Shown here piece by piece: positions 1-32,000 of a DNA stretch of 32,000 bases. Positions within the stretch are counted from its first letter, which is position 1. Each line of letters begins with the position of its first letter. The notes beneath the pieces are model-generated. The model was not told the origin of the DNA. It saw only the letters and a list, made by a program, of their open reading frames with translations, and searched no databases. The DNA lies in contig OY776328.1 of NCBI GenBank assembly GCA_963675515.1, positions 930,001 through 962,000 of the forward strand, given 5' to 3'. Source of the stretch: Coprobacillaceae bacterium (GTDB taxonomy: Bacteria; Bacillota_I; Bacilli_A; Erysipelotrichales; Coprobacillaceae). A program made the translations under genes and the position numbers.

Positions 1-507
1 GAATATTCCGCAATCCTGATGCAACGCACACTTTTAAGCGAACGAATCAATGGCGAACCGCTGGTCTTGCACTCCGATAACGGTGGTCCGATGAAGGCAG
101 CTACATTTCTGGGGATGCTCGAGAATCTTGGTGTGCAAAGCTCATTTTCTAGACCGCGGGTAAGCAACGATAATCCATATTCTGAATCGTTGTTTAAGAC
201 ATTTAAATATATGCCAAAATACCCCACAAGCGGTTTTGAATCACTCACACACGCTAGAAGCTGGGTCAATGAATTTGTACAATGGTACAACGAAATTCAC
301 TTACACAGCGGAATCAAATACGTGACACCCGCCAGTCGCCATCGAGGGGAAGATGCTGCGATACTGCAAAAAAGGAAAGAAGTTTATGCTGAAGCTAAAA
401 TGAAAAACCCTGAACGATGGAGTGGATCAGCCAGAGACTGGTCCTGGATTGAAGCAGTTGCCCTAAATCCGACAAAAGAAAGTGAATTATTGATCAACGA
501 AGTTTAA
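1..507 (+). CDS. rve-type (IS3/IS481-like) DDE transposase, C-terminal part; 5' end off-window
   Basis: Frame +1 is open from base 1 (GAA TAT TCC GCA ATC CTG precede the ATG at 19) to TAA 505-507. HSDNGGPMKA...SRPRVSNDNPYSESLFKTFKY...WYNEIHLHSGIKYVTP is the integrase-core region plus C-terminal tail typical of rve transposases. The right IS end must lie in 508-610 but I could not define it. Confidence 0.85.
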   Translation, partial: EYSAILMQRTLLSERINGEPLVLHSDNGGPMKAATFLGMLENLGVQSSFSRPRVSNDNPYSESLFKTFKYMPKYPTSGFESLTHARSWVNEFVQWYNEIHLHSGIKYVTPASRHRGEDAAILQKRKEVYAEAKMKNPERWSGSARDWSWIEAVALNPTKESELLINEV

Positions 508-610
508 CAAGCGCAACTCAAGAATTTGCATAATTAATATGAAAAAAATGCGTCAACTATATTGACAAATACCGTAAATTGATAATAATCTCAGACATTA
601 AATACATGTG

Positions 611-1318
611 CTATCCTCCAAAAAATTTCAAAAACAGATTTTGTACATCTTTCATTTTTGATCTCCCTACCGGAATTGAGTCTCCGTTAGAAATTTGAAC
701 ATACTGACTTTTAAACGAAGCCACATAGTTCAAATTTACAATGTATGACCTATGTATTCTAAACATATCATGGTCAATCAACAAATCTTCAATTTTTGAA
801 ATTGGAATATTGATTTGCTTTTCTTCTTCTATCATATGAAATATGCAATTATGTTTATCTGACTCAACATACATAATGGATTTTGTATCTATCGTATAGT
901 AACCGTTTGATGCGTCTAAACGAATTAATCTGTCGATGTTTTTTTGAAGAGAATTAGCAATCTGATCTAATGTTTTATTTAATCTAGTCTGGTTGACGGG
1001 CTTTACAATATAATCCAGCGCAGACACCTCATATCCATTGATTGCAAACTGGCTGTGTGAAGTAATAAAACATATTATGATATTCTTATTGTTTTTCCTG
1101 AGCTCTTTAGCAAATTCAATACCGGAAATTTCAGGAATTTCTATATCGAGTAGTGCCACATCGCAGTCCATTGCTTCTCCAGGAATCATGTATGATACTT
1201 TATTGGTAACGGTAAATTCTACAATGTTATTTGTGTTTTTTGCCCAATTGTCGATATATCCAATTAAAATGTCCCGGTCTATTTTAGAATCTTCAGCGAT
1301 GAAAAAACTAATGTTCAT
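611..1318 (-). CDS. LytTR-family two-component response regulator (REC + LytTR DNA-binding domain), AgrA/ComE-like
   Basis: Track ORF is 611..1447. I trimmed it to the ATG at 1318 (MNISFFIAEDS...), which is preceded by GAGGGG plus an 8-nt spacer. Receiver residues are intact: E9-D10, D in LLDIEIP, T in FITSH, K in YIVKP. The C-terminal half (FRIHRSYIVNLNYV...) is the LytTR signature. No histidine kinase gene is adjacent. Confidence 0.9.
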   Translation of the reverse strand: MNISFFIAEDSKIDRDILIGYIDNWAKNTNNIVEFTVTNKVSYMIPGEAMDCDVALLDIEIPEISGIEFAKELRKNNKNIIICFITSHSQFAINGYEVSALDYIVKPVNQTRLNKTLDQIANSLQKNIDRLIRLDASNGYYTIDTKSIMYVESDKHNCIFHMIEEEKQINIPISKIEDLLIDHDMFRIHRSYIVNLNYVASFKSQYVQISNGDSIPVGRSKMKDVQNLFLKFFGG

Positions 1319-1736
1319 GTAATTATCCCCTCTCTCATTTTGTTTCAATTCTACATGATTGTAACATATATTTTGCAGTTTGTATAATTGTTCCGAACAT
1401 AAATCCGTCAATATAAAGGATACAGGAGAGTATTTTTGTATAAACATAATACATTACTTAATTAATCATCAAATACAGGTGAGCACGGTATTGGATTATT
1501 GTCGATTTTGAAAAATCACCAAATGTCGCGCATTTTGGATGTAGTAATATTTCTTCGTTACTGACTATGAACTCCAAGATGTATCTGTTGGCTAATTAAG
1601 AAACATTATTTTTTTGTTCAATTATTTTCTTTGGTGTTGTTGTTGGTGCAAAAATTTTGCTTTTCATGCTCAATAGTGGAATCTAAAGAAATTTGATGTT
1701 TAAAATTAATTATACTAAATGAGAGGAGATAATCGA

Positions 1737-1856
1737 ATGGAATCAAAAAAAGTTGTGAAATTTTTGATAAAAATATCACAGGCTGCTAGCGACATAACTT
1801 GCTGGGGTGCATTTTTTCAACCTGATGCGCCAAAACGAAAATTTATTTCAAAATAA
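1737..1856 (+). CDS. agrD: AgrD-like cyclic (thiolactone) autoinducer-peptide precursor, 39 aa; below the ORF-track size cutoff
   Basis: ATG 1737 to TAA 1854-1856 encodes MESKKVVKFLIKISQAASDITCWGAFFQPDAPKRKFISK. SD GAGAGGAG lies at 1721-1728, 8 nt upstream. An amphipathic basic leader is followed by C-x4-F-Q-P-D-x-P-K, collinear with clostridial AgrD (CLWFT-HQPEEPK as I recall it). It is divergent from the LytTR regulator. Confidence 0.6.
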   Translation: MESKKVVKFLIKISQAASDITCWGAFFQPDAPKRKFISK

Positions 1857-1878
1857 GTGGGATCTATAAATGATTATT

Positions 1879-2025
1879 TGAATGACCATATTACACAGGC
1901 TGCAATTCTATGGGGTTGCGAAAATACGGTAACTGATATGAAATGACTAATTTGTTGGATTATTAAGCGGCTAAATTTAGAAATTTCACAACCAAAATCC
2001 TTGACTTGAGATATGTGGTCATTCA
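1879..2025 (+). mobile_element. MITE-like ~147-bp element, copy A
   Basis: Begins TGAATGACCATAT (1879-1891) and ends ATGTGGTCATTCA (2013-2025); the arms are complementary at 12/13. It is flanked by the direct repeat ATAAATGATTA (1866-1876 and 2025-2035). Its left ~25 bp and right ~50 bp are shared with copy B. It ends 27 nt before the ATG at 2053. Confidence 0.55.
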
Positions 2026-2052
2026 TAAATGATTAAAAGAAAGAGGTAAATT

Positions 2053-3096
2053 ATGAGTTTTAGAAGAGCAACATGTACAGGTATGGCATTATTATTAGTC
2101 GGTACGCTTATGACATCGAAAATAATTGATTACAGAAGTCGAGATTTAAATAGGCAATTAGATGGATATTATTTGTCAGATAAATCCGCAAATATTTTGT
2201 CAAATGCCTTACTTACTGAAAATGAAGTAACAAATACAGATGATTATTATGTGAAGCACGATCAATTAATACTGGACGAGCTTGATTTAGAAGTTAAAGA
2301 TAATATGCTAATTCGCACAAAAAAATCAGATTCTTTAAATGCAACATCTCAATTAAAATCGCTAAATTCTTCGATTAATAAAAACTCAGGTTTTGAAAAA
2401 AGGTTGGTAAAAATTATTTCTGACGAACAACAAAAAAATCGAAATATTGCGGCAATTGGAGTTTCTACAATATTTTTTGAAAATAGTACGGACACTGAAG
2501 TTAAAGATTTAGAGCCATTAAAATATACTGATTTTGAAAATTTTGTCGTGAATGAACGTGGTAATAATGTGTTCGATAAGTCGTTTGATGCAAATGATTT
2601 ATTGATTCAAACAGCTGGGACTCCTACTGAATATGGAAGCTTAACACTTTCAATTGTTGTTTCAATCGATAATTGGAATACAGATTTAGCATTTGCGACC
2701 TCATATTCTGATTGGAACCCATCATTGACTGAGGAGTTGTTTGGGTCGGACAAAATCAAACCGGATCCAGAAAATACTGATTATGTGACCCTCACGAATC
2801 CATCTTGTTATTATATGTATTCGGAAGCTCTTTCGGGTACATGCACTGACAAGTTTAGAGAAATGAAAACTTACAGTTCAGTTATTTATGGTTTTGATGA
2901 ACATAATGGACGAACTACGTTGTCTACGGCAGGAGAGTTATCGTCTACTCCGTCGGGCGTTAGAGAGTGGACAACAACATATTTACATACATGGGAGACA
3001 ATAGCACCTTCATTTAGCATTAGTAGCACTGGAGTTTCTATTTCTGGAACACCAAGTGACAAATCATGGCAACTAACAAGTTACATCCGTTATTAG
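2053..3096 (+). CDS. hypothetical secreted or membrane-anchored protein, 347 aa, no family recognised
   Basis: ATG is preceded by AAGAGG (2041-2046). N-terminal hydrophobic signal/anchor is MALLLVGTLMTS. An N/S/K-rich linker follows, then a C-terminal S/T/W/Y-rich, beta-strand-like region ending SYIRY. It is a long uninterrupted ORF in AT-rich DNA. Confidence 0.75.
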   Translation: MSFRRATCTGMALLLVGTLMTSKIIDYRSRDLNRQLDGYYLSDKSANILSNALLTENEVTNTDDYYVKHDQLILDELDLEVKDNMLIRTKKSDSLNATSQLKSLNSSINKNSGFEKRLVKIISDEQQKNRNIAAIGVSTIFFENSTDTEVKDLEPLKYTDFENFVVNERGNNVFDKSFDANDLLIQTAGTPTEYGSLTLSIVVSIDNWNTDLAFATSYSDWNPSLTEELFGSDKIKPDPENTDYVTLTNPSCYYMYSEALSGTCTDKFREMKTYSSVIYGFDEHNGRTTLSTAGELSSTPSGVREWTTTYLHTWETIAPSFSISSTGVSISGTPSDKSWQLTSYIRY

Positions 3097-3213
3097 CGAA
3101 TCTCAATTGTACTTTAAACGACTGATAATTTTATGATATAATCGGGGGGCATGTAATGTCTATATTTTCATTGTACAAATTGACTATGAAAATTGAAATG
3201 ACTACCCTAATCT

Positions 3214-3360
3214 TGAATGACCATATGCCACAGGAGCATGTCTTTTGGCTTGTGAAAGGATAGTGTTTTAACTAGTATGTAGAAATTTGGTACGTTTTTG
3301 AGTGACAAAATTTCTAAATTTCACAACTGAAAATTTCAACCTGAGCCATGTGGTCATTCA
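3214..3360 (+). mobile_element. MITE-like ~147-bp element, copy B
   Basis: Has the same terminal inverted repeats as copy A: TGAATGACCATAT (3214-3226) and ATGTGGTCATTCA (3348-3360). It is flanked by the direct repeat ACCCTAATCT (3204-3213 and 3363-3372). A paralogous unoccupied site lies at 4693-4760. It ends 66 nt before the ATG at 3427. Confidence 0.55.
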
Positions 3361-3426
3361 AAACCCTAATCTAAAAATGCTAAAATATGGAGGAAAAAGA
3401 CTATCAAGAATATTATATGGATTTTA

Positions 3427-3882
3427 ATGATATTAATATTTTCCGGATGCTCATTAAATGGTATAGGCACTAATCCCGAAAAAGCAATGTCAGATATAAT
3501 TGCAGAAAAATATGGGGAAGCAAATATATTATACCAAAACATTTGTAATGAATACGTTTCCGGAATATTTGAAAAAGGTGATGACGTAACCTTGGTTATC
3601 TTAGAAAAAGCAGGGGATAAATATGAGTTTTTTGGGTCTTCCAGCTACGATAAGAATAAGGCAAGTTACGGAATGTATAATTTTGTCAATGAAGATAACT
3701 TACTGGTTGTTTTTGCAGAAAATACCAACTTCAAATATGAGAGTTTGACTATAAATTATTTTAATAAAACGGATTCTAATGAAACGCTTGAGATAAAAGA
3801 CATTGTTGAGACTGATCAATATATATGCAACATGTATCTATTACCTTCGTGTTATCAATACAAAAATCTGCAATTATATTAA
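3427..3882 (+). CDS. putative lipoprotein, 151 aa from the ATG; true start may be further upstream
   Basis: Lipobox LIFSGC follows immediately after the ATG. The frame is open back to 3370 and encodes a full signal peptide (RKKTIKNIIWILMILIFSGC). A strong SD GGAGG lies at 3389-3393, but no canonical start codon occurs between it and 3427. Confidence 0.7.
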   Translation: MILIFSGCSLNGIGTNPEKAMSDIIAEKYGEANILYQNICNEYVSGIFEKGDDVTLVILEKAGDKYEFFGSSSYDKNKASYGMYNFVNEDNLLVVFAENTNFKYESLTINYFNKTDSNETLEIKDIVETDQYICNMYLLPSCYQYKNLQLY

Positions 3883-3920
3883 GTATTACTACTCAATCAA
3901 TCTTAGTTCCCGGGTGACTT

Positions 3921-4196
3921 TTATAACCACACATCAGGATTTTGGTATTCTGACCGGGATTCAATGCCGAATGCTTTGTAGCAGTCATTCGCCTTCTCCA
4001 AAGCTTCCTGTGTGATTACGGCATTATCATATACTTTACATTTTTGGTTTCGCAGGTTCAGGAACAATGAGTGAGGATTAATTTTAGTCTCCTTCAACTT
4101 GTCTTGAACCATTTTACAAAACTCAGTTGCGATGAATATCAACAACAGGTGGCCTCTAAATGTATCCCCGTTTTGCACTCGAAACAGTAATAGCAC
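3921..4196 (-). pseudogene. C-terminal fragment of an IS4/IS1634-like DDE transposase
   Basis: RVQNGDTFRGHLLLIFIATEF...ITQEALEKANDCYKAFGIE resembles the C-terminal tail of IS1634/IS4-type transposases (R.H......GH.f..FiAL... then ...aFGI). Only about 90 codons are open, the apparent start is a GTG artefact and no catalytic core is present. Confidence 0.55.
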
Positions 4197-4276
4197 GGCA
4201 TAGTTCCTATATGATACATCTTAATGTGTTACACTTGTTTCGTTAAAGAGTATATATAAGTGATTGGAGGAGTGTT

Positions 4277-4498
4277 ATGAATCTTATGCAAGCAGTGGTA
4301 TTTATTGGGGGATTCACTATATGGATTTCGTCAATAATATTTATTACGAGTCTATTGTCGGCGATTAAATTGATACACGAAGGTAGGCCCCATGGAACTG
4401 TAACATTTGTGTGCGCTACTAGTTTTTTATTGACGATAGCACCTATCATGATTGGTATAGTATTAGCCACTGTAGGTAACGTGTTAAATTTCCGGTAG
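4277..4498 (+). CDS. small two-TM membrane protein, 73 aa, unknown function
   Basis: GGAGG at 4266-4270 lies 6 nt before the ATG. There are two hydrophobic helices (VVFIGGFTIWISSIIFITSLL and FLLTIAPIMIGIVLATV). The overlapping 104-aa minus-strand ORF has no SD. Confidence 0.6.
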   Translation: MNLMQAVVFIGGFTIWISSIIFITSLLSAIKLIHEGRPHGTVTFVCATSFLLTIAPIMIGIVLATVGNVLNFR

Positions 4499-4730
4499 TT
4501 ACAGTTTAATAAAAAATTAACCAAATTAATAATGAGGTCGAAGTTTTTTGTTGGCAATAGTAAATGGCAAAATTTAACTCAAAAGTGCCATGTTCTACGC
4601 AAATGAAAATACCTTTATATGTATAATATGGGGCTAAACATTGTACCGATATATATTGCTGCTGTGTATAGTTTTGAATGATGGACCGCGTTAATTGAAA
4701 CGACTACTCTGATCTAAAAATGTTAAAATT

Positions 4731-4781
4731 TTGAGGAAAGAGATTATCAAGAAAATTATTGGTATAAATGCAAAACATTAA
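4731..4781 (+). pseudogene. truncated paralogue of the lipoprotein gene 5' end
   Basis: TTG AGG AAA GAG ATT ATC AAG AAA ATT ATT... (LRKEIIKKIIGINAKH, then stop) aligns at DNA level with 3388-3420 (TGG AGG AAA AAG ACT ATC AAG AAT ATT ATA), upstream of and in frame with 3427..3882. Confidence 0.4.
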
Positions 4782-4904
4782 ACTTTTATACCATGACAGA
4801 CATTGAAAATTGTATGAGTTATGCATAAATAAGCCTTTTAGATTTTATGCAGACGGGGTTGGGATTAAACTTGAAATTAACGTATTAATTTGAGGCGAAC
4901 TATA

Positions 4905-5177
4905 ATGATTTTATTATTTAAATACAAAAGGCTCTATTCAACGATTTATATAAATGACTTTATTAAGATCACCGATACCCTGATGAAAAACCAAATAGAT
5001 TTTACCCACCGAGTCAAGAATTTGGGATGCGATAGATTATTTGAATCGAATAGGAGATCAAAAGGGACAACAAGTTTGGGCTCTGATTCAATCAAAGAAT
5101 ATATTGTGTATGTGAATAAATCGGAATATGGAAAAGCGTGTAATAGTTTTGGGTTATCAGACAAGTTCCGGTGGTAG
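4905..5177 (+). CDS. hypothetical small protein, 90 aa
   Basis: The track ORF starts at TTG 4890. The ATG at 4905 has GAGG 9 nt upstream. The sequence has an alpha/beta-looking pattern but I recognise no family. Its stop TAG (5175-5177) lies inside the IS66 target duplication, so the ORF is not disrupted. Confidence 0.4.
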   Translation: MILLFKYKRLYSTIYINDFIKITDTLMKNQIDFTHRVKNLGCDRLFESNRRSKGTTSLGSDSIKEYIVYVNKSEYGKACNSFGLSDKFRW

Positions 5178-5245
5178 TATTGTAAGCGTCAAATAGAGCG
5201 GTGGAAGAATATTCTGATGCAAGGAAAAAGGAATCCGCGGACAAT

Positions 5246-7051
5246 TTATTTCTGTCTTTGGATTCCTTTTTTAAGTTCTTTGATTTCTTTGGCCGTCAGT
5301 TGGCGCAAATATTTGGGCAGGTCCTTGTTGTATGGTAATAGCTTTCTGATTTCGACCTCATCACTTGGATCGATGCTTGGTAATCTTTCCAATACGTACT
5401 CCATGTACATGTATGCTGACAACCCATTCTCTTCGGCACTAAGTAGTAACGAGTAAATGATTGCCGCAGCTTGGGCTCCTTTGGGGCTGGTATAGAACTT
5501 GCAGCGATTTCTAGATACCACAAATGGTCTGATAACTCTCTCGGCGCTTGAATTGTCGAACGGAACTTTTGGATTATTGAATACTTCACGGAATTCCTTC
5601 TCATGGTTCAATTCGTAATTAATTGCCTTGATCAACGTAGGTTTCATATTCACTTCAGGTAGCAAGATTATTTCTTTAAGGTACGCTAAAAAATTGTCAT
5701 AAATAGGCTTTACGATATCATTTCGGCCCTTATGAACATACTCAAAATATTTAACTGGATTTTTGCAGTGTTTTGACTTAGCGGTCGTTTCAATCTTGTT
5801 TTTTGCTTCGAATATTTTCTGGTAATAACGATAGCACGTATATTCGTAACTTTTGCTTTTATCACTACCTTTTGGCAATACCTCAAGGGCTTTACGGAAA
5901 TAACGGAAGGCGTGGACGTGGCAAAAACAGTTGGTGACATTATCAAGGGCCTCGTAGGCCCCATATGCATCGGTTACCAGGTAGTTCGAATAATCTCCGA
6001 TGAAATCTTCGACAACACGTTTTGAGCGAGTGGGATCATAACGATATAAGATGATCGGCACATCATATTGGCAGGTTCTTACCACCCACATGTAGGATTT
6101 ACTTTGAGCCGTCTTGCCCTCTTCATTTAAAATTTGGGTCGTGGTTTCGTCGCAGTGTATCACATTCATGGCCAACAGATCCTTGCGCATGCATTCGAAC
6201 AGTAAACCCAGATGTACCGAGGCTTTAATCATCCAATTGGCCATATTTTGTCTAGGGATGACAACATCATTCTCCAGGAATCGTTTTTCCTGAGCGGCCA
6301 GGGGCAAACCCTTCAAATATTTCATATCCATTATATTCGCAATCAGCGAAGGTGAAGCAATGCTCCCCTTGATGACAGGTTGTCTGCCCGGAACTCTTTT
6401 ATAAGATGACTTGCCGTCCAGGTTATGTTCCTGGCAAGCAACACATTCGTATACTGGAGTACGGTATATATTCATTTCCACTTTGGCTGGGGTATAGACG
6501 AGTTCCTTTCTTTCATCGTACTTTTTTATTTTCATGGTTGTACCACAAAGGTCGCAGACATCGAAATTTTCTGGTGTCGGCTCGTCAATGATATTGGTTT
6601 TTAGGTGATCGTAGTTAATGTGCTTTTCTTTAGGGATTCTTACTTTTCTTTTGTACCCTTTGATTTCCTTGACTTCTATTTCTTCAGTCTCAGTTACCAC
6701 ACCAAAATCGATACCAATCAGACTGAAAAGGTCGGGACCTTGATTGTATTCTTTTATATTATTTCTCTGAGAGGAATATCGGGCGTTTTCTAATATCTTG
6801 ATATATTCGTTTTTCTGTTGCAGTTCCAATTTGCGTTCGTTGATTTCACTAATCAGCTTCTTATTTTCGGCGATCAAAGTCTTTTCTTTAGCAGTGAATT
6901 TCTTTTCTTTGGCAGCCAACAACTCATTTTCTTTGATAAGTTTAACTTTTGAAATACGGTCGGATTCGATTTTCTCACAAAGCTCTTTTTCTCTATTTTT
7001 GAAAGCAGCAATCAGCTCTTCTTTAGACATATTTTCCATCAGCTTTATCAT
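5246..7051 (-). CDS. tnpC: IS66-family transposase TnpC
   Basis: Has an N-terminal coiled coil, a CxxC...CxxC zinc-finger region (CDLCGT...YECVACQ) and an IS66 DDE core (VIHCDETTTQIL...YMWV...). The start was moved to the ATG at 7051 (MIKLMENMSKEE), which follows GAGGTGGA; the track start at 7087 has no SD. Confidence 0.92.
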   Translation of the reverse strand: MIKLMENMSKEELIAAFKNREKELCEKIESDRISKVKLIKENELLAAKEKKFTAKEKTLIAENKKLISEINERKLELQQKNEYIKILENARYSSQRNNIKEYNQGPDLFSLIGIDFGVVTETEEIEVKEIKGYKRKVRIPKEKHINYDHLKTNIIDEPTPENFDVCDLCGTTMKIKKYDERKELVYTPAKVEMNIYRTPVYECVACQEHNLDGKSSYKRVPGRQPVIKGSIASPSLIANIMDMKYLKGLPLAAQEKRFLENDVVIPRQNMANWMIKASVHLGLLFECMRKDLLAMNVIHCDETTTQILNEEGKTAQSKSYMWVVRTCQYDVPIILYRYDPTRSKRVVEDFIGDYSNYLVTDAYGAYEALDNVTNCFCHVHAFRYFRKALEVLPKGSDKSKSYEYTCYRYYQKIFEAKNKIETTAKSKHCKNPVKYFEYVHKGRNDIVKPIYDNFLAYLKEIILLPEVNMKPTLIKAINYELNHEKEFREVFNNPKVPFDNSSAERVIRPFVVSRNRCKFYTSPKGAQAAAIIYSLLLSAEENGLSAYMYMEYVLERLPSIDPSDEVEIRKLLPYNKDLPKYLRQLTAKEIKELKKGIQRQK

Positions 7052-7196
7052 CGAAATCCACCTCGTTTCTCTTTGAGAGTATACCATAAAAATGGCTGTA
7101 AGTCTTGATTTTACGGCAATTTCTTAAAGATGTGAATAACTTAAAAAGATATAAAAGAAACCCACAAATTATTGTGAATTACTCCTATATCTTTCG

Positions 7197-7556
7197 CTAA
7201 ATTATTACTGAAATATCCTTGAACGCCCGCTTTTGTTCAATCTCCAGACCATCAAGCAGCCAGTTTAGCTGCCGCAAGTCAACGGTCATCGAGCTGATCT
7301 CATCTTGGGCCTTGGGCCAATAGAATCGATCAGTGTTCAACAGCTTCTTGGAGTGGATGACAAAACCGTTTTTATCAAACTCCAACATCTTGATTGTCCG
7401 CTTGTTCCGGCTACAAAATATGTAGAGATTATTGGCGGTTGGATCCAGGTAAAGATTGTGGCTCACCATGGCGCTCAATCCCGCATAACTTTTTCTTAAA
7501 TCCGTTGCTCCGGGTACCAGATAGATATTGTCGAAGTCCTCAAATTTAATCTTCAT
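7197..7556 (-). CDS. tnpB: IS66-family accessory protein TnpB
   Basis: YLVPGATDLRKSYAGLSAMV...LYIFCSRNKRTIKMLEFDKNGFVIHSKKL...RFYWP matches the IS66 Orf2 pattern. It overlaps the tnpA stop by 11 nt, the usual coupled arrangement. Confidence 0.9.
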   Translation of the reverse strand: MKIKFEDFDNIYLVPGATDLRKSYAGLSAMVSHNLYLDPTANNLYIFCSRNKRTIKMLEFDKNGFVIHSKKLLNTDRFYWPKAQDEISSMTVDLRQLNWLLDGLEIEQKRAFKDISVII

Positions 7557-7878
7557 CGAGCAACCTGATAAGCTTGGCCAAAGTCACCAAATCCGTTGAA
7601 TCATCAACTTTGATGCAGGCTTTACCGATGACGATTTCAAAACCATCATTCCGGATAGTTGGAACGCAGTCGACTAAGCTAAGTTTTACCAGCGGGCTGT
7701 TGACTTCGTTGGCACATTCGCTTACCCTGGATCTTTTCCGATACGGCTTCGAATATTTGTGGTAGCAAAAGGCATTAAAAGAAACGTCATTGGCTAAGCA
7801 CCATTTCTTGATTGGTAAATCACTATTGGTGGCATCTTCGAAAAACTGATGCCACTGGTCCTGAGAATATTGATTCAT
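7546..7878 (-). CDS. tnpA: IS66-family accessory protein TnpA (Orf1)
   Basis: This is the first gene of the IS66 operon and encodes a small HTH-like protein. The start was set to the ATG at 7878 (MNQYSQDQW), which is preceded by GGAGGTG. Confidence 0.8.
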   Translation of the reverse strand: MNQYSQDQWHQFFEDATNSDLPIKKWCLANDVSFNAFCYHKYSKPYRKRSRVSECANEVNSPLVKLSLVDCVPTIRNDGFEIVIGKACIKVDDSTDLVTLAKLIRLLDED

Positions 7879-8291
7879 ATCACACCTCCAAGTTGATGTG
7901 ATCATTGTATCAACAAAAAGAAAGGAATCCTACCACCGCTCTATTTGGCGCGTACGTAGTATTTATAACCAATAACCACGGCCGTGCCAAGTGCGCGGTC
8001 TTTTACGTATGATGGCGATATCGATTGAAACCTCCTTTCGGTTTAGCTTCTTCGCAATTAGAAGTATGTTTAAAAGCATTGTTTGCCTGATTCGAGCATA
8101 ATTGTTTTTGCTCGACTGATATTAAGGAGTGTAATTTTGGAAAGGAGCGTTTTTCAGTTTTACAGCCAGCAATGATATTTTCAACTTATGAAAAGCGAGA
8201 GAAATCCACTCCAAAGTATTGACCGGGTGTTACTACCGGATGTTAGAGTAATATCATATTCTAGACAAGAAGTCTAACAGGAGGAATTATC

Positions 8292-9131
8292 ATGGAGTAT
8301 GTTATTTTGAACAATGGCGTGAAAATGCCAAAATTGGGTTTTGGAACAATCGGCCAGTCGGGAAAGCAGATAACCGACAACGTCGTTTTCGCGTTGAACA
8401 ACGGCTATGAGCTGATTGACACTGCGAATCGCTATGGCAACGAGGTCGAAGTGAGCGAAGGTTTGAAAAAATCCGGCATCGCCCGCAAGGATATATTTTT
8501 GGAAACGAAACTTGGTCCTACCCTTTATGAAAATGACCAGGCGATTGATGACACATTGAAAAGACTGGGTGTCGATTATATCGATCTGATGCTACTACAT
8601 CATCCGGTAAACAACTACATATACGCATACAAGATGCTGGAAAAAGCCTACAAGGAAGGAAAAATCAGAGCGATCGGGATCTCCAATTTTCCAGTTGAAA
8701 AGCTTCAGGAACTTCTCGATTGTTGTGAAATAGTGCCAGCTGTGATGCAATTGGAATGCCATCCGTATTATCCGGCGGAAGCGGTCAAGTCATTCTGCGA
8801 GCAACATGGCATTGCCTTGCAGTCATGGTATCCTCTGGGACATGGGAATCCGGAGATGCTAGAAGAGCCAGTGTTCAAGGATCTTGCCAACAAATACAAC
8901 AAATCGCCGGTCCAGATCATCCTGAGATGGCATACCCAGATGGGATTCGGCCTGGTGCCGGGGAGCAAATCATTCGACCATATCAAGGACAATGCCGATA
9001 TTTTCGATTTCACCTTGACCGAAGATGAAATGGCAAAAATAGCAACGGTTAATAAACATAAGCCATTCTATCAGGTTACCGAAGAATCATTGAACCGGAT
9101 GGCAACAACAAAATGTAATTTCGAAGATTAG
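8292..9131 (+). CDS. aldo/keto reductase (2,5-diketo-D-gluconate-reductase-like)
   Basis: SD AGGAGG precedes the ATG. AKR motifs are present: LGFGT, ELIDTANRYGNE, ...TKL..., GISNF, LECHPY, QIILRWHTQMGF..PGS. Confidence 0.92.
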   Translation: MEYVILNNGVKMPKLGFGTIGQSGKQITDNVVFALNNGYELIDTANRYGNEVEVSEGLKKSGIARKDIFLETKLGPTLYENDQAIDDTLKRLGVDYIDLMLLHHPVNNYIYAYKMLEKAYKEGKIRAIGISNFPVEKLQELLDCCEIVPAVMQLECHPYYPAEAVKSFCEQHGIALQSWYPLGHGNPEMLEEPVFKDLANKYNKSPVQIILRWHTQMGFGLVPGSKSFDHIKDNADIFDFTLTEDEMAKIATVNKHKPFYQVTEESLNRMATTKCNFED

Positions 9132-9142
9132 GAGAAAAGATA

Positions 9143-10012
9143 ATGGAATATTTGACATTAAGCAACAGTCTGAAAATGCCTGCTTTGGGATTTGGAGTGT
9201 TTCAGGTTCCTGACAAAAAAGAATGTGAGGAATCGGTATATCAGGCAATCAAAGCGGGGTATCGTCTGATCGATACAGCGGCTTCTTATACCAATGAGGA
9301 TGCTGTCGGAACGGCAGTCAAAAGAGCGATCAACGATGGTATCTGTACCAGAGAAGACCTGTTCATTACTTCCAAGATGTGGGTGCAAGACATGGAAAAC
9401 TATGAAATGGCAAAGGCAGCCATCGATGCATCGATTGCAAAAAGCGGTCTGGACTATCTTGACTTGTACCTTTTGCATCAGGCTATGAGAGACTATTTTT
9501 CGGCGTGGCGGGCCATGGAAGACGCATATGAGCAAGGGAAATTGAAAGCAATCGGTGTTTCCAACTTCTACCCAAATATCCTCACGAACTTTTGCGAAAC
9601 GGTAAGGATCAAACCGATGGTCAATCAGGTGGAGCTGCATCCTTATTTCACCCAGGAACAGGCATTGGAAACAATGAAAGAATACAATGTAATTCCCGAG
9701 GCTTGGGCGCCTCTGGGCGGGGGACGCTATAACCCATTCGAAGATGAGATGCTTGTGGCTATCGCAAAGAAATACGATAAAACAGTCGGCCAGGTTCTGC
9801 TTCGTTGGAACATCCAAAGAGGAGTAGTGGTCATCCCAAAATCAACCCGGTTGGAAAGAATTATCGAAAATATCGATGTGTTCGACTTCAGCCTTGATGA
9901 AAATGATATGAGGCAAATATCCACTTTGGACAAGGGGTACACCGGCTCTAGGGCAAAACATTTTGATCCTGATTTTGTCAGAATGTGCCTGGCGAAGAAA
10001 ATTCACGATTAA
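9143..10012 (+). CDS. aldo/keto reductase
   Basis: Lies 11 nt after the previous gene, with SD AGGAG. Motifs present: LGFGVFQ, RLIDTAASYTNE, ITSKMW, GVSNF, VELHPY, QVLLRWNIQRGVVVIPKS. Confidence 0.92.
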   Translation: MEYLTLSNSLKMPALGFGVFQVPDKKECEESVYQAIKAGYRLIDTAASYTNEDAVGTAVKRAINDGICTREDLFITSKMWVQDMENYEMAKAAIDASIAKSGLDYLDLYLLHQAMRDYFSAWRAMEDAYEQGKLKAIGVSNFYPNILTNFCETVRIKPMVNQVELHPYFTQEQALETMKEYNVIPEAWAPLGGGRYNPFEDEMLVAIAKKYDKTVGQVLLRWNIQRGVVVIPKSTRLERIIENIDVFDFSLDENDMRQISTLDKGYTGSRAKHFDPDFVRMCLAKKIHD

Positions 10013-10279
10013 GGACAACTCATTAGACAGATTTTTCCTTGGCGTACCGGAGAACTTATTCTTGCAACTGATATCCGGAGCGACATAAGCAAAATATGAT
10101 TTCAAACTCTCCAACATGTCATAGAGAAGTTAAATACCCCTCCACCTGTTTGGGTCAACAGGAGCTTGACGGAAGTTCTCGATTTTCACCATTAATACCT
10201 GTTTTTGAATCTTGGGGACTTGAATAATTTCAGCCGAATGGATATGATGGTTGTAAGTATCCAGAAAAGAGGGACTAGC

Positions 10280-11161
10280 ATGTTAATAAGTGAAAAACTT
10301 CAGGAATTCGATAATCTGTCGACTTCGGAGAAGGCAGTGGCCAACAAGATTCTTGAGCTTGAAGAAGCAATCAAGGACATGACCGTTCGTGATCTTGCCG
10401 AGGCTTCATTTACGGCGACATCGGCGGTATCAAGGATGGCCAAGAAGCTGGGCTTTGAGAGTTACCTGGAATTCAAGGAAGCATTCATCAAGGAACTTAG
10501 CTATCTCAACAGTCATTTCAGCGACATCGATGCCAATATTCCTTTCACCAAGGATGACAACCTGGCGCGGGTGGCCGGGTCGATGGCCTCGATGTATGAA
10601 CAGACAAGCAAGGATACGCTGGAGCTGGTCGACTATTCCCAGCTGATCCGGGCAATTGACCTGATCGAAAAGTCGGATACGATTCATGTCCTTTGTTATG
10701 GGGTAGGCCAGAATCTAGCCTGGGTATTTGCCGATCGGATGATGCGCATCGGCAAAAAAGTTGTTGTGACCGACAATATCCATACCCAGTTCTATTCCGC
10801 TTATCACAGCGACAAGAGCGACTGTTTCATCGTCATATCCTATACCGGAACGACCCGCAAGATCAGGACTTACGTCGACTACATCAACAAAAACAAGGCC
10901 AAATCGATCCTGATCACCTCAATCGGGGAGAACGACCTGTCCTTGAAGACTGACGTCGTTTTGCGGATGTCGACCCGGGAGAAACTCTACAGCAATATCG
11001 CCAATTTTTCTTCGGCGATTTCGATCATGATGATTTTCGATCTGCTCTATTCGGGTTATTTCCACCGTGACTACGATGGCAACTTCGCCATGAAAAAGCA
11101 GATGGCCCGTGATTATGAGGACTGCCGCACCAGCATATCCGCCTTGATGGATGAGGAATAA
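10280..11161 (+). CDS. MurR/RpiR-family transcriptional regulator (HTH_6 + SIS domain)
   Basis: The track start is TTG 10205. The ATG at 10280 (MLISEKLQEF) follows AGAGGGA. The protein has an N-terminal RpiR HTH (SEKAVANKIL...VRDLAEASFTATSAVSRMAKKLGF) and a C-terminal SIS fold (IHVLCYGVGQN...IVISYTGTT). Confidence 0.9.
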   Translation: MLISEKLQEFDNLSTSEKAVANKILELEEAIKDMTVRDLAEASFTATSAVSRMAKKLGFESYLEFKEAFIKELSYLNSHFSDIDANIPFTKDDNLARVAGSMASMYEQTSKDTLELVDYSQLIRAIDLIEKSDTIHVLCYGVGQNLAWVFADRMMRIGKKVVVTDNIHTQFYSAYHSDKSDCFIVISYTGTTRKIRTYVDYINKNKAKSILITSIGENDLSLKTDVVLRMSTREKLYSNIANFSSAISIMMIFDLLYSGYFHRDYDGNFAMKKQMARDYEDCRTSISALMDEE

Positions 11162-11162
11162 G

Positions 11163-11217
11163 CGCTGTATTCAAATTAGGTTGTATTATGATCCTAATTT
11201 GAATACAGCGTTTTTTT
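11163..11217 (+). terminator. rho-independent terminator
   Basis: 18-bp perfect stem CGCTGTATTCAAATTAGG (11163-11180) pairs with CCTAATTTGAATACAGCG (11193-11210), followed by T7. Confidence 0.85.
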
Positions 11218-11285
11218 ATGCTTCCAAATCATTGTAAGAACATAATTTCTTTGATATTTTATTCACAAAACATAGGAGGAAGACA

Positions 11286-13199
11286 ATGTTCGACAAATTA
11301 TTTGAACCGATGAATATCGGGAAACTGGAAATAAAGAACCGTTTCGTGATGCCGCCGATGGACAGCCACTACACTGACCAGGACCATTACTACACGGAGC
11401 AGGCATATAACTACTATGGTGAGAGAGCCAAAGGCGGTTTCGGACTGATCATCACCGAATATACCTGCGTATCCATCGAGGGACTGGCAAGCAAGACCCA
11501 GGCGGGGATCTATGATGACAAGTTCATCCCTTCCTTGGCGAAACTGACCCAAAGAGTCCATGAGCATCGAGCTAAGATATTCTGCCAGATCCATCATGCG
11601 GGAAGAATCCAGGGCACTGGTACGAGTGATCTGGTCGCAGTTGGGGCAAGTTCGAAACCGGACGCTTCGAAGCTGATCAAGGTCCATGAGCTGACTACAG
11701 CGGAGATTCCTGGCGTGGTCCAGAAGTTCGTCGACGGAGCCATCAGGGCCAAGAAAGCCGGATTCGATGGGGTCGAAGTCCATGGGGCCCACGGTTACCT
11801 GCTAGCCCAGTTCCTTTCAAAGGGGGTAAACAAACGAGTCGACCAATACGGAGGCAACACGACCAACCGCGCTCGAATCGTCTGCGAGATCATCGGGGGA
11901 ATCAAGGGAGCCTGCGGGCAGGATTTCCCGGTAATTGTCCGCTCCAGCGGGGCTGAAGGTTATTATGGGGGCAACACGATCGAGGATGCGGTTGCCCAAG
12001 CGATCCTCTTTGAAAAAGCGGGAGCGGACGGCGTCCACATTTCCCATGGGGTGGCAATCCAGTCTTACTATGTCGATGCGGGATTCAATATCGCCAATGT
12101 CGCCAAAGTCAAGGAAGCCTTGAGCATTCCGGTTATCGGGGTCGGCCGGATCAACGATCCGACTCTGGCGCTGAGCATTGTCGAATCCGGGCAGGCTGAT
12201 TTTGTGGCCCTGGGCCGACAGTCGATCTGCGATCCGCATTTCCCAAGAAAAGTCAAAGAAGGACTTCTTGATGAATTGCTTATCTGTTCTGGTTGCATGC
12301 AAAGATGTCTTTACACCGATAATTTCGAACCTGGATTCGGGACTTCATGCATGATCAATCCCCTCAGTGGTAAAGAAAACATGTGGAAGGTCGAAGCGAC
12401 ACAAAAAGCGAAAAAGATCGCGGTCATCGGCGCCGGACCGGCAGGTCTTCAGGCTACCTGGATCCTGGCCAAACGTGGGCATGATGTCCACCTTTATGAA
12501 AAGGAAGCCAAAGCCGGAGGCCAATATGCCCTGGCAAGCGTTCCAGCGATGAAACAGGATCTCGCCAAAGCGGTATCCACATATCTGGCTTTCAACAACA
12601 AATATGGAACTAAAATCCATTACAATACCATGGCGACAGCAGAACTGCTTGACTCGCAGCAATTCGATGAAATTGTTATCGCAACCGGTTCAGTGCCGGT
12701 TGTGCCACGGATCCCGGGTATCGACGGTGGCAATGTCGTCCTGGCTAGTGACATTCTTTCGTTCGAAAAGATGTATTCGAACCAGAATATCCTTGTCCTT
12801 GGGGGCGGTCTGGTCGGAGCGGAAACTGGCGAGTTGCTTGGTGAATACAACAACAAGGTAGCGATTGTCGACATGGTTGACAAAATCGCACCACTGGCAC
12901 CAAAGCGCCCGCGCATGAACCTGGTTGAACATCTCGAGCATCTCGGGGTCGAGTTCTACCTTGAAAGCAAGGTGCTGGCAATCAATTCAGATGGCATCGA
13001 TTATGAACACAACGGGCAAAGTGCAACGCTAAGCGGATATGACACGATTGTCCTGGCATTCGGTTCAAGGGCCAACAACGCTCTGGGTGATGCTTTGAAA
13101 CTGACCCATGGCAATGTCCACATCATCGGCGATGCCTTCCAGGCCCGCGACGCCCAGAAGGCGATTTTCGAAGCGACCAAGCTGGCAATCGAGCTGTAA
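11286..13199 (+). CDS. NADH:flavin oxidoreductase of the OYE / 2,4-dienoyl-CoA reductase (FadH-like) type, 637 aa
   Basis: SD AGGAGGAAG precedes the ATG. An OYE-type TIM barrel (VMPPMDS, HGAHGYLLAQFLS) is followed by a Cys cluster (CSGCMQRC...SC) for a 4Fe-4S centre. GxGxxG motifs (IAVIGAGPAGLQA, VLGGGLVGAE) indicate the FAD/NAD(P) domains. Confidence 0.92.
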   Translation: MFDKLFEPMNIGKLEIKNRFVMPPMDSHYTDQDHYYTEQAYNYYGERAKGGFGLIITEYTCVSIEGLASKTQAGIYDDKFIPSLAKLTQRVHEHRAKIFCQIHHAGRIQGTGTSDLVAVGASSKPDASKLIKVHELTTAEIPGVVQKFVDGAIRAKKAGFDGVEVHGAHGYLLAQFLSKGVNKRVDQYGGNTTNRARIVCEIIGGIKGACGQDFPVIVRSSGAEGYYGGNTIEDAVAQAILFEKAGADGVHISHGVAIQSYYVDAGFNIANVAKVKEALSIPVIGVGRINDPTLALSIVESGQADFVALGRQSICDPHFPRKVKEGLLDELLICSGCMQRCLYTDNFEPGFGTSCMINPLSGKENMWKVEATQKAKKIAVIGAGPAGLQATWILAKRGHDVHLYEKEAKAGGQYALASVPAMKQDLAKAVSTYLAFNNKYGTKIHYNTMATAELLDSQQFDEIVIATGSVPVVPRIPGIDGGNVVLASDILSFEKMYSNQNILVLGGGLVGAETGELLGEYNNKVAIVDMVDKIAPLAPKRPRMNLVEHLEHLGVEFYLESKVLAINSDGIDYEHNGQSATLSGYDTIVLAFGSRANNALGDALKLTHGNVHIIGDAFQARDAQKAIFEATKLAIEL

Positions 13200-13248
13200 A
13201 ATAAATATGAATTGGCAAAGAATCTTATTTTAAAGATAGTGATCCCAT

Positions 13249-13277
13249 TTGTACTATTGTGGATGAGGGAGTATAAT
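13249..13277 (+). promoter_or_regulatory. sigma-70-type promoter candidate for the flavodoxin operon
   Basis: TTGTAC (13249-13254), a 17-nt spacer, then TATAAT (13272-13277), about 70 nt upstream of the ATG at 13346. Confidence 0.5.
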
Positions 13278-13345
13278 TAGCTTAGATAAAGCAATCATTA
13301 TAAATTCCCCGATCTATCAATGAATCTTGAAAGGAGATTATCATT

Positions 13346-13834
13346 ATGAGTAAGATTCTGATCGCTTATTTTTCGGCTACCGGTCACACGGCAAGACTTG
13401 CCGATACGCTGGCCAAGGCTATTGACGGTGAACTTCATGAAATCAAGCCGATGGTTCCATATTCGAAAACCGATCTGAACTGGAACGACATGCAAAGCCG
13501 GGCCAATCTGGAAATGCAGGACGCCCTGGCGAGACCGGAAATCGAAAATCCGCTGGATGACATCGAGCAGTACGATGTCATCTTCGTCGGTTTCCCGATC
13601 TGGTGGTATGTGGCACCGCGCATCATCCAGACATTTCTGGAAACATACGATTTTTCCAACAAGACCGTTGTCCCTTTTGCAACCTCGGGAGGCAGCGACA
13701 TCGGCAATACGATCGATATTCTTAAACCTTCGTGCGATAAAACGACTATCTGGAAACCGGGCAAATGCCTGAGGTCATTCTCCGACCAGGCAATGCTTGG
13801 CAACTGGGTGGAATCGTTGAACATCTCCGGCTGA
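13346..13834 (+). CDS. flavodoxin
   Basis: SD AAAGGAG precedes the ATG. It has an N-terminal FMN phosphate-binding loop (ILIAYFSATGHT), FVGFPIWWY and PFATSGGS. Confidence 0.9.
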   Translation: MSKILIAYFSATGHTARLADTLAKAIDGELHEIKPMVPYSKTDLNWNDMQSRANLEMQDALARPEIENPLDDIEQYDVIFVGFPIWWYVAPRIIQTFLETYDFSNKTVVPFATSGGSDIGNTIDILKPSCDKTTIWKPGKCLRSFSDQAMLGNWVESLNISG

Positions 13835-13840
13835 GTTGTT

Positions 13841-14512
13841 ATGGCAGACTATCGTGATACCAACGCCTACTCAAGTCTTTTAGCCAAGGTACCAATTGAA
13901 ATCCTGGTGCAAGAGGCGATTGCAACTCCCGGCCTGCTTGAGCAATATCTCGAAATCATCAACAACGACAAGAGCTCTATCAAGTTCGCCGCCGAGAAAG
14001 TTATCCGGCTGGTCAGTGAAAGTGTTCCGGAACTGGTCTATCCCTATTTCAAACAGATTGCATCTTTGATCGACAGTAAAAACAGCTTCATCAAGTGGGG
14101 TGCGATCATAACCATCTCCAATCTCGTTGCAGTCGATCAACAGGAGCTATTTCTTAATATCTTCGAACAATATTTTGCCATGTTAGACGATAATAAAATG
14201 GTTACCGCCGCCAATGTTGCCGGCAATGCCTGGAAGATAGCGTTGCGTTATCCTGATCTCGAACCGGACATCACCAGCCGGCTGATCAAGGCCGCAGGCA
14301 ACATTTTCCATCATAAAGGCGAACCTTCGCCCGAGTGCAATAATGTCATGTGCGGCCATTTGATCGACTGTTTTGACCATTATTTCGAACACTCGAAAAG
14401 GCAGGCGGAAATAATTGCGTTTTTGACTAGGCAACAGCATAATCCAAGAAAAAAAGTTGCCACAAAAGCCAAGGCGTTTTTGAAAAATAATCGGAGTGGG
14501 CCCCCGAAATAG
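13841..14512 (+). CDS. HEAT/ARM-like repeat protein, function unknown
   Basis: Starts 6 nt after the flavodoxin stop, so the two are probably translationally coupled. It is helical-repeat-like throughout with a basic C-terminal tail. No specific family was recognised. Confidence 0.65.
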   Translation: MADYRDTNAYSSLLAKVPIEILVQEAIATPGLLEQYLEIINNDKSSIKFAAEKVIRLVSESVPELVYPYFKQIASLIDSKNSFIKWGAIITISNLVAVDQQELFLNIFEQYFAMLDDNKMVTAANVAGNAWKIALRYPDLEPDITSRLIKAAGNIFHHKGEPSPECNNVMCGHLIDCFDHYFEHSKRQAEIIAFLTRQQHNPRKKVATKAKAFLKNNRSGPPK

Positions 14513-14530
14513 GAGAAGATATGTATGATA

Positions 14531-14560
14531 AACCAGCATGGATTTGATTGCTGGTTTTTT
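14531..14560 (+). terminator. rho-independent terminator
   Basis: AACCAGCA (14531-14538) pairs with TGCTGGTT (14549-14556), followed by a T run. Confidence 0.75.
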
Positions 14561-14622
14561 GTTTGCCACCGATCACACACCAGATAATATCCGGGGGTTC
14601 CAATGATACTTCAAACAAGCGG

Positions 14623-14651
14623 TTGCATTTTGGGGTGATGCGTATCATAAT
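14623..14651 (+). promoter_or_regulatory. promoter candidate for the LysR gene
   Basis: TTGCAT (14623-14628), a 17-nt spacer, then CATAAT (14646-14651). Confidence 0.45.
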
Positions 14652-14680
14652 TGTAGTTGGATAGAATGGGGGGGATTGTC

Positions 14681-15568
14681 ATGGAACTTCGCGAATTGAG
14701 ATATTTTTTGGCTGTCGTCAGGGAAGAGAACATTACCAAAGCAGCAGATGTTCTGCATATGACCCAGCCGACCCTGAGTCGCCAGATGGCCAAACTTGAA
14801 GAGGAGCTTGGGGTGCAATTATTCATTCGGGGCCGGCGGTTGACTCTCACGGACGCCGGTGTGATGCTAAGAAGGCGGGCTGAGGAAGTGGTCTCGCTGA
14901 TGGACAAGATTGAAAATGAGTTTGAGTCAAATGAAGATTTGGGTGGGATAATATCGATTGGAAGTGGCGGTTTGAGCGCCATGGAAACACTGTTGCCACT
15001 TATGCAGGATTTTCGGGACAAATATCCAAAAGTTCAGTACCAGCTATATACAAACAGCGCCGAATTTCTAAAGGAAAGACTGGAGCAGGGTCTCCTTGAT
15101 TTCGTATTGATGCTCGAACCGATCGACATCACCAAGTTCGATTATGTCCGGATGGAAAAAAAGGAGCGATGGGGCTTGCTGGTAAGCAAAGACCATCATC
15201 TGGCGAAAAAGGGATTTGTAACCAAGGAAGATATCGTTGATGAGGCGCTGATAGTTTCCAACCGGATTCCAATCCAGAAGGAGCTGGAGCATTGGCTGGG
15301 CAAAACATTTTTGGAGCTTGACATTTTCGCCACTTTCAACATAATCACAAATGTCGCCCTATTTGTCGAGAAAGGAATTGCGTCGGCCCTTACCCTCGAA
15401 GGATCGATCCATATGTTTTCAGGTGGAGACCTGGTCTTCTTGCCTTTGTATCCTGAACTTTCGATGACTTCAATTCTGGCGTGGAAAAAATTCCAGCCCA
15501 ATTTCGGAGCCGCCAGCCGGTTTATGGATTATGTCAAAACCATTCAAAAAATGGATATAAAGCTATAA
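14681..15568 (+). CDS. LysR-family transcriptional regulator
   Basis: The track start is TTG 14657. The ATG at 14681 (MELRELRYFLAVV) follows a GGGGGGA SD. HTH is ITKAADVLHMTQPTLSRQMAKLEEELGVQLF, followed by a LysR substrate-binding domain. Confidence 0.92.
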   Translation: MELRELRYFLAVVREENITKAADVLHMTQPTLSRQMAKLEEELGVQLFIRGRRLTLTDAGVMLRRRAEEVVSLMDKIENEFESNEDLGGIISIGSGGLSAMETLLPLMQDFRDKYPKVQYQLYTNSAEFLKERLEQGLLDFVLMLEPIDITKFDYVRMEKKERWGLLVSKDHHLAKKGFVTKEDIVDEALIVSNRIPIQKELEHWLGKTFLELDIFATFNIITNVALFVEKGIASALTLEGSIHMFSGGDLVFLPLYPELSMTSILAWKKFQPNFGAASRFMDYVKTIQKMDIKL

Positions 15569-15579
15569 AATATAAGCAT

Positions 15580-15608
15580 TTTACATTTTTTAGTTGCAGT
15601 AATAAAAT
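15580..15608 (+). promoter_or_regulatory. promoter candidate for the merR-CMD-AKR operon, overlapping the lysR terminator
   Basis: TTTACA (15580-15585), a 17-nt spacer, then TAAAAT (15603-15608). The predicted TSS falls inside the left arm of the hairpin, so transcripts started here would not form it. Confidence 0.4.
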
Positions 15609-15657
15609 ACAAGTATAGTCAGAATTCTAAATGATTCTGGCCTGCTTGTATTTTTTT
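15607..15657 (+). terminator. rho-independent terminator after lysR
   Basis: ATACAAG (15607-15613) pairs with CTTGTAT (15645-15651), with an inner CAGAAT/ATTCTG stem, followed by T7. Confidence 0.65.
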
Positions 15658-15677
15658 GTGAGATTGAGGAGGCTTTT

Positions 15678-16016
15678 ATGACCCTTGAGGAAGCATGTAA
15701 AAAGTTTGATGTCCCCCGGGATGTCATTCTAGGTTATATCGATTCCGGATATATCCGTAAAAATGATAACCAAAGCGGCAACGACTACCAAGACGAAGAC
15801 CTCGAGCGGATGGGGATTATCGCGTTATTGCTGGAGGCGGGTTGTGATCCTGAACAAATAAGGCAATATCTCAGGCTTAATGAAAAAGAGTCCATGAGAA
15901 ATCGTCAGGTGACCATTCTTCGTAAGAAGAGACGGGAACTGCTTGATGAAATCCACAAAAAACAAAGGGTACTCGATAATCTGGATGCCATAATCCGGGA
16001 TATGAACAAATATTGA
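15678..16016 (+). CDS. MerR-family transcriptional regulator (short)
   Basis: SD GAGGAGG precedes the ATG. It has an N-terminal winged HTH (LEEACKKFDVPRDVILGYIDSGYI) and a C-terminal coiled coil. Confidence 0.85.
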   Translation: MTLEEACKKFDVPRDVILGYIDSGYIRKNDNQSGNDYQDEDLERMGIIALLLEAGCDPEQIRQYLRLNEKESMRNRQVTILRKKRRELLDEIHKKQRVLDNLDAIIRDMNKY

Positions 16017-16037
16017 TATCGAAAGGAAAGAATATTG

Positions 16038-16358
16038 ATGAAAAAACAAACAGCTGGACGTGACCGATTGGGCGCAATTGCACCAAAGTTCGCGGAATTG
16101 AATGATGATGTCCTGTTCGGACAGGTATGGTCGAGGGAAACTGAAATGGCGCCTAGAGACAGGTCGATTATAACCGTCACAGCCCTGATCACAAAAGGAA
16201 TTTTTGACAATTCGCTAAAAGCCCATATCACGAAGGCAAAAGAAAACGGGATTGACGCACAAGAAATGGCCGAGCTGATAACCCATCTGGCATTTTATGC
16301 CGGGTGGCCAAATGCCTGGGCGGCGTTCAATATCGTCAAGGAAGTCTACGGCGAGTAG
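16038..16358 (+). CDS. carboxymuconolactone decarboxylase (CMD/AhpD-like) family protein
   Basis: The ATG at 16038 lies 7 nt after GAAAGGAAAG; the track start TTG 16035 is one codon earlier. RDRSIITVTALITKG...ELITHLAFYAGWPNAW is the CMD-family pattern. Confidence 0.88.
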   Translation: MKKQTAGRDRLGAIAPKFAELNDDVLFGQVWSRETEMAPRDRSIITVTALITKGIFDNSLKAHITKAKENGIDAQEMAELITHLAFYAGWPNAWAAFNIVKEVYGE

Positions 16359-16407
16359 AACAGGGAATAATAAATGACAATTATGGTTTTGATGATGGAG
16401 GGATAAT

Positions 16408-17268
16408 ATGATCTTAGGCGAACGATTTGTGCTTTCAAATGGGGTATATATACCCAAAATCGGGCTTGGTACCTGGTTCATGGATGATGAAACTGTAGCC
16501 AAAGCGATAACTCAGGCCGTTGCGATGGGTTATCGCTTGATCGACACTGCCCAGGCGTATCAGAATGAAGTGGGTGTTGGTATCGGTTTGAAAAACTGCG
16601 GGGTGCCCCGAAGCGAATTGTTTGTAACAAGCAAGGTTGCCGCCCAACACAAAACATATGAAGAAGCTGCTGCTTCAATCGATGAGTCGCTTGAAAAAAT
16701 GGGTCTGTACTATGTCGATCTGATGATAATCCACAGCCCCCAGCCCTGGAATGAATGGCGTTCCGATAAGCGATACTTCGAAGAGAACATTGAGGTTTGG
16801 CGCGCATTGGAAGATGCCTACAAGCAAGGTAAGGTTAAGGCAATCGGGGTATCCAATTTCCTCATTGACGACCTGGAAAACCTGCTAAACAGCTGCGAAA
16901 TCGAACCGATGGTAAATCAGGTATTGACCCATATCGGCAACAATCCGACTGAAATAGTGGAATACTGTCAAAGTAAAGGGATCCTGGTTGAGGCATATTC
17001 GCCGATCGCGCATGGCGAGGCGTTCAAAAACGAAGAAATAAAGGCGATGGCGAAGAAGTATGGCGTATCCGTCGCTAAGTTGTGTATCCGTTTTGTCCTG
17101 GATCTCGGCTTGGTCGCCTTGCCAAAGACGGCAAATCCGGCCCATATGCTTGACAACCTCGAGGTTGAGTTTGCCATTTCCCAAGGCGATATGGAATATC
17201 TTGGGAAAGTCCATTTCGGAGATGACTATGGGGAGTTTACCCGTTTTCCAGTATTTTCCGGAAGATAG
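16408..17268 (+). CDS. aldo/keto reductase
   Basis: SD GGAGGG precedes the ATG. Motifs present: IGLGTW, RLIDTAQAYQNE, VTSKV, GVSNF and a C-terminal LPKTANP. Confidence 0.92.
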   Translation: MILGERFVLSNGVYIPKIGLGTWFMDDETVAKAITQAVAMGYRLIDTAQAYQNEVGVGIGLKNCGVPRSELFVTSKVAAQHKTYEEAAASIDESLEKMGLYYVDLMIIHSPQPWNEWRSDKRYFEENIEVWRALEDAYKQGKVKAIGVSNFLIDDLENLLNSCEIEPMVNQVLTHIGNNPTEIVEYCQSKGILVEAYSPIAHGEAFKNEEIKAMAKKYGVSVAKLCIRFVLDLGLVALPKTANPAHMLDNLEVEFAISQGDMEYLGKVHFGDDYGEFTRFPVFSGR

Positions 17269-17280
17269 GAGGTGTCGGCA

Positions 17281-17784
17281 GTGTCAAAAGCGATGCGATT
17301 GGCGATACCAATCATAATAATTGCTGCATTTTTGATGGCGGGGCTGTACTGGCATAATACAAGTGATGTAGCCGATACACCCAGCGTTTCACAAGATGTA
17401 GCCGAAAGTGATGAAGAAAAAGAAGAGGTAGATGTTATGAAAATCAAAATAACAGTTTGCAACGAGGTACTTATCGCGAATTTCGAAGATAATGCGACGA
17501 CTAGAGCGTTGGTTGAAAAGATGCCAATTACGTTGCAAATGTTGGATTTATATGGGCGGGAGATGTGCTACCGTTTTGGAGCGAATGGATTGCCTAGCGA
17601 CAAATTGCGCTATGATGGCTATGAAGTCGGAGATATCGCCTACTGGCCGCCAAGGGGTAGCCTGGTGATCCTCTACAAGCAAAATGGGGAACAGTTCGAG
17701 CGCCAGCACCTTGGCCATATCGATTCGGGAGTAGACCTGTTTATGAACAGTGGCGATGTGGATGTAACATTTGAATTACTGTAG
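17281..17784 (+). CDS. cyclophilin-like-fold protein with N-terminal TM anchor and acidic linker
   Basis: AGGAGG lies at 17267-17272. An in-frame GTG at 17281 is 8 nt downstream; the track start GTG 17272 overlaps the SD, and ATG 17293 is also possible. The N-terminus carries a TM helix (LAIPIIIIAAFLMAGLYW). The core (KIKITV...ATTRALVEKMPITL...GDIAYWPPRGSLVILY) matches cyclophilin-like proteins common in such clusters. Confidence 0.8.
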   Translation: MSKAMRLAIPIIIIAAFLMAGLYWHNTSDVADTPSVSQDVAESDEEKEEVDVMKIKITVCNEVLIANFEDNATTRALVEKMPITLQMLDLYGREMCYRFGANGLPSDKLRYDGYEVGDIAYWPPRGSLVILYKQNGEQFERQHLGHIDSGVDLFMNSGDVDVTFELL

Positions 17785-17986
17785 ATATTTGAAGAAAATC
17801 ACCGCCGGATAAAATCAAAGCAATTTCCCTGTAATTGGAATCTGAGGACTGTGTGGGAATCTTTTCCAAGGATTATGTCGATTTTAAGCCTTGCATATTT
17901 CCTGGCTGAAAATATTCAACATTTCGAGTTGGCATGTCTGAAGCGGTAAAGACTAAGGCAAAAGTCACTATGAGCAACACATTTTA

Positions 17987-18032
17987 ATCCAGGTGGAGTC
18001 ACAATCAATGATGACTCAATCTGGATTTTTTT
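17987..18032 (+). terminator. rho-independent terminator about 200 nt downstream of the last operon gene
   Basis: ATCCAG (17987-17992) pairs with CTGGAT (18021-18026), with an inner GAGTCA/TGACTC stem, followed by T7. Confidence 0.7.
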
Positions 18033-18142
18033 ATGTTCCCAGTATTTTTTTGTGTATAGCTGAAATTGTTGATGAATTTCCTAAATATCAATCAAATCCA
18101 GCTGGAAATATAACCATGTTCATAGAAAATTGTTCCATAATT

Positions 18143-18151
18143 TGATATAAT
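18143..18151 (+). promoter_or_regulatory. extended -10 promoter element (TGaTATAAT) upstream of the second RpiR gene
   Basis: The sequence TGATATAAT lies about 110 nt upstream of the ATG at 18260. No good -35 was seen. Confidence 0.4.
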
Positions 18152-18259
18152 GACGTTGCGACAGGTGTTGCTCTATACCTTTTAGCAACCTTTAATAGAA
18201 AGCATTTCGAGAAATCGGTGAATATATGTTTGGCAAACGACAATTGGAAGGGTGATTAT

Positions 18260-19150
18260 ATGTATTTGTTTCAGAAGATTGAAGAGATGATTTTGGAGTT
18301 CTCCGACACAAGGAAGGACATCGGGGAGTTTTTGCTCAAGGAAAGAAGCGGAGTCGCCAATTATTCGATGCAGCAAATTGCCCAGAAGACATTCACTTCC
18401 AAATCGACTTTGTTCAGGTTCGCCCAGAATCTAGGCTATACCGGCTGGCGGGAATTTGTGAGTGATTTCATCAAGGAAGCCCGGCAACAGGAAAACAATT
18501 TCACGGACATCGACCCGAATTTCCCGTTCGATGAGACTGACACTCCCCGGGACATCGTAACCAAGCTAAGCACCCTGCAGATTGAAAGCATATATGACAC
18601 GTCCCAGAATATCGACTACGAAATCCTGGAACAGGCGACCAAGATGCTTATGGAATCAAGAAATATCGTCGTTTTCGGGATGAGCCCGAACAATATTCTA
18701 GCCAACTTGTTCCGCCGGAAGATGGAAAGCATCGGCCGGCTGGTCTACATTCCCACCCTTGATGAAAGTGGCATAACTTCCCGGTCCTTATCGAGCGAGG
18801 ATTGTGCTATTGTGATTTCATATTCAGGCAACAATGAAATGAGGGAGCCGATGAAATATATCGCCGACATGAAAAGCAACGGCGTAAAGCTTATCGGTCT
18901 GACCAGCGGTGGAAACAATTATATCCGTGATGAAATCGAAACTACTTTATGCATCTCATCGCGCGAGAAGCTGTACACGAAGATTTCATCTTTTGCGACC
19001 GAGGAATCGATCCTCCATCTGCTTAACATCCTTTATTCTTGTTATTTCGCGATGGATTATGAAAGAAATCTTGAGTTCAAGATGAAAAACTCAAGGGAGC
19101 TGGAGTACCGGCGGCGGGCATCATTGCTCAAGATGAAGGAAGACCAATAG
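18260..19150 (+). CDS. MurR/RpiR-family transcriptional regulator (HTH_6 + SIS)
   Basis: The track start is GTG 18218. The ATG at 18260 (MYLFQKIEEM) follows GGAAGGGTG. It has an RpiR HTH (QQIAQKTFTSKSTLFRFAQNLGYTGW) and a SIS domain (IVVFGMSPN...IVISYSGNN). Confidence 0.9.
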   Translation: MYLFQKIEEMILEFSDTRKDIGEFLLKERSGVANYSMQQIAQKTFTSKSTLFRFAQNLGYTGWREFVSDFIKEARQQENNFTDIDPNFPFDETDTPRDIVTKLSTLQIESIYDTSQNIDYEILEQATKMLMESRNIVVFGMSPNNILANLFRRKMESIGRLVYIPTLDESGITSRSLSSEDCAIVISYSGNNEMREPMKYIADMKSNGVKLIGLTSGGNNYIRDEIETTLCISSREKLYTKISSFATEESILHLLNILYSCYFAMDYERNLEFKMKNSRELEYRRRASLLKMKEDQ

Positions 19151-19191
19151 ATACACTTCGTGATTGATGTTGTTATAATTTTTATGAAGGC

Positions 19192-19231
19192 AAAAAAAGC
19201 AGCAAACTCACTTTGAGTCTGTTGCTTTTTT
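19192..19231. terminator. bidirectional terminator between convergent rpiR and GH1 genes
   Basis: An A7 run precedes the stem GCAGCAAACTC/GAGTCTGTTGC (one mismatch, one G-U pair), which is followed by T6. Confidence 0.7.
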
Positions 19232-19258
19232 CAATTGCACTGAACTGTTTATACTGCC

Positions 19259-20752
<1,494 letters not shown>

Positions 20753-20874
20753 CTATCTATTGTTCTTTAACAGTCTATCACAGATTCACGTCGGGTATCG
20801 TTCCGCAATGTTCCGCAAAAACAGCGATAAAATGATAAAATATGAACCCTTAGTTCCGATATGAACGAAATGCT

Positions 20875-20888
20875 TGCAAGCGCTTGAA
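20875..20888. promoter_or_regulatory. candidate cre (CcpA) site in the GH1/PTS divergent region
   Basis: TGCAAGCGCTTGAA has a perfect 10-bp palindromic core CAAGCGCTTG. It is close to the cre consensus TGWAANCGNTNWCA, with deviations at positions 3, 12 and 13. Confidence 0.45.
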
Positions 20889-21032
20889 TTCGGCAATACC
20901 AGGTGGTAAGCTATGACTGTAAATGAAATTGCTTTCAAGAGCGGATCTCTCAAAAGGCACAAATTTCTTGCCGTATAACAGCTGAATATGGTTTTGAAAA
21001 ATTCATTTATCGACACTTTAGGAGGAGAAATA

Positions 21033-22898
21033 ATGAGTAAAAAATATGAAGTGCTTGCAAAAAGCATTGTCAAAGAAGTTGGCGGGTCTGATAACATCGA
21101 TTCACTTCATCATTGTCAAACCCGACTGAGATTCAAACTATTGGATGATTCCAAAGCAAATAAGGAAACAATTGAAAAACTTGATGGCGTGGCCAAGGTC
21201 ATCCTGAGCGGCGGAATGTTCCAGATTGTCATTGGCATGGATGTTGCCGACGCCTATGAGGAAGTCATCAATATAATAGGTGACAAAGTTGGCGGTTCAC
21301 CTAGTCACGGTGGCGAAGAAAAGAAAAAAGTTTTCGATGTCGTCGCTGATTTCGTATCAAGCATATTCTCGCCAATCATTCCTGCCTTGGCTGGTGCCGG
21401 AATGGTAAAAGCCCTATTGGCTTTGCTTATCGCATTCAAGCTGGTTCAAAATACCGACCAGACATATATCATTGTCAACATGATCGGGGATGCGACATTC
21501 GCATTCATGCCGATATTGCTGGCTTACTCGACAGCCCAAAAGCTCAAGTGTAATCCGGTTCTGGCTGCTGTAGTTGCCGGAATTCTATGCCATGGTACCT
21601 GGGCTTCTATCGTAGCGGCCCACGATCCAGTCACAATCTTCGGATTCCTGCCACTTTACGTGGTAAGATACACCGGTTCAGTCATCCCGATAGTTCTTGT
21701 CATCATTGTGCAAGCACCGCTTGAAAGGTTTTTGAACAAGGTTGTTCCTAATGCAATCCGGTTGATCGTTGTGCCGATGATCATCTTCCTGGTAATGGGG
21801 GTTCTGGCATTGGCTGTTATCGGTCCAGTCGGTGACTATGTAGGTAATGTTTTCACATCAATTTTCAACTGGTTAAGCATCAATGTGAGCTGGCTTGAAG
21901 CAATGCTTATGGGTGGATTGTATCCTTTATTGGTAATCTTCGGTCTTCATCATGGTCTTGCACCTCTAGGTATCATGCAAATGGCTTCACTTGGTTACGA
22001 TTCTATCTTCGGTCCAGGCGTTCTGTGCGCCAACATCGGACAAGGGACATCATCTCTTGTTACTGGTATTTTATCTAAAGACACCAAAACAAAACAAATT
22101 GCAACTTCAGCTGGTATTACTGGGCTGATGGGGATCACTGAGCCCGCTCTATACGGTATCAATGTGCCTAAAAAATTCCCTTTGATTGCCGGATTAATCG
22201 GTAGTGCATTCGGGGGCTTGTTTGCCGGATTGACTCACACCCGCCGGTTTGCAACCGGATCTTCAGGATTGCCAGCGGTGGTTATGTATCTAGGCGACAA
22301 CACAACCAGATATCTGATCCAAATCGTCATCTCTTTGGCAATCACAATCGTGATTTCGGCGGTTATGACAGTCATCCTTCATAGGGTTTATTCAAAAAAA
22401 GAAGCTGCAAATATCGCAGCAAAAAACAATGCAGCAATGGAATGCGCACCAACCATCATCAAAAGCCCGATTACCGGAAATGTGATTCCTCTGGAAAATG
22501 TGAGTGACGAAGCTTTTTCAAGTCTTGCTTTAGGTGACGGGGTCGCAATCGATCCAAAAATTGGAGAAGTAATTTCGCCTGTCGATGGTACCGTGGTTAC
22601 CCTGTTCCCGACCAAACATGCGATCGGAATCCTGAGCGAAGACGGTGCGGAAATTCTTGTCCATATCGGAATCGACACTGTCAATCTCAATGGCAAATAT
22701 TTCGAGGCATTTGTGGCCCAAGGACAAAAGGTAAAAGCGGGGGATATCCTTGTCAAGTTCGATATTGAAAAAATCAAGGCCGAAGGTTATTCTACCGAGG
22801 TTCCAATAATCATCACAAATACAAACAAATACAATTCAGTAGCTTCAATCAAAAGCGGCTCAGTCGTTTGCGGAGAAGCGTTACTGGAATTGGCATAA
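21033..22898 (+). CDS. PTS beta-glucoside-family transporter, fused EIIB-EIIC-EIIA
   Basis: The ATG at 21033 (MSKKYEV) follows AGGAGGAG; the track start at 20988 has no SD. EIIB Cys motif is HHCQTRLRF. A multi-TM EIIC domain follows, then EIIA with VHIGIDTVNLNG. Confidence 0.93.
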   Translation: MSKKYEVLAKSIVKEVGGSDNIDSLHHCQTRLRFKLLDDSKANKETIEKLDGVAKVILSGGMFQIVIGMDVADAYEEVINIIGDKVGGSPSHGGEEKKKVFDVVADFVSSIFSPIIPALAGAGMVKALLALLIAFKLVQNTDQTYIIVNMIGDATFAFMPILLAYSTAQKLKCNPVLAAVVAGILCHGTWASIVAAHDPVTIFGFLPLYVVRYTGSVIPIVLVIIVQAPLERFLNKVVPNAIRLIVVPMIIFLVMGVLALAVIGPVGDYVGNVFTSIFNWLSINVSWLEAMLMGGLYPLLVIFGLHHGLAPLGIMQMASLGYDSIFGPGVLCANIGQGTSSLVTGILSKDTKTKQIATSAGITGLMGITEPALYGINVPKKFPLIAGLIGSAFGGLFAGLTHTRRFATGSSGLPAVVMYLGDNTTRYLIQIVISLAITIVISAVMTVILHRVYSKKEAANIAAKNNAAMECAPTIIKSPITGNVIPLENVSDEAFSSLALGDGVAIDPKIGEVISPVDGTVVTLFPTKHAIGILSEDGAEILVHIGIDTVNLNGKYFEAFVAQGQKVKAGDILVKFDIEKIKAEGYSTEVPIIITNTNKYNSVASIKSGSVVCGEALLELA

Positions 22899-22901
22899 AT
22901 C

Positions 22902-22945
22902 AAAAAAAGATGGTGTTAGATCAGTGAGATCATACCATCTTTTTT
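22902..22945. terminator. bidirectional terminator shared by the convergent PTS and GH43 genes
   Basis: AAGATGGT (22907-22914) pairs with ACCATCTT (22934-22941), flanked by an A run and a T run. The last 9 codons of the GH43 gene lie inside the hairpin. Confidence 0.7.
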
Positions 22946-24463
22946 GGTTACCGGATTTAAATAATCATTATCAATAGGGCTGTAATTCAATTTTGTCAGG
23001 CGGGCCGGTTTTGGCCCTTTGACATGGAATCCGGCAACGACTCCGGTAAACTGGGAAAATGTGCACTCGGTTGCGAAGTGCTTGGTGTAGGTCCAGCCGA
23101 TTTCAACCCATTCATTATTGTCATTATTCAAAAAGAAAAAGTATTTTTCTTTTGAACCGCATATTTTCAGGTTGACTGGATCATTCCCCATCGGCAAATC
23201 AAAGAATTTTTCATCCAAGATATCGCCGACTCTCTTGCGCAGCAGGAGCGACTTCACTTCGTTATTCGATGTCACAAGCAGATCCGTATGGTGTTCATTA
23301 TCGCCAAGCAGTGCAATTCCAGCTTCCTGTTCAGCGTTTTCAGGGTCGAATTGGAAGGCTGCGGTCAGTTCAAAGGCGTAGTCCCTCTGGCGCAATGCCA
23401 GAAACACCGGACTTACGATGCTGTCCAACGAATAATCCGTCCCGGTTATTTCAATGGCATCTTCACTGAAGCTTATATGCTTTGAAATGTCATGGCGCGG
23501 TGAAATAATCCCGTTGGGCAATTGTTTCATGGAAACGTCCAGGGAAAAATCGGTTTCTCTTTTCTGGATAACATTCAGTTCGGTTTCAACATCCATCGGT
23601 AGATATCCTAGTTTTGAATGCAACCAACCGTCGTCATCCCAGTAACATGGGCTCAGCATTGTTTCCCGGCCCATAACAGTCCGATGCTTATAGGGCCGGG
23701 TCCCCAGACAGACAAGCCAAGGTTCTCCCTTGCCGTCCTCAACAAGGTCACCATGGCCGACGCTTTGGATCGGCTCTTTTGAACTGTCCTTGTTTGACAG
23801 TATCGGGTTGTGGGGACAAGGGCGGAAAGGGCCCCAGATTGATTCGCTTCGCGAAAGAGTGACCATATGGCCTTCCCTCGTCCCGCCTTCTGCCAGCAGC
23901 AGATAATAACAAGATCCTCTTTTGAAAATATGGGGAGCCTCGACATCCCGGCCGCCGCACCCTCGACTGATGGTCTTGGGCTGGCAAAGCAGTCGGCCGC
24001 TGTCCAACTCGATTTCTACTTGCCTTATTGTGGATATCCCGTCATCGTAATCGGAATACTGGATATATGTGCGACCATTTTCGAAATACATCGAGGGATC
24101 GATTCCCCTGATATCGATATCGACGGGGTCTGACCAATCACCAGCGGGATTGGTGGCTGTCACATAGAAATTCCGGGTCTTGCCATTGATAAGGCAGGTT
24201 GTGATCATATAGAATCTATCATTATGACAGCGGATTGTCGGTGCATATATGCCCTGTGAACATTTGACACCGGTCAGGTCGAGCTGCGACTGTCTTGTCA
24301 GGCAACTCCCGATCTGCTTCCAGTTGATCAAATCGGTGCTTGAAAAAATCGGCACCCCTGGAAAGTATTCGAAACTGGATGTCACCAGGTAATAGTCGTT
24401 ATCCTTTTTGCATATCGACGGATCCGGATGGAAGCCTGGAATAATCGGATTTTGATACTTCAT
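22916..24463 (-). CDS. GH43 beta-xylosidase/alpha-L-arabinofuranosidase with C-terminal beta-sandwich domain
   Basis: The ATG at 24463 (MKYQNPIIPGFHPDPS) follows AGGAGGG; the track start at 24559 is an upstream extension. It has GH43 propeller motifs (DPSI, YYLV.SSFE, EAPHIF, ...HGD...). Confidence 0.93.
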   Translation of the reverse strand: MKYQNPIIPGFHPDPSICKKDNDYYLVTSSFEYFPGVPIFSSTDLINWKQIGSCLTRQSQLDLTGVKCSQGIYAPTIRCHNDRFYMITTCLINGKTRNFYVTATNPAGDWSDPVDIDIRGIDPSMYFENGRTYIQYSDYDDGISTIRQVEIELDSGRLLCQPKTISRGCGGRDVEAPHIFKRGSCYYLLLAEGGTREGHMVTLSRSESIWGPFRPCPHNPILSNKDSSKEPIQSVGHGDLVEDGKGEPWLVCLGTRPYKHRTVMGRETMLSPCYWDDDGWLHSKLGYLPMDVETELNVIQKRETDFSLDVSMKQLPNGIISPRHDISKHISFSEDAIEITGTDYSLDSIVSPVFLALRQRDYAFELTAAFQFDPENAEQEAGIALLGDNEHHTDLLVTSNNEVKSLLLRKRVGDILDEKFFDLPMGNDPVNLKICGSKEKYFFFLNNDNNEWVEIGWTYTKHFATECTFSQFTGVVAGFHVKGPKPARLTKLNYSPIDNDYLNPVTKKDGMISLI

Positions 24464-24695
24464 ATATGTTTCCCTCCTGGAAAATGTTATTTGCGCAAAA
24501 AAACAAATAGCCGAAGTACTAACCGTTTGTCTGATTTTTGCTGCAACTTCGATTCCCATATTAGCACTATTATGCGGATTATTGTATGACGCAATCCCAC
24601 TATTGTATTGACCAAACTACATAACCGGTTATTGACATAAAAAATATTGCGGTGGTATCATTATCTAAACAAGTTGCGAAAATGGAGGTGCGATC

Positions 24696-25715
24696 ATGAG
24701 ACCTGAAGAACTGGATAAAAAACTATTTGAATTGACTGACCATGAGTTGCAATATGAAAAAGGCATAATCCCTGATTATTATTCTGTTTATCCGACAGTG
24801 ATGATAGATGGTCAAAGGGTAATTGAACTGTCTGATTCATCGAGTAAGAACAAGGATTCGACAAATCCGGAATCGCCATTTATTGTAAAAAAGCAGACCC
24901 GGTTTCAGTCATTTCCACTCCACTACCATACCTGGGTGGAAATAAATTACGTTTATTCGGGCAGCTGCACGCAAATGATTGATGGCCATGAGTACAAATT
25001 GAAAAAGGGACAGATGATGCTTCTGGATTCGGACCGGATTCACACGGTTGTGCCTCTTGGCAAAGGCGACATCCTGATCAACATCCTGGTGAAGAAAGAA
25101 TATCTGGACTCTGAATTTTTGGGCCGGTTGTCAGCAGAAAGCATTCTTGCGAATTTTTTTCTCAATGCGATCACAAAAGGGGCCCTGCATGACAATTTCC
25201 TGTTTTTTGAATCAGACCGCAGCCGGAGAATTTCCATCTTCATGAACGAATTCATGTGCGAATGGTTTGATCCTTCACCGGTGGCGAACGAATTGTTGAA
25301 AAGCCTGTTTCAGGTGATAATTACCGAATTGATGAATCTGTATGAAAATGACAGTTATGAAGGAAATGAGATCAAAAAAAGGAACTCGATCATCCCGATG
25401 TTGCGATATATTGAAAAGAATTTCCGGACCTGCACCCTGAAAAGCACTGCGGCGTTTTTCGGTATGAACGGGAACTACCTGTCGAACCTTCTTAAACAAC
25501 AAACGGGCCAATCGTATAAGTCGTTGGTGCAACAAAAGAAAATCAAATACGCTGAGCAGTTGCTCAAAAACTCGCAGCTGCCGGTGAACGAGATCGCCAA
25601 TCTGGCCGGCTATGAAAACATCACGTTTTTTTATAAGAAATTCAAGGAGCGCTATGGCTGCTTGCCCGGGGAATACCGCAAGAAATATGGCGGGTCGGGA
25701 AAACACTTCATCTAA
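24696..25715 (+). CDS. AraC-family transcriptional regulator (cupin sensor + HTH)
   Basis: SD GGAGGTG precedes the ATG. It has an N-terminal cupin-like region (HYHTWVEINYVYSG) and a C-terminal double HTH (IANLAGYENITFFYKKFKERYGCLPGEYR). Confidence 0.9.
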   Translation: MRPEELDKKLFELTDHELQYEKGIIPDYYSVYPTVMIDGQRVIELSDSSSKNKDSTNPESPFIVKKQTRFQSFPLHYHTWVEINYVYSGSCTQMIDGHEYKLKKGQMMLLDSDRIHTVVPLGKGDILINILVKKEYLDSEFLGRLSAESILANFFLNAITKGALHDNFLFFESDRSRRISIFMNEFMCEWFDPSPVANELLKSLFQVIITELMNLYENDSYEGNEIKKRNSIIPMLRYIEKNFRTCTLKSTAAFFGMNGNYLSNLLKQQTGQSYKSLVQQKKIKYAEQLLKNSQLPVNEIANLAGYENITFFYKKFKERYGCLPGEYRKKYGGSGKHFI

Positions 25716-25960
25716 CACTTATAGAATGAGATCCCGAACTGCAGCGAACTTGCAGGTAAGTATGAAAACAAGCAGGCACCTGAATGATTTATCAGTCGTT
25801 TGGTCAATGAACTCGATGCTTTTTGCCATATTATTGCAAAGTGTTTGATGTTATCATCACCTTGTCACATCTTGATTTACTAATAAAAAATGAGACTTGG
25901 AGCACCTGACGGAATTGTCTCCAAAAGTTGTGAATCAGATAATATAAGGAGATGTCAGTC

Positions 25961-27508
25961 ATGAAAAAATTGCCGGTTATAAAGAAAGTTGATGGAATTT
26001 GGAATTTGTTTGTCGATGGCGAGCCATTCACGGCTTTGTCGGGTGAAGTGCATAACTCGAGCGCCTCAAATTTGTCATACATGGAAGAAAAGGTATGGCC
26101 GTATCTACGTGGTATGAATCTCAATTCGCTGGTGGTCCCGGTCTATTGGGAAAATATTGAACCCGTGGAGAATGAATTCAATTTCGAAATCGTGGATGGT
26201 CTGTTGGAACAGGCTAGGGCAGAAGGGATGAAACTAATCATTCTATGGTTTGGTCTGTGGAAGAATGGGATTTCGAGTTATGTCCCAGAATGGGTGAAGC
26301 TGGAAACGGAAAAGTATTTTAGAGTCCGTGATTGCCAGGGCAAGGCGATGGATGTCGTTTCGCCTTTATGCCCCGATGCAATCGCTGCCGACAAAAAAGC
26401 ATTCACAACGCTAATGAGACACCTGAAGGAAGTTGATTTGGAATCACAGACAGTCATCATGATGCAAGTTGAAAATGAGGTCGGGCTATTGGGCAGTGAC
26501 CGCGATTATTCGCAATTTGCGAATAAAGAATTCAATGACAAGATTCCCGATAGTTTGGTAACCCTTTATGATGTTGAAGGAACCTGGGAAGAGGCATTCA
26601 GGGAAAACGCCGCTGAAATCTTTATGGAATACCATTATGCGAAAGCTCTAGAAGAGATTGCCAGTGCCGGGAAGGAAGAGTACGGCTTGGAGATGTATGT
26701 GAATGCCTGGATCGAGAAGTTCCCTTGGGTCCCGGGCGGGTATCCAAGCGGGGGGCCGATTGCCCGTTTCATCAGGTTATGGCACGAAATCGCCCCGACA
26801 ATTTCGGTATTGGCACCGGATATTTACGCATCGGATTTCGCAGGAATATGCGATGAATACACAATCGAGGACAACCCTTTGATGATCCCGGAAGTGAGAA
26901 GGGATGCGCTGAATTCCTCGAATGTCTTTTATGCGATCGGGAAATATAACGCTTTGTGTTATTCGCCTTTTGGCATTGAGGATTTCCAGACTCCCAAAGA
27001 GTTGTTGACCGGAACAAGCAATATCGATGTGTTGAAAACATTGAATATCGATGTTAGCGCTTGGGACTGTGAAGATACGGCACGCTATCTGTCAAAGTCG
27101 TATGAGATATTGGCAAGTGCAATGCCCCTGATTCGAAAATGCCGGGAAGCGGGGAAATTGCATCCCTTCATCCGCAGAAACGAACATGAAAGAGGCGAAG
27201 TTGTAAGGCTGAAAGATTATGACATCAGAGTCAATTTTCAACCGAACAAAGTCGGTGTGCCAAAATCGGCAGGGCTGATCCTGGAAGTGGCCTATAATGA
27301 ATTCTATATAATGGGAACCTCGATAAAATACCTGGTTATGCCAAAAAGAGGCGAAAATGTGAATGTGGGAATTCTCAATTTGGAAGGAGGGGAATTCGTG
27401 GCTGGCGAGTGGAAAGCTTCAAGATGCTTAAACGGCGATGAACGCTATCATACCAATCTCTATGACATGCCGGGCATCCATAGAATCAAAATCTATAAAT
27501 ATATCTGA
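25961..27508 (+). CDS. GH35/GH42-clan beta-galactosidase-like glycosidase with DUF5597-type C-terminal domain
   Basis: AAGGAG at 25946-25951 lies 9 nt before the ATG at 25961 (MKKLPVI); the track ATG at 25952 abuts the SD. GEVHNSSAS...VPVYWENIEPVENEFNF...LIILWFGLWKNG...MQVENEVG is the TIM-barrel pattern of this group. Confidence 0.8.
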   Translation: MKKLPVIKKVDGIWNLFVDGEPFTALSGEVHNSSASNLSYMEEKVWPYLRGMNLNSLVVPVYWENIEPVENEFNFEIVDGLLEQARAEGMKLIILWFGLWKNGISSYVPEWVKLETEKYFRVRDCQGKAMDVVSPLCPDAIAADKKAFTTLMRHLKEVDLESQTVIMMQVENEVGLLGSDRDYSQFANKEFNDKIPDSLVTLYDVEGTWEEAFRENAAEIFMEYHYAKALEEIASAGKEEYGLEMYVNAWIEKFPWVPGGYPSGGPIARFIRLWHEIAPTISVLAPDIYASDFAGICDEYTIEDNPLMIPEVRRDALNSSNVFYAIGKYNALCYSPFGIEDFQTPKELLTGTSNIDVLKTLNIDVSAWDCEDTARYLSKSYEILASAMPLIRKCREAGKLHPFIRRNEHERGEVVRLKDYDIRVNFQPNKVGVPKSAGLILEVAYNEFYIMGTSIKYLVMPKRGENVNVGILNLEGGEFVAGEWKASRCLNGDERYHTNLYDMPGIHRIKIYKYI

Positions 27509-27545
27509 TAAGAATTTCCAAAGGAATGCAACAAGGAGGGCTGTT

Positions 27546-28831
27546 ATGGCTATTACGGTAAGCGGCACCGGTTTTATCAAAGACAACAAGAGATTTTTCT
27601 ATCTGGCGGACACATGTTGGAGCGCCTTTACAAACATCCATGAGGAAGATTGGCTCTACTACCTGCAACATAGAAAGAAGCAGGGCTACAATGTCCTGCA
27701 GATAAACATTCTGCCCCAGTGGGATGCCAGCGGGACCAGTCTCAACCACGTGCCTTATAAGCTTGATGAAAATGGGAATTATGATTTCAAGAAAATCAAC
27801 AAGGATTATTTTGAGCACGCCCGGGCGATGTGTCTGAGCGCCAAGGAACTTGGATTCGAGCTGGCCCTGGTGGTCCTGTGGTGCAATTACGTGCCGGAAA
27901 CCTGGGCGAATGGCATCACCCAAAAGAACACGATGCCCTTTGAGGATCTTGATCTGTACTTGAACGTCGTCCATGACACTTTTTCTGATCTGGATCCAAT
28001 ATATGTCATCAGCGGTGATACCGATCTAGATCATGAAATAACGAGATCCTATTATCTCAAGGCCGGCAAGATCCTGAGGCAGCGGACACCTACGTGTCTG
28101 CAAACGCTCCATGTAAGGGGCGGCTGATGGAGATCCAGCCGGAATTCATCGACAATATGGATTTTTACATGTTCCAATCCGGTCACAATGCCCAATTTCA
28201 AAATCGCTGCATGCCCTACCGGATCCCGGAGTATTTCAAGACAAATTACCCGGCCAAGCCTCTGATCAATTCGGAACCTTGTTATGAACAGATGGGCTGC
28301 TCCGGCAAAATGTATGGCCGTTTCCATCAATTTGACATCAGAAGGGCGGCCTGGCAAAGTATCCTATCAGGAGCGGATGCCGGAGTGACATACGGTACGG
28401 CTGGAATTTACAGCTGGCATACTTTTGGAAACAAGTTTGAGACTGAATTCGCCGAAGGATTCGATACTCCAAATCCGTGGCAGTTGGCACTGCATTATCC
28501 CGGAGCATGGGATTACAGCGATATCAAACACATCTTGGGGGAGTTTGTAAGTAAGCCGCTTGTGCCCCGTCAAGAAATTATGCTAAATGATACTGAAGAA
28601 ATCCGGCTGGCAATGACCGAGGATGAAAATACCATTCTCATCTATGCCCCAGAGAATACTTCGATAAGAATTGAATACGTACTCCATCAGGATACCTACG
28701 AGCTGACCATAATCGACCTGGAAACCCGACACCGTGAAGTTGGAGTGATCTCATGTGATGGAAAGGTCAGCACAATAGGGATCCACAGCTTCAATCACGA
28801 TGTCCTGTGCATTATAGAGAGGAACACGTAA
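27546..28831 (+). pseudogene. DUF4038 (GH140 apiosidase-like) glycosidase gene split by a 1-nt frameshift
   Basis: The ATG at 27546 follows AAGGAGGG. The N-terminal part (FFYLADTCWSAF...QINILPQWD) runs in frame 3 to TGA 28125-28127. The continuation (LMEIQPEFIDNMDFYMFQSGHN...) is in frame 2. Adding one G to the G4 run at 28117-28120 gives HVRGRLMEIQ and one 428-codon ORF. Confidence 0.8.
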
Positions 28832-28983
28832 TAGATTTAGAAGCGATGTCTTTGCAAACGTCCAAAAAGAACATATACATGACACCATCCGGGTGGCTTT
28901 TATAGGCATTTATGATCATCCCACCTCTGAAACGTCTATCGTCGGCCCTGACCGGTGATTGCCATGTCAATATATTATGCTTC

Positions 28984-29017
28984 AAAAGATCAACCCATTT
29001 TTTTCGGTTGATCTTTT
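28984..29017. terminator. hairpin terminator (bidirectional)
   Basis: AAAAGATCAACC (28984-28995) pairs perfectly with GGTTGATCTTTT (29006-29017) around a T-rich loop. Confidence 0.7.
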
Positions 29018-29134
29018 GACTATTTATATTCAATTATTTTGGAATGTTGACTTAGTCTGACCAAATTCGTCAATTTGTCCTTTTGACGGTCAATATAATT
29101 TTGCGAGCCACCATTCAGTCTGATCTTATGGTCA

Positions 29135-29374
29135 TCACCGCCTTAGGGAATCGTCAGACGGTGCTTCGAATGGAGTGACCCGGCTGTTTTTCGAGAAAAT
29201 CGTGATCAGGGAATTGGCGATCGATACGAGGCATAACACCCAAAGGAGCATGAGAGAAGTGGTATTGTTCACGAATTCCATGGTCGGGTTGTAGATGTCG
29301 AGAATCAAAAAGGTGATGAAGATTCCGGCGATGATGAAATTGAGGTGGGAAATCAGGACATGCAATTTTTTCAT
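29135..29374 (-). CDS. small two-TM membrane protein, 79 aa
   Basis: The ATG is preceded by GAGGTGAAT. There are two hydrophobic helices (FIIAGIFITFLILDIY and LMLLWVLCLVSIANSLITIF). The family is unknown. Confidence 0.55.
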   Translation of the reverse strand: MKKLHVLISHLNFIIAGIFITFLILDIYNPTMEFVNNTTSLMLLWVLCLVSIANSLITIFSKNSRVTPFEAPSDDSLRR

Positions 29375-29677
29375 TCTAATTCACCTCGTATAATATGTTT
29401 GTAATCTTAGTTGAATATCAATTCAACCAAGAATTGCATTAGTATCCTTTTTCTAAGATAATAGACTTGTTTTGAATGAAGGTTTTATTCGTTCACCTTG
29501 TGGCTCGTTTGATGTCCACTTCGCAGAGACTTAATCCTTTGATCCAAGCGGTCTTTATACCCGAATTAGTTTGATGCAGCGTTGTGTTTACACATCGTCT
29601 CCCCATTTACGAGGTTGCGTTTGTCTTGGTTTAGAGGTGCAATTCAAAACAGATTACATTGAAATGAGGTTCAATAT

Positions 29678-31060
29678 ATGAATAACAGTTACGAATTATA
29701 CGTCGGTATCGACATCTCTAAGGGCAAGGCCGATGCTGCAATTATTTCTGTCTATCGTGACAGAAATATCAAGCCTAAATTATTGAGAAAAAAGATTCAA
29801 TTCAAGTTTTTGAAATCCGAACTGGATAATTTCCTAACCACAGTCAGAAAATATGCCGATTCAGATTGCACCAACGTGACTTATGCAATGGAAGTCACTG
29901 GTGTTTATTCCGACAATATCTTCGAGTTCATCCACTCATCTTTAAACGACAACGAGAATGTTTATTTTCTCAACACTCAGTTTGTCAACAAGTGGCGTGA
30001 ATCCCGCGATATCGCTAAATCTGATCCATTGGATGCCCAGACAATCGCTTCAATAATCGCATATGAATATGACGTTAAATATGTTCACAAGAACAATATA
30101 AATAACGAAAAAGGATATGCAGACTTGAAAGCAGTCGTTCATCGCCATGGCCAGGTAAAGAAAACTTATTCTCAAGAAATTAACCGCCTCATTGCCCAAT
30201 GCGAACGTTATTTCCCTGAACTTCAATATGTCTTCGAACCTAAGTCAGCAACATTTCTTGCTATCTTATCTTCATATCCTACGACACATGATATCATAAA
30301 TACTTCTAAAATAGAAGTACAAGATATCGCCAAAAAAGCGTCGAAAAACAGGACAAAATCCGATAAGATAGATGAATTGTTTGACCTTTGTAATGACTCG
30401 CTTGCTCCAACGGAAGTATCTGATTCGATCAGGTCCATAATCCGCGCCCAAGTTGCCATCATCACCGAAATCAAAAGCCAGATAAAGACTCTTGAGAAGA
30501 TGATCAAGGAACTTGGTTCAAACCATAAAATGTTTGAAAAGCTTAAGACACTGACTGGATGTGGCGATGTGACAGCGGCGACCGTAATTGCCGAAACATA
30601 CGATATCAAGCTTTTTAAAAGCGCTGATAAGTACGTTTCCTACATGGGTCTCGCCCCTAGAAACAAACGCTCCGGCAGTTCTGTTGAAATCATGGGCAAG
30701 ATTTCAAAGAAAGGTTCAAGATATCTCCGTCACGCAATATACATGATTGCGGAATTCGCCAGAAGGCACAATCCGGTCCTCAAGGCCTATTTCCACAAGA
30801 TCAAGAATAGGAACAAGAAGCGCCATAAACTGGCCGTCGTGGCAGTCGCCAACAAGGTTGCCCGCTACGTATATTCAATGATGAAGAAGCAAAGCCAATT
30901 CGTAATCGATCATGATCATCTCATGCGATTACCGGAAGAAACCCGAAACACGTTCTTCCAAAACATAACAACACAGATACCCCTGAAAACCAGAAGGCAG
31001 ATATACCGTTATAGCGATGAAAACGGAGAAGTCCACAAGTTCATCTATACAACGACATAA
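29678..31060 (+). CDS. IS110-family DEDD transposase/recombinase, 460 aa
   Basis: It has an N-terminal DEDD_Tnp_IS110 pattern (YVGIDISKGK...AMEVTGVYS...DPLDAQ) and a C-terminal Transposase_20 pattern (LTGCGDVTAATVIAE...GLAPRNKRSGSS...GKISKKGSRYLR). Confidence 0.93.
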   Translation: MNNSYELYVGIDISKGKADAAIISVYRDRNIKPKLLRKKIQFKFLKSELDNFLTTVRKYADSDCTNVTYAMEVTGVYSDNIFEFIHSSLNDNENVYFLNTQFVNKWRESRDIAKSDPLDAQTIASIIAYEYDVKYVHKNNINNEKGYADLKAVVHRHGQVKKTYSQEINRLIAQCERYFPELQYVFEPKSATFLAILSSYPTTHDIINTSKIEVQDIAKKASKNRTKSDKIDELFDLCNDSLAPTEVSDSIRSIIRAQVAIITEIKSQIKTLEKMIKELGSNHKMFEKLKTLTGCGDVTAATVIAETYDIKLFKSADKYVSYMGLAPRNKRSGSSVEIMGKISKKGSRYLRHAIYMIAEFARRHNPVLKAYFHKIKNRNKKRHKLAVVAVANKVARYVYSMMKKQSQFVIDHDHLMRLPEETRNTFFQNITTQIPLKTRRQIYRYSDENGEVHKFIYTTT

Positions 31061-31166
31061 GCCTTGACTAACAGGAATGCACAAAATGTAAGAGCTTCCA
31101 GAAAAAAGTGTCTGGCAGGTTGTTTTCAGTGCGCTCAAATTTATCTAAAAACAAGATTTTTAAAGA
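31061..31166 (+). ncRNA. candidate guide RNA (bridge/seekRNA) region in the 3' non-coding part of the IS
   Basis: This is the only sizeable non-coding stretch inside the inverted repeats; just 32 nt separate the left IR from the ATG. It contains the local hairpin CCAGA-N8-TCTGG (31098-31115). The assignment rests on family knowledge, not on a recognised structure. Confidence 0.25.
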
Positions 31167-31250
31167 GGATTCACCTCTAACCCAAGCCAAACGGCTATTA
31201 ATTGTCTAAGAAATAACAACAATGATATTTATCAAGTTACCTATTGACAT

Positions 31251-32000
31251 TTAATAGTTTGTCTCTGCTATTAAGATACAGTCGCTGACTTTCCGCCCGC
31301 CATCAACCGGCTGGTTGACCAGGTCATCGTCAAAACTCATGGAAGAGGATTTTCCGCCATCAAGATTGTAGGCGGCCGTGCAGCCCAAATCTTCAAAAAG
31401 GGCGGACAGCTCGCTCAGGGTCATCCCGGTCGAATAGCCGCTTTGGCGACCGTCGACCAGTACCATGCAGTAGTGCCCCGGTTCATAGTAACCGATTGCG
31501 CTTCGTGGATTGGATGAACTTACATGGGAGTTGGCCGTGAAACTGGTCATGCTATCTCCCGAGTCGTCAAGCAGTTCCGGCCCGAAACACCAGGCCTGCC
31601 AGGCCCCATCGGAAATCGCCTGGTCCACGTCGAATTCGTCGGCCGAATAAGTCACCATGGTTCCATCATAGTACAGGACACATACATCGGATCCGTTGGT
31701 AGTCGAGCGGTACACCTCGCCGTTGCGGATGACAACTCCGCTGCTGCCATTGCCGTAGTAATCGCCGTTCATCGCCAAGACGGCGCTGAACTCTTCATCC
31801 ATATCAAGAAGGTAGTCGGTATAACCGACACCGTAGGTATCGTCGGCAAATCCGCTTTGGAAGCATTCGATATCGGCGATATAGATATCGGCGACATAAT
31901 AGGTGACGATATCGCTGCCCGACCCGGTAGTGTATTTCTCAATGGTGATCGATATGTCGCTCGAACTGTAGGAATTACTCGTGGTGACCACAGTATCCGT
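31251..32000 (-). CDS. phosphodiester glycosidase (NAGPA-domain) family protein, C-terminal part; 5' end off-window
   Basis: The track start 31991 is a GTG, and the frame stays open to base 32000. AMNGDYYG...GVVIRNGEVYR...RSAIGYYEPGHYCMVLVDGRQ...AYNLDGGKSSSM is the NAGPA/DUF2233 pattern. GC is visibly higher than in the neighbouring IS. Confidence 0.85.
   Translation of the reverse strand, partial: TDTVVTTSNSYSSSDISITIEKYTTGSGSDIVTYYVADIYIADIECFQSGFADDTYGVGYTDYLLDMDEEFSAVLAMNGDYYGNGSSGVVIRNGEVYRSTTNGSDVCVLYYDGTMVTYSADEFDVDQAISDGAWQAWCFGPELLDDSGDSMTSFTANSHVSSSNPRSAIGYYEPGHYCMVLVDGRQSGYSTGMTLSELSALFEDLGCTAAYNLDGGKSSSMSFDDDLVNQPVDGGRKVSDCILIAETNY

Follow-up and report, generated by a model that had tools for sequence, protein, structure and literature searches.

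A short open reading frame (ORF) near the left end of the window, by which we mean the whole 32,000-nucleotide stretch of DNA analyzed here, resembles genes for AgrD autoinducing-peptide precursors and is divergent from a gene for a LytTR response regulator. Do these two genes form a pair that works alone, or do they belong to a larger agr system? Our analyses make it quite probable that they are one end of a complete agr-type locus of an uncultured Erysipelotrichaceae bacterium, in which agrC was recently broken by an IS3-family element. The features of the locus are listed in Table 1.

Table 1 Features of the interrupted agr-type locus, in window coordinates
Feature	Position	Strand	Basis
IS3-family element, right-hand part, cut by the window's left edge	1..574	+	Pfam, tblastn, terminus match
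agrC-type kinase 5' stub, 11 codons (MYLMSEIIINL)	575..607	-	Alignment A1 with L033
agrA-like response regulator, 235 aa, receiver + LytTR, intact	611..1318	-	Pfam, orthologues, structure alignment
Divergent control region, agrA-agrD	1319..1736	.	Four-way alignment A3
146-bp stretch peculiar to the window's intergenic region	1453..1598	.	Alignments A2, A3
Conserved 32-bp block TGTTGTTGGTGCAAAAATTTTGCTTTTCATGC 5' of agrD	1638..1669	+	Four-locus alignment A3
Ribosome-binding site GAGAGGAG	1721..1728	+	8 nt upstream of the agrD start codon
agrD, 39-aa autoinducing-peptide precursor	1737..1856	+	TIGR04223, orthologues in L033/L034/L036, codon analysis
347-aa protein, no recognised family, N-terminal hydrophobic segment	2053..3096	+	Directly downstream of agrD
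151-aa protein, no recognised family, second gene of the cassette after agrD	3427..3882	+	L036/L034 comparison

The peptide gene, its regulator and the region between them

AgrD precursors have been defined by an amphipathic leader, a ring region initiated by Cys or Ser, and a charged tail with a conserved proline (PMC12312760, PMC6534674). The 39-aa product shows these three parts when read from its sequence: an amphipathic leader (MESKKVVKFLIKISQAAS), a core (DITCWGAF) whose five-residue ring region starts at Cys, and a charged, proline-bearing tail (FQPDAPKRKFISK). The predicted ring is a thiolactone between C22 and F26, CWGAF. Its position and the tail proline agree with published AIPs, for which the rings [CLWFT], [CVGIW] and A[CFMFV] and a conserved tail proline have been described (PMC12312760 Table 1; PMC6534674).

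The NCBIfam model TIGR04223 scored the peptide at 26.9 bits (cutoff 19, E 3.9e-6) and the alleles of three related loci, L033, L034 and L036, at 32.2, 31.5 and 41.7 bits. The core pattern ITCWGAF-x-QPxxPK is kept in all three of these loci, and codon analysis of the four alleles found ITCWGAF, Q28, P29, P32 and K33 invariant, with synonymous changes at C22, A25, Q28, P32 and K33. The ribosome-binding site is GAGAGGAG or GGGAGGGG in all four. By these sequence features, the ORF is a genuine gene for an AgrD-type signalling peptide. We give practically no credence to the alternative of a chance ORF, or of a TIGR04223 match caused by coincidence in a short motif: all four alleles exceed the cutoff, the ribosome-binding site and the placement opposite agrA-agrC-agrB are conserved, and the invariant residues carry silent substitutions, whereas the observations in favor of chance are a silent Pfam AgrD model (PF05931) and a phmmer search against 1.84 billion representative proteins. 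That search returned P0001, one further peptide allele, P0083, with the ring CWGVF, and mostly RCC1-like repeat proteins. We judged the latter a coincidence of the motif ITCWG...Q.DAP, as no RCC1 Pfam domain was seen in the peptide even at E<=10. No Pfam family of any kind matched it at that threshold; because PF05931 was built on staphylococcal-type sequences, its miss rules out the narrow family only.

For this gene, the sequence-only reading held up well. Its translation of the ORF and the spacing of the ribosome-binding site were exact, its assignment to the AgrD family with a predicted CWGAF ring is supported by TIGR04223 and the invariant core, and the Cys and QPxxPK positions are conserved in orthologous loci. 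The profile-HMM check that it proposed gave a mixed result, since the cyclic-lactone-autoinducer model was passed but the Pfam AgrD model was silent. The exact 39-aa product is also present in the protein collection as a called gene (P0037); the query of the word-indexed search was the 45-aa upstream-extended agrD ORF. A JGI metagenome scan with the degenerate pattern ITCWGAF(F/Y)QP found nothing.

The divergent gene has GAGGGG 8 nt 5' of its ATG and encodes a receiver (Response_reg, 58 bits) and a LytTR domain (65 bits). The acidic pair E9/D10 and residues D58, T86 and K106 align with those of solved receiver domains, in line with the earlier claim of an AgrA-like LytTR regulator with intact phospho-acceptor residues, and ComE (4cbv) matches the protein along its full length. 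A receiver with a phospho-acceptor Asp joined to a LytTR DNA-binding domain makes the regulator AgrA-type; as it scores 46.7 against the cutoff of 400 of the NCBIfam AgrA equivalog, we call it AgrA-like and not an AgrA equivalog. It is 97%, 95% and 82% identical in amino acids to its counterparts in L033, L034 and L036, respectively. A scan of species-representative genomes gave relatives at 25-36% identity only, and no AgrB or AgrD was detectable near those with HMMs built from this lineage, so they are uninformative.

Between the two genes, sigma-70-like sites for the minus-strand operon were found at 1411-1384 and 1386-1358, and a search of the same region for a canonical sigma-70 site for agrD gave none. 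The 146-bp stretch is missing from L033, L034 and L036, and by blastn the window and all loci contain no second copy of it. The 32-bp block is invariant in 27 of its 32 columns across the four loci, its flanks are divergent, and TT(G/C)(G/A)TGC is repeated about 20 bp apart. The LytTR regulator may bind this block; a direct-repeat search for LytTR boxes gave nothing convincing apart from it. Rfam searches revealed no RNAIII-like or other RNA family within the window.

An IS3-family element inserted in agrC

The C-terminal 168 codons of an IS3 transposase are open from base 1 to a stop at 505-507. They match rve_3, rve_2 and rve in Pfam and are 62% identical by tblastn to plasmid genes annotated 'IS3 family transposase'. 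The element has its terminus at 574, and its end (...TTGACAAATACCG) matches that (...TTGACAATTACCG) of a related element in L036 for which both ends and a TTA duplication of 3 bp are present. A DDE (rve) transposase and a defined terminus common to that complete element place the sequence in the IS3 family; the left end of the window's copy and its duplication fall beyond the window. What had been described as a transposase fragment is an element truncated by the left edge of the window and not a degraded gene. Megablast of positions 1-8000 against plasmids gave no match. The genome is rich in IS elements in general, with IS3, IS66 and IS110 all present within 32 kb.

Directly 3' of the regulator stop codon lies the start of a kinase gene, whose frame runs into the IS and terminates after 16 codons. 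The counterpart of this sequence in L033 opens a 445-aa HATPase_c_5 kinase. By blastn and alignment, the homology to L033 comprises the regulator and the first 11 kinase codons and ends at 574/575. An IS3-family element is inserted at codon 11 (TTA) of agrC. The gene is split after that codon, and all that is left of it beyond the stub is a 414-aa ORF. The earlier statement that the 32 kb hold no AgrB or kinase is correct for the 28 ORFs scanned (25 of at least 112 aa and three unassigned ones of 91-104 aa), but it missed the 11-codon stub; the apparent absence of both is due to the window boundary and the recent insertion. We regard the insertion as recent because agrA and agrD have no lesions. 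The suggestion of a decayed locus is right insofar as agrC is interrupted.

In L033 and L034, the regulator is followed by an AgrC-type HATPase_c_5 kinase and then by AgrB, all divergent from agrD. L036 has the same order, with an IS of its own inside the kinase gene and both halves in place. In the related L035, next to an IS66 element, agrB is missing and the regulator gene lacks its 5' part. The IS disruptions in three related genomes are independent of one another and echo the recurrent agr loss described in staphylococci.

These comparisons bear on the proposal that the peptide and regulator are a true orphan or eavesdropper pair, evolved to work without an AgrB and kinase of their own. 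A 32-kb window without an AgrB or kinase ORF is what such a pair would leave. However, the kinase start and 11 codons are still joined to the regulator and end at the IS terminus, an orthologous AgrB and the kinase remainder are encoded in the genome, and regulator, kinase and AgrB stand in the same order in three of three orthologous loci, one of which (L036) has an IS-split kinase itself. We consider this origin highly improbable. The new wiring suggested by the sequence-only reading is better described as a lesion than a design, given the kinase stub at the IS junction and the cognate parts in the genome. The apparent orphan is thereby corrected to a standard four-gene agr circuit with its sensor knocked out by a recent IS.

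The kinase remainder, AgrB and a second pair on the contig

Cluster look-ups placed the window's exact proteins P0037 (AgrD), P0040 (regulator), P0043 and P0044 on a single contig of 2,881,239 bp; besides AgrD and the regulator, the proteins so placed include the 347-aa protein and an aldo-keto reductase. For each of four agr-type proteins, P0035, P0046, P0004 and P0048, the recorded contig has that same length. P0035 is the 414-aa kinase ORF, beginning at M32; from residue 32 of the L033 kinase onward it shares 96% identity with that protein, and it extends to the normal kinase C-terminus. P0046 is a full-length AgrB orthologue of 188 aa (Pfam AgrB, PF04647, 71.4 bits; 89% identity to L033). 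It keeps the His...Cys pair in YHSKTPFGC, spaced like the catalytic H77/C84 of S. aureus AgrB. The look-ups show that the window's contig still carries the agrC remainder and an undamaged agrB, contrary to the idea of an orphan module. A JGI metagenome scan with P0035 found nothing.

From the contig records and synteny, the agrC remainder and agrB probably lie just past the IS, about a kilobase left of the window. An IS-mediated inversion could instead have relocated them on the contig, and 574/575 would then be the endpoint of an inversion or an adjacent deletion, with the kinase remainder and agrB far away. The genome's richness in IS elements (the three types named above) is compatible with such a rearrangement, as is the related L035 with its losses beside IS66. 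We nevertheless think it unlikely: a related IS in L036 is simply inserted in the kinase gene, with a duplication of 3 bp and neither half displaced, P0035 reaches its normal C-terminus and P0046 is full length, and the rhamnose gene flanking agrB in L033 has a counterpart at least 90% identical (P0068) on the same contig.

By analogy with known agr systems, AgrB would cut off the tail FQPDAPKRKFISK and close the CWGAF thiolactone between the thiol of Cys22 and the carboxyl of Phe26; the product may bear an N-terminal tail such as T-, IT- or DIT-. The exported peptide would be sensed by AgrC, which would phosphorylate AgrA at D58, and the target of AgrA~P would be the conserved block 5' of agrD. 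The insertion would deprive the kinase of its start codon and initial membrane segment and separate agrC' and agrB from the agrA promoter, so the circuit is probably off or dependent on another system. agrB could still be expressed via read-through across the IS or from an outward IS promoter. A candidate hybrid promoter at 562-589 may give rise to antisense transcripts.

Another system is at hand in the second pair on the contig, the full-length kinase P0004 (445 aa, 63% identical to P0035) and the AgrB P0048 (181 aa, 67% identical to P0046). Of the loci available, L036 is most closely related to this second system, with 84% identity to P0004 in the C-terminal part of the kinase and 78% to P0048 in AgrB, and the AgrD core of L036 is the identical ITCWGAF. 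agrD and agrA might thus have stayed functional after the kinase loss, with P0048 processing the peptide and P0004 sensing CWGAF and phosphorylating the regulator. The presence of both proteins on the same contig, the core shared with L036 and the undamaged agrA and agrD would all suit this arrangement. Intact agrA and agrD are, however, predicted equally well by a recent insertion, and paralogous two-component pairs are usually insulated from cross-phosphorylation; we rate servicing in trans as rather unlikely. It is doubtful, too, that the agrD and agrA of the interrupted locus have been captured by the second system, which appears to share the CWGAF signal. If they had, two peptide genes and two regulators would depend on a single kinase and a single AgrB, and the outputs would be different secreted-protein cassettes. 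Together with the IS hits in L035 and L036, capture could then amount to recurrent IS-driven rewiring or switching of agr circuits in these Erysipelotrichaceae.

Comparison with known agr systems and the downstream cassette

On the preferred reading of a recently interrupted but once complete locus, the parts correspond to those of S. aureus agrBDCA/RNAIII: an AgrD precursor, AgrB (PF04647), a HATPase_c_5 GHKL AgrC-type kinase and a receiver + LytTR AgrA. Both systems have two divergent transcription units with one common control region, and a five-residue ring, predicted here, that opens at Cys. Unlike in S. aureus, agrD is the only agr gene on its strand and the other three run agrA-agrC-agrB on the opposite one, so agrB is neither next to agrD nor transcribed with it. 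Alongside agrD, the divergent unit holds secreted-protein genes instead of a regulatory RNA (no Rfam match), the peptide is missed by the staphylococcal Pfam model, and its tail is short (9-13 residues). The locus is most probably an ordinary agr system with an unusual gene order.

C. perfringens AgrD ([CLWFT]) and Lactobacillus plantarum LamD ([CVGIW]) are likewise short precursors of the broad TIGR04223 type, with a ring from Cys, aromatic residues and then a conserved proline in a charged tail. CWGAF resembles both rings in size and character but differs in sequence, and the window's AgrD is presumably collinear with the full C. perfringens precursor. The loci differ: C. perfringens possesses just agrBD and relies on VirSR for signaling, the lam genes are arranged as lamBDCA, and an agrD divergent from agrACB is absent in both. 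Clostridioides difficile and C. botulinum have genomes with two agr loci in orders departing from agrBDCA (PMC12312760 Table 1; PMC3754575), and in having more than one system per genome and another gene order they resemble the present case. The two C. difficile systems make different peptides, whereas L036, the one relative of the second system available here, shares the ITCWGAF core.

Natural agr-defective mutants mostly map to agrC (PMC12312760), and in the S. aureus ST239 isolate HC1335 agrC is interrupted by IS256 (PMC5174738). Like agrC::IS256 in HC1335, the insertion described here is a natural IS inactivation of the sensor kinase gene in an otherwise intact agr locus. It differs in the IS family (IS3), the host (uncultured Erysipelotrichaceae, represented by metagenome-type assemblies only) and the position (codon 11). 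With agrB downstream, it is probably polar on peptide processing as well, in contrast to HC1335. We found no dedicated literature on agr in uncultured Erysipelotrichaceae. The present locus documents such a system there, with an unusual order, agrD apart from agrB, and swappable secreted-protein cassettes.

The gene order of the lineage is agrD with a variable secreted-protein cassette, divergent from an agrA-agrC-agrB operon. The first gene of the cassette, for the 347-aa protein, is likely co-transcribed with agrD or a regulated target. The protein has no Pfam or NCBIfam match, and its AlphaFold single-sequence model was unusable (pLDDT 29.6). It is 68% identical to the product of the same-position gene in L036, and L033 and L034 carry unrelated secreted proteins of 256 and 260 aa at that position. 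We rejected the possibility that it is a diverged orthologue of the 256-aa protein of L033, as BLASTP found no similarity (E 1.1), pointing to different cassettes. The 151-aa protein has no Pfam match and is 64% identical to its L036 counterpart, and the DNA of its region (3427-3882) is 98% identical to the end of L034.

The AgrD peptide, its regulator and their control region

By function and by family tests the locus is an agr system, with an AgrD (TIGR04223), an AgrB (PF04647), an AgrC-type GHKL kinase and an AgrA-like LytTR regulator. The 39-codon agrD ORF is present exactly as the sequence-only reading had described it, with GAGAGGAG 8 nt upstream. Its assignment as an AgrD-type peptide was upheld by NCBIfam TIGR04223 (26.9 bits, curated cutoff 19, E 3.9e-6), although the Pfam AgrD model did not match the 39-aa product. 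A word-indexed search returned one close relative, P0001, whose contig (L033) led us to the related loci L034 and L036. All four alleles pass TIGR04223, those of L033, L034 and L036 at 31.5-41.7 bits. ITCWGAF, Q28, P29, P32 and K33 are invariant while the leader and tail vary, and codons at the invariant residues differ among alleles (TGC/TGT, GCA/GCC, CAA/CAG, CCA/CCT, AAA/AAG). Both features singled out earlier, the Cys and QPxxPK positions, are kept in the orthologous loci. By analogy with published AIP rings ([CLWFT], [CVGIW] and A[CFMFV]) and their conserved tail proline (PMC12312760; PMC6534674), the AgrD ring is predicted to be C22-F26, CWGAF.

A phmmer search with the peptide against 1.84 billion representatives returned P0001, P0083 and many RCC1-like repeat proteins. 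P0083 is a fifth allele (MNSSKLVKTLVKISDISSGITCWGVFYQPKSPKKIKVSR, ring CWGVF) and might be a second agrD of the window's genome. We regard kinship with the RCC1-like proteins as a short-motif coincidence (via ITCWG..GQSDAP), because RCC1 Pfam models do not match the window peptide and all orthologous loci place it among agr genes. The repeat signature TITCWGSNxYGQSDAP (library proteins P0079-P0096) resembles the peptide core, so phmmer searches of the whole library bring up mostly multi-repeat proteins and can mislead a hunt for homologues of this peptide.

The divergent gene had been read as a LytTR response regulator with intact phospho-acceptor residues, and its domains and receiver residues agree. 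E9/D10, D58, T86 and K106 fall at conserved receiver positions in an alignment with solved response regulators, and ComE (4cbv) aligns over the full length. Upstream of agrD, a 32-bp block is nearly invariant in four loci while its surroundings diverge, and a site scan of the region found no canonical sigma-70 site ahead of agrD. This is compatible with an activator-dependent agrD promoter, the block being a candidate regulator site. The agrA/agrD intergenic region also contains a 146-bp stretch, flanked by AAACATAA and AAACATTA, that is missing from L033, L034 and L036; promoter-like sites lie on its agrA side and the conserved block on its agrD side. Neither the window nor the retrieved loci contain a second copy.

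Features of the agr locus and its surroundings in the window, with AgrD alleles of related loci
Feature	Position	Strand	Details
agrC stub	575-607	-	first 11 kinase codons
Sigma-70-like site	562-589	+	TTGACA-16-AATAAT, 11/12
agrA-like regulator	611-1318	-	235 aa; Pfam Response_reg 58 bits, LytTR 65 bits
146-bp stretch	1453-1598		agrA/agrD intergenic region
Conserved 32-bp block	1638-1669		upstream of agrD
agrD (window allele)	1737-1856	+	39 codons; MESKKVVKFLIKISQAASDITCWGAFFQPDAPKRKFISK
AgrD allele, L033			MESKKVVKFLIKISEAASDITCWGAFFQPDEPKKK
AgrD allele, L034			(M)ESNNIVKFLVKISEIANGITCWGAFYQPDAPKKN; TTG start
AgrD allele, L036			MESNKVVKLLVKVSEIASNITCWGAFYQPKVPKQKYY
Cassette swap 3' of agrD	1827-4210		L033 has 10091-11160
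IS66 element	about 5180-7955	-	613-aa transposase, TnpB_IS66, 119-aa ORF; inserted relative to L033
Stretch missing from L033	14487-29142		about 14.6 kb
Apiosidase-like ORF pair	27438-28831	+	229 and 245 aa, overlapping
IS110-family transposase	29678-31060		after the 14.6-kb stretch

The IS3 insertion in agrC and the remainder of the system

As had been noted from the sequence, no AgrB or histidine kinase lies within the 32 kb: none was found in a Pfam scan of 28 ORFs (25 of at least 112 aa and three unassigned ORFs of 91-104 aa close to the locus), which encode IS3, IS66 and IS110 transposases, aldo-keto reductases, sugar-utilisation genes and regulators. In L033, the stop codon of the regulator (97% identity to that of the window) is separated by 3 nt from the gene of a 445-aa HATPase_c_5 kinase, and a 188-aa AgrB begins 1 nt beyond the end of that gene; all three are divergent from agrD. 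L034 has the same layout, and the lineage order is therefore agrD divergent from agrA-agrC-agrB.

Homology between the window and L033 (95%; blastn, alignment) extends from the intergenic region across the regulator into the first 11 kinase codons (MYLMSEIIINL) and ends abruptly at 574/575. To the left, a reading frame open from window base 1 encodes the last 168 residues of a DDE transposase, which is 62% identical to annotated IS3 family transposases. L036 carries a related IS3 element, with a 3-bp TTA duplication, within a kinase gene whose two halves are both still there. The terminus of that element (...TTGACAATTACCG) is matched by the sequence that adjoins the window junction on the left (...TTGACAAATACCG), so agrC is interrupted here at codon 11 (TTA) by a genuine IS end. 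The transposase noted beside the regulator is a fragment only because the window edge cuts it. The region's best sigma-70-like match straddles this junction, with the -35 hexamer formed by the final IS bases and the -10 hexamer within the agrC stub. It faces outward from the IS, antisense to agrA, and may be a hybrid promoter created by the insertion, in a region where sigma-70-like sites are overall no more numerous than in shuffled sequence.

Exact-sequence cluster look-up placed the window's own AgrD, regulator, 347-aa protein and aldo-keto reductase (P0037, P0040, P0043 and P0044) each on one NCBI/ENA contig of 2,881,239 bp. For each protein of two kinase/AgrB pairs (P0035 with P0046, P0004 with P0048), the record likewise names one contig of 2,881,239 bp. 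P0035, a 414-aa kinase, corresponds to the L033 kinase from residue 32 through to the normal C-terminus, with 96% identity. P0046 is a full-length 188-aa AgrB (89% identity to that of L033; Pfam AgrB 71 bits) with His and Cys seven residues apart (YHSKTPFGC), which we take to be the spacing of catalytic H77/C84 in S. aureus AgrB. RhaA lies beside agrB in L033, and a counterpart at least 90% identical is on the contig of the window proteins. From this shared synteny, the L036 precedent and the clean IS terminus, we infer that the IS is immediately followed, outside the window, by the agrC remainder (agrC') and agrB. The orphan module proposed by the sequence-only reading fails on its defining point: the agrC stub ends at the IS, and a kinase remainder and an AgrB are recorded in the genome.

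Clostridia are reported to have agrBD/agrCA and reversed gene orders (PMC12312760; PMC3754575). Unlike in these, agrBDCA, lamBDCA or fsr, agrD is here unlinked from agrB and on a divergent transcript with effector-like genes. The difference is one of organisation and does not make this a new kind of system.

By analogy with characterised agr systems (PMC12312760), AgrB would cut off the AgrD tail and make the CWGAF thiolactone, a leader peptidase would free the AIP, and its sensing by AgrC would lead to phosphorylation of AgrA at D58; AgrA~P would then switch on the divergent promoters. The IS would leave the agrC start and first 11 codons detached from the remainder of the kinase gene and also cut agrC' and agrB off from the agrA promoter. 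Because of this, the window's locus has very likely lost sensing, and its processing of the peptide is probably impaired. The 1-nt spacing in L033 indicates that AgrB translation is probably coupled to that of the kinase. The insertion is recent, since agrA and agrD are undamaged and share 91-97% protein identity with those of L033.

The other pair, P0004 (445-aa kinase, 63% identical to P0035) and P0048 (181-aa AgrB, 67% identical to P0046), represents a second agr system. We consider it unlikely that this system now services the window's agrD/agrA pair, a role favoured by the identical ITCWGAF core in its nearest available relative, L036. Damage to the locus by insertion, the reading we prefer, has counterparts in related genomes, which carry independently damaged copies. 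In L036 (6957-9999) a different IS3 element lies at about kinase codon 193, and in L035 (9506-11272) the regulator is truncated by IS66, with no AgrB or AgrD within 10 kb. The damage in the window, L035 and L036 parallels that in agr-defective staphylococci, including agrC::IS256 (PMC5174738; PMC12312760).

The downstream cassette and island composition

The agr island is compositionally distinct: the agr genes and cassette (about 600-5000) have 32-33% GC vs 43-51% in adjacent metabolic genes. Homology with L033 breaks at 1827, inside the agrD tail codons. Beyond agrD the genes form a swappable cassette, which in the window and L036 encodes a 347/348-aa protein (68% identity) and a 151-aa protein (64% identity); L033 and L034 have unrelated 256- and 260-aa secreted proteins in the cassette position. 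No Pfam family was found for the cassette proteins of these four loci. At the two junctions of the IS66 element, a 6-bp overlap of L033 coordinates suggests a target duplication.

The stretch missing from L033 carries LysR, MerR, RpiR and AraC regulators, an aldo-keto reductase, GH1, PTS EIIBCA, GH43 and beta-galactosidase-like genes. Its two overlapping Apiosidase-like ORFs match the first and second halves of PF13204 and are probably one gene broken by a frameshift.

Follow-up and report, generated by a model that had tools for sequence, protein, structure and literature searches.

A probable non-autonomous transposable element (MITE) inserted twice in an agr-linked gene string of a Coprobacillaceae bacterium

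Two short related elements, copies A and B, occupy spacers of an agr-linked gene string in the window, by which we mean the whole 32-kb stretch (32,000 nucleotides) of Coprobacillaceae DNA analyzed here. They are very likely copies of a non-autonomous element (MITE) that inserted independently on two occasions, and a promoter role for them is unlikely. An initial annotation of this DNA had already proposed a non-autonomous transposable element, which is supported by the empty sites and by the further copy with a different flanking duplication described below. Its coordinates and sequences for both copies proved correct to the base, as did the distances of 27 nt and 66 nt from the element ends to the start codons at 2053 and 3427.

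The gene string consists, in order, of an agrD-like peptide gene, copy A, the gene for a 347-aa protein, copy B, and a lipoprotein gene, all in the same orientation, and it adjoins a gene for a LytTR response regulator. The features of the locus are as follows.

611-1447, minus strand: LytTR response regulator gene, divergent from the AgrD-like gene
1737-1856, plus strand: AgrD-like peptide gene, 39 aa (MESKKVVKFLIKISQAASDITCWGAFFQPDAPKRKFISK), first gene of the interrupted string, with an ortholog in the related contig L032
1866-1876, unstranded: left flanking direct repeat of copy A (ATAAATGATTA), read directly; 11 nt by script
1877-2027, plus strand: copy A of the putative MITE, a 151-bp span including TT and TA extensions; core 1879-2025
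1916-1923, unstranded: internal inverted-repeat motif of copy A (TTGCGAAA), partner TTTCACAA at 1984-1991, from conserved columns and predicted pairing
2025-2035, unstranded: right flanking direct repeat of copy A (ATAAATGATTA), whose first A is the last arm base
2053-3096, plus strand: gene for the 347-aa protein, downstream of copy A; no Pfam domain, hydrophobic N-terminal segment
3204-3213, unstranded: left flanking direct repeat of copy B (ACCCTAATCT), read directly and by script
3212-3362, plus strand: copy B of the putative MITE; core 3214-3360
3250-3257, unstranded: internal inverted-repeat motif of copy B, partner at 3319-3326
3363-3372, unstranded: right flanking direct repeat of copy B (ACCCTAATCT), read directly
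3427-3882, plus strand: 151-aa lipoprotein-like gene, downstream of copy B
4693-4759, plus strand: paralogous empty site for copy B, repeat match of 54 nt at 85%

Positions 611-1856 make up an agr-type quorum-sensing locus. The 39-aa peptide, which contains ...ITCWGAFFQPDAPK..., is presumably an AgrD, judging by the family pattern of a Cys plus four residues followed by QPxxPK. A search of 5.8 billion proteins gave just two homologues of the 347-aa protein, at 69% and 41% identity, and the gene for the former lies directly 3' of an agrD-like gene on L032.

Both copies have a core of 147 bp, starting with the arm TGAATGACCATAT (at 1879 and 3214) and ending with the arm ATGTGGTCATTCA (at 2025 and 3360). 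Within each copy the 13-nt arms are complementary at 12 of 13 positions, and the arms of A and B are identical, including the mismatched position. Aligned over their full length, the copies share 70.6% identity (blastn, E=2e-11); the ends are the best-conserved parts, with 91% identity over the left ~22 nt and 73% over the right ~80 nt. Beyond the arms, the inverted repeat runs on imperfectly to ~21 nt with the consensus TGAATGACCAYWTNNCNYARG, which fits all six ends of the three copies known to us, and in copy B it spans 22 nt at 86% (3213-3234 / 3340-3361). Farther in, ~40 nt from each end, is another inverted repeat, TTGYGAAA with TTTCACAA, which could possibly be a second transposase-binding site or merely part of the overall palindrome. 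Indeed, the whole unit is quasi-palindromic, its reverse strand matching the family profile at E values of 8e-11 to 5e-6. Six-frame translation yields one spurious 50-aa ORF in copy A, in a frame that is broken by stops in the other two copies. Searched against 1.84 billion protein representatives, this ORF returned unrelated tandem-repeat artefacts only, and it was dropped as a probe for miscalled copies of the element.

The region is AT-rich (32% G+C), and the arm 13-mer with at most two mismatches occurs five times in the 32-kb window compared to 1.8 expected, both of which would suit a chance palindrome or low-complexity similarity. However, apart from the ends of the copies, the sole good arm match in the window is a two-mismatch chance match at 23856, and an accident of this kind is already refuted, with practically no probability left to it, by the full-length alignment, the shared mismatch in the arms, the perfect flanking repeats at three sites, and the precise absence of the elements from homologous sites.

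These homologous sites were found in L032, a 71-kb ENA contig from a related organism that was identified via the homologue of the 347-aa protein. The contig has an agr-type locus (5203-9932) and encodes AgrB, a kinase of the AgrC type, an IS3, a LytTR regulator, an AgrD-like peptide, orf340, and the 151-aa lipoprotein; the peptide gene is divergent and encodes 38 aa (43 aa in the gene-caller model). From the regulator through the lipoprotein, gene order is the same in L032 and the window, with nucleotide identities of 82% for the LytTR regulator and 72% for both orf340 and the lipoprotein. The blastn segments between the two break exactly at both elements, and TGAATGACCA, allowing one mismatch, is absent from the 18 kb of L032 that were scanned. 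Once 1877-2035 (159 bp) is removed, the window aligns with L032 across site A with one 1-nt indel, located upstream of the junction at a distance of ~30 nt. At site B, where divergence is greater, L032 is shorter by about 160 bp, and taking 159 bp out of the window brings the sequences back into line here as well.

For site B, a further empty site exists within the window itself. At 4693-4759, AATTGAAACGACTACTCTGATCT runs unbroken into AAAAATGTTAAAAT..., and 4706-4715 (ACTCTGATCT) is a single target copy that matches both flanking repeats of copy B, such that the left flank, one target, and the right flank are contiguous. Removal of 3214-3372 from the window gives a gap-free alignment to this paralog across the junction. 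The surrounding segment, 4693-4790, is what remains of a decayed second copy of the lipoprotein gene, namely its promoter and initial 16 codons, after which there is a stop; it reads TTG AGG AAA GAG ATT ATC... and is ~85% identical to the region 5' of 3427.

Copies A and B thus landed independently in spacers of the co-oriented string, and the comparison of the loci indicates that both insertions postdate the split from the lineage bearing L032. The initial annotation had made its reading depend on a search for empty sites, and these are present in L032 for both copies and at 4693-4759 for copy B. It had also offered the alternative that the flanking repeats belong to a longer, conserved, duplicated promoter cassette, which is refuted because L032 is empty, the paralog in the window is empty, and a third copy with its own repeat lies elsewhere.

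The third copy, of 148 bp and with the same termini, is located at 2120-2267 of L005, an Erysipelotrichaceae MAG, and carries its own 11-bp flanking repeat, AAAATTCGATT. On one side of it lies a degraded PTS EIIA gene and on the other an ORF of 140 aa whose Pfam hits are weak and integrase-SAM-like; the context is therefore unrelated to that in the window, and the locus contains no agr genes. A check for further copies, as proposed earlier, has in this way yielded one, with a different duplication.

The flanking repeats are perfect and yet different at each of the three sites (11, 10, and 11 nt by script), amounting to 32 paired positions with 0 mismatches. In copy A, the right repeat directly precedes the ribosome-binding site AGAAAGAGG of the 347-aa gene. 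When 147-bp segments were placed at random in the AT-rich part of the window with the real elements left unmasked (n=20,000), repeats of at least 8 nt occurred in 0.35% of placements, and the frequency of repeats of at least 10 nt was close to that expected from placements that happened to fall on copies A and B themselves. Perfect repeats at three sites are far beyond chance. Their reading as target-site duplications, first suggested in the initial annotation, is borne out by the fact that they differ at each site and that the target is single at the empty site 4693-4759.

The length of the duplication is ambiguous. At maximum length, the repeats are separated from the 13-nt arm by 2, 2, and 1 nt at one of the two ends, the intervening bases being T where that end is the left one and A where it is the right one. 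Alternatively, the element can be read as a 151/151/152-bp unit with the ends TTTGAATG...CATTCAAA (TTTGAATG...CATTCAWA in the window copies, of which copy B begins CTT) and a flush 8-bp duplication in all three cases: AATGATTA for A (left copy at 1869-1876), ACCCTAAT for B, and AAATTCGA for the L005 copy. Each copy then has one deviant terminal base that matches the flank. A duplication of 8 bp and one of 10-11 bp are equally regular; the empty sites fit both alike, and three copies are too few to favor either.

Structurally, the element qualifies as a bacterial MITE. It is small (147-151 bp, where the usual limit is ~500 bp) and lacks a transposase gene, its terminal inverted repeats are conserved in three copies, its flanking duplications differ between sites (ATAAATGATTA, ACCCTAATCT, and AAAATTCGATT), homologous sites occur without it (both sites in L032, site B at 4693-4759), and it has hairpin potential. 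Between A and B, the cores show 30% divergence, the core of the third copy (copy C) differs more, and the arms alone are constant. Constant arms with diverged cores are what would be expected if a transposase that recognizes the ends had spread the family. Given perfect duplications next to cores of this divergence, the insertions appear to be recent and to derive from source copies that had already diverged; over the time that the cores needed to diverge, the duplications should have accumulated mismatches. If this is right, further members and an active transposase should exist in the genome or in relatives, and some transposase recognizing TGAATGACCAYWT... ends would have been active recently in the lineage.

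These features are compatible with a mechanism in which a DDE-type transposase encoded elsewhere would bind the conserved 13-21-nt terminal inverted repeats, and may additionally recognize the internal pair TTGYGAAA/TTTCACAA. It would cut AT-rich DNA between genes in a staggered fashion, and repair would then leave the 8-bp (or 10-11-bp) flanking duplication.

The family is apparently rare, with few copies per genome. Across the searched collections it comprises three copies, a very small number for MITEs and fewer than the initial annotation had implied, and these come from two genomes, with the 2.88-Mb host genome represented by the 32-kb window. The scans of genome, metagenome, and virus collections were exact-pattern searches. 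In 596 Gb of species-representative genomes, the pattern TGAATGACCA-N110-140-TGGTCATTCA had 23 matches, with the L005 copy as the sole family member; 8 of the 23 represent a different set of repeat units in KSB1-type MAGs, and the remainder are chance matches. A looser two-ended pattern gave one match in the JGI metagenomes, a G+C-rich chance palindrome, and the one-ended 21-nt consensus gave seven in IMG/VR, none with a plausible partner end. An apparent 2.6-kb pair in IMG/VR (L026, the only IMG/VR match with ORFs listed) lies inside ORFs and was rejected. Neither blastn of both copies against PLSDB at E values up to 10 nor megablast of the 8-kb island returned anything relevant, and a full-text literature search with the terminal 10-mer gave irrelevant matches only. 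Related genomes sampled via homologues of the IS66 transposase (L034 and L035) contain 0 copies. The exact 13-mer present in L034 is a chance match, because it lies within an apparent remnant of a serine-recombinase gene (CGHS codons, read by eye).

We found no autonomous element with matching ends in the window, the 596 Gb of genomes, the JGI metagenomes, IMG/VR, or the plasmids, and no autonomous IS with matching termini in any locus retrieved. The initial annotation noted rightly that the window contains no IS with such ends: the ends of the IS66 element (GTAAGCG...) are unrelated to the element termini, which rejects it as the parent, and there is no other TGAATGACCA-type end. Likewise, the IS3-like elements of the window and of L032 were rejected as parents, as TGAATGACC-type sequence is absent from both. 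The TG...CA termini and the long duplication do not securely indicate any single IS family.

The different repeat units mentioned above (L008, L011, L013, L014, L015, L017, L020, and L023) are 130-160 bp long, have inverted repeats (TAATA)TGAATGACCAGTTGAAA, and occur in KSB1, Zhuqueibacterota-type, and 'Cytophagia' MAGs. Their terminal 10-mer is also that of the element, but their cores are different from its core, and four of them have the common core GGTTCGACGGAGTA...CCTGAGTTTATCGAAGG. It is unclear whether the common 10-mer reflects a related transposase or chance.

The initial annotation further held that the element delivers outward-facing regulatory sequence to the downstream genes, and this claim is not supported. 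Promoter-like matches in the region are at background (25, compared to 22.4 ± 5.5 in shuffled sequence). The best -35-like hexamer, TTGACT at 2002-2007 of copy A, is not kept in copies B or C, and the possible hybrid promoter formed by TTCAAA at the end of copy B, 18 nt before TGCTAAAAT in the flank, is likewise not maintained across the three copies. The elements contain neither a terminator nor LytTR-type direct repeats (9-mers at 19-23-nt spacing), and no such repeats are shared with the agrA-agrD spacer. In L032, the genes are spaced by 44 and 164 nt in the absence of the elements, consistent with a single transcript from the promoter of the agrD-like gene, and the window elements are probably inside the equivalent transcript. 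Since L032 keeps the same genes tightly spaced without the elements, the downstream genes do not depend on them. We therefore consider it unlikely that the element is a mobile promoter or regulatory cassette whose outward promoter or regulator-binding site drives or rewires the downstream gene, even though each of the three copies (A, B, and that in L005) is followed by a gene pointing the same way, and promoter-carrying MITEs such as the Correia element are known (PMC3184786). The elements most likely do not act as promoters.

The preferred reading of the copies as transposed MITEs leaves room for an effect at the RNA level, where a strand asymmetry is apparent. All three copies are oriented in the sense direction relative to the downstream gene. 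The predicted sense-strand RNA folds have energies of -34.9 kcal/mol for copy A (z -2.9) and -45.2 kcal/mol for copy B (z -4.5), and the consensus folds at -27.2 kcal/mol in the sense and -19.8 kcal/mol in the antisense direction. Furthermore, the transition-type mismatches in the 21-nt stem are all G·U on the sense strand (7 cells, ~5 independent events, 0 A·C), a pattern for which we estimate a one-sided p of ~0.03 from three sequences and about five substitutions, and whose source could also be shared descent or strand-biased mutation. Taken together with the predicted folds, the pattern suggests a co-transcribed RNA hairpin of the ERIC type. The elements, if carried in the operon transcript in sense orientation, might fold into a long hairpin, which in turn might change mRNA processing or stability. 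That the element has actually been co-opted as a sense-strand RNA hairpin within the agr-type operon, retuning expression via RNase processing or mRNA stability, is doubtful. In that event, agrD, the 347-aa gene, and the lipoprotein gene would be separated by long double-stranded stretches derived from the two insertions, their expression would be uncoupled or retuned, and the G·U-only mismatches would reflect selection on RNA rather than on transposase-binding DNA. A hairpin that affects expression would add a Gram-positive case to ERIC-type repeat-mediated mRNA control.

The same strong sense-strand hairpin and G·U-only mismatches, together with the location in the leaders of genes beside an agr-type system, could also be explained by a structured cis-regulatory RNA, or a small-RNA gene, that is native to the quorum-sensing locus, was duplicated there, and is immobile. 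This is highly improbable, as the orthologous locus lacks both copies, which largely refutes it, each copy has its own perfect flanking duplication, and a third copy resides in another genome at a locus without agr genes. Nor does the element belong to a known RNA family, in that an Rfam 15 gathering-score scan of the whole window gave 0 matches.

As a MITE, the element can be compared with several established families. ERIC-type elements have a TA motif at both termini, and Correia elements also duplicate TA, whereas the element described here is associated with an 8-11-bp duplication and not with TA. For RUP elements, the associated transposase is of the IS630 type and the target is TA; neither feature applies here. 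The element is therefore set apart from the Correia, ERIC, and RUP types by its 8-11-bp non-TA duplications, and it appears to share no sequence with any of them; the comparison of sequence was the blank Rfam scan of the window against curated families. Similarities do exist: Correia (CREE; Neisseria, ~104-157 bp) and ERIC (enterobacteria, ~127 bp) are close to the element in size, and these near-palindromic, intergenic, co-transcribed sequences form long hairpins, for which our element has similar potential (PMC3184786). ERIC insertions change mRNA stability via RNase E cleavage (PMC3184786). RUP (Streptococcus pneumoniae, ~107 bp) is, like our element, an intergenic MITE of a low-G+C Gram-positive host (PMC3184786). 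However, Correia and ERIC reach tens to hundreds of copies per genome compared to three known copies here, and Correia has functional promoters and an IHF site, in contrast to the lack of a conserved promoter here.

A closer parallel in copy number is MITEAba12 of Acinetobacter/Moraxellaceae, present once in the parental strain ATCC 17978 and twice in a derivative strain (PMC6382973). It is likewise small (113 bp), AT-rich, and non-coding, and has 16-bp imperfect terminal inverted repeats with one differing position and a 9-bp target duplication (PMC6382973). It shows no sequence similarity to our element, and it differs in having a proposed parent, ISAba12, and in that its transposition has been observed, whereas mobility here is deduced from the empty sites.

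We also considered integron attC sites, ~60-140-bp imperfect inverted repeats that, as here, alternate with genes in an array and that act as a folded single strand, giving a strand-specific structure. In contrast to the element, attC sites have RYYYAAC...GTTRRRY core sites, lack a target duplication, and mark cassette boundaries. This reading was rejected because the GTT/AAC-type motifs are in reversed order, there is no fit at the degenerate positions, the element has flanking duplications, and L032 keeps the same genes without it.

MITEs are a well-known kind of element, of which a census recorded 1.4 million in 56.5% of 183,232 genomes, mostly genus-specific (PMC11602168). As they are among the commonest prokaryotic repeats (PMC11602168), a new low-copy family such as this one is a matter of routine annotation. 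For the locus itself, the element explains the unusually long spacers of the agr-linked gene string and points to recent remodeling, alongside an intact IS66 and an IS3-like fragment.

Several minor observations concern the surroundings of the string. An IS3-like fragment lies at the start of the window. In L032, AgrB and the AgrC-type kinase are located beyond an IS3 insertion, and on that side the window has an rve_3 transposase fragment (1-507), for which reason the kinase and AgrB of the window may have been separated from the regulator, or lost. The lipoprotein gene has an atypical start: translation from ATG 3427 would give a mere signal-peptide stub (MILIFSGC), and an in-frame ATC at 3403, nine nt past GGAGG, would give a normal signal peptide (KNIIWILMILIFSGC; window 3388-3430). 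The same start region reads ATT ATC in L032 (11150-11190) and TTG in the paralog within the window, and the gene likely has a non-ATG start or a decaying start codon.

The IS66-family element is intact, spanning 5182-7955 (5174-7963 with the duplication), with three ORFs including TnpB_IS66 and a DDE transposase. Its inverted repeats are 29 nt long and begin with GTAAGCG, and its 8-bp target duplication (GTAGTATT) is perfect. The element forms the boundary between a 32% G+C island (1-5000) and DNA of roughly 45% G+C. Beyond it lie two tandem paralogous aldo/keto reductase genes (8292-9131 and 9143-10012), the starts of which are 70% identical over 67 nt.
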